Source: a virus
Length of the DNA stretch: 38,411 nucleotides
Reading direction: 5' to 3' (one strand)
IMG/VR virus record: IMGVR_UViG_3300045988_111237
Span: 1-38,411 of that record
How positions within the stretch are numbered: the stretch's first letter is position 1; every line of letters starts with the position of its first letter. Positions 1 to 38,411 of this stretch are shown one piece after another. Made by a program: the position numbers and the translations under genes. A model generated the notes under the pieces. The model ran no database searches. It worked only from the letters and a program-made list of their open reading frames with translations, and was not told the origin of the DNA.

Positions 1-3
1 TAT

Positions 4-76
4 GCCGATGTGGCTCAATTGGCAGAGCAGCTGATTTGTAATCAGCAGGTTATCGGTTCGAGTCCGATCATCGGCT
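4..76 (+). tRNA. tRNA-Thr (anticodon UGU)
   Basis: Hand-folded cloverleaf: acceptor GCCGATG/CATCGGC, D arm GCTC..GAGC, anticodon stem GCTGA/TCAGC with loop TT-TGT-AA, T arm ATCGG-TTCGAGT-CCGAT. No encoded CCA. Confidence 0.9.
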
Positions 77-93
77 TATCAGTTTAAAAATTT

Positions 94-175
94 GGGCGGA
101 TTCCCGAGTGGCCAAAGGGGACAGACTGTAAATCTGCTGCTTTATGCTTCGGTGGTTCGAATCCACCTCCGCCCA
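94..175 (+). tRNA. tRNA-Tyr (anticodon GUA), type II with long variable arm
   Basis: Acceptor GGGCGGA/TCCGCCC, anticodon loop CT-GTA-AA, long variable arm, T arm GGTGG-TTCGAAT-CCACC. Confidence 0.88.
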
Positions 176-203
176 CTTTTCCTATTTAGGAATAATTTAA
201 TAT

Positions 204-277
204 CGCGGGGTGGAGCAGTCTGGAAGCTCGTCGGGCTCATAACCCGAAGGTCATAGGTTCAAATCCTGTCCCCGCTA
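204..277 (+). tRNA. initiator tRNA-fMet (anticodon CAU)
   Basis: 5' CGCGGGG with position 1 unpaired against position 72. Three consecutive G:C pairs (GGG/CCC) close the anticodon stem. Loop CT-CAT-AA. Layout matches Bacillus-type initiator tRNA. Confidence 0.85.
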
Positions 278-296
278 CTAATTACATAAGATACAT

Positions 297-369
<73 letters not shown>

Positions 370-380
370 TCTTTTTTATT

Positions 381-422
381 CGGCGGAAACCACGTAGAAT
401 CAAGGGGTTTCCGCCGTTTTTT
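381..422 (+). terminator. Rho-independent terminator of the tRNA cluster
   Basis: 11-bp stem CGGCGGAAACC (381-391) / GGTTTCCGCCG (406-416) followed by TTTTTT (417-422). Confidence 0.85.
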
Positions 423-439
423 AATGGTTGAAAATTGCG

Positions 440-460
440 TTACTGCGCATTTACTGCGCA
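440..460. repeat. Tandem direct repeat TTACTGCGCA x2 (440-449, 451-460)
   Basis: Two identical 10-mers separated by 1 nt, lying between the tRNA terminator and the integrase stop codon. Position fits att/arm-type recombinase binding sites. Confidence 0.5.
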
Positions 461-464
461 CTTT

Positions 465-1592
465 TCATGAAAAAAGTTTTATTTGATCAATCTTTCGGTT
501 ATCATTTTCGATAACCTTCTGGGTGACATGGATGTAGATTTTGCTTGTGATCTCACTTTTGCTGTGTCCGAGCCTTCGTGCGATTTCCTCCGGTGTCATG
601 CCGTTTGCTGCCAAGAGGGAAGCATGTGTGTGTCGGAGCATATGAGGAGTGACACGTCTGCCGAGAAGCTTTTCAGATAAATCTCCAAGGTATTTTTCAT
701 AGCTTCGGTGTAATATATGATCTCCTGTCTTTGTATTCGGAATCAACAGCTTTGTTCGGATATTTCTTTCAATCATCATTTCATTTCGCCACAGCATACA
801 TTTTTTCAGTTCTGTGAGAAGATCCGGCTGGATGTGGATTGTACGCTTGGAGTGGTCTGTTTTTGGAGTTGTTACTATGTCATTGATGGAATCGTATGTT
901 TTGGATATGCGTATAGTAAGGTTGCTCATGTCTATGTCAGACACTTCCAGCGCAGATATTTCTCCGAAGCGAAGACCAGTGAGTAAAAGTATAGATGTGA
1001 TATAGTACCAGTTCCAACGATTATCTTCTTTGATTGCAGCGAGTAGGTCCTTTGCTTCGGTTGGTTCCAGATACTTTAATGTGATCTCTTGTTCTTCACA
1101 CGAATCAACAAATGGCTTGAGCTTACTGATCAGCGCCAAGTTGTTGTGATAATCATTTGCATATCCCCAGTTCAGCATGGCTTTGAATCTTGTAATATAA
1201 TTATTTACTGTACTGACCGGTTTCCCGGAATCAAGCAGTCTTGAGTTGACATACTGCGCTGTAAGGTTATTCACGATGGCATCTGGATTAAGCAGATCGA
1301 GAACCGAGGATGTAATGATCTTGTTCCTTCTTACGGTTGACTGCTTGAATGTGAGTGCCTGTGTTTTCAGGTACTCTTTTTGCAGTTGTGAAAGTGTTGT
1401 AGAGCAGTCAACACATTGAAGCTCTGCAATAGCTGCTTCAATCTTTGCAGTCAATTCTCTTTGTGCTTTGTTTCTGTTCTGCACCGAGTCTTTTGGCATT
1501 GAGACGGATGCTATTTCCAGCTTTCCGGTTAATGGGTTTTTGTACCGTGCCCGGTAAACGGCCGTACCATTTTTTTGAATATTACACCACAT
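465..1592 (-). CDS. int: Tyrosine recombinase / phage integrase
   Basis: 375 aa. SAM-like N-terminal domain. Catalytic signature LTGLRFGE (R), HMLRHTHAS (HxxR), GHSKSEITSKIYIHV (H..Y). AAGGAGG RBS at 1598-1606 on the minus strand. Confidence 0.95.
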   Translation of the reverse strand: MWCNIQKNGTAVYRARYKNPLTGKLEIASVSMPKDSVQNRNKAQRELTAKIEAAIAELQCVDCSTTLSQLQKEYLKTQALTFKQSTVRRNKIITSSVLDLLNPDAIVNNLTAQYVNSRLLDSGKPVSTVNNYITRFKAMLNWGYANDYHNNLALISKLKPFVDSCEEQEITLKYLEPTEAKDLLAAIKEDNRWNWYYITSILLLTGLRFGEISALEVSDIDMSNLTIRISKTYDSINDIVTTPKTDHSKRTIHIQPDLLTELKKCMLWRNEMMIERNIRTKLLIPNTKTGDHILHRSYEKYLGDLSEKLLGRRVTPHMLRHTHASLLAANGMTPEEIARRLGHSKSEITSKIYIHVTQKVIENDNRKIDQIKLFS

Positions 1593-1633
1593 AGAAAGAC
1601 CTCCTTTGAAAAATAGGCATAAAAAAATAAGCC

Positions 1634-1662
1634 TATGAAAATGTGAAGGCTTATGGTATAAT
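1634..1662 (+). promoter_or_regulatory. Candidate extended -10 promoter (TGgTATAAT), rightward
   Basis: TG at 1654-1655, TATAAT at 1657-1662. The -35 (TATGAA, 1634-1639) is weak. No + strand ORF follows. Confidence 0.35.
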
Positions 1663-1709
1663 ACAAGTTGCGAATTTGTTATGCATAAGCCTTCGGTTTA
1701 TGGGTGACA

Positions 1710-1746
1710 CCCTCAGGTGTTTCCAGCACCTGGGGGATTTTTATTT
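1710..1746 (+). terminator. Intrinsic terminator oriented for the + strand
   Basis: 10-bp stem CCCTCAGGTG (1710-1719) / CACCTGGGGG (1727-1736) followed by ATTTTTATTT. On the minus strand the hairpin has no T tract. Confidence 0.6.
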
Positions 1747-1752
1747 ATGTAA

Positions 1753-2001
1753 TTATGATGCTTTCCAAGAGTTGCCGCAATTCTGACATATGCATACGGA
1801 TTCGTTCTTGAATGTCGTTTTCTCACCGCCCTTTGATTTCTTCCATACAAGGTTAGACAATCCGAATGTACAAACAGCTGTAATACCTCTTGCGGCATTG
1901 TTCATATGACCACCAACGCCATTCCCTTTTTTCTTTGTTTTTCCCCCAGTCTGAATCATCTGGACGTTAACGTTTTGACTTCCACATTTTGGACAAATCA
2001 T
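1753..2001 (-). CDS. Small zinc-ribbon protein (two CxxC pairs)
   Basis: 82 aa. CPKCGS near the N terminus and CQNCGN near the C terminus. Strong RBS (TTAAGGAGGAAAAAATATG on minus). Confidence 0.65.
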   Translation of the reverse strand: MICPKCGSQNVNVQMIQTGGKTKKKGNGVGGHMNNAARGITAVCTFGLSNLVWKKSKGGEKTTFKNESVCICQNCGNSWKAS

Positions 2002-2028
2002 ATTTTTTCCTCCTTAAAATTGTAAATA

Positions 2029-2313
2029 TCATAAATGCCTTGGTGAGCAATTATGTGCATAATATTCTAAGTGGTCAACGCAAGCATCTCTATTCTCGAA
2101 GTCCAACCGGGTGATGTGGGACAGAGCATGCAAGTAAGCGTCTGTCTGCTGTTCCTGATTGAGTCTTGAATTGATAAAGATTGAGAAACTGCCATCTTCG
2201 TTCGAAGTGACGGTTTCTTTTGCGTTTGCTCCCTTAAAATCAATTAAGTATACAAATACTTCGTTCGTAATATCACCCCCTGCGACTAAGAGCATATCAT
2301 ATCGCAGGTACAA
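2029..2313 (-). CDS. ImmA/IrrE-like (M78-type) domain protein with degenerate HEXXH (HALSH)
   Basis: 88-94 aa (TTG at 2313 or ATG at 2295). FINSRLNQEQQTDAYLHALSHI resembles the ImmA 'IxIN...HElgH' core, but Glu is replaced by Ala. Sits directly downstream of the XRE repressor as in ImmR/ImmA pairs. Confidence 0.55.
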   Translation of the reverse strand: MYLRYDMLLVAGGDITNEVFVYLIDFKGANAKETVTSNEDGSFSIFINSRLNQEQQTDAYLHALSHITRLDFENRDACVDHLEYYAHNCSPRHL

Positions 2314-2323
2314 TAATACGGAC

Positions 2324-2710
2324 TTATTCGCCTTTTTCTTTCTTTTTTAATGCAAGTAGCATAGTATGTACTGTTTGGATGTCTTCCGGAGAAGCATCAC
2401 GTGCAGCATCGAAGAGAAGTGAGAGCTCTTTGTTCTCGAAGATCTCCTGTGCCTTCTTTGCTGTTTCAGGGTCCAAATAGTATGAAGCTTCTCTTTTATC
2501 TTCAATTAAATCGGATTTGTTGATTCCGAAATAATCAGATAATAATTGAACCTTACCCATTCTTGGTATTGCGATGCCTTGACACCATGTATTAAATGTT
2601 TGTGGAGATACCCCAATGGCATCGGCAATTTCTTTTTGTGATTTTCCACATGAATATATATATTTATTCAAATTTCTAGAAAATACACTTTTTTGTTCTT
2701 CATCCGACAT
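2324..2710 (-). CDS. XRE-family HTH repressor (CI-like)
   Basis: 128 aa from the ATG at 2710, preceded by AGGAGG. HTH SQKEIADAIGVSPQTFNTWCQG. The ORF-track N-terminal extension to 2773 has no RBS. Confidence 0.9.
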   Translation of the reverse strand: MSDEEQKSVFSRNLNKYIYSCGKSQKEIADAIGVSPQTFNTWCQGIAIPRMGKVQLLSDYFGINKSDLIEDKREASYYLDPETAKKAQEIFENKELSLLFDAARDASPEDIQTVHTMLLALKKKEKGE

Positions 2711-2740
2711 ATGTAAATACCTCCTGTATTTAATAACTAC

Positions 2741-2769
2741 ATAATACAATACAATTTGATAAATAGCAA
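2741..2769 (-). promoter_or_regulatory. Leftward repressor promoter (TTGCTA-17-TATTAT)
   Basis: Minus-strand -35 at 2764-2769, -10 at 2741-2746, 17-nt spacer. The spacer contains a degenerate operator (2744-2760) whose right half AATTTGAT is exact. Confidence 0.65.
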
Positions 2770-2799
2770 CCAAAAATCAAAAAAAATTTTATTTTAGTA

Positions 2800-2828
2800 T
2801 TGACATCAAATTAAATTTGATTTAGAAT
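2800..2828 (+). promoter_or_regulatory. Rightward early promoter (TTGACA-17-TAGAAT)
   Basis: -35 at 2800-2805, -10 at 2823-2828. The spacer is filled by the 17-bp palindromic operator. Confidence 0.75.
2805..2821. promoter_or_regulatory. Operator O1: perfect palindrome ATCAAATTAAATTTGAT
   Basis: 8-1-8 perfect inverted repeat lying in the PR spacer. Confidence 0.7.
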
Positions 2829-2860
2829 TGAGGTACAAAATGAAGAAAGGAGGCAAACGG

Positions 2861-3061
2861 ATGGAAAAGAAGTTGAGAATCAGTCTTGCTGCCGCAAGGG
2901 TTAATGCCGGACTGTCTCAAGAAGATGTCGCGAAAGCCTTGAATGTCGGAAAACAAACGATTGTAAGCTGGGAGAAGGGAACATCTGAACCAAAGATTTC
3001 GCAGGCATTAAAATTATCGGAACTGTATCATATGCCGATTGATTATATTTTTTTTGCCTAA
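2861..3061 (+). CDS. Cro-like XRE-family HTH protein
   Basis: 66 aa. GGAGG RBS 7 nt upstream. HTH LSQEDVAKALNVGKQTIVSWEKG. Divergent from the repressor. Confidence 0.85.
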   Translation: MEKKLRISLAAARVNAGLSQEDVAKALNVGKQTIVSWEKGTSEPKISQALKLSELYHMPIDYIFFA

Positions 3062-3064
3062 AGA

Positions 3065-3081
3065 ATCAAATTAAATTTGAT
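3065..3081. promoter_or_regulatory. Operator O2: second exact copy of ATCAAATTAAATTTGAT
   Basis: Identical 17-mer 4 nt after the cro stop codon. It forms the left edge of direct-repeat copy A. Confidence 0.6.
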
Positions 3082-3094
3082 AGAAAGGAGAAGC

Positions 3095-3280
3095 ATGAGC
3101 GAGTTAGTATGTGTAATTCTGATTGTGGTTGCTATTAGTCAGTTTGTAAGAGCAGCCGTATATAAGAAATCAACAAAAGCCCTTACGCTGTATCTGAAAG
3201 ATATTGATGCTGTTCCCGATGAGCAGACAATACAGAGATACAGCGAAAAGGCATTGCAGTCATCAAATACCAAGCGTTGA
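3095..3280 (+). CDS. Small N-terminally anchored membrane protein, paralog A
   Basis: 61 aa. AAAGGAGAAGC-ATG RBS. TM segment LVCVILIVVAISQFVRAAVY. 56/61 residues (~92%) identical to the 4340..4525 product. Confidence 0.7.
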   Translation: MSELVCVILIVVAISQFVRAAVYKKSTKALTLYLKDIDAVPDEQTIQRYSEKALQSSNTKR

Positions 3281-3646
3281 TTTAATTAGTGCAGTTATAA
3301 CGCCGGATGATATTTGCGTAAGTGCAGATATAGATGTTGCTCCAATCTTAGATGCTACCGATTTGGTTTTTTTCCATAATTCCGGTTCACGAATGGAATT
3401 AAGGAATTCATGACCTGCAAAGGTAATGTCGTAGATGCTGGTAACAAGTGGAACGCTACCGTCTACGTGAATCACGTTAGCATCGATATATCCGATTTCG
3501 TGAAGCTTTGAAACACAATACTGAATATCTTCGTTTTCATAATCTGGTAGATCAGAAGATAGTTGCTTCATTGTGCATTCGTAGCTGTAAGGGTACGATT
3601 CAAGCTTCAATAAAACAGAGCGGATACAATTATGATTCAGTTCCAT
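3263..3646 (-). CDS. DUF2513/YjcQ-like winged-helix protein
   Basis: 127 aa from the ATG at 3646 (GGGGG RBS). N-terminal IRSVLLKLES...CVSKLHEIGYIDA..FAGHEFL pattern recalled from the YjcQ/DUF2513 family. Amphipathic C-terminal tail. Its 3' end overlaps 3095..3280 by 18 nt. Confidence 0.6.
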   Translation of the reverse strand: MELNHNCIRSVLLKLESYPYSYECTMKQLSSDLPDYENEDIQYCVSKLHEIGYIDANVIHVDGSVPLVTSIYDITFAGHEFLNSIREPELWKKTKSVASKIGATSISALTQISSGVITALIKSTLGI

Positions 3647-3747
3647 TATCAAAATCCCCCTTTCATATATATTGGTGTGGCGCACCTATATGAAGTATAA
3701 GGCGGAATGAGGATGAAAACAAGTTAGAAGAGATAGAAAGGAGAACA

Positions 3748-3981
3748 ATGGGAATCATAAAAAATTTCATCGAAAGCGAGAAAAAACTTCGGCCAATCGC
3801 CAAGAAAATGCGGCGAGAGATGTTTCTGGATGCGAACAAAGGTTTTCAAGAGTTCCATCATGTGACAGATGAAGAGATTCTTTTCTATGAGTACCTGTAT
3901 AAAAGGGAACGCAAATATAGAACAGTAATTCTTATTTTAAGCCTAGTTTGCTTAGGATTATTACTGTCAATATGGACGTAA
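3748..3981 (+). CDS. Small C-terminally anchored membrane protein
   Basis: 77 aa. GAAAGGAGAACA-ATG RBS. C-terminal TM VILILSLVCLGLLLSIW. Confidence 0.55.
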   Translation: MGIIKNFIESEKKLRPIAKKMRREMFLDANKGFQEFHHVTDEEILFYEYLYKRERKYRTVILILSLVCLGLLLSIWT

Positions 3982-4276
3982 CGATTGAAACAACTATAGG
4001 TGTGATAACGGAAGTAAGCACTCGTGAGAAAAATTTTTCCCTGCGATATGTTAGGTAGCGAAGATAATTGCTTGTGACAGAGTACGTTCCATCTGGTATG
4101 GATGAACCAATAATGTCTGTTTTTCCAGAACTGTTTTGGCGGATAAATTTTATATCAGAAAGGTAATATTCGGAATCACCAAAATATTCAGCTTTGGATT
4201 TCTTTCTCATGCGGGTAACAAAAAGCTTATATTTTTCCTTCATACTTAAAGTTATTTTTTCAAAATCGTAAACCAT
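3932..4276 (-). CDS. Tail-anchored membrane protein, unknown function
   Basis: 114 aa from the ATG at 4276 (GGATGGTG RBS). Soluble N-terminal domain and C-terminal TM VLTSVITPIVVSIVTSILTVIIL. Confidence 0.6.
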   Translation of the reverse strand: MVYDFEKITLSMKEKYKLFVTRMRKKSKAEYFGDSEYYLSDIKFIRQNSSGKTDIIGSSIPDGTYSVTSNYLRYLTYRREKFFSRVLTSVITPIVVSIVTSILTVIILSKLGLK

Positions 4277-4302
4277 GTGACACACCATCCTTTTTTGGGA
4301 AT

Positions 4303-4324
4303 AGTGTATCACAAATTTAATTTG
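4303..4324 (-). promoter_or_regulatory. Leftward extended -10 promoter (TGaTACACT) abutting operator variant O3 (CAAATTTAATTTG)
   Basis: Minus-strand TGATACACT corresponds to plus 4303-4311. The 6-1-6 palindrome at 4312-4324 lies in the would-be spacer. The -35 is weak. Confidence 0.4.
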
Positions 4325-4525
4325 ATAGAAAGGAGAAGCATGAGCAAGTTAGTATGTGTAATTCTGATTGTGGTTGCTATCAGTCAGTTTGTAAGAGCAG
4401 CCGCATATAAGAAATCAACAAAAGCCCTTTCGCTGTATCTGAAAGATATTGATGCTGTTCCCGATGAACAGACAATACAGAGATACAGCGAAAAGGCATT
4501 GCATTCATCAAATACCAAACTTTGA
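4308..4525. repeat. Direct repeat copy B (~218 bp)
   Basis: See copy A. Similarity starts at ATCA.. and ends at the ORF stop codon. Confidence 0.9.
4340..4525 (+). CDS. Small N-terminally anchored membrane protein, paralog B
   Basis: 61 aa. Same RBS/leader as paralog A. Confidence 0.7.
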   Translation: MSKLVCVILIVVAISQFVRAAAYKKSTKALSLYLKDIDAVPDEQTIQRYSEKALHSSNTKL

Positions 4526-4539
4526 TGGAAAGGAGAAGC

Positions 4540-4812
4540 ATGGAAGGAAAATCAAAATATGAGGTAATTGCCGAGAAGCTGAAAGATGTAAAAACATTTG
4601 CGGAAGCGAAGGAAATCCTTACAGATGAAGAGATGGTTTATTACTTCATGGATGCGACAGACAATTTGCAGGAAACCCAAGAAGGCGAAGAGCTTGTTAT
4701 CAGAGATATTTTGAAAGCTCTGGGAGCAAAAAAATATTCTGTGAAACATGCTCTATACCTGCTTGATGTGGCAAAAGATGTTTTATCTGTGATTGCCAGA
4801 TTTGATTTTTAG
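4540..4812 (+). CDS. Hypothetical acidic early protein
   Basis: 90 aa. Third copy of the GAAAGGAGAAGC-ATG leader. Confidence 0.6.
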   Translation: MEGKSKYEVIAEKLKDVKTFAEAKEILTDEEMVYYFMDATDNLQETQEGEELVIRDILKALGAKKYSVKHALYLLDVAKDVLSVIARFDF

Positions 4813-4982
4813 AGCATCCATTCTCCAGCATGCTGTTTCTTGATTGTGTTGAAAGCTTCCTTATTCTTCACGTAATCATCAAGGAACTGTTCAGGAGTGG
4901 TTGCAGAAGATGTTTTGACCGTGTAAGCCAGTGCAATGTCTTCCAATTTGGTTAAAGCATCTTTGACAATATCATTTGACAT
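4809..4982 (-). CDS. Small hypothetical protein on leftward transcription unit
   Basis: 57 aa from the ATG at 4982 (GAAGGTGA RBS). Served by the strong minus-strand promoter at 5034-5062. Confidence 0.55.
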   Translation of the reverse strand: MSNDIVKDALTKLEDIALAYTVKTSSATTPEQFLDDYVKNKEAFNTIKKQHAGEWML

Positions 4983-5033
4983 GATTTCACCTTCTTTCAT
5001 ATGTACTGGGCTCTGGCGGGAGCCTGTAAAGGG

Positions 5034-5062
5034 AGTATAGAAGCAGTGAAAAGAATAGTCAA
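5034..5062 (-). promoter_or_regulatory. Strong leftward promoter TTGACT-17-TATACT
   Basis: Minus-strand -35 corresponds to plus 5057-5062 and -10 to plus 5034-5039. Spacer is exactly 17 nt. Confidence 0.65.
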
Positions 5063-5180
5063 GCGGATAACGTATAACGGACAAAAGATGAAATTGCAGA
5101 AAAAATAAAAAAATTATTTGATTTATCGTTTTTTTTTGGCAAACTATCGTTTTACTAAATATACAAGGAGGTTTTAGCAG

Positions 5181-5495
5181 ATGGAGATCACATCAATTAA
5201 GTACATCAGTGCATCACCGTATATGTCGAAAGCACAGATCCAGAAGCTGATGAATGTATCCGCCCGGACGGTCACCAGTCGAATCGCAGAGATTGATCAG
5301 TATGTTCAGAATGGCAGATACGGCGCACATACAATACTGGATGGTTGCGGTGTGACATATGTGAATTATCTCGCTTTTATCGATTTCTTGAAATATAGGA
5401 AGGACTTAAAAGCTGGACGTAGAGTGCCGCCGTACAATCCGAAGCGTATAGCGGAACAGATCGCATGGGGCACACTTGCCACGGAAAATCAGTAA
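5181..5495 (+). CDS. HTH DNA-binding protein (possible excisionase or early regulator)
   Basis: 104 aa. AAGGAGG RBS. YMSKAQIQKLMNVSARTVTSRI HTH-like segment. Confidence 0.55.
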   Translation: MEITSIKYISASPYMSKAQIQKLMNVSARTVTSRIAEIDQYVQNGRYGAHTILDGCGVTYVNYLAFIDFLKYRKDLKAGRRVPPYNPKRIAEQIAWGTLATENQ

Positions 5496-5520
5496 TGACA
5501 AGCAGAGAGGAAGAAAGAGG

Positions 5521-5784
5521 ATGAGCAATAACATGATTATATGGTCCTATCGGCTGGCAACGTTCGCCATGGTCGAAGGTGCGGTGCTGTTATGGATTGG
5601 TATGGTCTATGGATTTTGGATGATGATTGCAGCGGTGGTCTATAAGGAGCTGATCGAATATGCCAACGATGATGATATGGACCATGCAATCAAGATCTAC
5701 AAAAAAAGCACCCTTGGGACGGCCATCCCGCAGGTGCAAATAACAAATAACTCAGTAAAGAGTATAGCACGGAAGGGAGCGTGA
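5521..5784 (+). CDS. Small membrane protein
   Basis: 87 aa. Two hydrophobic helices (LATFAMVEGAVLLWIGMVYGFWMMIAAVVY). Confidence 0.55.
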   Translation: MSNNMIIWSYRLATFAMVEGAVLLWIGMVYGFWMMIAAVVYKELIEYANDDDMDHAIKIYKKSTLGTAIPQVQITNNSVKSIARKGA

Positions 5785-5788
5785 ATCA

Positions 5789-6439
5789 ATGGTTACGATG
5801 CAGGTGCTTCCAAATCGTGAAGATTGGTTGAAGCACAGAACGAAGATTGGCGGATCAGATGCATCTGCAATACTCGGCAAGAATCCATACAAGACGAATG
5901 TGGAACTCTGGAAGGACAAGGCATTTCATCTGATGCCGGAGGATATCTCGGACAAGCCGTATGTGAAGTATGGCATACAGGCAGAACCACATCTAAGAGC
6001 TTTGTTTAGTTTGGATTTTCCGGAAAAAAAAGTTTTCTACGAAGAAAACAATATGTGGACAAATGACAAATATCCATTTGCACATGCAAGTCTTGATGGA
6101 TGGTTTGAAGATCCAGATGGGAAAAAAGGAATTTTAGAGATAAAGACAACTAATATTCTTAATTCCTCACAGAGAAGAAACTGGAAAGATCATTACATAC
6201 CTGAAAATTATTATGTTCAAGTGCTGCATTACCTGATGGTTACGGAATTTGATTATGTCGTTATCGCAGCACAATTAAAATCCGTATTTGATGGTTATGT
6301 TACAAAGCAAACAATCTATGAAACGGTATACAGAAATGAGAAAGAAGAAGAGATTGCTTACCTGGCGGACGAAGAGCGGAAGTTCTGGACATGCGTGGAA
6401 GATATGAAAGCCCCACATGTGAAACTGCCGGAGATATAG
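5789..6439 (+). CDS. YqaJ-like viral recombinase exonuclease (PD-(D/E)XK)
   Basis: 216 aa. IGGSDASAILGKNPYKT N-terminal motif, ASLDG and LEIKTT catalytic motifs. Confidence 0.85.
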   Translation: MVTMQVLPNREDWLKHRTKIGGSDASAILGKNPYKTNVELWKDKAFHLMPEDISDKPYVKYGIQAEPHLRALFSLDFPEKKVFYEENNMWTNDKYPFAHASLDGWFEDPDGKKGILEIKTTNILNSSQRRNWKDHYIPENYYVQVLHYLMVTEFDYVVIAAQLKSVFDGYVTKQTIYETVYRNEKEEEIAYLADEERKFWTCVEDMKAPHVKLPEI

Positions 6440-6450
6440 GAGGATGTCTC

Positions 6451-6612
6451 ATGTATGGATATATCTGTCCGACCTGTGGTGCACATCTGGATCCACAGGA
6501 GCGATGTGAGGAATGCACAGAGCAGAAGTTGAAGGATCAGCGGGAGAGCGAACGTATCAAGTCCCTGCTCTCGGTAGGTAAGGATGCTCAATATGAGCTG
6601 GTATTAAGTTAG
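6451..6612 (+). CDS. Small zinc-ribbon protein
   Basis: 53 aa. CPTCG...CEEC. AGGAGG RBS. Confidence 0.55.
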   Translation: MYGYICPTCGAHLDPQERCEECTEQKLKDQRESERIKSLLSVGKDAQYELVLS

Positions 6613-6622
6613 GAGGATATGA

Positions 6623-7495
6623 ATGGAGTTAAGAGTAGAACCGGTAACATTTCCGGAGGTAATTCAGTTTAACTATGAAGAATTGAAAGCAGAGATCACA
6701 AGCAAGGTAGAGATGTATAAGAATCTGGTATATACAGGCAGTGATCAGATTAAGGATGCGAAAGCAGACAGAGCGGCATTGAATAAGCTTATTAAGGCTA
6801 TGTCAGATGAGAGAATCCGTATCAAAAAGGATTGTTTGAAGCCATACGATGAATTCGAACGGAAAATTCGTGAACTCACGGATATTGTGAATGAGCCGGT
6901 ACAGTTGATTGATAAGCAGATTAAAGAATATGAGCAGACGTTGAAGGAAGAGAAGCGGAAGGAGATTGAAGCACTCTTTGAGACAATTGGATTTCAGGCA
7001 TTTGTAAAGCTGGAGATGATCTGGGATGAGAAGTGGTTGAATGCATCCGTATCGATGAAGTCTATCGAAGATGCGATGCGTGCCAGATTAAACGAGATTA
7101 GCACAGCGGTATTCACACTCAACAAGCTCCCGGAGTTTGGCTTTGAAGCGTTGGAACTGTACAAAGAGACGCTGGATCTGCCAAAGGCAATCGAGAAGGC
7201 GCAGCATATGTCCGAAATCGCCAAGAAGAAAGCGCAGTACGAAGCAGAGGAAAAGGCGAGAAGAGAAGCCGAGGAAGCACGTGCGAAGCAGATTGCACAG
7301 GAGCAGGCATCGCAGCAGTTGGAACAGCCGGCGGAACAGATGGTTATGGATCTTGTTCCACAGGAAGCTCCGGCACAGCAGGAACTGGAGCCGTCAAAAG
7401 AGTGGATTCGGTTTGCAGCACTTCTTACAACCGAAGATGCACTTGCCCTGAAAGAATTCTTCCAGAGCAGAAATATAGAGTTTAGAGCAATTTAG
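6623..7495 (+). CDS. DUF1351-family phage protein (RecT-associated)
   Basis: 290 aa. N-terminal region typical of DUF1351, coiled-coil K/E/A/Q-rich C-terminal half. Position between exonuclease and RecT. Confidence 0.7.
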   Translation: MELRVEPVTFPEVIQFNYEELKAEITSKVEMYKNLVYTGSDQIKDAKADRAALNKLIKAMSDERIRIKKDCLKPYDEFERKIRELTDIVNEPVQLIDKQIKEYEQTLKEEKRKEIEALFETIGFQAFVKLEMIWDEKWLNASVSMKSIEDAMRARLNEISTAVFTLNKLPEFGFEALELYKETLDLPKAIEKAQHMSEIAKKKAQYEAEEKARREAEEARAKQIAQEQASQQLEQPAEQMVMDLVPQEAPAQQELEPSKEWIRFAALLTTEDALALKEFFQSRNIEFRAI

Positions 7496-7501
7496 GAGGA
7501 T

Positions 7502-7813
7502 ATGAAGATGGTAAAAGCAGAAAATGGGACAGCAATAATTAGTGGAAATGAAGGTATATGTGCGGTTGAAATTGCATCAATCCTTGGTAGTTTTAAGCAT
7601 AACCTTCGTGTAAGTTATGACAAGAAGGATGCAGATGAAAAATACAAAAAGATTCTTACATTAGCGGATGCCACTTGTGATGAACTTATGAAGAAAGATA
7701 AGAGAGAGATGGAATCAGACAAGAAGGGCGGATTTGAACAGATCTTAGACCAGTTAACCAGAATGCTTTCGGATATTGCTGTAGATGCGTTTGTAAAGAA
7801 GGGAGACAGATAA
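7502..7813 (+). CDS. Hypothetical protein
   Basis: 103 aa. AGGAGG RBS. Tightly packed in the operon. Confidence 0.6.
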   Translation: MKMVKAENGTAIISGNEGICAVEIASILGSFKHNLRVSYDKKDADEKYKKILTLADATCDELMKKDKREMESDKKGGFEQILDQLTRMLSDIAVDAFVKKGDR

Positions 7814-7814
7814 G

Positions 7815-8837
7815 ATGGTACAGAATAGTTTGGTTAAGAGTAAGCAGAATCAGAATCAGATTCAGGACACAACAATGACCGGGTTCCTGAATCGTATGGA
7901 TATCAAAGCGAATATTGAGCAGGCGCTTGGAAAAGGAAATGTGCAGCGGTTTATCTCCGGCGTGGTATCGGCGGTCAGCGTGAATCCGGCGCTTGCGGAA
8001 TGTACGAAGCCATCAATCCTGTCGGGTGCGCTTCTTGGAGAGAGCCTGAAGCTTTCACCATCGCCACAGCTTGGACATTATTACCTTGTACCGTATAGCG
8101 ACAACAAAGCCGGTACGAAGGTGGCACAGTTCCAGATGGGATACAAAGGGTATATCCAGCTTGCAATCCGTTCCGGTCAGTACAAGAAGCTTACTGTGCT
8201 GGCTATCAAGGAAGGCGAGTTTATCAGCTTTGATCCGATGAATGAGGAAATAAATATTCAGCTTATGATCAATGACTGGGATGCACGAGAGAAAGCGGAG
8301 ACGGTTGGATATTACGCTATGTTTGAACTTGTCAATGGATTCCGAAAGTCGATGTACTGGAGCAAAAATCAGATGCTTGCACATGCGGACAAATACTCAC
8401 AGGCTTTTTCAAAAGATGGAACCGCAATTAACACGAGATACGGTGTAAAGCATAAGGTGTCTTATGCAGATTATGTTGCCGGTAATTATGATCAGCGTGA
8501 TTCGTGGATGTATTCAAGCTTCTGGTATAAGAACTTCGATGCAATGGCATACAAGACGATGCTCCGTCAGTTGATCAGCAAGTGGGGGATCATGTCTATC
8601 GAGATGCAGTCGGCATTTGAATCCGACATGGCATACATCAAAGAGGATGGTTCCAAGGTATATGTAGAAGATGAGCCAGTTGCAGATGTAGATGCTACAG
8701 AAACTTCACAGCAGGCGGAAACACTTGAGGAACAGGCGAAAGACTCTCAGCAGGAAGAACGGGCACAGGTGGATGAAGCGGAAATGCCGACGCCGGAGCA
8801 GGTGAACAACAGTGCCGCTGCCGCATTGTTTGGATAA
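7815..8837 (+). CDS. recT: RecT-family single-strand annealing protein
   Basis: 340 aa. LGHYYLVPY and QFQMGYKGYIQLAIRSGQYK motifs. Acidic C-terminal tail. Confidence 0.88.
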   Translation: MVQNSLVKSKQNQNQIQDTTMTGFLNRMDIKANIEQALGKGNVQRFISGVVSAVSVNPALAECTKPSILSGALLGESLKLSPSPQLGHYYLVPYSDNKAGTKVAQFQMGYKGYIQLAIRSGQYKKLTVLAIKEGEFISFDPMNEEINIQLMINDWDAREKAETVGYYAMFELVNGFRKSMYWSKNQMLAHADKYSQAFSKDGTAINTRYGVKHKVSYADYVAGNYDQRDSWMYSSFWYKNFDAMAYKTMLRQLISKWGIMSIEMQSAFESDMAYIKEDGSKVYVEDEPVADVDATETSQQAETLEEQAKDSQQEERAQVDEAEMPTPEQVNNSAAAALFG

Positions 8838-8889
8838 GGTTATTGTACAAAGATATATCACAGTATTCTTTGTTTTATTGTAAGTCATT

Positions 8890-8914
8890 CTCTACCGCTA
8901 CAAAAGCGGTAGAG
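8890..8914 (+). other. 10-bp hairpin immediately upstream of the DUF1064 RBS
   Basis: CTCTACCGCT / AGCGGTAGAG with a 5-nt loop. No T tract. Abuts GGGAAAGGAG. Confidence 0.5.
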
Positions 8915-8927
8915 GGAAAGGAGTTAC

Positions 8928-9296
8928 ATGAGCAAATACAGAAGCAGGAAAGTGGTAGTTGACGGTATTACATTTGATTCCAAGAAGGAAGCGTGGCGGT
9001 ACCGGGAGCTTCATTTGCTTGAACAGACTGGCGAGATTAGCAATCTGCAGATGCAGGTCAAATATGAACTGATTCCATCGCAATATGAACTGCGACCGGT
9101 CACATTGAAGAATGGATTTGTGAAGATGAAGAAGTTTTGCGTGGAACATGCATGTAGTTATATCGCTGATTTCGTTTATATAGATACCAACGGAGATACG
9201 GTCGTAGAGGATACAAAAGGATTCCGGACTAAGGATTACATTATCAAGCGGAAACTGATGCTCTACAGACACGGTATCCGGATCAGGGAGGTGTGA
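8928..9296 (+). CDS. DUF1064-family protein (putative PD-(D/E)XK nuclease/resolvase)
   Basis: 122 aa. VDGITFDSKKEAWRYREL...YIADFVY...VEDTKG pattern typical of DUF1064. Confidence 0.75.
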   Translation: MSKYRSRKVVVDGITFDSKKEAWRYRELHLLEQTGEISNLQMQVKYELIPSQYELRPVTLKNGFVKMKKFCVEHACSYIADFVYIDTNGDTVVEDTKGFRTKDYIIKRKLMLYRHGIRIREV

Positions 9297-9300
9297 CAAG

Positions 9301-9627
9301 ATGGGAGCAAATATCAGAGATACACATAAGGTTGTAAAAGCGATGCTTGAGAAACATCCAGAGACTCGGAGCAGTGACGGATGCTTATGTTACATGGTGT
9401 ACAAGGAGATTGGCAAGAAGAATGGTGTGGACGTAGATAAGATTCCAATTCAGCGGTTCTTCCTGCACATGAGAGAGCTTGGATTCCCGGCAACAGAGAC
9501 TATCAGAAGAGCACGGCAGAAGATTCAGGCAGAGAACAAGGAACTTGCTGGAAGTGAGTTCGTAGAATGTAATCGAACAATGCTTGAAGATGTTTATATT
9601 GATTATGCAACCTGCATTATTAAATAG
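9301..9627 (+). CDS. Hypothetical protein
   Basis: 108 aa. Operon-packed (ATG 5 nt after the preceding stop). Confidence 0.6.
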   Translation: MGANIRDTHKVVKAMLEKHPETRSSDGCLCYMVYKEIGKKNGVDVDKIPIQRFFLHMRELGFPATETIRRARQKIQAENKELAGSEFVECNRTMLEDVYIDYATCIIK

Positions 9628-9649
9628 CTGGATTGAAAGGAAGGAGCAG

Positions 9650-10537
9650 ATGGCAAGACCGCAAAAAAAAGGATTGCTGTACTTCCCATTTGACACGGAT
9701 TTCTTCGCAGACCTAAAGATCCGGGCACTCAGTGCAAGATACGGATCGGATGGATTGATATTCTACATATGGTTGCTTGCGGAGATATATAGAGAAAACG
9801 GTTATTACATCGTATGGAATGAGGACAGCGAGGATGCAGCGATAGCATCCCTTGGGCTGTCCGAGGGTTCAATGAAGCAGATAATGACATTCTTGGCTAG
9901 TCGGTCACTAATCGTTGAGATCACACTTGCTAGTTCGGACACTATCATTACCTCCCCGAATATACAGAAACGCTATCAGGAGGCGGCAAAGAGCCTTAGA
10001 CGTGAAATCATAGTTGATTGTGAGATATGGCTTTTGAATGAAGAGGAGACCGCTTCTTTTATTAAAGTCGCCCAAAATTCGGATAAATACAGTAAAAACC
10101 ATAATAAATCCGTTAAAAATGAGAGTAAATCCCGTAAAAACCCCACAAATAAAATAAAAGTAAATGAAATGAAAGTAAATGAAAGAGAGGGCGCACCCGC
10201 AAAGCATTCATATGGACCATTCGGAAATGTGATGCTGTTGGATGATGAATTCACCAAGCTCGCAGATAAGTACGGAGCTGATATTCGTAACGATGCAATC
10301 GAATTTCTTGATATGTACATTGAAGAGAAAGGTTACAAAACAAAGTCTCATTATCTCGCAATTATTCGATGGGTAGTAAATGCAGTGAATGAGCGCAGGC
10401 AGAAACAGAGACGAGGATATCAGAGCAATATGCCTAAGAGTATACAACCGACACAGGAGCGTGTATCTGCGCTTGATGAGATGGAAGCTCTCTTTCAACA
10501 GGAGGTGAATGGATTTGACAAAGGCAGAAAGAATTGA
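9650..10537 (+). CDS. Replication initiator/replisome organiser (DUF4373 Lin1244-like N-terminal domain)
   Basis: 295 aa from the ATG at 9650 (GGAAGGAG RBS). LLYFPFDTDFFADLKIRAL..YGSDGLIFYIWLL motif. Internal iterons. Confidence 0.75.
   Translation: MARPQKKGLLYFPFDTDFFADLKIRALSARYGSDGLIFYIWLLAEIYRENGYYIVWNEDSEDAAIASLGLSEGSMKQIMTFLASRSLIVEITLASSDTIITSPNIQKRYQEAAKSLRREIIVDCEIWLLNEEETASFIKVAQNSDKYSKNHNKSVKNESKSRKNPTNKIKVNEMKVNEREGAPAKHSYGPFGNVMLLDDEFTKLADKYGADIRNDAIEFLDMYIEEKGYKTKSHYLAIIRWVVNAVNERRQKQRRGYQSNMPKSIQPTQERVSALDEMEALFQQEVNGFDKGRKN
10084..10185. repeat. Iteron-like direct repeats (candidate ori) inside the replication gene
   Basis: Three ~17-nt imperfect repeats TAAAT-NC(N)GT(A/T)AAAA spaced about 20 nt apart (10084-10142). 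They are followed by AAAGTAAATGAA x2 (10158-10183). Confidence 0.5.
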
Positions 10538-11072
10538 ACTGCGAAATCAGAAGATCATGGAGAATATCAAACTCGTGTATTTTCATTTGAATAAATATCA
10601 TGGATTCCCAAATTACGATGACATCATACAGGAAGGTGTACTTGCACTGGTGGAAGCCATTGACAGAAGCAAGGATCTGGAACATCTGAATCGAAATTAT
10701 ATTGGAATATATATCAACAGATATGTGGAAAGATACATTCAATTTGGAGATGTGACAGTACGTACACCATTTCACTGGAAAGATGTCGAGAAACCACAGT
10801 ATGTATCACTCGACAAGATTGTAAATGATGATGGTGACAGTTATGGGGATTCGTTTCTGGAAGACAGACACGATTGTATCGGAGAACTTATTACGATGAT
10901 GGATTTTGAACATATGGTAGATCAGTTGTCTCCGAGAACACAGAAGCCGATGCGGTGCATGCTGCAAGGATATGGCATGACCGATACAGCGAAAATGTGC
11001 GGTATATCGTTTGAACGAGTGAGACAGATCAAGAAGCTGTGCAATAGAGAACTGGTTGCAAGTGAGGTGTGA
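10509..11072 (+). CDS. Phage-encoded sigma-70-family factor (regions 2 and 4)
   Basis: 187 aa. DDIIQEGVLALVEAIDR (region 2-like) and MTDTAKMCGISFERVRQIKK (region 4.2-like HTH). Overlaps the upstream gene by 29 nt. Confidence 0.7.
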   Translation: MDLTKAERIELRNQKIMENIKLVYFHLNKYHGFPNYDDIIQEGVLALVEAIDRSKDLEHLNRNYIGIYINRYVERYIQFGDVTVRTPFHWKDVEKPQYVSLDKIVNDDGDSYGDSFLEDRHDCIGELITMMDFEHMVDQLSPRTQKPMRCMLQGYGMTDTAKMCGISFERVRQIKKLCNRELVASEV

Positions 11073-11073
11073 C

Positions 11074-13581
11074 ATGACATACAGAGAATTTTTAGAAAGC
11101 AAAATTGACCTTGCAACAGACAGCGGATTTGTGGTTGATCGTTCGAAAATCAATCCGGCGTTGAAACCGCACCAGGCAGATGCTGTTGCATGGGCACTTA
11201 AGGGCGGACGCCGGGCATTGTTTGAAGCGTTCGGACTTGGAAAAACGATACAGGAGATAGAGTTTTGCTATCTGGCAGCAGAACATACCGGCGGCAGAGC
11301 TTTGATTGTATTGCCGCTTGGAGTGAAGCAGGAGTTTACCAGAGATGCGGTGGAACTGCTCGGATATGAGAAGCCGGAGTATTGCCGGACGATGGATGAG
11401 GTCAAGGCGTGCGACAGTCAGATTGTACTGACGAACTATGAGCGAGTGAGAGATGGTGATGTAGATCCAGCGTACTTTGCTGCAACATCACTGGATGAAG
11501 CAAGCGTTCTCCGCTCATTTGGAAGTAAGACTTATCAGACATTTTTGGATAAATTCAAGAACGTTCCGTATAAGCTTGTAGCCACGGCTACACCATCGCC
11601 GAATAAGTACAAGGAGCTTATACACTATGCCGGATATCTTGAAGTCATGGACACAGGACAGGCGCTGACAAGATTTTTCCAGCGTGATAGTACAAAGGCA
11701 AACAACCTGACGCTGTATCCGAACATGGAAGATGAGTTTTGGTTGTGGGTGTCAAGCTGGGCGCTGTTCGTTACAAAGCCGTCAGATCTCAATCCGGAAT
11801 ATTCAGATGCAGGCTATGATCTGCCGCCGTTGGATGTGAGATGGCATGAGATACCGATTCACTACGGAGATACGGCGGATAAGGATGGACAGATGCAGTT
11901 ATTCCAAGAAGCAGCGGAAGGTTTGAAGGAAGCGGCAGCAGTCAAGCGTGATAGCATAGATATACGAGTACAGAAGATGAAAGAGATTGTAGATGCTTCG
12001 CCGGATGATCATTTCCTGCTGTGGCATGATTTGGAGAGCGAACGGCATGCAATCAAAAAAGCGTTGCCAGAGACAGTTGATATCTATGGAGCTATGGACT
12101 ATGAGACGAGAGAACAGCGTGTAATTGATTTCTCAAACGGAAAGACACGGCTGTTTGCAACAAAGAAATCGCTGTCCGGCTCCGGGTGTAATTTCCAGCG
12201 GTATTGCCACCGTGAGATATTCCTTGGCATAGATTATGAGTTCAATGATTTCATTCAGGCAATACATCGGTGCTACAGATTCCTGCAGAGTAAGCCGGTA
12301 GTAATCGACATCATCTACATGGAGAACGAGCGGCAGATAAAGGAAGCGTTGATTGAAAAGTGGAAGAATCACAATTACATGGTCAAGCGGATGGTTGAGA
12401 TCGTGAAGAAATATGGACTGAATTCAGCGAATAAAGCTGAACGATTAGAAAGGAAGATGGGAGTGGAAGGAACAAGAGAAGAACGAACCGTGCGAGGAAA
12501 TCACTATGAAGCGGTATACGGCGATTGTGTGGAAGAAACACGTGTCATGGCAAGTAACAGCGTTGATCTGATACATACGTCGATACCATTCGGCAATCAC
12601 TACGAGTACAGCGCAAATTATAACGACTTTGGACACAACCAGGATACAGAGCGGTTCTTTGTACAGATGGACTACTTGACGCCGGAGCTTCTGCGAGTGT
12701 TAAAGCCGGGTAGAGTGGCAGCAGTGCATGTTAAAGACAGAGTGCTTTTTGGAAATGCGACTGGTACCGGGATGCCGACGATCGAGCCGTTTCATGCGGA
12801 TTGTATCGAACATTACATGAAGCATGGTTTTATGTATTTCGGCATGATCACCGTTGTGACGGATGTTGTGCGGGAGAACAACCAGACATACCGACTTGGT
12901 TGGTCTGAGCAGTGCAAGGACGGCACCAAGATGGGTGTAGGATGCCCGGAATATATCCTATTGTTCCGAAAGCTCCCAACGGATCATAGCAAAGCATATG
13001 CAGATGATCCAGTATCAAAGAGCAAGGAAGAGTACACAAGAGCACAATGGCAGATAGACGCACATGGATATTGGAGATCATCTGGTGATCGTCTGATCAG
13101 TAAGGATGAGTTGAAAGAGATATCGGTGGATAATCTGCAGAAAGCATACAGGAAATACAGCAGAGAGAGCGTGTACAACTATGAAGAGCATGTGAAGCTT
13201 GCAAAAGAGCTTGATAAGGACGGCAGACTGCCGGCCACTTTCATGGTGGTTGCTCCGGGATCATGGAACCAGATTGAGGTGTGGGATGATATCAACCGGA
13301 TGCGGACGCTTAACACGACACAGAGCCGCAGAAGAGCGCAGATGCATGTATGTCCGCTTCAACTTGATATTGTGGAGCGGATCATCAACAGATACAGCAA
13401 TCCGGGAGATGTCGTATATGATCCGTTCGGCGGACTTATGACGGTACCAATGACGGCGGTTAAGATGGGAAGATATGGTAAAGGCTGTGAGTTGAATCCT
13501 GATTATTTCCGAGATGGAGTTGGATATCTGCAGGCAGCAGAAAACGAGATGGACGAGCTGACGCTGTTCGATTTTATGTAA
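11074..13581 (+). CDS. SNF2/DEAD-like helicase fused to a C-terminal beta-class DNA methyltransferase
   Basis: 835 aa. Helicase motifs GLGKT, LDEAS, ATATPSPN, QAIHRCYRF. MTase motif IV-like TSIPF, then motif I-like VYDPFGGLMTVPMTAVKMGR..GCELNPDYF. Confidence 0.85.
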   Translation: MTYREFLESKIDLATDSGFVVDRSKINPALKPHQADAVAWALKGGRRALFEAFGLGKTIQEIEFCYLAAEHTGGRALIVLPLGVKQEFTRDAVELLGYEKPEYCRTMDEVKACDSQIVLTNYERVRDGDVDPAYFAATSLDEASVLRSFGSKTYQTFLDKFKNVPYKLVATATPSPNKYKELIHYAGYLEVMDTGQALTRFFQRDSTKANNLTLYPNMEDEFWLWVSSWALFVTKPSDLNPEYSDAGYDLPPLDVRWHEIPIHYGDTADKDGQMQLFQEAAEGLKEAAAVKRDSIDIRVQKMKEIVDASPDDHFLLWHDLESERHAIKKALPETVDIYGAMDYETREQRVIDFSNGKTRLFATKKSLSGSGCNFQRYCHREIFLGIDYEFNDFIQAIHRCYRFLQSKPVVIDIIYMENERQIKEALIEKWKNHNYMVKRMVEIVKKYGLNSANKAERLERKMGVEGTREERTVRGNHYEAVYGDCVEETRVMASNSVDLIHTSIPFGNHYEYSANYNDFGHNQDTERFFVQMDYLTPELLRVLKPGRVAAVHVKDRVLFGNATGTGMPTIEPFHADCIEHYMKHGFMYFGMITVVTDVVRENNQTYRLGWSEQCKDGTKMGVGCPEYILLFRKLPTDHSKAYADDPVSKSKEEYTRAQWQIDAHGYWRSSGDRLISKDELKEISVDNLQKAYRKYSRESVYNYEEHVKLAKELDKDGRLPATFMVVAPGSWNQIEVWDDINRMRTLNTTQSRRRAQMHVCPLQLDIVERIINRYSNPGDVVYDPFGGLMTVPMTAVKMGRYGKGCELNPDYFRDGVGYLQAAENEMDELTLFDFM

Positions 13582-13591
13582 AAAGATTATG

Positions 13592-13678
13592 TGGCGGGTT
13601 CGAGGGGAATCGAACCCCTCGGTGTCCAAAGATTTACTTACCATCTGTTCCTGCAACATTGGATTCCAGCGCAAACCC
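13592..13678 (-). ncRNA. Non-canonical tRNA-like gene with encoded CCA
   Basis: Minus strand reads GGGTTTG...AGGGG-TTCGATT-CCCCT-CGAACCC-G-CCA. Canonical T arm and a 7-bp acceptor (one G:U). No 5-bp/7-nt anticodon arm can be drawn. Confidence 0.5.
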
Positions 13679-13900
13679 ACACACACCTGCGCCCGCCGTT
13701 AGCTTTTTAAAAAAATCATATATTGCCATAATAGTCCCTCCAGTAAGTGTAATGCTTAATTTAAGATTAGTTGTAATTGTATGTTCATATATGGCGGAAC
13801 AGCATGAGATAAATAATGTAAGTAAATATGTTATTGGCAAATTATATCAATATTATATTGCCATTAAATTAGAAAATCAAGGAAAGGAGACATAAAATAC

Positions 13901-15145
13901 ATGTTACAAGAACAATTTGACTTCTTGGAAGATATTGAGATAGACAAGCCGGATGTGGAATTCCAGAAGTGGAAAGAACAGAAACGTGAAGCAAAAAGCC
14001 GGATGATTGCCATGCAATATCAGCCATATGATGTAAAAAAGAAGAGGTCAGAACTCCGTGCAATAGAATTTCTTCAGGAGATGGATAAACGTGGAAAAAC
14101 AGCGCATGTCAGTGTCGGTGGACTTGATAGCATTACATTGCATGTGTTCTTGAAATCTATCGGAATTGATGTACCGGCAATATCAGTATCAAGTCTGGAA
14201 GATGCAAGTATTCAGAAAGTGCACAAAGCGCTTGGTGTGACAAGTCTGCATTCATATAAGACAAAGACACAGGTATTGAATGAGGTTGGATTTCCGGTAA
14301 TCAGTAAGCGTATAGCAGGTAAGATCGCATTGTTACAGAATCCGACGGAAAAGAATAAAACGGTCAGACATGCAATTATAACAGGTGAATGTGGAGAACT
14401 CGGACATTTTCAGAAGAATAGCAGGATGAAACTGCCGCAGAAGTGGTTGAAATTGTTCGGAGGGTATGAAAACGAAAATGAAGGAGTGAACTATCAGAAA
14501 CCGGATTTCAAGGTATCAAATGATTGTTGCTACTGGCTCAAAGAAAAACCATGTGACGACTGGGCGAGGGAACATCAGAGCTATCCGTATCTTGGAATGA
14601 TGGCATCGGAAGGTGGGCAGAGAGAAGAAGCGCTTACCGATCACGGATGCAACTACTATGGAAAAACTACAATGCGATCGGCTCCGTTTGCTCCGTATAT
14701 GCGAAATGACATATTAAAGCTGGCGTTGGAAATGGATGATTGGTATCACAAAAACATGGATGTGTTTGAGAAGTTGTACTATGAACAGTCGTACAGCAGA
14801 GACAAGAATGGAAATGTAATACCATATGAACCGGTAGAGCATATCATACCAGATATTTACGGAGAGATTGTTCGGGACCCGAACGGAAACCTTCAGACTA
14901 CCGGAGCGCAGAGAACCGGATGCAGTATGTGCGGGTTTGGAATCCACATGGAGAAAAGGCCACATAGATTTGATAAATTGCGAGAACGTAACCAGAAAGA
15001 ATGGGAGTATTACATGTACCGGTGTTGTACAGATCCAGAGACTGGAGAGAAATATGGCTGGGGAAGAGTTCTCGATTACATAGGAGTTCCGTGGGAAGAT
15101 TATCCGGCAATTCAGATGGAGTTGCCATTAGATCAGATGATGTAG
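13901..15145 (+). CDS. PAPS-reductase-like PP-loop ATPase family protein
   Basis: 414 aa. PP-loop variant SVGGLDS. Cys clusters CCYWLKEKPC and CSMCGFG. AAAGGAG RBS. Confidence 0.75.
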   Translation: MLQEQFDFLEDIEIDKPDVEFQKWKEQKREAKSRMIAMQYQPYDVKKKRSELRAIEFLQEMDKRGKTAHVSVGGLDSITLHVFLKSIGIDVPAISVSSLEDASIQKVHKALGVTSLHSYKTKTQVLNEVGFPVISKRIAGKIALLQNPTEKNKTVRHAIITGECGELGHFQKNSRMKLPQKWLKLFGGYENENEGVNYQKPDFKVSNDCCYWLKEKPCDDWAREHQSYPYLGMMASEGGQREEALTDHGCNYYGKTTMRSAPFAPYMRNDILKLALEMDDWYHKNMDVFEKLYYEQSYSRDKNGNVIPYEPVEHIIPDIYGEIVRDPNGNLQTTGAQRTGCSMCGFGIHMEKRPHRFDKLRERNQKEWEYYMYRCCTDPETGEKYGWGRVLDYIGVPWEDYPAIQMELPLDQMM

Positions 15146-15168
15146 CGTCGAAATTTGAACTTTGAAAA

Positions 15169-15197
15169 TTGAATAATGATGGTTGGAGTGGTATAAT
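15169..15197 (+). promoter_or_regulatory. Near-consensus sigma-70 promoter TTGAAT-17-(TGg)TATAAT
   Basis: -35 at 15169-15174, extended -10 TGGTATAAT at 15189-15197. Confidence 0.75.
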
Positions 15198-15228
15198 ATC
15201 CTTACCAATACGAAGGAGGATATGTATT

Positions 15229-15477
15229 ATGGGTTTAATTGATAACACAAAACAGTTTTGTTTAACATGCAAAAATAAGGGTGTAGTAGACACTATAAGT
15301 GCAGAGGACATGGATAAATTTGATGAAGAATATGATAGACTAGATAAAATGGGATGTCTTTCCGCAGATCAAGTTTATGACAAAGCCTCACAAGGATGCA
15401 AAAAAGATTATTTCTACTGTCCGTATTGTGAAAATGGACAAAAATATAAAGATAAATATCCTAAGTACAGAGCATAA
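15229..15477 (+). CDS. Small zinc-ribbon protein in a self-contained transcription unit
   Basis: 82 aa. CLTCKNKG and CPYCENG CxxC pairs. GAAGGAGG RBS. Confidence 0.65.
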   Translation: MGLIDNTKQFCLTCKNKGVVDTISAEDMDKFDEEYDRLDKMGCLSADQVYDKASQGCKKDYFYCPYCENGQKYKDKYPKYRA

Positions 15478-15491
15478 AAGTGTATGTATTT

Positions 15492-15528
15492 GATACCAAC
15501 CATCATTATTCGATGGTTGGTATTTTTT
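15492..15528 (+). terminator. Rho-independent terminator
   Basis: 12-bp perfect stem ATACCAACCATC / GATGGTTGGTAT followed by a 7-T run. Confidence 0.85.
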
Positions 15529-15552
15529 TGCGCAAAAATGGAGGATATGAGC

Positions 15553-15753
15553 ATGTACATAGAAGAAATAACAGAGCAGACGGTTATTCCGAATCTGATG
15601 GATGATGAGAACGTCTGTATGATTAAGAGAAATTATTCCGGCAAGCTGGAGATCAGTGAGCTTGCCACGTTCCAGATCTCGAAGATTAAGAAGTATATGG
15701 AACGCAAGGATGTTGCATTTGTTATCGTAAAGGATGATGAAAAGGGAGCGTGA
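15553..15753 (+). CDS. Hypothetical protein
   Basis: 66 aa from the ATG at 15553 (GGAGGA RBS). The ORF-track extension upstream runs through the terminator. Confidence 0.55.
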   Translation: MYIEEITEQTVIPNLMDDENVCMIKRNYSGKLEISELATFQISKIKKYMERKDVAFVIVKDDEKGA

Positions 15754-16235
15754 TTTTGTTGAGAAAAATGAAAGTAAAGAACTATCTGCAACAGGTACAG
15801 AAGATTGATGCTGTGATCACAAACAAGATGATCGAGCGGGAGCAGTGGCTTACATTGGCAAGCTCATTGTCCGGACAGACGGATGGAGAGCGTGTGAAGT
15901 CGTCCGGATCCAACCAGAAGATGGAAGATTCGGTCGTAATGGCTATTGACGCTGCAAGAGATATTGATAAGTATGTGGCAAGGCTTAGAGATGTTAAGAG
16001 CGAGATCAGCGAAGTAATTCAGCAGATTCCGGTCAAGGAGTACAATGTGTTGCACAAGCTCTACATTCAAGGCAAAGACCTTGACGATGTGGCAGCGGAC
16101 AACAAGAAATCGTATTCGTGGGCGTCAACCATGCATGGAAGGGCACTTGCTCACGTTCAGGGCGTGCTTGATACATTAGAAGCTCTTCCGGAGAACAGCG
16201 GGAAGTATCGTTTTCGGAAGGGGTTGAAGCTGTGA
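15750..16235 (+). CDS. Putative late-gene transcriptional activator (RinA/ArpU-position, C-terminal sigma region-4-like HTH)
   Basis: About 160 aa. Start is ambiguous (GTG 15750, TTG 15756 or ATG 15768). YNVLHKLYIQGKDLDDVAADNKKSYSWASTMHGRAL resembles a region-4 HTH. Located upstream of HNH/terminase. Confidence 0.45.
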   Translation: MILLRKMKVKNYLQQVQKIDAVITNKMIEREQWLTLASSLSGQTDGERVKSSGSNQKMEDSVVMAIDAARDIDKYVARLRDVKSEISEVIQQIPVKEYNVLHKLYIQGKDLDDVAADNKKSYSWASTMHGRALAHVQGVLDTLEALPENSGKYRFRKGLKL

Positions 16236-16420
16236 GTGAATATCCATGTAAAGGATGTACGGACAGAAAGGTAGGTTGCCATGGCGAGTGTGAAGGCTAC
16301 AAAGCATTCGCCACGGAGCAACGGAAGAAGAATGAATGTATCAGAAAGCAGAAGGATGCTCTGAGCAATTACCTGGATATGAAGCAGGAAGTTGTGGAGC
16401 GGGCGAAAAGGAGGAGATGA
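16232..16420 (+). CDS. Small Cys-rich protein
   Basis: 62 aa. CKGCTDRKVGCHGECEG. 4-nt overlap with the upstream gene. Confidence 0.55.
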   Translation: MSEYPCKGCTDRKVGCHGECEGYKAFATEQRKKNECIRKQKDALSNYLDMKQEVVERAKRRR

Positions 16421-16429
16421 TGCATAGTG

Positions 16430-16795
16430 ATGAACAAGAGAAAATCGATTCCAAAGAAGATACGGCTTTTAGTATATGAAAAATGTAACCATAGATGCGG
16501 TTATTGCGGTTGCGAGATCGAATATAAGGATATGCAGGTAGATCACGCAAAGCCGCTTAGAATTGGAGGGGAAGATGATATATCAAATTACATGCCAGCT
16601 TGTAGGAGCTGCAACCACTATAAAGCCACTTTAGATGTCGAGGGATTTCGAAAGTATCTTTCAGAAATACATAAAAGGCTTATGCGTGACAGCATACCTT
16701 GTCAAGTGGCGGAGCGGTTTGGAATCGTTAAGTATGTGTCTGACGATGTAAAATTCTATTTCGAAGAATTGAGAGGTAATCAAAATGAAATGTAA
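16430..16795 (+). CDS. HNH endonuclease
   Basis: 121 aa. CGYCG...VDHAKP...N...CRSCNHYK HNH/zinc motif. Typical partner of terminase in cos-type packaging. Confidence 0.85.
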   Translation: MNKRKSIPKKIRLLVYEKCNHRCGYCGCEIEYKDMQVDHAKPLRIGGEDDISNYMPACRSCNHYKATLDVEGFRKYLSEIHKRLMRDSIPCQVAERFGIVKYVSDDVKFYFEELRGNQNEM

Positions 16796-17048
16796 CGAGT
16801 GCAGCAATGCAAATATCTGCTTAGACCATATCGAAATCCTTAGCTTGGATGGGTGCACGAGTGGAATACCAGACTGCAAAGTAATCACCAATGCCGACAG
16901 GATAAGGAATATGTCGGATGAAGAACTGCTTGATTTTATATGTTCAATAGAAACCTATGACGAGGGTAGCGTTAAGACTATCGAAAATGGGGTTTCAATG
17001 CACACAGTGACGGAAGTTAGGGTTTGGCTTCAATCAGAAGCGGAATAG
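16785..17048 (+). CDS. Hypothetical protein
   Basis: 87 aa. Operon-packed. Confidence 0.5.
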   Translation: MKCNECSNANICLDHIEILSLDGCTSGIPDCKVITNADRIRNMSDEELLDFICSIETYDEGSVKTIENGVSMHTVTEVRVWLQSEAE

Positions 17049-17056
17049 GAGAGAAC

Positions 17057-17470
17057 ATGGAAGATAGATATTTATTCAAAGCAAAAAGAATTGACAACGG
17101 AGAATGGGTGCTAGGTGCGTTATTTGACGGAGAAAGCCATTGCATTATAGGGCAAGAAATAAAGTTTAGCCCATATATAGAACATGAATGCAAAATCGTC
17201 GGATATGAAGTGGATAGAAACACAATCTGTCAATGCACAGGATTAAGAGACAAGAATGGCAAGCTGATTTGGGAAAATGATATTGTAAGTTGCACGGCTG
17301 AAGAATGCTATGGATACATTGGTTGGAATGAAAGCGAAGCAAGTTTTTACTTTAATGTATTGCTTGAAAATGGAAGATTTGAAGAAGAGCATATTTACGA
17401 TTATCAAGATGATATAGAGATTATTAGCAATAAATTTGATAATCCAGAGTTATTAGAAAGCGAGGGATAA
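17057..17470 (+). CDS. YopX-family protein
   Basis: 137 aa. YLFKAKRIDNGEWV...QCTGLRDKNGKLIWENDIV matches the YopX pattern. Confidence 0.7.
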   Translation: MEDRYLFKAKRIDNGEWVLGALFDGESHCIIGQEIKFSPYIEHECKIVGYEVDRNTICQCTGLRDKNGKLIWENDIVSCTAEECYGYIGWNESEASFYFNVLLENGRFEEEHIYDYQDDIEIISNKFDNPELLESEG

Positions 17471-17471
17471 T

Positions 17472-17792
17472 ATGACAGAGAGTGAAGCGGTTAAGGAATT
17501 TCAACAAAACATTGACTTACCATTTGGAAGTAACGTATCAAAAGAAGCGGCAAAGATGGCAATACAGGCACTTGAAGAAGTACAGAAGTACAGAGAAATC
17601 GGAAGCATAGAAGAGTGCCGTGCGTCGAGAGAAAAGCAAATTCCTAAGAAACCGCTATATATTGCAAATTTAGGTTGTACAGCATTATGGTTATGCCCAG
17701 TATGCGAAAGAAGAATAATCAGAAGTGATTTAGTTTACTGCCATCAGTGCGGACAGAAATTAGATTGGAGTGATGAACATGAGATTGATTGA
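17472..17792 (+). CDS. Hypothetical protein with C-terminal zinc ribbon
   Basis: 106 aa. CPVCERR...CHQCGQ. Confidence 0.5.
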   Translation: MTESEAVKEFQQNIDLPFGSNVSKEAAKMAIQALEEVQKYREIGSIEECRASREKQIPKKPLYIANLGCTALWLCPVCERRIIRSDLVYCHQCGQKLDWSDEHEID

Positions 17793-18036
17793 TGCGGATG
17801 TATTAGTTAAGGATTTATTGGAACAGATACCTTTAGCAGAAAATGTGCCAATATTTAAAGATATTATTGAAAGCCAGCCTACCGCCTATGACATTGACAA
17901 AGTAGTAGGGCAACTAAAGAAAGTCTCATACGAACGATTCGGGAATACCGGCATGGGCGGAGAGCTTGTAGTTAATTTGGATGATGCAATTGAGATTGTA
18001 AAGGCAGGTGGTAAAATCTATGGGAAAGTTGATTGA
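17779..18036 (+). CDS. Hypothetical protein
   Basis: 85 aa. GGAG RBS 8 nt upstream of the ATG at 17779. Confidence 0.5.
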   Translation: MRLIDADVLVKDLLEQIPLAENVPIFKDIIESQPTAYDIDKVVGQLKKVSYERFGNTGMGGELVVNLDDAIEIVKAGGKIYGKVD

Positions 18037-18217
18037 TCCGGAAAGATTAAAGAGCAGATTGGAAAGTTATGCTGAAACATACAAGAGTGCTGGCATGGAT
18101 GTACCGTATGATATGGCGGTTGTGACGGATATCATTGATCGCAGCATTAACAGTTACAATGTGGATTATGTAGCAGAGAATGTAACGGATATGCTGGAGG
18201 GGACGAAAATCTACTGA
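18020..18217 (+). CDS. Hypothetical protein
   Basis: 65 aa. AGGTGG RBS. Confidence 0.5.
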   Translation: MGKLIDPERLKSRLESYAETYKSAGMDVPYDMAVVTDIIDRSINSYNVDYVAENVTDMLEGTKIY

Positions 18218-18373
18218 AAGACGTGGTGGCATGCATCAAAAGAGGATATAGTTTGATTGCATACACCTAAAATCAGTATAAAGATTGTGAAAAAGTTGTA
18301 AGTTTTTTGACTTATTTGTATAACATGAGACGAGAAATCTGTGTTATATTTAATGTATCATAAATGGAAGTTG

Positions 18374-18409
18374 AAGGCATCGTGCATTTTGCATGGTGCC
18401 TTTTGCTTT
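18374..18409 (+). terminator. Candidate intrinsic terminator upstream of terS
   Basis: Stem AAGGCATCGTGCA / TGCATGGTGCCTT (two G:U pairs) followed by TTTTGCTTT. Confidence 0.5.
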
Positions 18410-18495
18410 ATGCCTGCCGTACTCTTTAGCTGATCATATCCTCCGGTGCGGTAGGCTTTTTGTTTGGATGGATATTGTAAAGGATGGTGATTGTG

Positions 18496-19074
18496 ATGGC
18501 TAAGCTTACAGCCAAACAGCAGAGATTCTGTGATGAATACCTGATTGATCTGAATGCCACACAAGCAGCTATCAGAGCAGGGTATTCGAAGAAAACAGCA
18601 AATGAGCAAGGAGCACGCTTGTTAGTAAATGTTAGTATTCAAAAGAAAATATCTGAGCTGCAAAAAGAGCGTGAAAAACGCACAGAGATTACTCAGGACA
18701 GCGTATTACATGAGCTTGCGCTTATCGCATTTGCAAAGGCATCTGACTATGCAAAGGTTGTTGAAAAAGATGCCATGGTAGAGGTTGAAGGGAATATGAT
18801 CCCGGTACTTGACGAGGACGGCAATCCAGTGAAATACAGGACAGTAGAGCCTATTCTGACGGACGAGCTGACAGAAGAGCAGAAGAAAGCTATTGCAGTA
18901 ATAAAAAAAGGTCGAGATGGCTTTGAAATAAAGCCGTATAGCAAGATACAGGCGTTGGAGCTCCTGGGCAGGCATTTGGGTATGTTTACAGAGAAAGTAG
19001 AAGTGAAGAATACAACACCAAATGCATTTGAGGGGCTAACAACCGAAGAATTGAAGAAACTTATTGATGATTAA
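18496..19074 (+). CDS. terS: Terminase small subunit (P27/Terminase_2-like)
   Basis: 192 aa. LTAKQQRFCDEYLIDLNATQAAIRAGYSKKTA motif. Start is uncertain (18484-18496). Confidence 0.85.
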   Translation: MAKLTAKQQRFCDEYLIDLNATQAAIRAGYSKKTANEQGARLLVNVSIQKKISELQKEREKRTEITQDSVLHELALIAFAKASDYAKVVEKDAMVEVEGNMIPVLDEDGNPVKYRTVEPILTDELTEEQKKAIAVIKKGRDGFEIKPYSKIQALELLGRHLGMFTEKVEVKNTTPNAFEGLTTEELKKLIDD

Positions 19075-20467
19075 CAAGCATGATCCTTTATTACAGCAAC
19101 AGCTAAAGATAGAACTATCAAGAAGAGAATTCTGGTCGTACTGCAAACTGACCTCGCCTGACTTCTACAGTAACGACAGACTATTTTTGCATGATCTTGC
19201 AGATAAGCTACAGTGGTTTATCGAAGAGTCAGAACAACAGATAATGGTGGTTAATATGCCGCCACGACACGGAAAGTCACGAACAGCAACCAAGTTTGTA
19301 CAATGGCTGTTCGGTAAATATGGTATAGATAAAAAGGTTATGACCGGCTCATATAACGAAACTCTGTCAGGAACATTTGCAAAGGCTGTCAGGGATGTTA
19401 TAGCAGAAAAACCTACAGATGGCGTTTTGACGTATGGAGATATATTCCCTGGTACAAAGATAAAATATGGAGAAGCCGCTGCACAGAAATGGAGCCTTGA
19501 AGGTAGTCAACAGGCTAATTACCTTGCGACATCTCCAACAGGTACTGCGACTGGTTTCGGTTGTAATATCATGATTATTGATGACCTTATAAAAAACAGT
19601 GATGAAGCTTACAATGAATCAGTATTGCAGAAGCAGATTGACTGGTTCAATAATACCATGCTATCCCGAACGGAAAACAATTTCAAGATCATCATAATTA
19701 TGACGAGATGGTCAACAAAGGATCTTGCTGGGTATATTCTTGCAAACTATGATGATGTAGTACATATCAATTACAAGGCGGTTCAGGAAGACGGAACGAT
19801 GCTTTGTGAAGATATACTGTCATATAAAGACTATAAGTTGAAAACAAAAAACATGAACAAGGATATAGTCCTTGCGAATTATCAGCAAGAGCCAATAGAT
19901 GTTAAAGGTAGATTGTATAGCCATATCAAGACATATACAGATATTCCAAGAGATAGTAATGGCAATAACCTGTTCAGATATATATTGAATTATACAGATA
20001 CAGCGGATACAGGTAGCGATTATCTGTGTTCTATTTGTTATGGAATGTATGAAAACACATATTACATACTTGATGTTTTATATACAAAGGATCCTATGGA
20101 GATTACCGAACCAGCGACAGCTCAGATGCTGACAAATAATAACGTTGGTAATGCACTGATAGAGAGTAATAATGGCGGTCGAGGGTTCAGCAGAAATGTA
20201 ATAAGAGAATTGAAAGCTCTGGGAAATACTCACACTAAGATACAGTGGTTCTTTCAGTCAAAAAATAAAACATCAAGGATACTGTCAAACAGCACAGGAG
20301 TAATGCAGAATGTTGTATTTCCTGTAAATTGGGAAGATAGATGGCCGAAGTTTGCGGAAGCAATAAGGAAATATCAGAAAGAAGGCAAGAATGCTCACGA
20401 TGATGCTCCAGATGCTCTGACAGGTGTATATGAGAATGATAAGCCTAAGGGAACATGGTTGGTATAG
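19067..20467 (+). CDS. terL: Terminase large subunit
   Basis: 466 aa. Walker A-like PPRHGKS, Walker B IMIIDD, C-terminal nuclease region HDDAPDAL. Confidence 0.9.
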   Translation: MINKHDPLLQQQLKIELSRREFWSYCKLTSPDFYSNDRLFLHDLADKLQWFIEESEQQIMVVNMPPRHGKSRTATKFVQWLFGKYGIDKKVMTGSYNETLSGTFAKAVRDVIAEKPTDGVLTYGDIFPGTKIKYGEAAAQKWSLEGSQQANYLATSPTGTATGFGCNIMIIDDLIKNSDEAYNESVLQKQIDWFNNTMLSRTENNFKIIIIMTRWSTKDLAGYILANYDDVVHINYKAVQEDGTMLCEDILSYKDYKLKTKNMNKDIVLANYQQEPIDVKGRLYSHIKTYTDIPRDSNGNNLFRYILNYTDTADTGSDYLCSICYGMYENTYYILDVLYTKDPMEITEPATAQMLTNNNVGNALIESNNGGRGFSRNVIRELKALGNTHTKIQWFFQSKNKTSRILSNSTGVMQNVVFPVNWEDRWPKFAEAIRKYQKEGKNAHDDAPDALTGVYENDKPKGTWLV

Positions 20468-20508
20468 TGAAGTAATCGTTTATAGATTATTTAGAAGGGA
20501 CAAAGAAT

Positions 20509-22008
20509 GTGCTTACAGTAGATGAGATTAAAAAGTTCATAGACGACGATAAAACGAGTGAGAAGAAGCGGTTTGCAAAGGTCGGCGAGCGGTATTATGA
20601 CGGCGACAATGACATCAAGCAGTACCGCTTATTTTATTACAATGCAGATGGCAATCTGGTTGAAGATAAGACTCGAAGCAATGTGAAGATACCGCACCTC
20701 TTCTTTACGGAGCTGGTAGATCAGGCGGTGCAGTATATATTATCCGGCAATCGAAACGGAGAACGCATTGTGCGATCGGATGATCCAGAGCTTCAGAAGC
20801 ATATGGATAAGTATTTCAATAACAATGACATCTTTATGGATGAGCTGGCCGAGTGTATCACAGACTGCAAGGTCAAAGGATTTTCATACATTTATGCATA
20901 CAAGGATGCGAATGACAGATATGCATTTGCTACAGCTGATTCCATGGGCGTTATTGAAGTGCGTAAGAAAGACACGGACGATGGATGTGCCTATGTAATT
21001 TACTATTATACGGATCGCATAGATAAAGGACACAAGGTTATAACACGTGTGCAGGTGTGGAGTGAGAAAGACACGACATACTATGTGATGGTTGACGATG
21101 GTGCACTCATGTTGGATGATTCTGTGAAGATCAATCCAAGACCTCACATCCTGTACAAGAAGAGTGGCGGGAAGGAAGATGATACATATTATGAATCACT
21201 CGGTTTTATTCCGTTCTTTCGGCTGGATAATAACAAGAAGCAGCATTCGTCTCTGCGACCGATTAAACCGCTGATTGATGATTATGATCTGATGGCATCG
21301 AGCTTATCCAATAACTTGATTGATTTCGACACACCTTTGCATGTGGTTAAGGGATACGAAGGCGATAACATGGATGAGTTGCAGACAAATCTCAAGACAA
21401 AGAAGATTATCGGCACAGGAGAGAATGGCGATGTCGACATCAAGACAGTTGATGTGCCGTATCAGGCACGTAAGGAGAAGATGGAGCTTGATGAGAAGAA
21501 TATCTATCGTTTCGGCATGGGTCTGAATACGGCCGGATTGAAAGATACGTCAGCAACAACGAATATCGCTATCAAGGCGGCATATTCGCTCTTGGAACTG
21601 CAGTGCAACAAGCTGGAGATCCGGTTGAAGAAACTGCTCCGGCACCTCGTACGGATTGTAATTGAAGAGATCAACAAGACTGAGCAGAAGGGCTATCAGG
21701 ATTCAGACGTATATTTCAAGTTTGAGCATGTGATCATGAGCAATGCGCAGGAGAATGCACAGATCAAGCTCACGGAAGCGCAGGCACATCAGGTAGTAAT
21801 CAACACGATCATGTCATTAGCAGACACCCTAGATGATGAGACGATTATCAAGGCTATTTGTGATGAGTTAGATATTGACTACGAAGAGATCAAAGACAAG
21901 CTGCCGAAGGACGCAGAGAAGGACACTGTGGATGCTAAGCAGCTGTTGGATGGAGTTGTGACGAATGAACAAGCGACAGAAGGAAGTTCTGCAAGCACAA
22001 CTGAATAG
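20509..22008 (+). CDS. Portal protein (SPP1 gp6-like)
   Basis: 499 aa. GTG start with GAAGGGA RBS. Size and position after TerL. Acidic C terminus. Confidence 0.85.
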   Translation: MLTVDEIKKFIDDDKTSEKKRFAKVGERYYDGDNDIKQYRLFYYNADGNLVEDKTRSNVKIPHLFFTELVDQAVQYILSGNRNGERIVRSDDPELQKHMDKYFNNNDIFMDELAECITDCKVKGFSYIYAYKDANDRYAFATADSMGVIEVRKKDTDDGCAYVIYYYTDRIDKGHKVITRVQVWSEKDTTYYVMVDDGALMLDDSVKINPRPHILYKKSGGKEDDTYYESLGFIPFFRLDNNKKQHSSLRPIKPLIDDYDLMASSLSNNLIDFDTPLHVVKGYEGDNMDELQTNLKTKKIIGTGENGDVDIKTVDVPYQARKEKMELDEKNIYRFGMGLNTAGLKDTSATTNIAIKAAYSLLELQCNKLEIRLKKLLRHLVRIVIEEINKTEQKGYQDSDVYFKFEHVIMSNAQENAQIKLTEAQAHQVVINTIMSLADTLDDETIIKAICDELDIDYEEIKDKLPKDAEKDTVDAKQLLDGVVTNEQATEGSSASTTE

Positions 22009-23962
22009 TGAGGAAGAGGTAATTGCACAGTTAAAAAGCACGTATGGGCAGGCTCTAAGGGATTGTGAAGCAAAGATACAGGAGTTATCGATGCGGGCAG
22101 ACCTTGAGCCTGAAAATATACAGTCAATCATATATCAAAAGCAATACCAGGAAGCAATCAAAGCACAGTTAGAGGGCGCTCTTGCGAATCTGCAATCAGA
22201 TTCATATGCAACTGTGTCTGATTATCTTACACGGAGTTATCAGGATGGATATCTTGGTTCTATGTATGATATGCAAGGGCAGGGAATACCGCTTGTGATG
22301 CCGGTAGACCAAGAAGCTGTGACAAAGGCGGTGATGCTTGACTCCAAGCTATCCACGTCTCTGTATGATCGACTGGGCGAAGATGTTAAGGCAATCAAGA
22401 AATCCGTGCGGCAGGAAGTATCGAGAGGAATTGCGCAGGGCATGACATGGAGCAACATTGCATCGAACCTTGCACGGAATATGAAGCATACGCCGTTCCA
22501 GAAGGCGTACAACAATTCAATCCGGATTGCCCGGACAGAAGGGCATCGCATACAGAATCGTGCCGCATTGGACGCTCAGAAGAGAGCAATCGATCGTGGC
22601 GCAGAGGTCGTAAAACAGTGGAATGCGGTACTTGATGGAAGAACAAGATCCGAGCACCGAGAATTGGATGGACAGATGAGAGAAGTCGGCGAGATGTTTG
22701 AGATTGCCGGATATAAGGCAGAAGCTCCTGGATTGTTTGGTGATCCATCGCAGGATTGTAATTGCCGTTGCTGTCTGGATCAGAGAGCGAGATGGGCGCT
22801 TAACTGCGGTATTGTGAAGATGGATAACTTCTCGAAAGAAACAGTCGCTTTCGAATCTCCGGAAGAGTATGCGGAGTGGAAGAAGGTATACTGGTCCGAT
22901 GAGAATATCGAATATATGCAGCACGTTACGGCAATGGAGAAGAAATATGGCAAGAACTTCGAGAAGATGCTTAATTCCATGACCGATAAGGAGTATGAGA
23001 AGTATAAGCGACTGCTGGATAACAACCCGATGTATAAGAAGAAAACTGCACTTGTAAAAGACAGTAAAAATGTTAGAATAGAATTAAATAAAGATATTGC
23101 GTCTACAAATGCACAAATAGATAAACTGAAAAATCAGTTTAAACAGTTGACAGATGGATATTCGTATGATGAGTGGTATAGAGATTTTAGTTCTATTGAA
23201 GATGGCTTTGGAGATGGAGAAAAAGATGCTGACTTTGAGAAACTAAAAAAAATAGATGCAGAATTAAAAGAATTATTCAAAAAGAAGTCAGGTTTAATAT
23301 ATAATAAAGAGAAAAGAGTTCAATTAGATACGGGATACAAAGGCAAGATTCCAGATGATAAGATTCAGGAATATAATAAAAAGGCGTTTGAACAGATAAA
23401 ACGAGATACAGGATATTCAGATGGAAAGGCAAAAGAGTTTCACAATGCTCTACTGGAATATTTCGGTGGCGATTATGAAGCAATTCTTGCTGGAGAAAAT
23501 AATACAGCGCAAATCATCAAAAACGGTATGGACTTGTTACCAACGTATAAAGGATCTATATATCGGGGGATGATTTTCAAAAGTGAAGACATAAAGATGT
23601 TCAGCGAGTTAAAACCTGGAGATATATTGCCAAACAAAGGTATGATTGGGAGTTGGACGAGTAATAACAGAACTGCTATATCTTTTGGAGGTATCAATTC
23701 ATATGAAAGAAGTTCAGTGATACTTGAATGTATTGATAATAAGACAGGTGTTGGCGTACAGCACATATCAAAATTTGGAGACAGAGAAGCAGAAGTTTTG
23801 ACCTCGGCAACTTATGAAGTTGTAGATATTGTTATAGAGAATAAATTTGATTATTTATCAAATCATAAAGAGCTGTTATGGTTCCCTGGAGATCTTGAAG
23901 ATGAGAAAACAACGATGAAAGGAAATATAGTATGCAGAATCAAAGTAAAAGAGAAAACTTAA
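21965..23962 (+). CDS. Head morphogenesis protein (Mu-F/SPP1 gp7-like) fused to a C-terminal ADP-ribosyltransferase domain
   Basis: 665 aa. N-terminal ARTEGHRIQN...DGRTRSEHRELDGQ...NCRCC (Mu-F core). C-terminal SIYRG ... GSWTS ... GDREAEVL, which is the R-S-ExE triad. Confidence 0.85.
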   Translation: MNKRQKEVLQAQLNSEEEVIAQLKSTYGQALRDCEAKIQELSMRADLEPENIQSIIYQKQYQEAIKAQLEGALANLQSDSYATVSDYLTRSYQDGYLGSMYDMQGQGIPLVMPVDQEAVTKAVMLDSKLSTSLYDRLGEDVKAIKKSVRQEVSRGIAQGMTWSNIASNLARNMKHTPFQKAYNNSIRIARTEGHRIQNRAALDAQKRAIDRGAEVVKQWNAVLDGRTRSEHRELDGQMREVGEMFEIAGYKAEAPGLFGDPSQDCNCRCCLDQRARWALNCGIVKMDNFSKETVAFESPEEYAEWKKVYWSDENIEYMQHVTAMEKKYGKNFEKMLNSMTDKEYEKYKRLLDNNPMYKKKTALVKDSKNVRIELNKDIASTNAQIDKLKNQFKQLTDGYSYDEWYRDFSSIEDGFGDGEKDADFEKLKKIDAELKELFKKKSGLIYNKEKRVQLDTGYKGKIPDDKIQEYNKKAFEQIKRDTGYSDGKAKEFHNALLEYFGGDYEAILAGENNTAQIIKNGMDLLPTYKGSIYRGMIFKSEDIKMFSELKPGDILPNKGMIGSWTSNNRTAISFGGINSYERSSVILECIDNKTGVGVQHISKFGDREAEVLTSATYEVVDIVIENKFDYLSNHKELLWFPGDLEDEKTTMKGNIVCRIKVKEKT

Positions 23963-23964
23963 TC

Positions 23965-24126
23965 ATGCAGTACAAAACATTGTTGCAAAAGGCAAGAGAC
24001 ACCTCAGATGAACACGAAAAAGAACACTTATTTCAGCGGGCATCGAAAAAATATAATGAGATTATTGCTGAAAAATTTGAAGATAGCAATGTAGGAAGAT
24101 TTAACGAAAAAAGCACTCCGCAGTAG
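23965..24126 (+). CDS. Small hypothetical protein downstream of the ART domain
   Basis: 53 aa. ATG 3 nt after the stop codon of the ART gene. Weak RBS. AT-rich like the ART-encoding segment. Confidence 0.4.
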   Translation: MQYKTLLQKARDTSDEHEKEHLFQRASKKYNEIIAEKFEDSNVGRFNEKSTPQ

Positions 24127-24140
24127 CAGGGTGCTTTTTC
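24112..24140 (+). terminator. Weak intrinsic terminator
   Basis: Stem AGCACTC / GGGTGCT (one G:U), 10-nt loop, TTTTT. Confidence 0.4.
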
Positions 24141-24166
24141 TGTGTAACAAAATAATTATGTAATTT

Positions 24167-24195
24167 AGACCATGATTAAAACGTGGTCTTTTTTT
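24167..24195 (+). terminator. Rho-independent terminator
   Basis: 8-bp stem AGACCATG / CGTGGTCT (one G:U), 7-nt loop, 7-T run. Confidence 0.75.
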
Positions 24196-24302
24196 ATGCC
24201 CAAAATCGGCTTAAGGCGATTAAACTGTGACGAATACTTACTCCGGCAAGAGTGATAACTGCCATGCGTGACTGCGATTAAAGTCAAGAAAGGATGGAAA
24301 CT

Positions 24303-24947
24303 ATGGAACTGAAAGATGTGTTAGGAGAAGAACTGTACAAACAGGTTCAGGCGAAGATTGATGAGCAGAACTCGAAGGAAGAGGACAAGCTCAAGCATGT
24401 TCGATTTGCGGATCTGTCGGAAGGAAACTACATCAGCAAAGAGAAGTATGATTCCGAAACCGAGAGATTGAATGGACTGATCACCGGCAAAGACACGGAG
24501 ATCGGCAACGCAAATAAGCTCATCGAAGAACTGAAGAAGGCGTCCAAGGGTGATGAAGGTATGCAGCAGAAGATTTCAACGTATGAGACGGAGAATGCCC
24601 GCTTGCAGCAGGAACTGGAAGAGACAAAGGTCAGCTCCGCATTGAAAGTCGCTTTGTTATCAGCCAAGACGGATGATACCGATTATATGACCTTCAAGAT
24701 CAAGGAGATGCTGAAAGAGAAGGGCGAAGAGCTCAAAATCGATGATGATGGCAACATCAAAGGATGGGATGATATGCTCACAACCCTCAAGACGCAGTTC
24801 CCGGCACACTTCGAGAGTTCAGAAGGTGGAAGTCGACAGATTATTGAGAATAAGCTGGACAAGGGAGATCCGGCTGGCGGTTCTGCAGAGCCTAAGGATT
24901 TAGCAGAAGCGCTGAAACAGCAGTATGAAGCCGCAACGAACGGCTAA
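24303..24947 (+). CDS. Scaffolding protein
   Basis: About 214 aa (alternative ATG at 24294). Highly charged coiled-coil. Located immediately upstream of the major capsid gene. Confidence 0.75.
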   Translation: MELKDVLGEELYKQVQAKIDEQNSKEEDKLKHVRFADLSEGNYISKEKYDSETERLNGLITGKDTEIGNANKLIEELKKASKGDEGMQQKISTYETENARLQQELEETKVSSALKVALLSAKTDDTDYMTFKIKEMLKEKGEELKIDDDGNIKGWDDMLTTLKTQFPAHFESSEGGSRQIIENKLDKGDPAGGSAEPKDLAEALKQQYEAATNG

Positions 24948-24967
24948 GAAAGGAAAGGTGAAAAACT

Positions 24968-25981
24968 ATGGCAATGACATTAGAAGAAATGAAGAAAGGT
25001 ATGAGCGATAAGGTGTTCTCGCAGATCGTGGATATCTTTCTGAGACAGTCTACCGTACTGCAGATGCTTACATTTGATGATTGTGTATCAGCATCCGGCG
25101 GTGGTTCAACAATGAAGTACAAGTATCTTAGAAAGGTGCTTCCGGCTACAGCAGAGTTCCGTAAACTTGGTGGTTCTTATGCAAACTCTGTAGCTACAAA
25201 GCATGAGTGTGAAGCAAGCCTTGCTATCATGGGTGGCGCTGTACAGATGGACAGAGTGCTTAACAAAGTAGCCGGTAACTTCGACAACCTTGCATATCAG
25301 ATTGAGGAACATATCAAGGCGATTGTTTCTCTGTTCCATTACACACTGATCAATGGCGATGCTACTACAACTGCATCGACAGATCATCCGGAATTCCAGG
25401 GACTGGATTCCATGATTGCTGGCACTGCAACAGAGTATGGTGCATCCAAGTCAATTGACCTGTCTACAATCGCCCAGATCAAGGCAAATGCAGACGAGTT
25501 CTACGAGGCACTTTCGCTTCTGATCAAGACTACTGATGCAGATGCAGTTCTTACAAACACGGAGACAATCACAAAGATTCAGACTGTTGCTCGTGTCCTT
25601 GGCTACAGAACGGAGAGCGAAGAGGCATTTGGTAAGCGTATTACAACGATTGATGGTATCAAGCTTGTTGATATGCAGAACCACTACACTGTAAGTGGAA
25701 GCAATGCAACTGCAAATTCTGTAGTGAAGAAGGGAATCAGCAGAAAGATTGGATCAGCAGAGACAGCAACAACAGGACTGACAGATATCTATGCTGTCAA
25801 GTTTGATGTGAATGATGGATTCCACGGCATCAGCCTGAATGGTGGTTCAGTTATCGATAAGTATCTGCCTGATTTCAGCAAGCCGGGTACAATGAAGGAT
25901 GCAGAGGTCGAGATGATCGCTGCAACCGTGTTGAAGAATACACAGCATGCAGGTGTACTTCGTAATATCAAGATTGCGTAA
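24968..25981 (+). CDS. Major capsid protein
   Basis: 337 aa. Strong RBS. Position after the scaffold. Size typical of siphovirus capsid proteins. Confidence 0.8.
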   Translation: MAMTLEEMKKGMSDKVFSQIVDIFLRQSTVLQMLTFDDCVSASGGGSTMKYKYLRKVLPATAEFRKLGGSYANSVATKHECEASLAIMGGAVQMDRVLNKVAGNFDNLAYQIEEHIKAIVSLFHYTLINGDATTTASTDHPEFQGLDSMIAGTATEYGASKSIDLSTIAQIKANADEFYEALSLLIKTTDADAVLTNTETITKIQTVARVLGYRTESEEAFGKRITTIDGIKLVDMQNHYTVSGSNATANSVVKKGISRKIGSAETATTGLTDIYAVKFDVNDGFHGISLNGGSVIDKYLPDFSKPGTMKDAEVEMIAATVLKNTQHAGVLRNIKIA

Positions 25982-26005
25982 GCAAAGAGAGGATAGGTGA
26001 TAAAT

Positions 26006-26188
26006 ATGCCAGCAAAGACAGAGACAAAGGCTGTAAAGTGGCTTGTAGTCGTTAACAATGCGCCTGCTTATTGCGGAGTTGGTGCCGGTGGCGTCCAGTT
26101 CGCAAATGGACAGGCTGTGATTGATAGCGAGCGCATGGCATCCTGGTTTGAGGAACATGACGGATATACTGTCACAAAGCAGCAGTAA
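26006..26188 (+). CDS. Small hypothetical head-module protein
   Basis: 60 aa. GGTGA RBS. Confidence 0.5.
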   Translation: MPAKTETKAVKWLVVVNNAPAYCGVGAGGVQFANGQAVIDSERMASWFEEHDGYTVTKQQ

Positions 26189-26200
26189 GGCGGTGATCAT

Positions 26201-26731
26201 ATGATTATGACCGTTGAAGAGTTGAAATCATATATCGATATTACTGCGAAGGATCCGGTGCTTGAAGCAAAGCTTCAGGCGCTGGAGCTTCTTATACGGA
26301 AGTACACGAATAACAACTTCCAAGACAGAAGCAGACGTTTCAATGCAGAGGTTAAGAGCGGAGTGCTACAGGGTGCATCGAATCTGTTTGCAGAGGGTGA
26401 CACCGTACAAATATCGGAATCGTTGTATAACGATGGATTGTATGTGATTAAGGGTATTGATATGGACAATGCACATATGGATTTTGATGAGCCACTTTCG
26501 GATGAAATATGTGTACTTGTAACGAAGGTCAAATATCCTATGGATGTGAAGCTCGGTGTAGCCAATATGCTGAAATGGGATATCGAGAACAGGGACAAGG
26601 TCGGTATTCAGTCGGAGACACTTAGCAGACATTCTGTGACGTATTTCAACATGGATGGCGATAATTCGCTTATGGGATACCCAAAGTCACTTCTTGGATT
26701 CCTGAAGCCGTATATGAAAGCGAGATTTTAA
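26201..26731 (+). CDS. Head-tail connector (gp6-like)
   Basis: 176 aa. N-terminal TVEELKSYIDI...LEAKLQALELLIRKYTNN typical of gp6-like connectors. Confidence 0.65.
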   Translation: MIMTVEELKSYIDITAKDPVLEAKLQALELLIRKYTNNNFQDRSRRFNAEVKSGVLQGASNLFAEGDTVQISESLYNDGLYVIKGIDMDNAHMDFDEPLSDEICVLVTKVKYPMDVKLGVANMLKWDIENRDKVGIQSETLSRHSVTYFNMDGDNSLMGYPKSLLGFLKPYMKARF

Positions 26732-26746
26732 ATGGATGGTGATTAG

Positions 26747-27079
26747 ATGATTGGCGGAAATATAACCGGTCAGATTCAGCTTTGTAAGACAGAGACGAAT
26801 ATCATCGGTTCATGCGATAAGACATGGGAGACTGTGGATGATATAACAGGGTATATTGATCTATCGACAGGAGACAGCAAGTACACAACATATAATGCTA
26901 AGATTCAGGAATCTACGCACGTGTTCTTTGCAGACTATAAGAAGCTCGACAGCCGCATCAAGGCGGAAAACAGTCGGATGGTGATCAATGACAAGGTATA
27001 TGATATCATGGTGATTGATGATCCGATGGAACTTCATGAGCAGTTGGAGATCTATCTGAAATACACAGGAGGTCAGTAA
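26747..27079 (+). CDS. Head closure / head-tail adaptor protein
   Basis: 110 aa. Call rests on position and size. Confidence 0.55.
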   Translation: MIGGNITGQIQLCKTETNIIGSCDKTWETVDDITGYIDLSTGDSKYTTYNAKIQESTHVFFADYKKLDSRIKAENSRMVINDKVYDIMVIDDPMELHEQLEIYLKYTGGQ

Positions 27080-27080
27080 T

Positions 27081-27491
27081 ATGTCCGATGTAGAGTTTAC
27101 AAATAATTCCATACAGATCAAGAAAGCGATCAGAGAAAAAGCGATTGCATTTCTCACTGAAGCAGCCGGAGAGGTTCAGACCGCCGTACACAATGCATCC
27201 AGAGTAGATACTGGAGAGACAAGAGGTTCATACACTTATGTAGTCGATGAATCTGAATTAGAAGCAACAGTTGGATCTCCAGAAGAAAATGCCATCTGGG
27301 AAGAGTTCGGTACTGGCGAATATGCCGTGAATGGTAATGGTCGTAAAGGCGGCTGGTATTATGAGGATAAGAAGGGAAATGGACACTTCACACATGGTAA
27401 GACACCGAACAGACCGCTTGAAAAAGCCTTCAAGGCTACGAATGGTGCAATTCAGAATCGAGCAAATGAAATATTTGGAGAGTTGAAATAA
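27081..27491 (+). CDS. HK97 gp10-family tail component
   Basis: 136 aa. RVDTGETRGS...WEEFGTGEYA motif. Confidence 0.65.
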   Translation: MSDVEFTNNSIQIKKAIREKAIAFLTEAAGEVQTAVHNASRVDTGETRGSYTYVVDESELEATVGSPEENAIWEEFGTGEYAVNGNGRKGGWYYEDKKGNGHFTHGKTPNRPLEKAFKATNGAIQNRANEIFGELK

Positions 27492-27865
27492 TGAGTATAG
27501 CAGCATTAAATTATGTTGGTGAACTAATGAAGTCCAGCGGGATTCCATACCAATTCGGAGAATGGGTTGGCGAAATCCCAGACCGATATTATGTTGGAGA
27601 GTACATGGAAGATGATTCTCCGACCAAGGAAGAGGATGGAAGTCAGGGGACAACATTTATATTGAATGGATGGACACGTGGGAATCCGATTCTATTTGAA
27701 CAGGACAAAGAAACAATAGAGAGATTCTTACCACAGTCACGCATGAATCAGGATGGTTCGTGTGTGGCTGTTTTTTATTCAAATGCATTTTCGGTACCGA
27801 CCGGAGATGGGACATTGAAGAGAATTCAGATCAATCTGACTATAAAAGAATGGAAGGTGAAATAA
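27491..27865 (+). CDS. Tail completion protein
   Basis: 124 aa. ATGA overlap with the upstream gene. Call rests on position. Confidence 0.5.
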   Translation: MSIAALNYVGELMKSSGIPYQFGEWVGEIPDRYYVGEYMEDDSPTKEEDGSQGTTFILNGWTRGNPILFEQDKETIERFLPQSRMNQDGSCVAVFYSNAFSVPTGDGTLKRIQINLTIKEWKVK

Positions 27866-28507
27866 ATGGCAGAAAACACATGGAGAGAACTGTGCGTATC
27901 TGGTGTAACAAAGGATACGCCGAAGCGGATACTGTTAAATGCGTGTGTACTGTACAAAAACTTTAAGTATGACACAAGCAAGAAGCTCTGGACAGGTACT
28001 TTGCTTGGTGCTACATCTGGCGGTACAAAGTTCACGATTGCTCCAGAGATTACAAACATCTCGGTTGATGGTGTGCTTGTTAATGCGAAGGGACTTGTGC
28101 AGAAAGTCGGCGAGACGGCAAAGGTTGAGACGAACATGGTCGAACTCACAAAGGACTGGTTGAAGGCAACAACAATCGGAAAGGAAGGCACGTCGGTAGA
28201 TGAAACAATGGATGTGATTGAATCCAAGGCAACAATCGAAGACAGCGATTATGTCGAGAATTTTGCATGCGTCGGATACAAGACGAACGGAACACCTGTG
28301 ATCGTATTATTTGATTATGCACTTTGTACATCTGGATTGTCGGCAGATACGAAGAACAAAGAAGCATCAACAATCCCAACGACATTCGATTGCTATGCTG
28401 AGCTCAAGGCAGGCGCTATGACGAATGTGCTTCCGTATCATATCTATATGCCGAAGGAAGTTGTTGAGAGTAATACAGTTGATCAGTTGCTGGATAATGC
28501 AGCGTAA
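27866..28507 (+). CDS. Major tail protein
   Basis: 213 aa. Located immediately upstream of the G/G-T chaperone pair. Confidence 0.7.
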   Translation: MAENTWRELCVSGVTKDTPKRILLNACVLYKNFKYDTSKKLWTGTLLGATSGGTKFTIAPEITNISVDGVLVNAKGLVQKVGETAKVETNMVELTKDWLKATTIGKEGTSVDETMDVIESKATIEDSDYVENFACVGYKTNGTPVIVLFDYALCTSGLSADTKNKEASTIPTTFDCYAELKAGAMTNVLPYHIYMPKEVVESNTVDQLLDNAA

Positions 28508-28534
28508 TACCGAATATTAGGAGGATAAGTAACT

Positions 28535-28996
28535 ATGGAAAAGGAAATGACAACAGAAACAGAAGTAATGCAGGGAACAGTGGAAGAAGCTGTACAGGAA
28601 GAGAAAAAGCCGTATACATTGCGAGCATTGAATTCGAAAGATATCTTCCCAATGATGAAGATTATTTCGTGTATTAAAATCAGCAAGTTTTCTGATTGCT
28701 TTTCATCGGATGAAGCAAAACGTTTGATAGAAAAATCTATGCAGAATCAGAAGATCACTATGAAGGATGTAGAAGAGCTCGGTATGGGCATTGCATTTGA
28801 GATTGGCGATGTTATTCTGGAGAATCTTCCGAATGCTGAGAAATACATCTATCAGCTTCTCTCGAATCTGTCAGGTATGACAGTAAAGGAACTGGAAGAT
28901 ATGAATCCGAGAATGTTCCTTACGATGATTATGGATGTGGTCAGACAGAGTGGATTCGCAGATTTTTTCAAGGTTGCTTTGAAATCTATCGGGTAG
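28535..28996 (+). CDS. Tail assembly chaperone (gpG-like)
   Basis: 153 aa. Acidic. Ends 27 nt after a TTTTTTC slip site. Confidence 0.75.
   Translation: MEKEMTTETEVMQGTVEEAVQEEKKPYTLRALNSKDIFPMMKIISCIKISKFSDCFSSDEAKRLIEKSMQNQKITMKDVEELGMGIAFEIGDVILENLPNAEKYIYQLLSNLSGMTVKELEDMNPRMFLTMIMDVVRQSGFADFFKVALKSIG
28963..28969 (+). other. Programmed -1 ribosomal frameshift site T_TTT_TTC
   Basis: X_XXY_YYZ heptamer in the gpG zero frame (GAT TTT TTC). The -1 frame is open from well upstream through 29298. Confidence 0.75.
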
Positions 28997-29298
28997 GTGA
29001 TTTAGAGTTTTGGGACTTGCTATTCAAGCGATATGCAAGTCCTTTTTTATTGATGGATGAGATGATTGCGACAGAGCGCTTGGTAGAGTTCGTGGATTCA
29101 ATTGTGAAGCGGACGAACAAGGATACCGAAGAGGATGTGCTGTGGGAGTTTTTCTTGAACAAGGTGCAGGGAGAATCCTATGAGGATTTCGTAAATCGTG
29201 TACGTGGTCAGGCATCATCTCAGAAATCACTATCCGATGAAGAGATCAAAGCGATGGTGGAAAATTCAATGAATGCATTCGGCATTGAATTGGTATAA
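28969..29298 (+). CDS. gpT-like extension of the G-T frameshift product (join 28535..28969, 28969..29298)
   Basis: The -1 frame ORF lacks its own convincing RBS. The ORF-track start at 29017 is a TTG. Confidence 0.65.
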   Translation, partial: QGCFEIYRVGDLEFWDLLFKRYASPFLLMDEMIATERLVEFVDSIVKRTNKDTEEDVLWEFFLNKVQGESYEDFVNRVRGQASSQKSLSDEEIKAMVENSMNAFGIELV

Positions 29299-29308
29299 GG
29301 AGAATGCG

Positions 29309-31606
29309 ATGGAATTATTTAAGATATTTGGACGAATCGCACTCAAAGGACAGGAAGAAACAGAAGATGGTTTAGATTCTGTGGCGGGTAAGGCATCCGG
29401 CGTAGGACAAGCTCTTCTGAAGGGCATTGGAACATTTGCAAAGTGGGGCGCTGCGGCGGCAACGGCAGCAGCAACAGCAACTGCGGCACTTGTGAAGAGC
29501 GCTGTGACAGCATATTCGGATTATGAGCAGTTAGTCGGCGGTGTCGAAACACTGTTCAAGGATTCGGCAAGTGAAGTACAGAAATATGCTGCAAACGCAT
29601 ATCAGACGGCTGGATTGTCTGCAAACGAGTACATGGAAACTGTCACAGGCTTTTCGGCGTCATTGTTACAGAGCTTGGATGGAGACACAAAGGCAGCGGC
29701 TGAAAAGGCGAATGTAGCAATCACGGATATGTCCGATAATGCAAATAAGATGGGTACCTCAATGGAATCCATCCAGAATGCATATCAGGGATTCGCAAAG
29801 CAAAACTACACTATGCTTGATAACCTCAAGTTAGGTTATGGCGGTACCAAAGAAGAGATGCAGCGACTTTTGGAAGATGCGGAGAAGTTATCCTGCCAGA
29901 AGTTTGATCTATCATCATATGCGGATATCGTAGATGCGATTCATGTTGTGCAAACAGAAATGGGCATCACAGGTACTACCGCAAAGGAAGCGGCAACAAC
30001 AATTCAGGGATCTGTGAACATGACGAAGGCGGCATGGCAGAATCTTGTCGTTGGAATCGCTGATGATACGCAGGATTTCGATGTACTTGTCAATAATTTT
30101 GTAGAATCCGTTACGACTGCCGGTAATAATATTCTGCCACGAGTGGAAATTGCCTTGAAGGGCGTTGGTACGCTCGTAGAGAAGCTTGCACCGATTATTG
30201 CAAAGACAGTACCGAATATCGTATCAACAACGTTACCGAGTATGATCAAAGCAGGCACCAGCATGATCCGGGCGTTGCTGGATGGATTGCTTAAGGCGGT
30301 GCCAGAGCTGATACCATGCTTTAAGGACATTATCAATCAGCTGATTGAGGTGATAGTGGACAATCTGCCACTGATCATCGAAGCGGCTGTTACGATAGCC
30401 GGAGCAATTGTATCTGGACTTGTAGAAGCGTTGCCGGATATACTCACTGCAGGTATTCAGCTGATACAGAGCTTGGCGCAGGGTCTTACCAATGGCATTC
30501 CGACTATTTTATCGACAGCAATTACAATTGTAAGCCAACTTGCATCAACATTGATTCAGAACGTGCCACAGATTGTGCAAACTGGCATTCAGTTACTGTT
30601 AGGTTTAGCGAATGGAATTTTGCAGGCGGTACCGCAGTTGCTTCAGGAGCTTCCGGGGATTATTACGCAGATGGTCGAAAATATATTATCTTGTATACCT
30701 ATGATCATCGAGTGCGGAATTGAATTATTGACATCACTGGTTGATGCGTTGCCGCAGATTATACAGTCGATTGTTGCAGTATTGCCACAGATTATATCGA
30801 GTATAATTGAGGCGCTGCTTTCACATATTGATGAGATTATTCAGGCGGGCATTAAGCTACTTGTAGCTCTGATTGATGCATTGCCACAGATTATCGATAC
30901 GATTTGTAAGGCACTGCCACAGATCATAGAGGGAATTACAGGTGCATTGCTAGATCATATTGATGATATTATTGCCGCAGGCGTTGAGCTTTTTATGGCG
31001 CTTGTAACTAATTTACCACAGATTATAGTAAGCATTGCAGGTAAGGTACCGCAGATTATTACAGGCATTGTATCCGCTATAGGTCAGTGCCTTGGTGAAA
31101 TGTGGGAAGCAGGAAAACGGCTTATGAATAAATTGTGGGAAGGTATGAAAGCAATTGCCCCGGATATAGCTGCGTGGACAAAAGAATTTGTAAAGAGTAT
31201 TTTCACACTGAATATAAATGTTGGTGGTGTGGCTCAGAATATTGCAAATAAAGCGGCGCAAGCAACAGGCTCTGGAAATACAGGAAGTTTTACAGCTAGA
31301 AAGCATGCAAAAGGCGGTGTTGTTGAGAAAGGTGAGATTGCACTTCTGGAAGGTGACGGAGCGGAAGCCGTTGTACCGCTGCACCAGAACCGTATGTGGA
31401 TTTCGCGAGTAGCGCAGGATATGAAGAATGCGTTAGATTATGGTCAGTCATCATCTGGAAGCAAAAATGACAATGCACTGCTTGAGCTTATATATGAGCT
31501 GTTAGAGCGGCTTCCGGATCTGATACTTGAGGGTATGGAATCCGTGAATATGAAAGTTGATAAGAGAGAATTTGCAAGAATGGTAAAAGAGGTGACGGCA
31601 ACTTGA
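29309..31606 (+). CDS. Tape measure protein
   Basis: 765 aa. AAGGAG RBS. Long helical protein with LPQII-type tandem repeats. Confidence 0.9.
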   Translation: MELFKIFGRIALKGQEETEDGLDSVAGKASGVGQALLKGIGTFAKWGAAAATAAATATAALVKSAVTAYSDYEQLVGGVETLFKDSASEVQKYAANAYQTAGLSANEYMETVTGFSASLLQSLDGDTKAAAEKANVAITDMSDNANKMGTSMESIQNAYQGFAKQNYTMLDNLKLGYGGTKEEMQRLLEDAEKLSCQKFDLSSYADIVDAIHVVQTEMGITGTTAKEAATTIQGSVNMTKAAWQNLVVGIADDTQDFDVLVNNFVESVTTAGNNILPRVEIALKGVGTLVEKLAPIIAKTVPNIVSTTLPSMIKAGTSMIRALLDGLLKAVPELIPCFKDIINQLIEVIVDNLPLIIEAAVTIAGAIVSGLVEALPDILTAGIQLIQSLAQGLTNGIPTILSTAITIVSQLASTLIQNVPQIVQTGIQLLLGLANGILQAVPQLLQELPGIITQMVENILSCIPMIIECGIELLTSLVDALPQIIQSIVAVLPQIISSIIEALLSHIDEIIQAGIKLLVALIDALPQIIDTICKALPQIIEGITGALLDHIDDIIAAGVELFMALVTNLPQIIVSIAGKVPQIITGIVSAIGQCLGEMWEAGKRLMNKLWEGMKAIAPDIAAWTKEFVKSIFTLNINVGGVAQNIANKAAQATGSGNTGSFTARKHAKGGVVEKGEIALLEGDGAEAVVPLHQNRMWISRVAQDMKNALDYGQSSSGSKNDNALLELIYELLERLPDLILEGMESVNMKVDKREFARMVKEVTAT
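30746..31141 (+). repeat. Three tandem 132-nt (44-aa) repeats within the tape measure gene
   Basis: Units start at 30746, 30878 and 31010 (ALPQII...ALPQII...NLPQII). The third unit is degenerate. Confidence 0.75.
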
Positions 31607-32424
31607 TAGAAAAAGCACGATATGTCAATCATATGAACGAGGTAATTGAATTTGGTGCGAATGGCATCTATATCAACGAGAACGATCTGCATGATTTCGC
31701 ATGGACAGCTACAAGCATGAATGACAAAATATCGTCATTTAAGATGGGAATTGTCAAGAAGTCGTTGCCAGTCGTTTTTGCATGTAGAAATGATGACGAG
31801 GGCACAGAAAGTAGAAATCGTTTGTTTGAGGTGTGTGAAAAGGATGTAGTTGCCAGAAAACATGGAAAACTCTATATTGGCGATTACTATATGCGGTGTT
31901 ATGTCACAGGATGTAAGGCGTCAAAATACACCTATAATAAGCGATACATGAAGAATACGTTGACGATTCAGACGGATTATCCGCAATGGATAAAAGAAAC
32001 GATTATTACATTCAATTCAAATGAGGAGATAGTTGGTAAAAACTTAGACTATAATAACGATCATCCATATGATTACACATCAAATATTCTTGGGAAAAAA
32101 CTGCAAAATGCGGATTTTGTAAATACAAATTTTCGGATGCGTATTTATGGACCATGTAAAAGTCCAGAGATATTGATTGGAGGACATATGTATTCGGTGG
32201 ATGTTGATATTGAAGCAAACGAGTACCTGACGATTGACTCTGTAGAAAAGACAATAATCTTGTATGAAAGCGACGGTAGTCAGCGGAATTGTTTTGATCT
32301 GCGAAATAGAGACTCTTACATATTTCAGAAGATCCCGCCGGGCGTAATGGATGTAGCTATTTCGTCAAATCTGATATTTGATATTACATTGTTGGAAGAG
32401 AGGAGCATACCAAGATGGACTTAA
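31603..32424 (+). CDS. Distal tail protein (Dit)
   Basis: 273 aa. TTG start overlapping the TMP stop codon. Call rests on position after the TMP. Confidence 0.7.
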   Translation: MIEKARYVNHMNEVIEFGANGIYINENDLHDFAWTATSMNDKISSFKMGIVKKSLPVVFACRNDDEGTESRNRLFEVCEKDVVARKHGKLYIGDYYMRCYVTGCKASKYTYNKRYMKNTLTIQTDYPQWIKETIITFNSNEEIVGKNLDYNNDHPYDYTSNILGKKLQNADFVNTNFRMRIYGPCKSPEILIGGHMYSVDVDIEANEYLTIDSVEKTIILYESDGSQRNCFDLRNRDSYIFQKIPPGVMDVAISSNLIFDITLLEERSIPRWT

Positions 32425-35400
32425 TTTATATGGATGAATCCAAAAAAGATATCGATGTGCTCAAGGACTATACATTAGATCTTGCATATGGAAGCGACGA
32501 GAATGATTTTGAATGTAAAGTAAATATCAATAATAACGTATGTAAAACTGGTTATTATCTTTATTTTGAGGGCGAAGAATATGGCGGAGTGATAGATTCC
32601 GTTGGCGTTGATACAGATGAGACGACTGTAACATACTCAGGTCGTACATGGCACGGCATACTTGAGTCTAAAGTGTTGCAACCAGATGAAGGCGAAGACT
32701 ATTTGATCGTATCTGGAGAAGCAAACGAAGTGTTAAAGCTTTTGATTGAACGGATGGGACTTTCGGAGCTGTTCAAGGTAAGCACTTTGAACTCCAATAT
32801 ACAGATATCATCTTATCAGATGAATCGTTATATAAAGGGTTATACAGGCATCATGAAGATGCTGAAAGCATACAATGCAAAACTGAATATGGTATTTAAT
32901 AGAGGATTTGTTGAATTATCGGCAAGTCCTCTTACTGATTATAGTCGGGATGAGCAGTTTGATACAGATCAGATAAGTTTCACAATTAAGAGAAATAGCA
33001 AGCATATCAATCATGTTATATGTCTTGGACGAGGTGACCTGAAAGATAGACGAGTAATTCACATTTACTGCGATTTGCTTGGTAATATCAGTGGAACACA
33101 GACACTTACCGGATTGGATGAGATGTGTGAGATCTACGACAATTCCAATGCTGAATCAGATGAGGATTTGATTCAGGGTGGAATTGATAAGATAACAGAG
33201 TCTTTTGCAAGTGACTCGGTCGATTTTTCGTTGGACAGTAACGATCAATATATATTTGATGTAAATGACAAGGTAGGGGCAAGAGAGCAGATTACAGGAA
33301 CTTATGTAGTTGCGTCCGTATCTAAGAAAATAGTCAATATCAGTAATAACAGTACATCAATATCTTATGATTGTGAAGCAGATACAGTGAGCGTGTCTGC
33401 GGGTCCATATCCATCTTCTGGTGACGGATCTGAATCTGGGCAGACAGTGAGCATCAAAATAGGATCAGTGACAACAGGTGGCGCTGGTTCAGATGCGGAA
33501 GTGAAAAATGCCGGAGACAACAAGAATATGATTCTTGATTTCGTGATACCGAAAGGCGACCAAGGAGATAAGGGCGAAGATGGAGCACCGGGAGCTGATG
33601 GTAAGGATGGCGTCGACGGTAAGAGTATCAGTGAAGTTATCAACTATTATTTGGCGACATCTGCTTCAAGTGGTGTCACAGCGAAAACAGCTGGATGGAC
33701 AACAACAGTGCAGTCAGTTTCATCAAGTAAAAAGTATCTGTGGAATTATGAGGTTGTAAAACTGACAGATGGAACGATCGTAAGTACATCAATGCCATGT
33801 ATTATAGGTGCGTATGGTGATAGAGGAAATCCAGGAGCCGATGGTAAGGACGGAAGTGACGGCACGAATGGAACTGACGGAATAGGAATTAAGGAGATAG
33901 AGGAGTTTTATGCTGTATCAACCTCGAATACCAAAGTACCAACATCATGGTCTACAACAGTACCGACGATGACAGCAACAAACAAATACCTTTGGAACTA
34001 TGAAACGATCACATATACGAACAATACTTCGGTAGATACTGCAAAGAAGGTTATTGGTGTGTATGGAGATAAGGGAGCTACCGGAGCGAAGGGTGATACC
34101 GGTGCAACCGGGAAAGGTGTTAAATCAACTGTGGTGACTTATCAGGCATCGTCTAGCGGTACAACAACCCCAACTGGAACGTGGAGTGCGACGATTCCAA
34201 CGGTATCGGCAGGACAGTATCTTTGGACAAGAACGATTATCACCTATACTGACAACACAACATCCACATCGTACAGTGTAGGGCGTAATGGAACGAACGG
34301 TACGAATGGAACCAATGGAACGAACGGCAAGGATGGAGCAGCTGGAAAAGGTATCAAATCCACGGTAGTGGCATACCAAGTTGGAGCATCGGGAACAACA
34401 GTGCCAACCGGGACATGGTCTACGTCGATACCGGCTGCGGACACATCAAAGCCATATCTTTGGACAAGGACGATCATCACCTATACGGACAACACAACAT
34501 CAACGTCGTACAGTGTAGGTGCTACGCCAGAAGGAATGGTTCAAAAGAAAAAAATCATTTCTGAAATCAACCAGTCGGCAGAGGAGATTTCAATCAAGGC
34601 TGAAAAAATCAGTCTCGAAGGTCTTGTCACCGCCAATGAGAATTTCAAAGTGCTGGAAGATGGCTCAATAGAGGCGAAAAATGGTAAGTTTACCGGAGAT
34701 TTGACGACAACAAGTTCTTTGAGAATATATAAAGAACGTGTTATTGGAAATAATCATACAGGTAAGTATATGGATGCGTCCATTGATGTTGATGTTGCTG
34801 GGTTCAGTCAAAAAGTATACGGTTTGCAAGATGATTTATCTGTAATTACTGCATCTTCAGAAGTAACAGGTTTGCAGAGTTTGTATATTGATTCAAATAC
34901 AAATATGCTTAAAGTACCAAATTATCTTGTGGGAACAAATGCGCAATTTGAATATGCGGATTTTACAACAATGCTAGGAGCGCAGCAGTTAGCTGTGGCT
35001 GGAAATGCTGGTATTGGAAGTAATCTAAGAGTTGGGAATGTATTGAATGTAGGAAGTCAAATTTCGATATGGTCTGACGCTGAAGGGGGAAATATTAATC
35101 TAAAATCACCAGGAAATTTCGATTATCAGATTGACACCAACGGAGACAAATTGCGAATTTACACATTCGGAAACGATGGGGTATATCGCGATTATCCGCT
35201 TATGGGATTAGACGGACATAACAATCGTGTATTGTGGTCTGGAGGATGGTGGCCGGTGTCTAGTCAGACAGCGTATCTATCTCAACCTATATCCGCACAG
35301 CCAAATGGTATCGTGATTGTGTTCAGATCATATAACCCGGGAGTCGGAATGAGTGATGGACATTATTCATTTTACTTCGTTCCAAAAGCAAGGGTGACGA

Positions 35401-35597
35401 ATTGGGATGGAGACGGTGGCGGTCATTCTGTATATTGCTCTAGTTCAGATATGTCACATGTGGCGAACAAATATTTGTACATAGGCGACACATGGATTAG
35501 TGGTAATGATAATAACAGCAAAGGCACATATACATCGTCGTCCGGTATCAAGAGTACACCGAACAGATTTGCAATGTTTAGAATAATAGGAGTGTGA
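32415..35597 (+). CDS. Tail-associated protein / receptor-binding protein with collagen-like repeats
   Basis: 1060 aa. Tal-position N-terminal domain. Four G-X-Y stretches alternating with repeated beta-rich modules (YLWNYE / YLWTRTIITYTDNTTSTSYSVG). Divergent AT-rich C-terminal domain. Confidence 0.8.
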   Translation: MDLIYMDESKKDIDVLKDYTLDLAYGSDENDFECKVNINNNVCKTGYYLYFEGEEYGGVIDSVGVDTDETTVTYSGRTWHGILESKVLQPDEGEDYLIVSGEANEVLKLLIERMGLSELFKVSTLNSNIQISSYQMNRYIKGYTGIMKMLKAYNAKLNMVFNRGFVELSASPLTDYSRDEQFDTDQISFTIKRNSKHINHVICLGRGDLKDRRVIHIYCDLLGNISGTQTLTGLDEMCEIYDNSNAESDEDLIQGGIDKITESFASDSVDFSLDSNDQYIFDVNDKVGAREQITGTYVVASVSKKIVNISNNSTSISYDCEADTVSVSAGPYPSSGDGSESGQTVSIKIGSVTTGGAGSDAEVKNAGDNKNMILDFVIPKGDQGDKGEDGAPGADGKDGVDGKSISEVINYYLATSASSGVTAKTAGWTTTVQSVSSSKKYLWNYEVVKLTDGTIVSTSMPCIIGAYGDRGNPGADGKDGSDGTNGTDGIGIKEIEEFYAVSTSNTKVPTSWSTTVPTMTATNKYLWNYETITYTNNTSVDTAKKVIGVYGDKGATGAKGDTGATGKGVKSTVVTYQASSSGTTTPTGTWSATIPTVSAGQYLWTRTIITYTDNTTSTSYSVGRNGTNGTNGTNGTNGKDGAAGKGIKSTVVAYQVGASGTTVPTGTWSTSIPAADTSKPYLWTRTIITYTDNTTSTSYSVGATPEGMVQKKKIISEINQSAEEISIKAEKISLEGLVTANENFKVLEDGSIEAKNGKFTGDLTTTSSLRIYKERVIGNNHTGKYMDASIDVDVAGFSQKVYGLQDDLSVITASSEVTGLQSLYIDSNTNMLKVPNYLVGTNAQFEYADFTTMLGAQQLAVAGNAGIGSNLRVGNVLNVGSQISIWSDAEGGNINLKSPGNFDYQIDTNGDKLRIYTFGNDGVYRDYPLMGLDGHNNRVLWSGGWWPVSSQTAYLSQPISAQPNGIVIVFRSYNPGVGMSDGHYSFYFVPKARVTNWDGDGGGHSVYCSSSDMSHVANKYLYIGDTWISGNDNNSKGTYTSSSGIKSTPNRFAMFRIIGV
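33555..34520 (+). repeat. Four tandem [collagen-like G-X-Y + ~55-aa module] units; last two nearly identical
   Basis: GDQGDKGEDGAPGADGKDGVDGKS; GNPGADGKDGSDGTNGTDG; GDKGATGAKGDTGATGKG; GTNGTNGTNGTNGKDGAAGKG. Copies at about 34110-34343 and 34344-34520 share long identical runs. Confidence 0.8.
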
Positions 35598-35896
35598 TTT
35601 TAATGGCATTAAAAAAGAAAATTACAGAAAAAAATGGTATTGTGACAGATTATCATAGAATAGCGATGTTGAGTGTCGAAGTTAATCAGCAATGCACTAT
35701 ATTAGTACACTCATATCTGACAGAAGACGCTAGGATTGGCGAAAAGCAGTACCGGGATGGTGTTGTATCAGAATTACCTCCGCACTATGTGAAGGGTGAA
35801 TACTATAACACCGATTACGATGAAGATATGAACGTGAAGAAAGCATACGAGTACATTAAGTCGCTTCCTCAATTCGAGGGAGCCGAAGATGCATAA
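35594..35896 (+). CDS. XkdW-like small protein
   Basis: 100 aa. Position after the fibre gene. C-terminal YEYIKSLPQFEGAEDA is reminiscent of XkdW. Confidence 0.35.
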   Translation: MILMALKKKITEKNGIVTDYHRIAMLSVEVNQQCTILVHSYLTEDARIGEKQYRDGVVSELPPHYVKGEYYNTDYDEDMNVKKAYEYIKSLPQFEGAEDA

Positions 35897-35916
35897 AGGA
35901 AAGGAGCTACTATATA

Positions 35917-36282
35917 ATGAAAAAATATAATACAACGCTTGGCGAGTTATTCAATACTCGTCAGGCAATTATCAACAAAGACATCGTCAATATGGCATTC
36001 TCCCGAAAAGGGGGATTGTCAGTTGCGAGAAACATGAAGAAAATCGACGACGAGTTGGTCGAGTACAGCAAAGCAAGAAACGAGTTGATTCGGAAGTACT
36101 CTTCCGATGGTGTCACGATGGAGCGATCAAGCCCTAATTGGGATGCGTTCGTCAAGGAGTTTGACGAACTTGGTTCTGTCGAAACGTCGATTGAGATCAA
36201 CACAATCACCGAGTTCGATTTGCCGGACGCAATCACACCGGCAACATGCCTTGCAATTGAATTCATGATCGGAGAGGAGTAG
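35917..36282 (+). CDS. Hypothetical protein
   Basis: 121 aa. AGGAG RBS. No TM segment. Confidence 0.55.
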   Translation: MKKYNTTLGELFNTRQAIINKDIVNMAFSRKGGLSVARNMKKIDDELVEYSKARNELIRKYSSDGVTMERSSPNWDAFVKEFDELGSVETSIEINTITEFDLPDAITPATCLAIEFMIGEE

Positions 36283-36285
36283 CAC

Positions 36286-36534
36286 ATGACGGATGTTGAA
36301 AGAAAGATGACTACAGATGAGATTAAAGGACTGTTGACTGGAATTTCATCAATTTGTTGTTCGACGGCTACCTCAATTGATTTTTCAGGGACAGATGAAA
36401 TCACAACTAAAATGGATGCTGTATTAGAATACATATCCCGAATTGAAGAAAAGGTTAATACATTAAACAGTTTGGATGATTTAGAAAGTAAGGTTGAAGA
36501 GGACGATGCTGCAATGACAACTGTGATTGCATAA
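36286..36534 (+). CDS. Hypothetical protein (no TM segment)
   Basis: 82 aa. Coiled-coil-like acidic C-terminal part. Sits where a holin would be expected, but it is not hydrophobic. Confidence 0.5.
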   Translation: MTDVERKMTTDEIKGLLTGISSICCSTATSIDFSGTDEITTKMDAVLEYISRIEEKVNTLNSLDDLESKVEEDDAAMTTVIA

Positions 36535-36559
36535 AATAAAAAGAAGGAGGCTGATTATT

Positions 36560-37447
36560 ATGCAAATAATCGACACACATTTAAAGTTTAAATCTCTTAC
36601 AAAGAGAAAAAGCACAGATGGAGGAGCTGTATTTCATCATGCTGCATGTCGCGGTAGTGTAGAGGATATTCACAGAATGCATCTTGCAAATGGATGGTCT
36701 GGTATTGGGTATCATATCTATATTCGTTTAGATGGAAAAGTATACAAGGGCAGACCAATCGATATGATCGGCGCACATGCATCTGGTGTGAATTACAACA
36801 CGATTGGAGTTTGTTGTGAAGGAAATTTTGAAAATGAACAGATGCCAGAAGCACAGAAGCAGGCTTTGAAAGAAGTTGTTTCATGGCTTCGCAAGGAATA
36901 TGGAATTACTCGATTCAGAAAGCATAGTGATGTGAGTAAGACTGCATGCCCCGGAAAAAACTTTCCGTTTGGAGAAGTGGTGAAAGTATCCGAGAATATC
37001 CCATCGAAGACTGAATCTATACAGCAGATTCAACATATCGCTGCTAAGGACGCTATCATTCGTGCCGGACAGATCCATGCGAATAATTTTGCCGGTGCCG
37101 GAATCGTAACGGATGGTATTCGTGGAAATGCGACCATTAAAGCAGGAATTAAGGTGTTACAAACAGCGATGAACTTAGACTATAAGTCGAAACTTGCGGT
37201 TGATGGGATTTATGGATCTGCCACTAAAGCCGCACTTGGAAAGCACTATGTAAAAAAGGGCGAGAAACAGTACATGGTTACTGCACTGCAGATTTTGCTT
37301 ATGCTTAAAGGATATGCGTGTGATCTCACATGTCCGGGGGTATTTGACACAGCTACAGAATCAGTAGTGAAAGAGTATCAGAAAAACAATCTGCTTACAG
37401 TTGATGGTGTTGTTGGATATAATACATGGATGTCGCTTATTCACTAA
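36560..37447 (+). CDS. Endolysin: N-acetylmuramoyl-L-alanine amidase (Amidase_2/PGRP) with two PG_binding_1 repeats
   Basis: 295 aa. HHAA...GWSGIGYHIYI...GAHASGVNYNTIGVCCEGNF...HSDVSKTACPGKNFPF. C-terminal DGIYGSATKAAL and VDGVVGYNTWMSL repeats. Confidence 0.9.
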   Translation: MQIIDTHLKFKSLTKRKSTDGGAVFHHAACRGSVEDIHRMHLANGWSGIGYHIYIRLDGKVYKGRPIDMIGAHASGVNYNTIGVCCEGNFENEQMPEAQKQALKEVVSWLRKEYGITRFRKHSDVSKTACPGKNFPFGEVVKVSENIPSKTESIQQIQHIAAKDAIIRAGQIHANNFAGAGIVTDGIRGNATIKAGIKVLQTAMNLDYKSKLAVDGIYGSATKAALGKHYVKKGEKQYMVTALQILLMLKGYACDLTCPGVFDTATESVVKEYQKNNLLTVDGVVGYNTWMSLIH

Positions 37448-37469
37448 GTGGAGAAAGAAGGGAAAGACT

Positions 37470-38411
37470 ATGGCACATTTAGTAACAGGGTATGCCGGGA
37501 AAGAACATATTAGATCAGCAGATCAGGGCAGCTTCAATGCTGCCTTTTTTGGTGATGGAGAATTTGTCATGAGTAGCGGATCGAGATTTGCAGGAGCAAT
37601 TATCAATAACAACACGGTTAGAATTTCTGACGGCGATATGCTGATGCAGGGCAGACATATCCGTATTGAACCGAATACTTATGAAGATTTGACAATATCG
37701 ACAGGTACCGCAGGAACAAATCGAATTGATCTGATCGTAATGACCTACGAGAAAAATGCGGCATCAGGTATTGAATCTGCAAAGTTAGAAGTTGTACAGG
37801 GGACAGCAACGTCGGGAACGCCGTCTGCTCCTGAAATAGTAAGTGGAGATATTTTAAATGGTGATTTGAAAAATCAAATGCCGCTATATGCGGTTTATGT
37901 ATCAGGTGTAGCACTGACCAAGATATCAACACAGTTTATGGTCTGTCCGACATATAAAGATTTAGCAATCTATTATGCACAACAGTTCCAGAACGCATGC
38001 GAAACACATTTGAATTCTTTAAATATCATTGACTCTGCTGATGCAATCGACGCAAATTCAGCAGCAAATCAGCTTGCAGGAGCACTTGGTGTTAAAGAGC
38101 TTGCAAGTCAAAAGGCACCAGTGGCGCATATACATGATGATTTATATTACAGAAAAGCTATACTTGACCAAGCACTTAGTGCTAAAAGCGATACTAATCA
38201 TAATCATGACGAAAGATATAGTCGTGTTAACCATAATCATGATGAAAGATATTGTTTGCCGGTTGGTACAGCTGTACTTAATTCGAACCTATTTAGTGCA
38301 CCATTTAAATACGGTAAATGGAAATGTGCAGGATATGTTAATATTGAACTGTATGATGCCAATGGTGAAATTAGAATAATAGCTCCATATGTTTGGACCA
38401 GAGAATCATAG
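37470..38411 (+). CDS. Fibre-like protein with three HxH motifs, encoded after the endolysin
   Basis: 313 aa. GAAGGGAAAG RBS. AHIHDDLYY, NHNHDERYS, NHNHDERYC. The stop codon is the last triplet of the window. Confidence 0.6.
   Translation: MAHLVTGYAGKEHIRSADQGSFNAAFFGDGEFVMSSGSRFAGAIINNNTVRISDGDMLMQGRHIRIEPNTYEDLTISTGTAGTNRIDLIVMTYEKNAASGIESAKLEVVQGTATSGTPSAPEIVSGDILNGDLKNQMPLYAVYVSGVALTKISTQFMVCPTYKDLAIYYAQQFQNACETHLNSLNIIDSADAIDANSAANQLAGALGVKELASQKAPVAHIHDDLYYRKAILDQALSAKSDTNHNHDERYSRVNHNHDERYCLPVGTAVLNSNLFSAPFKYGKWKCAGYVNIELYDANGEIRIIAPYVWTRES

Follow-up and report, generated by a model that had tools for sequence, protein, structure and literature searches.

Two copies of a small early gene beside a prophage immunity switch: probable recombination between two gut phage lineages

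What is one to make of a small gene that occurs twice, once at either end of a set of variable genes, immediately beside the immunity switch of a prophage? Such an arrangement is found at positions 3065-4525 of the window, i.e., of the whole 38,411-nucleotide stretch of viral DNA that was analysed (IMG/VR record IMGVR_UViG_3300045988_111237). The original prediction was of an accessory cassette, put in place by insertion or duplication between direct repeats, with its reverse-strand genes being candidates for superinfection exclusion or abortive infection. Argued here instead is that the window, in its origin and anatomy, is quite probably a single-crossover recombinant, that is, of an imm1-type left arm with a heteroimmune, imm2-type right arm. 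From comparison with relatives, the repeat appears to have arisen incidentally, when two related prophages of gut bacteria recombined in an ordinary way. The functional part of the explanation, taken as a whole, is offered a good deal more tentatively, and we consider it doubtful rather than probable.

The repeats themselves are real, as are the coordinates of all five genes of 3065-4525. The two copies, A and B, are 215 nt in length (about 217 bp had been claimed), ungapped, 96% identical, and start 1245 nt apart (Table 1). They differ at 9 of their 215 positions, with 8 of these mismatches, the number counted earlier, falling inside the 186-nt ORF of the gene s61, where they give rise to 5 amino-acid changes. 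The repeated unit, as read from its sequence, consists of a putative distal operator of the immunity switch, a leader, and s61, a small membrane-protein gene. Hydropathy (19-residue maxima of 2.4-2.65) supports transmembrane segments in the products of both s61 copies as well as in p77 and p114, as had been predicted. The five genes, that is, encode four membrane proteins, two of them being the duplicated s61, plus a winged-helix protein, the earlier tally of five small membrane proteins plus one winged-helix protein having been a miscount. Nor is the insert AT-richer than its surroundings: Its GC content is 0.367, the same as that of copy B, with copy A being at 0.381 and the immunity region at 0.371, and only the window as a whole being higher (0.418).

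Table 1. Features of the immunity region and of the small-gene array of the window.
Feature	Position	Strand	Basis or remark
CI-like repressor, 128 aa, HTH_3, immunity type imm1	2324..2710	-	Pfam HTH_3 3.9e-08; PHROG transcriptional regulator families
Early rightward promoter TTGACA-17-TAGAAT	2800..2828	+	11/12 consensus positions
Operator O_R, ATCAAATTAAATTTGAT	2805-2821		in spacer of early rightward promoter; palindrome search
Cro-like HTH_3 protein, 66 aa, first early gene	2861..3061	+	Pfam HTH_3 4.6e-15
Putative distal operator (O_D-like)	3065..3081	.	perfect second copy of O_R palindrome
Repeat copy A	3067..3281	+	operator, Shine-Dalgarno leader, s61A
s61A	3095-3280 (ORF)	+	61 aa, N-terminal transmembrane helix
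DUF2513/YjcQ-family winged-helix protein, 127 aa	3263..3646	-	PF10711 2.1e-23; phrog_585 3.8e-29
DUF2513 promoter and 5' leader	3674..3722	-	-35 TTGTTT 3722-3717; -10 TATACT 3699-3694; hairpin GGTG..CACC 3686-3674
p77, 77-aa tail-anchored protein	3748..3981	+	early-operon orientation; maximum hydropathy 2.46 at residues 59-77
p114, 114-aa tail-anchored protein	3932..4276	-	convergent with p77
Inferred crossover interval	4203..4290	.	SNP pattern versus L001 and L010 types
p114 extended -10 promoter, TGTGaTACACT	4303..4313	-	conserved before homologues
Degenerate imm1-type operator, CACAAATTTAATTTGAT	4310..4326	.	2 mismatches; start of copy B
Repeat copy B	4312..4526	+	relic operator (most likely), Shine-Dalgarno leader, s61B
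s61B	4340-4525 (ORF)	+	second s61 copy
p90	4540-4812	+	next convergent pair (4540..4982), with p57r
p57r	4809-4982	-	overlaps p90 by 4 nt
p57r promoter TTGACT-17-TATACT (5062-5034) and 5' hairpin GGCTC..GAGCC (5024-5009)	5009..5062	-	shared reverse-gene leader

Gene order was mapped for 19 related Lachnospiraceae prophage loci, and s61 was found in all 19. It is a conserved small early gene, that is, and not the accessory gene for which it had been taken. Window-type, two-copy loci apart, s61 is present once per locus, positioned immediately behind cro or else behind p77-p114. In the imm1 lineage the order is cro-s61-DUF2513-p77-p114, which the window matches up to 4290, and in the imm2 lineage it is cro-p77-p114-s61-p90, which the window matches from 4203 onward. 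More precisely, the window and the L001 type (imm1) are identical over 2000-4290, with differences only at 4291, 4299, and 4323, and with identity stopping right where copy B has its ATG (4342). To the L010 type (imm2) it is identical over 4203-6000, differing only at 3843, 3852, 3855, 3864, and 4202. Copy A and the sole s61 of L001-type phages share 100% of their nucleotides, as do copy B and the sole s61 of the L010-type phage.

These matches point to one homologous crossover, within the p77/p114 module common to both types, which would have joined the left arm cro-O-s61-DUF2513-p77-p114 (imm1) to the right arm of cro2-O2-p77-p114-s61-p90 (imm2), with the parents so named being present-day relatives rather than proven ancestors. 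The window phage would carry two s61 copies because that single crossover fell inside the p77/p114 module, and nothing need have been inserted or duplicated in place as each parent carries one s61. The repeats, with each copy base for base the single-copy allele of a different lineage and a SNP breakpoint lying in between, consequently are not the sign of insertion or duplication that was initially read into them. Transposition or a target-site duplication was considered as well as a source of the repeat and is rejected, since what is repeated is a whole gene and the copies match different lineages. The predicted product of deletion between the 215-bp repeats, i.e., an imm1 cro-s61-p90 arrangement, was looked for in IMG/VR and in JGI metagenomes and not found, which counts against this reading. 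A striking repeat is in this manner probably explained by a concrete event, one for which both parental arrangements still circulate in human-gut Lachnospiraceae, and which would serve as a worked example of arm exchange between heteroimmune prophages.

Might the repeats be, instead, the footprint or indeed the agent of the insertion, next to the switch, of an approximately 1-kb accessory cassette, or else of duplication of the s61 unit in place? Direct repeats do flank variable genes, and a relative with but a single s61 and no insert, of the sort that the original prediction envisaged, does exist (L018, with the order cro-s61-p90). The copies, however, differ by 4% while their flanks are 99.8-99.9% identical to relatives, and each, as noted, is the perfect match of the sole copy of a different lineage. 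Furthermore, the commonest relatives possess all three inner genes while having s61 just once and, as a repeat, 31 nt of leader, and DUF2513 and p77/p114 occur separately, so that insertion or duplication seems exceedingly unlikely. It is also conceivable that no real two-s61 genome stands behind the window, an assembler having joined two co-occurring variants which share p77-p114. De Bruijn assemblers switch strains in stretches shared by variants, the breakpoint lies in a stretch common to both parental types, and what the window matches is a metagenome scaffold. A chimera is very improbable, though, given that the same two-copy order is present in several independent assemblies, i.e., on metagenome contigs from several samples, in the viral MAG ctXVO17 (DAE01041-46), and in a cultured isolate, Clostridium sp. 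AF43-10 (GCA_003474475.1; RHO75109-12, locus L002). In the latter, a second recombinant whose right-hand allele and integrase are both different, the two copies are found on an 84-kb contig, across consecutive locus tags (DW062_11485-11500).

Recombination between lineages is in keeping with how the region as a whole is built, with ~3065-5180, between cro and the recombination genes, being a mosaic array of small, swappable gene modules of a Lachnospiraceae temperate phage. The inner genes are accessory, just as predicted, in that some close relatives carry them and others lack them. They do not, however, make up one cassette. DUF2513 is absent from imm2 phages and from L018, while p77/p114 are absent from L012-14 and L018, and because each occurs without the other, these genes constitute two independently assorting modules, that is, the DUF2513 gene and the p77/p114 pair. 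Beyond copy B comes the p90/p57r pair, in place of which L001-type phages have an x58/x72r pair. The host is inferred from flanking proteins and isolate names, with AF43-10 providing a cultured host that bears the same arrangement. A p114 profile search of genome contigs hit a single short contig, assigned by its label to a Bacteroides MAG, which is of no help regarding host. The GenBank phage collection yielded no relative, the sole match being of 68 nt and at chance level.

Copy A opens with what is, on sequence grounds, a putative operator, and it is the immunity switch that gives this its context. The early rightward promoter is the best promoter-like site within 1500-5600, and the CI proteins of relatives, at the same position, are only 52-58% identical to that of the window, thereby defining imm2-4. 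The 17-bp palindrome of that promoter recurs at 3065, starting 3 bases past the cro stop codon and forming the left edge of copy A. The exact 17-mer is found only at 2805 and 3065, with O_R-like sites of up to 3 mismatches numbering 5 versus 0.62 expected. Imm2, imm3, and imm4 relatives likewise repeat their own type's promoter operator at this same post-cro place, 249-260 bp downstream. The operator, in other words, changes with immunity type, with each of four types having its own repeat in the promoter and after cro, which is consistent with the palindrome that opens copy A being a distal operator. Candidate operators of four immunity types have in this way been located by comparison alone, including a distal one which moves with the neighbouring gene. 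The degenerate, imm1-type operator of copy B is most likely a relic, its sequence being present also in imm2 phages, whose own operator differs. The idea that the two operators lie in a common helical phase was entertained too, and then dropped as spacings of 249, 255, and 260 bp share no such phase.

The forward genes of the array share a Shine-Dalgarno leader, GATAGAAAGGAGAAGCATG, and the reverse genes carry a promoter and leader of their own, this in a prophage whose large ORFs are all on the plus strand apart from the lysogeny module. A promoter of the TTGACT-17-TATACT type, followed by a hairpin and RBS leader, is common to p57r, x72r, and DUF2513, and the same combination precedes unrelated reverse genes in relatives, with the hairpin predicted in all variants. 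A search for terminators of the reverse genes gave none but a weak minus-strand site (3803-3789), one not conserved in L010, and no Rfam families were found within 1500-5600. The conserved promoters fit with moron-like expression of the reverse genes in the lysogen, independent of the early operon. That is, DUF2513, p114, and p57r would be transcribed in the lysogen from their own sigma-A promoters, the products would be moron-type accessory proteins, and upon induction these genes would be silenced by convergent early transcription across overlapping 3' ends, with the DUF2513 3' end, for example, overlapping s61A by 18 nt. Small, testable units for the study of lysogen expression in gut prophages should be available in the p77/p114 pair, in the DUF2513 gene together with its tail, and in the shared reverse-gene promoter and leader.

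The reverse promoters could be viewed, from a different perspective, as mainly serving the lysis-lysogeny switch, with leftward transcripts from ~3690 running antisense through s61 and cro into cI, and with DUF2513 a regulator. Lambda P_RE provides precedent for a leftward transcript running antisense into cI. In the window the stretch from 3263 to the cI gene yielded no minus-strand terminator, and DUF2513 both is oriented like cI and encodes a PadR-like winged-helix protein. Imm2 phages and L018, however, have otherwise the same switch layout but lack DUF2513 and its promoter, and the same promoter and leader also precede p57r and x72r, far from the switch, leaving such a role extremely unlikely. 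Alternatively, all five genes of 3065-4525 could be cooperating parts of one dedicated anti-phage or superinfection-exclusion system, as four membrane proteins plus a DNA-binding protein within 1.5 kb, reverse genes beside the immunity region, and the lack of a known function for any of the five might suggest. Against this, the parts assort independently among relatives, s61 is universal among the mapped loci and belongs to the early operon, and PADLOC, Pfam, and NCBIfam are without a defence match. Scanning with PADLOC-DB 2.0 gave no match for s61, DUF2513, p77, or p90, and for p114 only a chance-level one (REase_II, E 0.023), in agreement with the earlier statement that no named defence system is recognisable; for all of the small proteins, the informative matches in PADLOC, Pfam, PHROGs, and NCBIfam were limited to DUF2513 and to PHROG families of unknown function. 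The defence-type domains that relatives do recognisably possess (SLATT plus ThsB_TIR, PemK, NYN) sit instead in the integrase-repressor interval. It is that interval, between integrase and repressor, which is the classic position for superinfection-exclusion genes, and which in the window corresponds to 1593-2028 and holds zn82, a 267-aa lipoprotein gene taking that place in relatives. The inner genes, lying downstream of cro, do not occupy this position, contrary to what had been proposed, and a single five-gene system is accordingly judged very unlikely.

What then might the individual modules be? The DUF2513 assignment stands, with the PF10711 match scoring 83 bits versus a gathering cut-off of 29.6 and with residues 3-102 aligning to profile positions 2-98 of 100. 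Beyond this domain is a strongly conserved, 35-aa C-terminal tail of borderline hydrophobicity (1.37). The winged-helix fold, also predicted originally, is borne out by an AF2 model (pLDDT 86; topology H-H-H-E-E, then helices) whose top Foldseek matches are PadR- and MarR-type wHTH regulators (probability 1.0, TM ~0.5), the best of them being of the PadR family. The PadR Pfam model (PF03551) gives no match at E<=0.1, and a PDB sequence search with this protein gave none either. Likeness to PadR, as judged from the predicted model, is structural only. Full-text literature searches returned no paper mentioning DUF2513, nothing relevant on YjcQ, and no published function for the family. We propose that the protein may be a PadR-like DNA binder.

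The p77 and p114 genes overlap by 50 nt, and an overlap of 44-50 nt with a small tail-anchored partner is kept in homologues, with p77 homologues paired with p114 homologues in distant phages as well. The p114 family comprises 108 clusters (E<=1e-3, full-length matches). For p114 there is no Pfam match, its profile matches nothing in the PDB, and a lenient Pfam scan of 60 family members gave scattered matches only. No fold is claimed for p114 because its AF2 model is poor (pLDDT 59) and Foldseek results are not significant (best E 1.8). The top Foldseek matches, as a hint only, are mostly winged-helix regulators. Alignment by hhalign of the p114 family with DUF2513 gave a probability of 12.8% (E 0.002), from which no homology is claimed. 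Upstream of p114 homologues by ~30 nt, and even where protein identity is down to 33%, there is a conserved TGTGnTA(C/T)A(A/C)T. In the window the TGTG of this promoter shares bases with the degenerate operator and with the left edge of copy B, with the consequence that the repressor of an imm1 lysogen might shut p114 off rather than allow its expression.

As to function, p114 might be a membrane-anchored effector, with p77 its early-expressed partner or antagonist. Going further, and as a conjecture that is unlikely to hold in full, the p114 family plus its small tail-anchored partner (p77 here, 52-81 aa elsewhere) may form an undescribed two-gene prophage module. p114, possibly a membrane-tethered winged-helix protein, would be a constitutive product of its extended -10 promoter, and its action at the membrane would be, e.g., in superinfection exclusion or abortive infection. 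The early-operon partner would switch p114 off upon induction, both via the 44-50-nt antisense overlap and, as protein, by antagonism. The shared promoter and hairpin leader would then mark a family of such convergent pairs, 'lysogen gene versus early gene', i.e., s61/DUF2513, p90/p57r, and x58/x72r.

How does this locus compare with systems already described? The Sie2009 and Ltp-type exclusion proteins of Gram-positive prophages are membrane proteins or lipoproteins which block DNA entry and which are encoded in the integrase-repressor position. The inner genes here differ in being downstream of cro, and no homology was found (Pfam, PHROGs, PADLOC). Type I toxin-antitoxin loci, such as txpA/RatA and bsrG/SR4, are found in Bacillus prophage regions. 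Like those, the p77 gene is small, hydrophobic in its product, and located in a prophage, with its 3' end overlapped convergently (50 nt) by a separately promoted transcript. In this case, however, that transcript is not a non-coding RNA but codes for a protein of 114 aa belonging to a conserved family, and p77 is longer than typical toxins. The DUF2513 protein matches PF10711 above threshold, with a predicted fold nearest to small PadR-family proteins, but differs in its conserved 35-aa tail and in its lack of a PadR Pfam match.

Mosaic exchange of modules at conserved gene-boundary sequences, in lambdoid and dairy phages, is reportedly a theme of Juhala et al. 2000, of Clark et al. 2001, and of Hendrix. 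The present array is similar in that alternative gene sets are found between shared short leaders, with breakpoints at gene starts (e.g., 4342), and in that heteroimmune relatives share flanking DNA. It differs in that the same gene has been left on both sides of a shared module, resulting in the 215-bp direct repeat, and in that forward and reverse genes each have their own shared type of leader. The mosaicism, that is, is ordinary, with the new parts being the p77/p114 module and the shared leaders. Morons are said to be treated by Juhala et al. 2000, and here too small genes with what appears to be their own promoter are variably present and opposite to the surrounding lytic operon. By contrast to morons, they have no clear terminators, are of the same composition as neighbouring DNA, and are part of convergent pairs with 3' ends that overlap an early-operon gene. 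Lysogen-expressed accessory loci of prophages are the subject of Owen et al. 2020 (PMC7067206).

The CI repressor of phage TP901-1 acts at three operators, O_R, O_L, and O_D (PMC7250872), and by analogy the repressor of the window would bind both O_R and the site at 3065. The likeness is that the early transcript carries the promoter operator once more, ~250 bp further downstream, and that this additional, putative operator changes with immunity type. CI here differs in being 128 aa and not demonstrably a hexamer, and the distal site differs in its placement downstream of cro, within the leader belonging to the gene that follows. Being located in that leader, the distal site travels with the gene upon module exchange.

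The window is a prophage adjoining a cluster of four tRNA genes, the flanking host protein being named as Lachnospiraceae. Its phage proteins are also encoded by the isolate Clostridium sp. AF43-10 and by the viral MAG 'Myoviridae sp. ctXVO17'. Downstream of cro is a region of small genes, to the right of which (beyond 5180) come YqaJ, DUF1351, RecT, replication and structural genes, all on the plus strand. Beyond the lysogeny module, convincing minus-strand genes number just three: DUF2513, p114 and p57r. The original prediction, of an accessory cassette bracketed by direct repeats, stands as an observation and only in part as an interpretation. Its repeat is present (215 nt, ungapped, 96% identity, with 8 of 9 mismatches falling inside the 186-nt ORF of the small membrane-protein gene s61 and changing 5 residues), as are all five genes where placed. 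The insert, however, is not the AT-richer DNA that was claimed: its GC of 0.367 compares with 0.381 and 0.367 in the two repeat copies and with 0.371 in the immunity region, only the window overall being higher (0.418). Nor are there five membrane proteins plus one winged-helix protein but instead four of the former, i.e., s61A, s61B, p77 and p114, each with one transmembrane segment predicted by simple hydropathy, and one of the latter, the DUF2513 protein, the tail of which is borderline in hydropathy.

Features of the prophage's left end
Feature	Position	Strand	Remark
Tyrosine integrase	465-1592	-	
82-aa zinc-ribbon protein	1753-2001	-	integrase-repressor interval
94-aa protein	2029-2313	-	adjoins repressor; phrog_20886, 5.9e-23
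CI-like repressor	2324-2710	-	
Early promoter	2800-2828		TTGACA-17-TAGAAT, near-consensus
Promoter operator	2805		ATCAAATTAAATTTGAT, perfect 17-bp palindrome in promoter spacer
Cro-like protein	2861-3061	+	
Promoter-like site	3042-3069	-	TTGATT-16-TATAAT, 10/12 matches
Putative distal operator	3065-3081		second perfect ATCAAATTAAATTTGAT
Repeat copy A	3067-3281		
s61A	3095-3280	+	
DUF2513 protein	3263-3646	-	PF10711, 83 bits against cut-off of 29.6
Shared reverse-gene unit	3674-3722	-	
p77	3748-3981	+	
p114	3932-4276	-	
p114 extended -10	4313-4303	-	TGTGATACACT
Putative relic operator	4310		ATCAAATTAAATTTGAT with two mismatches
Repeat copy B	4312-4526		
s61B	4340-4525	+	
p57r	4809-4982	-	57 aa
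Shared reverse-gene unit	5009-5062	-	

How two s61 copies came to be present can be read from 19 related loci, as obtained from exact-protein look-ups and an IMG/VR scan and with gene orders mapped by tblastn. These fall into four immunity types (imm1-imm4, set by divergent CI repressors, the window being imm1), and all 19 carry s61, as a single copy in each arrangement tabulated.

Gene orders downstream of cro in related prophages
Loci	Type	Order after cro
L001 and six others (commonest)	imm1	s61 - DUF2513(-) - p77 - p114(-) - x58 - x72r(-)
L010, L016, L017, L019	imm2	p77 - p114(-) - s61 - p90 - p57r(-)
L015	imm2	p77 - p114(-) - s61 - x58 - x72r(-)
L018	imm3	s61 - p90 - p57r(-)
L014	imm3	s61 - DUF2513(-)
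L012, L013	imm4	s61 - DUF2513-like(-)

From 2000 to 4290 no base separates the window from the L001 type, the only differences being at 4291, 4299 and 4323; from 4203 to 6000 none separates it from L010, the only differences there being at 3843, 3852, 3855, 3864 and 4202. Copy A, furthermore, is base for base the L001 allele and copy B the L010 allele. Given this pattern, the two copies evidently are products of one homologous crossover, at 4203-4290 within the shared p77/p114 module, between imm1 and imm2 lineages, rather than of the insertion or duplication originally proposed. In-place duplication of an s61 unit cannot explain the arrangement, as it would require 4% divergence between copies while the flanks remained 99.8-99.9% identical to relatives. 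The positions at which the copies differ are those variable in the population, in what is a tiny, uniform family (only relatives of at least 79% identity were found among 5.8 billion proteins). That the arrangement might instead be an assembly chimera is argued against by L002, which is from a cultured isolate and is independently two-copy, with a right arm of L016 type and a different recombinase. The repeat itself is an ordinary product of recombination. The L002 prophage (Clostridium sp. AF43-10), otherwise 99% identical to the window, occupies another chromosomal site, with a serine recombinase (L002 3056-4492) standing in for the tyrosine integrase found beside the tRNA cluster.

The inner genes, rather than forming a single three-gene insert, evidently constitute two independent modules, DUF2513 and p77/p114, as these assort separately among the mapped loci. 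Relatives of p114 at about 57% identity occur in further prophages whose repressors and integrases are different, usually directly after cro, and always are convergent with a 77-81-aa p77 homologue, with an overlap of exactly 50 nt; for a member of 33% identity the convergent partner is a 52-aa tail-anchored protein, and the overlap is 44 nt. The family (108 clusters of 100-120-aa proteins in a full HMMER search) possesses a conserved N-terminal domain and a predicted C-terminal transmembrane helix, and has no match in Pfam, NCBIfam, PADLOC or PDB. That p114 might be a membrane-anchored winged-helix protein is only a suggestion, since a fold search using its poor structure model returned nothing significant and profile comparison with DUF2513 was not significant either (probability 12.8%). 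The DUF2513 model is confident (pLDDT 86), its nearest structural matches being small PadR-family winged-helix regulators (E about 1e-3, TM about 0.5), with matches in the viral structure library consisting only of uncharacterised or generic winged-helix proteins. Conservation of its 35-residue C-terminal tail (WKKTKSVASKIGATSISA.TQISSGV.TALIKSTLGI) exceeds that of the winged-helix core. A full-text literature search found no paper mentioning the DUF2513 family. What is new here is the p77/p114 family, together with the tail of DUF2513 and the leaders shared among these small genes.

The second perfect operator copy starts 3 bases past the cro stop codon and marks the left edge of repeat copy A, as the two-mismatch version does that of copy B. 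Relatives with other repressors retain this layout of promoter site plus post-cro site, using their own sequences: ATCCACTTAAAGTGAT in imm2 (sites 249 bp apart), GTTCACAAAA(A/T)GAATACT in imm3 (255 bp) and GTTAAA..GTTTAAC in imm4 (249 bp), versus 260 bp in imm1. That operator sequence covaries with all four immunity types strongly supports, by comparison, a genuine distal operator at 3065-3081. The copy at 4310 most simply would be a relic, as imm2 phages carry it too while using a different operator. Next to the operator, on its downstream side, is a Shine-Dalgarno leader, GATAGAAAGGAGAAGCATG, which is common to s61, p77, p90 and x58. In the imm4 phages L012 and L013, about 30 nt upstream of s61, the distal operator of their own type leads into CTTAAAGTGAT, which forms the right half of the imm2 operator and looks like a second relic, from an earlier arm exchange. 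The minus-strand promoter-like site overlapping the distal operator, antisense into cro, might have arisen by chance, given the AT-rich DNA. The 94-aa protein beside the repressor keeps 96-100% identity throughout the four immunity types; with a HALSH motif but only a weak metalloprotease family match, it is at most a candidate for an ImmA-like role.

The reverse genes have promoters of their own. The p114 homologues are preceded, at a distance of about 30 nt, by a conserved extended -10 element (TGTGTTACAAT, TGTGCTACAAT, TGTGATATAAT or TGTGATATACT in relatives), kept down to 33% protein identity. In the window, the TGTG of this element overlaps both the relic operator and the opening bases of copy B. 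A different upstream unit is common to DUF2513, p57r, x72r and one further gene, consisting of a -35 (TTGACT or variant), a 17-nt spacer, a -10 (TATACT or TATAAT), a 4-5-bp hairpin a few bases past the likely start site, and then ..TACATAYGAAAGRAGG..ATG. Stems (GGCTC/GAGCC, GGTTC/GAACC, GGTG/CACC, GGTGC/GCACC, GGTGC/GCATC) vary by paired changes and loops vary freely; the element might stabilise mRNA as a 5' hairpin, or might be a palindrome to which a protein binds. The strict form is found in 45 IMG/VR contigs, ahead of two unrelated gene families. The unit, which has a fixed RBS context and no Rfam match, is portable among unrelated genes (p57r, x72r, DUF2513 and one unknown), occurring in L001, L012, L014, L016, L018, L020-L024 and L032-L076. 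Conservation of these promoters supports the view that the reverse genes are transcribed separately from the early promoter, presumably in the lysogen. The variable region (3065-5180, and related loci) is built of convergent pairs with overlapping 3' ends, the overlaps being 18 nt for s61/DUF2513, 50 nt for p77/p114, 4 nt for p90/p57r and 11 nt for x58/x72r. The x58/x72r pair stays together in distant phages too (L021, L024). No convincing terminators separate convergent genes in the window, so early transcription would run antisense through reverse genes, and reverse transcripts antisense into forward partners.

In a lysogen, repressor would occupy the promoter operator (O_R) and the site at 3065, with the early operon off and reverse genes on. 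Upon induction, strong convergent transcription and overlapping 3' ends would shut the reverse genes down. Forward partners may add protein-level control, for which p77 is a candidate since it is tail-anchored like p114. In imm1 phages the repressor could instead dampen p114, as the relic operator overlaps its promoter. Moron-type accessory functions may be served by p114 at the membrane and by DUF2513 on DNA, with prophage-conferred exclusion or regulation the likeliest role, one that we propose only tentatively.

No named defence system matches the inner genes, just as originally stated. Prophage defence genes classically lie in the integrase-repressor interval, and it is there, not downstream of cro, that relatives carry SLATT plus ThsB_TIR, PemK and NYN defence-type domains. 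This interval is a second swap site, with the window's zinc-ribbon protein replaced in relatives (L010 1370-2173, minus strand; L024-L028) by a 267-aa protein with lipoprotein-type signal, SLATT_1/DUF4231 with ThsB_TIR, a PemK-like toxin or a NYN nuclease. As a concept, morons fit the reverse genes, but clear terminators and distinct base composition are lacking. The p77/p114 pair has a convergent 3' overlap like that of Bacillus prophage type I toxin-antitoxin loci, but its antisense partner is a conserved protein-coding gene, which places it outside that class. The crossover itself is a standard case of temperate-phage modular recombination, and the distal operator resembles the layout of TP901-1, in which CI acts at O_R, O_L and O_D (PMC7250872).

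Follow-up and report, generated by a model that had tools for sequence, protein, structure and literature searches.

Background

Does a sequence that carries the acceptor stem, T arm and CCA end of a tRNA, and no anticodon arm, represent a tRNA-like gene of a phage, or is it a part of something else? The question is raised by 87 nt on the minus strand (13592-13678) of the IMG/VR record IMGVR_UViG_3300045988_111237, a stretch of 38,411 nt that is referred to below as the window. An initial annotation had described these 87 nt as a tRNA-like gene, the sole minus-strand element of a plus-strand block, lying between a DNA-modification-type enzyme and a PP-loop enzyme to which it might be linked.

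The window is a temperate siphophage prophage adjoining a tRNA cluster. Its long plus-strand block encodes, in order, RecE/RecT, replication functions, a sigma-like protein, the SNF2-methylase, a PAPS-reductase-like protein, an ArpU-like regulator, the terminase, the portal and the major head protein. The relevant features of the locus are:

4-371: four tRNAs, none with an encoded CCA
465-1592, minus strand: integrase
2324-2773, minus strand: repressor
11056-13581, plus-strand block: SNF2-helicase/N6_N4 DNA methylase fusion of 841 aa, one neighbour of the element
13592-13678, minus strand: the 87 nt
13901-15145, plus-strand block: PAPS-reductase-like protein of 414 aa, the other neighbour

The element is oriented against lytic transcription, on the same strand as the lysogeny genes for the integrase and repressor, and is indeed the only convincing minus-strand feature of the plus-strand early/late block. 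Its neighbours were correctly placed: the DNA-modification-type enzyme is the SNF2-helicase/N6_N4 methylase fusion, and the other gene is PAPS-reductase-like, matching PHROG 424 only and giving no Pfam match. The functional tie to a PP-loop enzyme did not hold up, as discussed below.

Standard detectors find no tRNA or tmRNA

The reverse complement of 13592-13678 is identical over all 87 nt to the letters first quoted for the element, and the tRNA-like parts were rightly recognized. The acceptor GGGTTTG/CGAACCC pairs at seven positions, including one U.G; the T arm AGGGG-TTCGATT-CCCCT matches the consensus; and G73 is followed by a CCA, which is encoded by none of the four tRNAs at 4-371. These four tRNAs are all that ARAGORN calls, with no normal tRNA or tmRNA at 13592-13678, and they are also the only matches reaching the gathering score in Rfam. 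In permissive mode the Rfam tmRNA model yields a sub-threshold match scoring 15.5 bits, where the cutoff is 47 (E=3.9e-4, with 701 nt searched). Its alignment covers the two ends only, passing over 328 model positions. No family in Rfam 15 other than tmRNA and permuted tmRNA matches at E up to 10. The folding energy of the isolated 87 nt is no better than that of shuffles (z = -0.45), and the three folding-energy tests that were made (z = -0.45 for the 87 nt, -0.13 for the full-length unit described below, and -0.43) provide no energetic support.

The 87 nt are the end of a larger conserved unit

We collected homologues by means of pattern scans of IMG/VR, one scan of species genomes, one scan of metagenomes and a peptide-profile search. 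An nhmmer profile of alignment A5, whose 23 distinct sequences are the basis of the structure counts given below, matched about 80 loci end to end (model positions 2-250); these reduce to 38 distinct full-length sequences falling into eight subtypes, A-H, with the window's belonging to type A. On this comparison, the 87 nt are the 3' domain, amounting to the last third, of a conserved prophage unit of about 250 nt, predicted to be transcribed from the minus strand, and not a separate gene. Hence, what survives of the tRNA-like gene first proposed is a conserved minus-strand RNA module mimicking the acceptor/T-arm half of a tRNA; its standing as a self-sufficient gene does not. The unit and its promoter are located as follows:

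13880-13592, minus strand: the unit including its promoter
13592-13845, minus strand: the whole conserved RNA unit of about 250 nt, as delimited by the A5 profile
13852-13880, minus strand: sigma-70-type promoter, with -35 TTGATT (13880-13875), a 17-nt spacer and -10 TATAAT (13857-13852)

The promoter, which scored 10 of 12 matches in a promoter scan, lies 170 nt upstream of the 87-nt stretch, and its conserved -35 and -10 boxes occupy the same positions in every type from A to H. We infer a transcription start near 13845, which would give a leader of 115 nt, with the promoter itself about 115 nt upstream of the AUG considered below. The promoter boxes are conserved along with the leader over its full length, and the first 166 alignment columns contain no indels at all. 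A promoter scan of the cassette detected no antisense promoter, and neither such a promoter nor an antitoxin was seen as a conserved element in the homologue alignments; an antitoxin might be encoded in trans or produced by read-through.

The homologues come mostly from human-gut phage contigs, and also from a Sedimentibacter MAG, metagenomes and, within Clostridium mobile elements, two NCBI genome assemblies. In one of these assemblies the cassette lies in an ICE-like region (TraG, topoisomerase, integrase), with its peptide named a Clostridium hypothetical protein by the source, and in the other in a recombinase/IS66-rich island. A blastn search of GenBank phages (50,697 records) returned no cassette match. 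Among 80 phage loci with a 76-100% identical PAPS-reductase-like gene, the cassette is present at this site in six and elsewhere in two, and most close relatives of this phage are without it. The convergent and divergent neighbours also differ between types. The cassette is autonomous, as its flanking genes differ between elements and it is absent from most close phage relatives; it is best read as a self-contained cassette of the moron type, found in temperate phages and in other Clostridial mobile elements. A connection to the PAPS-reductase-like gene was dropped on the same counts (6/80 related loci with the cassette there, 2/80 elsewhere), and the suggested link to the neighbouring PP-loop enzyme falls with it: in other elements the cassette adjoins unrelated genes, and most phages with a 96-98% identical PAPS-reductase-like gene do not have it.

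We also considered an att site or a tRNA 3' fragment. A scan of 185,579 species genomes with the T arm and its 5' flank returned a single match, the homologous cassette of the Sedimentibacter MAG and not a tRNA, and we rejected such an origin. Other matches to the T-arm pattern, namely marine contigs, the terminators at L104 and L136, and L134, are unrelated. In four partial copies (L101, L106, L108 and L174), all that is left is the last ~44 nt, adjoining the convergent gene.

The leader pairs with the centre of the tRNA-like region

The initial annotation had noted the lack of an anticodon arm, and this is borne out: the central region pairs with the 5' leader instead. The strands involved, all on the minus strand, are:

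13834-13839: 5'-terminal strand UGCCAA, pairing with UUGGACA at 13623-13629 (columns 3-8 with 217-223)
13818-13827: leader block LR1a, AUUUACUUAC (columns 15-24 with 202-212)
13632-13641: LR1b, GUAAGUAAAU, the partner of LR1a, first taken for an anticodon loop and containing the stop codon of a small ORF at 13634-13636
13796-13806: leader block LR2a, CAUGCUGUUCC, CU-rich and resembling an anti-Shine-Dalgarno sequence (columns 36-46 with 191-200)
13642-13651: LR2b, GGAACAGAUG, a Shine-Dalgarno-like GGAG/GGAA block within the ORF and the partner of LR2a
13790-13795: leader strand GCCAUA, pairing with the start-codon region UAUGGC at 13725-13730 (columns 47-52 with 112-117)

Six of the ten pairs of LR1 show changes on both sides, with 93.4% of cells paired; its duplex is kept in 16/16 types tested, at -8 to -18 kcal/mol, and is present in the unconstrained minimum-free-energy (MFE) fold of 9/9 types folded. 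In LR2, changes on both sides are seen in four pairs and 94.3% of cells are paired. The start-codon helix (87% of cells paired) varies at pair 48:116 between C-G, U-A and U.G, and the 5'-terminal helix is mostly invariant, being 84.8% paired and found in the full-length MFE fold of every type. Taken together, the four leader helices have 12 doubly changed pairs and are 90.8% paired, against 37-48% with slid partners, and none of 500 shuffles reached their covariation score. Run without guidance, RNAalifold recovered LR1, the LR2 core, the AUG helix and the T hairpin. In types D2 and D3 (variants L142 and L150), a compensatory U-to-C change in LR1b that converts G.U to G-C destroys the stop codon of the ORF. 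G.U pairs are frequent (46:191 in 10 sequences, 163:251 in 12) and would be A.C on the plus strand, which indicates that the structure belongs to the minus-strand RNA.

The full-length MFE is not lower than that of shuffles (z = -0.13), so the case for the structure has to be made from covariation; by that measure, the predicted leader helices are well supported. Across the roughly 80 homologous loci, the comparison with related phages that had been suggested as a check reveals compensatory changes and no pattern of decay. The central 'D/anticodon' region is, judging from these alignments, the 3' strand of putative helices that covary with the 5' leader. The AGAT/ATCT stem initially offered as an anticodon stem is not conserved in the homologues, and no cloverleaf with a D arm, an AAG anticodon arm and a long variable arm survives the comparison with types B-H. 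A contact between D-loop and T-loop was similarly rejected: the GG in CUGGAAUCC is not conserved, other types having AGAACC or AAAAU.

A small ORF overlaps the tRNA-like region

Between the leader and the 3' domain lies a small ORF preceded by a ribosome-binding site:

13736-13741, minus strand: Shine-Dalgarno sequence GGAGGG, 6 nt 5' of the AUG at 13729
13634-13729, minus strand: small ORF, MAIYDFFKKLTAGAGVCGFALESNVAGTDGK, 31 codons and UAA

The final 15 codons of this ORF run through the 5' half of the 87-nt stretch, and its UAA falls inside the supposed anticodon loop. GGAGG is invariant in alignment A5, with weaker GAAGG and GGAAG in two variants outside it, and the AUG is invariant apart from one UUG start. 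All types retain an ORF of 22-31 aa, some of them in read-through form, and its stop is always 3' of the strand P1a described below. Over the first 22 codons, stop triplets number 1 in the ORF frame against 34 and 37 in the other two, the lone in-frame stop coming from a contig of 0.75x coverage. Two independent 6-nt deletions are both in frame, as are the indels within the first 20 codons. A second-position T is kept at the hydrophobic codons 3, 7 and 10, and at codon 4 in most sequences, while first and third positions vary. The pN/pS is 0.90 in the ORF frame against 1.17-1.22 in the others. At the same time, the C-terminus and stop position are variable, the amino-acid constraint is weak, and RNA pairing accounts for the first base of codon 2. 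The entropy by codon position is uninformative as a coding test, with the leader showing a similar periodicity by chance. Weighing these features, we consider that the small ORF is probably, though not securely, translated.

The predicted peptide of 22-31 aa has an amphipathic N-terminus and a Gly/Ala-rich segment. Its best 19-aa Kyte-Doolittle window ranges across peptides from 0.6 to 1.6, below the usual transmembrane value of 1.6; TisB and Fst score 2.2-2.5 in the same window. A peptide profile headed by a natural 48-aa read-through form matched only 23 'hypothetical' clusters. The peptide may be a toxin, an exclusion factor or a mere sensor ORF. A double-glycine leader or RiPP precursor was dropped as a candidate, the register being inconsistent between types and maturation genes not being found nearby, as was a CxxC metal site, which is absent from types A, C and H.

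A T hairpin and two competing helices at the 3' end

The 3' domain is made up of the following strands, again on the minus strand:

13692-13697: P1'a, GGCGGG (codons 11-13), an alternative partner of the 3' CCCGCC (columns 145-150 with 248-253)
13673-13680: P1a, GUGGGUUU, the 'acceptor' 5' strand, positions -2 to 6 (columns 162-169 with 245-252)
13602-13620: T-arm-like hairpin GAGGGG-UUCGAUU-CCCCUC, with an invariant stem
13593-13601: 3' strand GAACCCGCC, common to P1 (13594-13601) and P1' (13593-13598), the window's CCA being at 13592-13594

The stem of the T hairpin shows no variation among the A5 sequences, and almost none of the other copies departs from it. The hairpin is intact in most of the copies found by peptide alone, one of the peptide-found copies implying a single mismatch. 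Its loop fits UUCRANU, with variation at positions 57 and 59 (GAU, AAA, AAU, AAC, GAC, GAA); the outliers are GGC in L151 and GCAAUU in L193, an isolate genome. A scan that allowed any stem produced no alternative T stems, only unrelated matches in high-GC coding sequence.

P1 is paired in 99.4% of cells across the 23 distinct homologues, with compensation at pair 1:72 (G-C to A-U) and pair 4:69 (U-A to C-G or G.U). With both ends aligning to the tmRNA model at the E-value given above, and the acceptor-like helix so consistently paired with compensatory changes, the tRNA-like ends appear to be more than a product of chance. Nevertheless, P1 extends through the pairs -1:73 and -2:74, formed in all 23 sequences; the 'discriminator' is thereby paired, which speaks against a true acceptor end. 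The flanking GGCGGG/CCCGCC had been thought to extend the acceptor helix. In fact P1' draws on the same CCC and so competes with it. P1' is paired in 94.9% of cells, has three of its six pairs doubly changed and, when the 3' domain of types A and C-F is folded in isolation, has a lower energy than P1. In type F, a G-to-A change in the 5' strands of both P1 and P1' matches a C-to-U change at position 72. P1 and P1' are each backed by just one or two compensatory events that are independent. The 3' C-rich strand has a third possible partner in UGG at columns 218-220. Relative to the leader helices, both P1 and P1' are pseudoknots.

The length of the 3' strand of the P1/T region never varies. CCA is encoded only in type A, the window's subtype, and in one E variant, L149, its place elsewhere being taken by UUA, UCA, CUA, CUU or UCC. 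Types B, D and E have UUA, UCA and CUA at positions 74-76, where these letters are complementary to the stop codon of the convergent gene. The hairpin is not followed by a U-tract terminator: a terminator scan makes no call, and in types B, F and G the sequence on the 3' side is devoid of U runs.

A proposed fold-back mRNA and its rivals

We posit that the cassette encodes a fold-back-gated small-ORF mRNA with a 3' cap resembling a tRNA minihelix, a reading that we place a little to the probable side of even. The finished RNA would be closed, with its 5' end zipped to the 3' region and its AUG occluded, and would in this form be stable and poorly translated. A ribosome that enters would have to unzip P1', P1, LR2 and LR1, because these strands contain both its path and the stop codon; the RNA could hence be translated or closed, but not both at once. 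The T hairpin stacked on P1 would form a 12-bp minihelix-like cap that protects or defines the 3' end. The same logic of a closed, stable and poorly translated RNA is known from the toxin mRNAs of the hok/AapA1 type. One point against the cap is that the complete invariance of the T hairpin stem exceeds what it would need. This invariance, together with a 12-bp geometry that stays constant and two competitor helices that covary, would also fit a two-state RNA, in which an mRNA-like closed fold alternates with an exposed acceptor/T-arm minihelix that is recognized by the tRNA machinery and gates translation, decay or decoy activity. We deem this rather unlikely; the readers of such a minihelix may be sought among RNase P or Z, the CCA-adding enzyme, T-loop modifiers and tRNA-targeting defence toxins.

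The ~250-nt RNA might instead act as a non-coding regulator, for example as an antisense or immunity RNA directed at the plus-strand early transcript or at a target in trans, with the tRNA-like 3' module serving as an RNase P or stability handle and the ORF not being functionally translated. The pN/pS near 1, the variable stop and C-terminus, and the several 'codon' changes that RNA pairing explains (48:116 and the G-to-A of type F) are in keeping with this, as is a strong, constitutive-looking promoter set against the lytic operon on the strand of integrase and repressor. There is also precedent in the phage C4 antisense RNA, which is processed by RNase P (PMC11143913). The Shine-Dalgarno sequence and AUG are, however, invariant and correctly spaced; the ORF frame has one stop triplet against 34 and 37; the indels of the first 20 codons stay in frame and the pattern of hydrophobic codons is kept; the transcript leaves the ribosome-binding site of the divergent gene uncovered; and no Rfam match is found to C4 or to any sRNA family. 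We accordingly regard a purely regulatory RNA as unlikely, while granting it an appreciable share of the probability. A functional tRNA-like small RNA, in which RNase P and RNase Z release the 3' ~85 nt, which then gain or keep CCA and perform tRNA-type chemistry (aminoacylation, tmRNA-like rescue or service as a cofactor of the neighbouring enzymes), is improbable. The 12-bp stack of acceptor and T arm, the constant length of the 3' strand, the retention of U54, U55, C56, R57 and A58 in almost all variants, the alignment of both ends to the tmRNA model and a GCCA that the window's subtype encodes and the host tRNAs do not are all features it would account for. Yet ARAGORN and Rfam make no call; the anticodon arm is absent, its region pairing with the leader; pairing takes in positions 73 and 74, and the discriminator is G in some variants and A in others; most types have no CCA; pair 3:70 is G3-C70 and not G3.U70, position 8 is C and not U, and the D-loop GG is not conserved; an RNase P cut at G1 would sever the ORF at codon 18; and no neighbouring enzyme is constant.

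If the T-arm-like hairpin were merely a bidirectional intrinsic terminator between convergent genes, its likeness to a T arm being chance, one would understand why a GC-rich 6-bp hairpin lies in all types exactly between the end of the convergent gene and that of the small ORF, and why L101, L106, L108 and L174 retain just this 3' piece beside the convergent gene. Such a terminator is nonetheless very improbable: most types have no U-tract on either strand and the terminator scan makes no call, the stem is invariant where that of a terminator should covary, the flanking strand covaries with sites 80-100 nt upstream, and lytic transcription of the plus strand must cross the hairpin. A DNA-level site, with the invariant ~35 bp (TTGGACACC, the T hairpin and AAACCCG) as a recombination or att-like target, would account for both the T-arm likeness and the mobility of the cassette. 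The 3' halves of tRNAs are classic integrase targets, the invariance goes beyond the need of RNA pairing, the breakpoint of the partial copies lies just 5' of this segment, and the cassette is found at different loci. We rate this just as poorly as a terminator, since no recombinase accompanies the cassette, the T arm occurs in a tRNA in none of the genomes among the 185,579 species scanned, the covariation in P1b tolerates G.U and is therefore strand-specific and at the RNA level, and the cassette boundaries resemble ordinary mosaic junctions at gene ends. Least credible of all is a decaying tRNA or tmRNA gene, for which one could cite the intact acceptor and T arm beside unrecognizable D and anticodon regions. 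The whole 250-nt unit, with its promoter and with compensatory changes, is preserved in about 80 copies spanning eight subtypes, and the 'decayed' centre is a conserved, covarying helix strand; the decay without compensation that the initial annotation had named as the mark of a relic is not seen. We effectively exclude a tRNA relic, a plain terminator and a cofactor role towards the neighbouring enzymes.

Relation to known RNA families

The element is neither a tRNA nor a tmRNA, nor is it tied to the neighbouring enzymes. Compared with tRNA (RF00005), it has a 7-bp acceptor on a 5-bp T stem with a U54 U55 C56 R57 A58 loop; it does not form a cloverleaf, ARAGORN and Rfam giving no call and the AGAU/AUCU stem not being conserved, and it has no single-stranded discriminator with a 3' CCA, positions 73/74 being paired and CCA confined to few variants. 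Against tmRNA (RF00023), it scores 15.5 bits where 47 are required, and pair 3:70 is G-C in all sequences and not G3.U70. The likeness to a tRNA minihelix or the tRNA-like domain of tmRNA (RF00005, RF00023) therefore consists in the 12 bp of coaxial acceptor and T stem, the G53-C61 closing pair and UUCRANU loop, and the alignment of both ends to the tmRNA model; unlike these RNAs, the cassette stays below every threshold, has no D or anticodon arm, G3.U70, tag reading frame or tmRNA-type pseudoknots, and has its positions 73 and 74 paired and its CCA not conserved. It also differs from an intrinsic terminator, the hairpin lacking a U-tract.

Its features are closer to those of type I toxin mRNAs: a small ORF of fewer than 60 aa (here 22-31 codons) has its start occluded by a conserved structure, with LR1, LR2 and the AUG helix covarying. 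Among such mRNAs, hok of plasmid R1 and aapA1 of Helicobacter pylori are known for long-distance pairing between their 5' and 3' regions. As in these, an mRNA of ~250 nt for a peptide of ~30 aa is carried by a mobile element under its own promoter, its leader pairs with the 3' region and its translation start is predicted to be occluded, and alternative helices suggest a refolding step. The architecture of the cassette hence resembles, as far as this analogy goes, that of hok/AapA1-type toxin mRNAs. It does not amount to membership, for no antisense antitoxin RNA was found with the cassette, its peptide is amphipathic and Gly-rich instead of being a clear transmembrane helix, and there is no sequence or Rfam similarity. 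We know of no hok or aapA1 mRNA in which a T-loop hairpin is stacked on a pseudoknot helix at the 3' end.

tRNA-like 3'-end elements are also found in eukaryotic and organellar transcripts, namely the t-elements of plant mitochondria and the mascRNA of MALAT1, which are defined by RNase P/Z cleavage. In these as in the cassette, a longer transcript carries an acceptor and T arm at its 3' end, with the anticodon arm missing; the cassette differs in that its 5' acceptor strand lies inside a coding region. As a small phage-borne RNA with a tRNA-like feature that is a possible substrate, it is further comparable to the C4 antisense RNA of P1/P7 and other non-tRNA substrates of RNase P (PMC11143913). 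It differs from phage C4/CI-type RNAs in having no Rfam C4 match, a host clade in the Clostridia and a conserved ORF, with processing being only a candidate activity.

Conclusions

We present a predicted structured RNA of ~250 nt with an embedded small ORF and a T-loop hairpin, which is borne by mobile elements of the human gut and of anaerobes, and which represents an RNA family that has no match in Rfam 15 and for which no prior description was found in the literature searched. For annotation, its recognition removes a false lead: the 87 nt are not a phage tRNA or tmRNA, nor a cofactor of the neighbouring DNA-modification genes. If the fold-back model is true, the cassette would be a Clostridial counterpart of the self-silencing mRNAs of the hok/AapA1 type with an unusual tRNA-minihelix 3' cap, and would bear on prophage maintenance, exclusion or toxin biology in gut Firmicutes. 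Moreover, if the tRNA machinery reads the cap, the control of a mobile-element mRNA would be linked to tRNA processing.

Recombination, truncation and loss within the cassette

Two copies of the cassette, the conserved minus-strand RNA unit, are natural inter-subtype recombinants: L155 combines a G-type leader with a C-type body, and in L158 the 5' leader block, the ORF and the 3' domain are all G-type, with a C-type middle leader separating the first from the other two. The G-type/C-type join in L155 creates one C.A mismatch in LR1, the pairing of the leader with LR1b, and this single mismatch shows that halves of the RNA are shuffled by recombination. Partial copies are found in L101 (927-969), L106, L108 and L174, where the cassette is reduced to its final ~44 nt, running from AAAAUUUGGGCACC via the T hairpin to AAACCCG. 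This remnant adjoins the end of a C5-methylase gene, the start of another gene replaces the rest of the cassette, and the breakpoint falls within LR1b. The sole clear instance of loss of the T-loop motif is L193 (Clostridium genome GCA_001705235.1, 6100-6135), situated in an ICE-like region with TraG/VirD4, topoisomerase and integrase, where the T hairpin is changed to GGGGGG-GCAAUU-CCCCUC and the promoter, leader and ORF are all intact.

Besides the competing P1 and P1' helices, the RNA has a second mutually exclusive helix pair: RNAalifold allows the CU-rich leader block (13796-13806) to pair with the real Shine-Dalgarno sequence (13736-13741), the alternative partner being the SD-like GGAAC/GGAGC inside the ORF (LR2, 13642-13651).

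A marine element with the same T-arm core

Marine metagenome contigs carry a T-arm-core element at the following loci:

L135, 7650-7760
L146, 6560-6680
L165
L186
L188

Here AGUGAGAGG and CACCGAGGGGUUCAAGUCCCCUCCUCACU, ~95 nt apart, form an acceptor-like helix and a T arm enclosing a large insert. Although its T-arm core is the same, this element is distinct from the cassette. It received no call from ARAGORN or Rfam; L135 additionally contains a bona fide tmRNA at 1914-2310, separate from the T-arm element.

Flanking genes and the probable prophage attachment site

The integrase gene (465-1592, minus strand) adjoins tRNA-Phe (296-371), and a GC hairpin with a T-run lies at ~381-422; the predicted attachment site is likely to overlap tRNA-Phe at its 3' end. 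The gene convergent with the cassette (11056-13581) encodes an 841-aa fusion of an N-terminal SNF2-family helicase and a C-terminal N6/N4 DNA methyltransferase, whereas in type D phages this family lies on the opposite side of the cassette and is divergent. Look-alike C-terminal tails recur on many plus-strand genes of functionally unrelated kinds in these phages:

13560-13581 (window), plus strand, gene tail
15120-15145 (window), plus strand, gene tail
gene ends in L093, L097, L100, L142 and L171, plus strand, similar tails

The variants are ..LTLFDFM, ..MELPLDQMM, ..QMxLEDFM(K), ..QMQIEDVPEVMP, ..YVPLEDVLEVMP, ..GQLCFV and ..GQLRFA. These similar tails could represent conserved junctions or linkers favouring mosaic module exchange, or might constitute a common C-terminal signal.

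Follow-up and report, generated by a model that had tools for sequence, protein, structure and literature searches.

The DNA analyzed here, which we call the window, is a stretch of 38,411 nucleotides from a temperate siphophage or prophage of a gut Lachnospiraceae bacterium. Within the window we focused on a plus-strand open reading frame at positions 13901 to 15145, which starts with ATG, is preceded 11 nt upstream by a ribosome binding site-like AGGAG (13885 to 13889), and encodes a 414-amino acid PAPS/APS-reductase-like PP-loop protein. The gene lies between recombination and replication genes and the terminase, and homologs in other prophages are similarly placed. Upstream on the same strand is a gene coding for a fusion of a SNF2 helicase and an N6/N4 DNA methyltransferase (11056 to 13581, probable start ATG at 11074; PF00176 and PF01555; PHROG 16, E = 3e-125), which ends 320 bp before the PAPS-like gene. 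The interval between the two genes holds a replaceable minus-strand cassette (13579 to 13905). It contains a promoter-like TTGATT-17-TATAAT (13880 to 13852), a conserved 31-amino acid open reading frame with a GGAGGG ribosome binding site (ATG at 13729, stop near 13634), and a region resembling a T-arm and acceptor hairpin (13678 to 13592).

The exact protein sequence is already public as DAE01030.1 / A0A8S5P1Q7 (Myoviridae sp. ctXVO17), under the name "adenosine phosphosulfate reductase". It matches PHROG 424, "PAPS reductase", with E = 4e-22, and shares with this phage "phosphoadenosine phosphosulfate reductase" family the same PP-loop variant and cysteine motifs, with no essential difference. 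The family is large, with more than 5000 homologs found mostly in Lachnospiraceae prophages, and PHROG 424 is a common phage family of uncharacterized function. Identity is 69% to the copy in Clostridium phage Villandry (WAK79656.1) and 59% to that in Saumur, both of which, unlike the window copy, have no methylase gene adjacent. We conclude that the locus is a clean, typical representative of its family and not a unique system.

The earlier note had described a 414-amino acid protein carrying the motifs SVGGLDS, CCYWLKEKPC and CSMCGFG, and the reading frame and all three motifs were confirmed. The PP-loop variant SVGGLDS spans residues 71-77 (14111 to 14131), and S71, G74, D76 and S77 are invariant in a 72-sequence alignment. 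Compared with SGGxDS, the sole change is valine in place of the first serine; distant relatives have the canonical SFSGGKDS at this position, and in a family profile search of the PDB the region aligned with the PP-loops of CysD, CysH and GMP synthetases. CCYWLKEKPC (residues 209-218, 14525-14554) is invariant or nearly so across homologs and begins with an invariant dyad, C209-C210 (14525 to 14530), which the PDB profile search aligned to the CC of "HECCRLRK" in the M. tuberculosis APS reductase 7lhr. The third motif, CSMCGFG (residues 341-347, 14921-14941), is likewise invariant or nearly so, and contains C341-x-x-C344 (14921 to 14932) as part of a family-wide RTGCxxCxFG motif in which T339, G340, C341, C344, F346 and G347 are conserved. 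Two further elements emerged from the alignments. One is an invariant or nearly invariant G249-C250-N251 ("GCN") motif (14645 to 14653), whose cysteine may act as a cluster ligand or persulfide carrier. The other is a family-specific insertion at residues 130-200 (GFPVISK...LQNPT..N..R...TG; 14288 to 14500), in which G130, P132, S135, K136, R156 and G162 are invariant or nearly so. The insertion is net basic (12 K/R versus 6 D/E) and may be the element that binds a nucleic acid substrate. The PP-loop variant and the CC, GCN and CxxC motifs are strictly conserved over thousands of sequences.

Placement of the protein in a superfamily came through its relatives. The query itself matched no Pfam model even at E = 10, nothing in NCBIfam at E <= 0.1 and no PADLOC model; phmmer against the PDB found nothing, and a narrow-profile PDB search of the family gave noise only. 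PF01507 was matched by 23 of 29 diverse homologs at 30-60% identity (best E = 4.6e-29), and the family profile matched CysD, CysH and APS reductase in the PDB. By sequence comparison, membership of the query in the PF01507 superfamily is transitive via these homologs and not direct. An AlphaFold (AF2) model built from the 72-sequence alignment reached a pLDDT of 91.8 and a pTM of 0.87, superseding an earlier run with a shallow alignment (pLDDT 65.5, Foldseek matches non-significant). The best Foldseek matches of the model were APS reductase 4bwv (probability 1.00) and CysH 6vpu (0.99); GMP and NAD synthetases and TtuA came next. Identity to the closest solved folds was about 10% and the TM-score only about 0.5 because of the large family-specific insertions. 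The 414-amino acid protein is thus predicted by the model to have a Rossmann-like PP-loop fold. Profile and structure evidence together support the assignment, made initially from the sequence, to the PAPS-reductase-like PP-loop superfamily with Fe-S-type cysteines.

Among the auxiliary metabolic genes reported from gut prophages, those named "PAPS reductase" rank with the most frequent, and several papers class them under host metabolism. The corresponding explanation is that the phage enzyme is a genuine PAPS/APS reductase and increases sulfate assimilation by the host. The database name of the protein agrees with this explanation, and CysH and APS reductases (4bwv, 6vpu, 2goy, 7lhr) are its closest solved folds. 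Its CC...CxxC pattern also resembles that of the assimilatory APS reductases: C209, C210, C341 and C344 would correspond to the [4Fe-4S] ligands of the Fe-S APS reductase, so that the cysteine set may bind an Fe-S cluster. Relatives matched the CysH/APS reductase models TIGR02055, TIGR00434 and NF002537, but with modest E-values of about 1e-13 down to 1.6e-17, and the query matched none of them. Beyond C344, neither the 29- nor the 72-sequence alignment contains a conserved cysteine, and therefore the catalytic cysteine of the CysH-type C-terminal ECG[LI]H is missing. We also considered whether "ECGELGH" (residues 163-169) could be a CysH-like catalytic motif, and rejected this; the sequence lies within the insertion and is not conserved beyond the close clade. 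Real PAPS reductases have lost the ATP-type PP-loop, whereas this family retains it, with SGGxDS in distant members, and the window protein carries about 190 amino acids of additional sequence. The gene also has replication and methylase genes around it, and we found no further gene for sulfur assimilation nearby. Given that no CysH catalytic tail was found, that the family keeps its ATP-type PP-loop and that the gene is statistically linked to methylases, the evidence argues against the auxiliary metabolic gene label, and we consider it very unlikely.

A PP-loop combined with Fe-S-type cysteines also defines the tRNA thiolases TtcA and TtuA, and TtuA structures were among the weaker Foldseek matches. 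An RNA-modifying enzyme of this kind could retune host or phage RNAs, possibly including a neighboring tRNA-like RNA, since a tRNA-like hairpin lies 220 bp upstream of the PAPS-like gene. The matches do not favor such a role: the TtcA model was matched by only 2 of 29 relatives and PF01171 by 4 of 29, all weakly (5e-4 for PF01171), the Foldseek probability for TtuA was at most 0.35 versus 1.0 for APS reductase, and the window protein lacks the N-terminal CxxC of TtcA/TtuA. What had been called a tRNA-like gene (13592-13678) does show a T-arm-like hairpin (fold z = -2.35) and a likeness to both ends of the tmRNA model (15.5 bits, E = 3e-4), but the latter is far below the threshold of 47, Rfam scores stay below gathering thresholds and ARAGORN called no tRNA or tmRNA there. 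We rejected the reading of the region as a genuine tRNA or tmRNA gene. In addition, most loci lack the cassette, a CCA end is absent from its variant B, and its occurrence tracks methylase genes. We consider a role in RNA thiolation quite unlikely.

The distribution of the cassette also bears on the proposal that helicase-methylase, tRNA-like RNA and PAPS-like enzyme form a three-part arrangement (11074-15145). The three elements lie side by side in the window, and the cassette sits beside a methylase gene of the island in 11 of 11 contigs. For Mom of phage Mu, moreover, DNA hypermodification is reported to depend on tRNA. In the neighborhood survey, however, the order helicase-methylase, cassette, PAPS-like gene was confined to near-identical relatives (L003, L009 and a few IMG/VR contigs). 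A C5-methylase gene takes the place of the cassette in most close relatives (12), the cassette follows the 3' ends of methylase genes and not the PAPS-like gene, and its conserved 31-amino acid open reading frame has its own ribosome binding site while its RNA likeness is sub-threshold. Most loci have the PAPS-like gene with neither partner. The cassette probably does not function together with the PAPS-like gene, and an obligate three-part system, which the survey has largely refuted, is extremely improbable.

The helicase-methylase had been described as atypical, but it is a common phage protein, present in 331 phage records with full-length matches of up to 55% identity, and mostly in genera without a match to the PAPS-like protein. 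It adjoins the PAPS-like gene, on either side, in 14 of 80 species-level loci. Each gene mostly occurs without the other, and we rejected an obligate partnership from both sides. We conclude that the helicase-methylase is a frequent, not an obligate, neighbor.

Methylases as a class are nevertheless linked to the PAPS-like gene, which lies in a variable slot where DNA methyltransferases also accumulate. Three families, the helicase-methylase, a 532-amino acid C5-methylase and Dam, recur in permuted orders. One of them is the direct neighbor in 14 of 74 species-level loci (expected 4.6 ± 1.9, P about 1e-4) and lies at most two genes away in 26 of 74; in IMG/VR, a methylase is adjacent in 27 of 76 loci. 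More than half of the loci, however, have none of the three families within 7 kb, and for this reason the linkage could reflect a mere shared cargo hotspot. The survey of homologs found significant clustering with methylases but no linkage to the tRNA-like cassette, and the "candidate nucleic-acid modification module" of the earlier note remains plausible as a methylase-associated gene while its three-part form fails. Across the window and about 160 loci, the neighbors are phage replication, recombination or methylase genes. Distant homologs, at 23-28% identity, are located between portal and head-protease genes.

We next consider the characterized enzymes with a PP-loop domain that act on DNA. 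DndC, SspD and BrxP have the PF01507 domain and a DNA-modification context in common with the family, and relatives match their models: among the 29, the PADLOC PAPS-domain models for BrxP, SspD and DndC were matched by 19 (2e-22), 15 and 3-4, respectively, and the DndC model TIGR03183 by one (E = 1.3e-4). DndC has also been described as having a cysteine dyad. The query itself matches none of the three models, and a Pfam scan found no DUF4007, a BrxP domain, in it. It differs from these enzymes further in being phage-borne and stand-alone, with its own basic insertion and C-terminal RTGCxxCxFG. The known phosphorothioate (PT) enzymes require ATPase and DNA-targeting partners (DndD/E, SspB/C, BrxC), and a Bacteroides PAPS-reductase gene without such a partner gave no detectable PT. 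Among the neighboring genes surveyed we found no DndD/E, SspB/C or BrxC/Z/L partner; in the window and about 160 loci, no DndD/E-type gene appeared in recurrent neighbor clusters or Pfam-annotated contigs. Three fusion representatives (P0152, P0159 and P0166) gave a sub-threshold Sp-DndD match, no match and a nitrogenase-type domain, and were uninformative.

IbrA/IbrB pairs offer another comparison. The absence of a ParB-type partner held up in the window, where tblastn with one ParB_N query from related loci detected no relative; four related loci (L072, L074, L076 and L094) have a ParB_N gene directly 3' of the homolog, a pairing that is rare in the clade. The window protein had no Pfam match to the IbrA-type DUF3440, and a literature search on IbrA/IbrB returned nothing relevant.

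The statement that the arrangement matched no characterized system is outdated. A PAPS-domain::Dam fusion, p0018 of Vibrio crassostreae podophage 44E38.1, was transferred together with the neighboring gene p0019 and produced an anti-Dnd phenotype (Piel et al., bioRxiv 10.1101/2021.05.05.442762). In both cases a phage PAPS-type domain is coupled to a DNA methylase, physically in the fusion and by gene adjacency here. The Vibrio domain is short (about 175 amino acids), whereas the window protein is separate and 414 amino acids long, and the podophage was not among the tblastn matches of the window protein at E <= 1e-5. PAPS reductases have also been noted within Aca-regulated anti-defense operons (PMC13551039).

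With these comparisons, we tentatively favor the explanation that the gene product belongs to the PAPS-reductase / DndC-SspD-BrxP branch of PP-loop ATP pyrophosphatases as a stand-alone phage enzyme with a role in DNA modification or anti-restriction. Going by the chemistry of the family, the SVGGLDS loop would bind ATP and an oxygen on the nucleic acid substrate would be adenylated. An Fe-S cluster or the cysteine set itself (C209/C210, C250, C341, C344) would take sulfur from a host cysteine desulfurase and deliver it to the substrate with release of AMP, while the conserved basic insertion would hold the DNA. The enzyme may work alongside whichever phage methylases adjoin its gene. Its product could be a covalent mark on phage DNA, or its action could interfere with host marking, in either case allowing escape from restriction that does not depend on methylation or that is based on phosphorothioate (Dnd, Ssp, BREX type 4). 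Counting against this explanation are the missing DndC/SspD/BrxP match of the query, the absence of PT partners from the surveyed neighbors and the PT-negative Bacteroides precedent, as well as the methylase-free majority of loci, the portal-protease position of distant homologs and the change of the first PP-loop serine to valine. A further point against it is that two genes were transferred in the Vibrio precedent and that tblastn did not connect its short PAPS domain with the window protein.

The phage DNA could instead remain unmodified, with the protein acting in anti-defense by mimicking DndC/SspD/BrxP and so titrating or subverting the host PT machinery or sulfur supply, or by consuming a nucleotide or small molecule. 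The gene stands alone in an early, variable region of the type that usually carries anti-defense cargo, no DNA-targeting or ATPase partner was seen among the neighbors, and the anti-Dnd precedent was described at the level of phenotype. Strict conservation of the nucleotide-binding loop and of all five cysteines, however, points to catalysis and not mimicry, and the tight clustering with DNA methylases favors action on DNA. We regard this alternative as somewhat unlikely. A more specific possibility, which we judge unlikely, is a self-sufficient phage enzyme that inserts sulfur into DNA or replaces oxygen without a DndD/SspC/BrxC-type ATPase. It would be targeted by the adjacent methylases (helicase-methylase, the multispecific-looking C5-methylase, Dam) or by its own insertion, its product would be a modification undescribed in phages, such as base thiolation or a partner-independent phosphorothioate, and the convergent peptide/tRNA-like cassette would be an island regulator.

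About 7.7% of gut isolates carry PT systems. If the favored explanation of a stand-alone DNA-modification or anti-restriction enzyme were confirmed, thousands of annotations would change, and the family would represent a widespread counter-defense enzyme of Lachnospiraceae phages, relevant to phosphorothioate defenses in several percent of gut bacteria.

A minor observation concerns the sequence TATATTGCCAT, described earlier as repeats at about 13719 and 13856. Two exact copies are indeed present in the window, at 13719 and 13854, the second slightly displaced from the position first given. With one mismatch allowed, the whole window contains 4 matches where 1.6 would be expected, and 4 was also reached in 9 of 100 shuffles; these counts are not significant on their own, and we rejected the idea of a regulatory repeat. 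One copy of TATATTGCCAT overlaps the start codon of the 31-amino acid open reading frame, the other the -10 region of its promoter-like site.

The ORF at 13901-15145 on the plus strand encodes a 414-aa PAPS-like protein; 11 nt before its ATG lies an AGGAG-like site. The ORF and the motifs quoted in the earlier note, SVGGLDS (residues 71-77), CCYWLKEKPC (209-218) and CSMCGFG (341-347), proved essentially correct. Searched by sequence, the protein had no match in Pfam (even at E=10), NCBIfam, PADLOC or the PDB. Residues 23-402 matched PHROG 424, "PAPS reductase" (E=4e-22), and a large protein collection held more than 5000 homologues, or 1232 cluster representatives at 50% identity. For profile scans we used 29 diverse, full-length homologues of 30-60% identity, and 23 of them matched PF01507 (PAPS_reduct; best 4.6e-29). 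PADLOC matches in this set were to BrxP (19, best 2e-22), SspD (15) and DndC (3-4). The NCBIfam matches were to CysH/APS-reductase models (20-21), archaeal PRK13795-type models (18) and CysD (15); TtcA (two) and DndC (one) were rarer, and we regard RNA thiolation by the protein as improbable. A profile of the 29 homologues found CysD 1zun, CysH 6vpu, 1sur and 2o8v, and the M. tuberculosis APS reductase 7lhr in the PDB, with the CC dyad of the family aligned to "HECCRLRK" of 7lhr. An AlphaFold model built from a 72-sequence alignment (pLDDT 91.8, pTM 0.87) had APS reductase 4bwv (probability 1.00, target TM 0.49) and CysH 6vpu as its top Foldseek matches and other PP-loop enzymes below them, and the BFVD structure matches were viral "PAPS reductases". 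From the PHROG, homologue-profile, PDB-profile and model matches, we place the protein, divergent and enlarged, in the PAPS-reductase branch of PP-loop ATPases, the superfamily to which it had first been assigned. It falls outside every characterised subgroup of that branch. It is of a known but uncharacterised kind. Its exact sequence had been deposited before, as DAE01030.1 / A0A8S5P1Q7 ("adenosine phosphosulfate reductase"), and was seen on 92 contigs. The 90%-identity cluster that holds it also lists Bacteroides ABC-F ATPases of about 545 aa, one of them as cluster representative; this mixture seems to be an artefact of clustering, one that could misdirect automatic annotation.

Alignments of the homologues revealed residues that are invariant or nearly so: S71, G74, D76 and S77 of the PP-loop, which reads as the canonical SFSGGKDS in distant members, E100, the dyad C209-C210, R241, G249-C250-N251, RTGC341xxC344xFG and R356. 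Residues 130-200 form a family-specific insertion, GFPVISK...LQNPT..N..R...TG, with 12 K/R against 6 D/E. CysH-type reductases have a C-terminal catalytic cysteine; because the alignments contain no conserved cysteine downstream of C344, this residue has no counterpart here. The CC...CxxC arrangement is the pattern of Fe-S assimilatory APS reductases. A cysteine dyad has also been described in DndC (PMC10853773). Genes of this class are usually catalogued as auxiliary metabolic genes of host metabolism (PMC11318856; Bifidobacterium preprint), and we consider a true role in sulfate assimilation very improbable.

The window, a prophage, opens with an array of four tRNA genes (Thr/Tyr/Met/Phe; 4-371) and, directly after it, a minus-strand tyrosine integrase (465-1592); positions 1-1592 are probably the prophage-host junction beside a tRNA cluster. 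Genes for a YqaJ exonuclease, DUF1351, RecT, DUF1064, a Lin1244-type replication organiser and a sigma-like factor come next, and then the helicase-methylase fusion, the PAPS-like ORF, small ORFs, an HNH endonuclease, the small and large terminase subunits and the portal. Directly downstream of the PAPS-like ORF, a 102-aa ORF (15169-15477) with zinc-ribbon-like CxxC...CxxC pairs had no match in Pfam or PHROG and is kept in the closest relatives only (5 loci).

We compared 80 IMG/VR loci of the PAPS-like gene, 80 loci from a one-genome-per-species collection (almost all Lachnospiraceae and relatives), annotated phages, and metagenome contigs with precomputed Pfam matches. The gene was nearly always placed among the replication/recombination genes of temperate phages. 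Beside it, three methylase families recurred: the helicase-methylase of the window, a 532-aa C5-methylase (PF00145) and a Dam-type enzyme (PF02086). At 33 of 74 species-level loci, one of these families lay within 7 kb; the nearest methylase was no more than two genes away at 26 and directly adjoining at 14, against 4.6±1.9 in a permutation null (P ~1e-4). The order was permuted (helMT-PAPS, PAPS-helMT, PAPS-helMT-C5MT, helMT-C5MT-PAPS, helMT-PAPS-C5MT and PAPS-Dam-C5MT), and a helicase-methylase of 76-97% identity within about 1.35 kb (14 of 80 species-level loci) was upstream in seven and downstream in seven. None of the three families was within two genes at 41-42 loci in each sample, and an adjacent methylase was absent from phages Villandry (homologue of 69% identity) and Saumur (59%). 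The nucleic-acid modification module proposed earlier is partly supported by this significant methylase linkage, which is facultative, with many loci lacking a nearby methylase. The linkage is real and agrees with a shared cargo slot for DNA modification or anti-restriction, within which the gene and the methylases possibly cooperate. The ParB-type partner noted as absent does have a counterpart in four related loci (L072, L074, L076 and L094), where a ParB_N protein directly follows the PAPS-like gene.

The helicase-methylase (11056-13581) is a very widespread phage protein, found in 331 phage records, chiefly of Mycobacterium, Flavobacterium and Arthrobacter phages, and the PAPS-like protein had no match in phages of these three genera. 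It shares 55% identity over its full length with the "DNA helicase/methylase" of many mycobacteriophages, which adjoins an HNH endonuclease. Its true start is likely ATG 11074; the TTG at 11056 is overlapped by the upstream sigma-like ORF. The 532-aa C5-methylase occurs in L004 (6366-7967), 26 other IMG/VR loci and about 20 genome loci, and its C-terminal half has several repeated "EPLxTVT(T/S)" segments, which we take to recall multispecific phage C5-methylases.

The 327 bp between helicase-methylase and PAPS-like ORF (13579-13905) were shared with two loci only (L003 and L009); a copy of 76% identity lies elsewhere in L023, and the C5-methylase gene fills the exact slot in 12 other close relatives. 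On its minus strand, this cassette carries a promoter-like site (TTGATT-17-TATAAT), a ribosome-binding site (GGAGGG), a 31-aa ORF, MAIYDFFKKLTAGAGVCGFALESNVAGTDGK, whose hydrophobic core reads GAGVCGF, and a T-arm/acceptor-like hairpin (fold z-score -2.35) to which the two ends of the tmRNA model match at 15.5 bits. ARAGORN called no tRNA or tmRNA at the hairpin. Copies of TATATTGCCAT at 13719 and 13854 coincide with the start-codon region of the 31-aa ORF and the -10 region of the promoter-like site, and the count of this motif in the window, one mismatch permitted, was not significant. A pattern scan found the cassette in 11 mutually related IMG/VR contigs (L174-L184) from one metagenome project, as two sequence variants that both keep the ORF, start, stop and ribosome-binding site; variant B is without the CCA end. 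The cassette was convergent to a helicase-methylase or C5-methylase gene, no more than about 700 bp past its 3' end, in 11 of 11 contigs and within 2 kb of the PAPS-like gene in six, and therefore tracks methylases rather than the PAPS-like gene. It might be a small toxin or a membrane peptide, or else serve the methylase island as a regulatory or terminator element. With the helicase-methylase occurring mostly in phages of genera that have no PAPS-like match, an obligate form of the three-part arrangement in the earlier note (helicase-methylase, tRNA-like RNA and PAPS-like enzyme) is unsupported and barely credible.

Our literature search returned no biochemical characterisation of the PAPS-like family. 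When the PAPS-domain::Dam fusion gene p0018 and the adjacent p0019 were moved between Vibrio podophages, an anti-Dnd phenotype resulted (Piel et al., bioRxiv 10.1101/2021.05.05.442762). The earlier suggestion that the arrangement resembles nothing known is not supported. PAPS reductases within Aca-regulated operons have been proposed to evade restriction-modification or phosphorothioation (PMC13551039). Phosphorothioates are made by BrxP together with BrxC, about 7.7% of gut isolates carry phosphorothioation systems, and a PAPS-reductase gene without the partner ATPase yielded no detectable phosphorothioation (PMC12914056). The best-supported reading, to which we give slightly less than even confidence, is that the PAPS-like protein is a stand-alone phage enzyme that adenylates nucleic acid and delivers sulfur. 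Its fold, motifs, genome position and methylase linkage are established here, while all of the chemistry is inferred: with ATP consumed at its PP-loop, the enzyme would adenylate an oxygen of a nucleic-acid substrate (most likely DNA), and the cysteine/Fe-S set would then deliver sulfur. Acting alongside the adjoining methylases, the enzyme would mark phage DNA or subvert phosphorothioate-based self/non-self discrimination by the host. Some other anti-defence action, without DNA modification, seems unlikely to us.

At five species-level loci, a 317-aa protein (cluster 42; e.g. L089 11171-12124) with a radical-SAM-like CxxxCxxC (GCPRGCSFC) and no Pfam match occupies position +1 or +2 relative to the PAPS-like gene; it has a weak local match to the RTGCxxCxFG region (30% over 70 aa, E=0.003). 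Distant homologues of 23-28% identity in Clostridium phage XP41-N3 (L172) and Ruminococcus phage NatCom_29429 (L173) are inside the head-morphogenesis module, unlike the early region of the window, either following the genes for portal and minor head protein or flanked by those for the portal and the head maturation protease.
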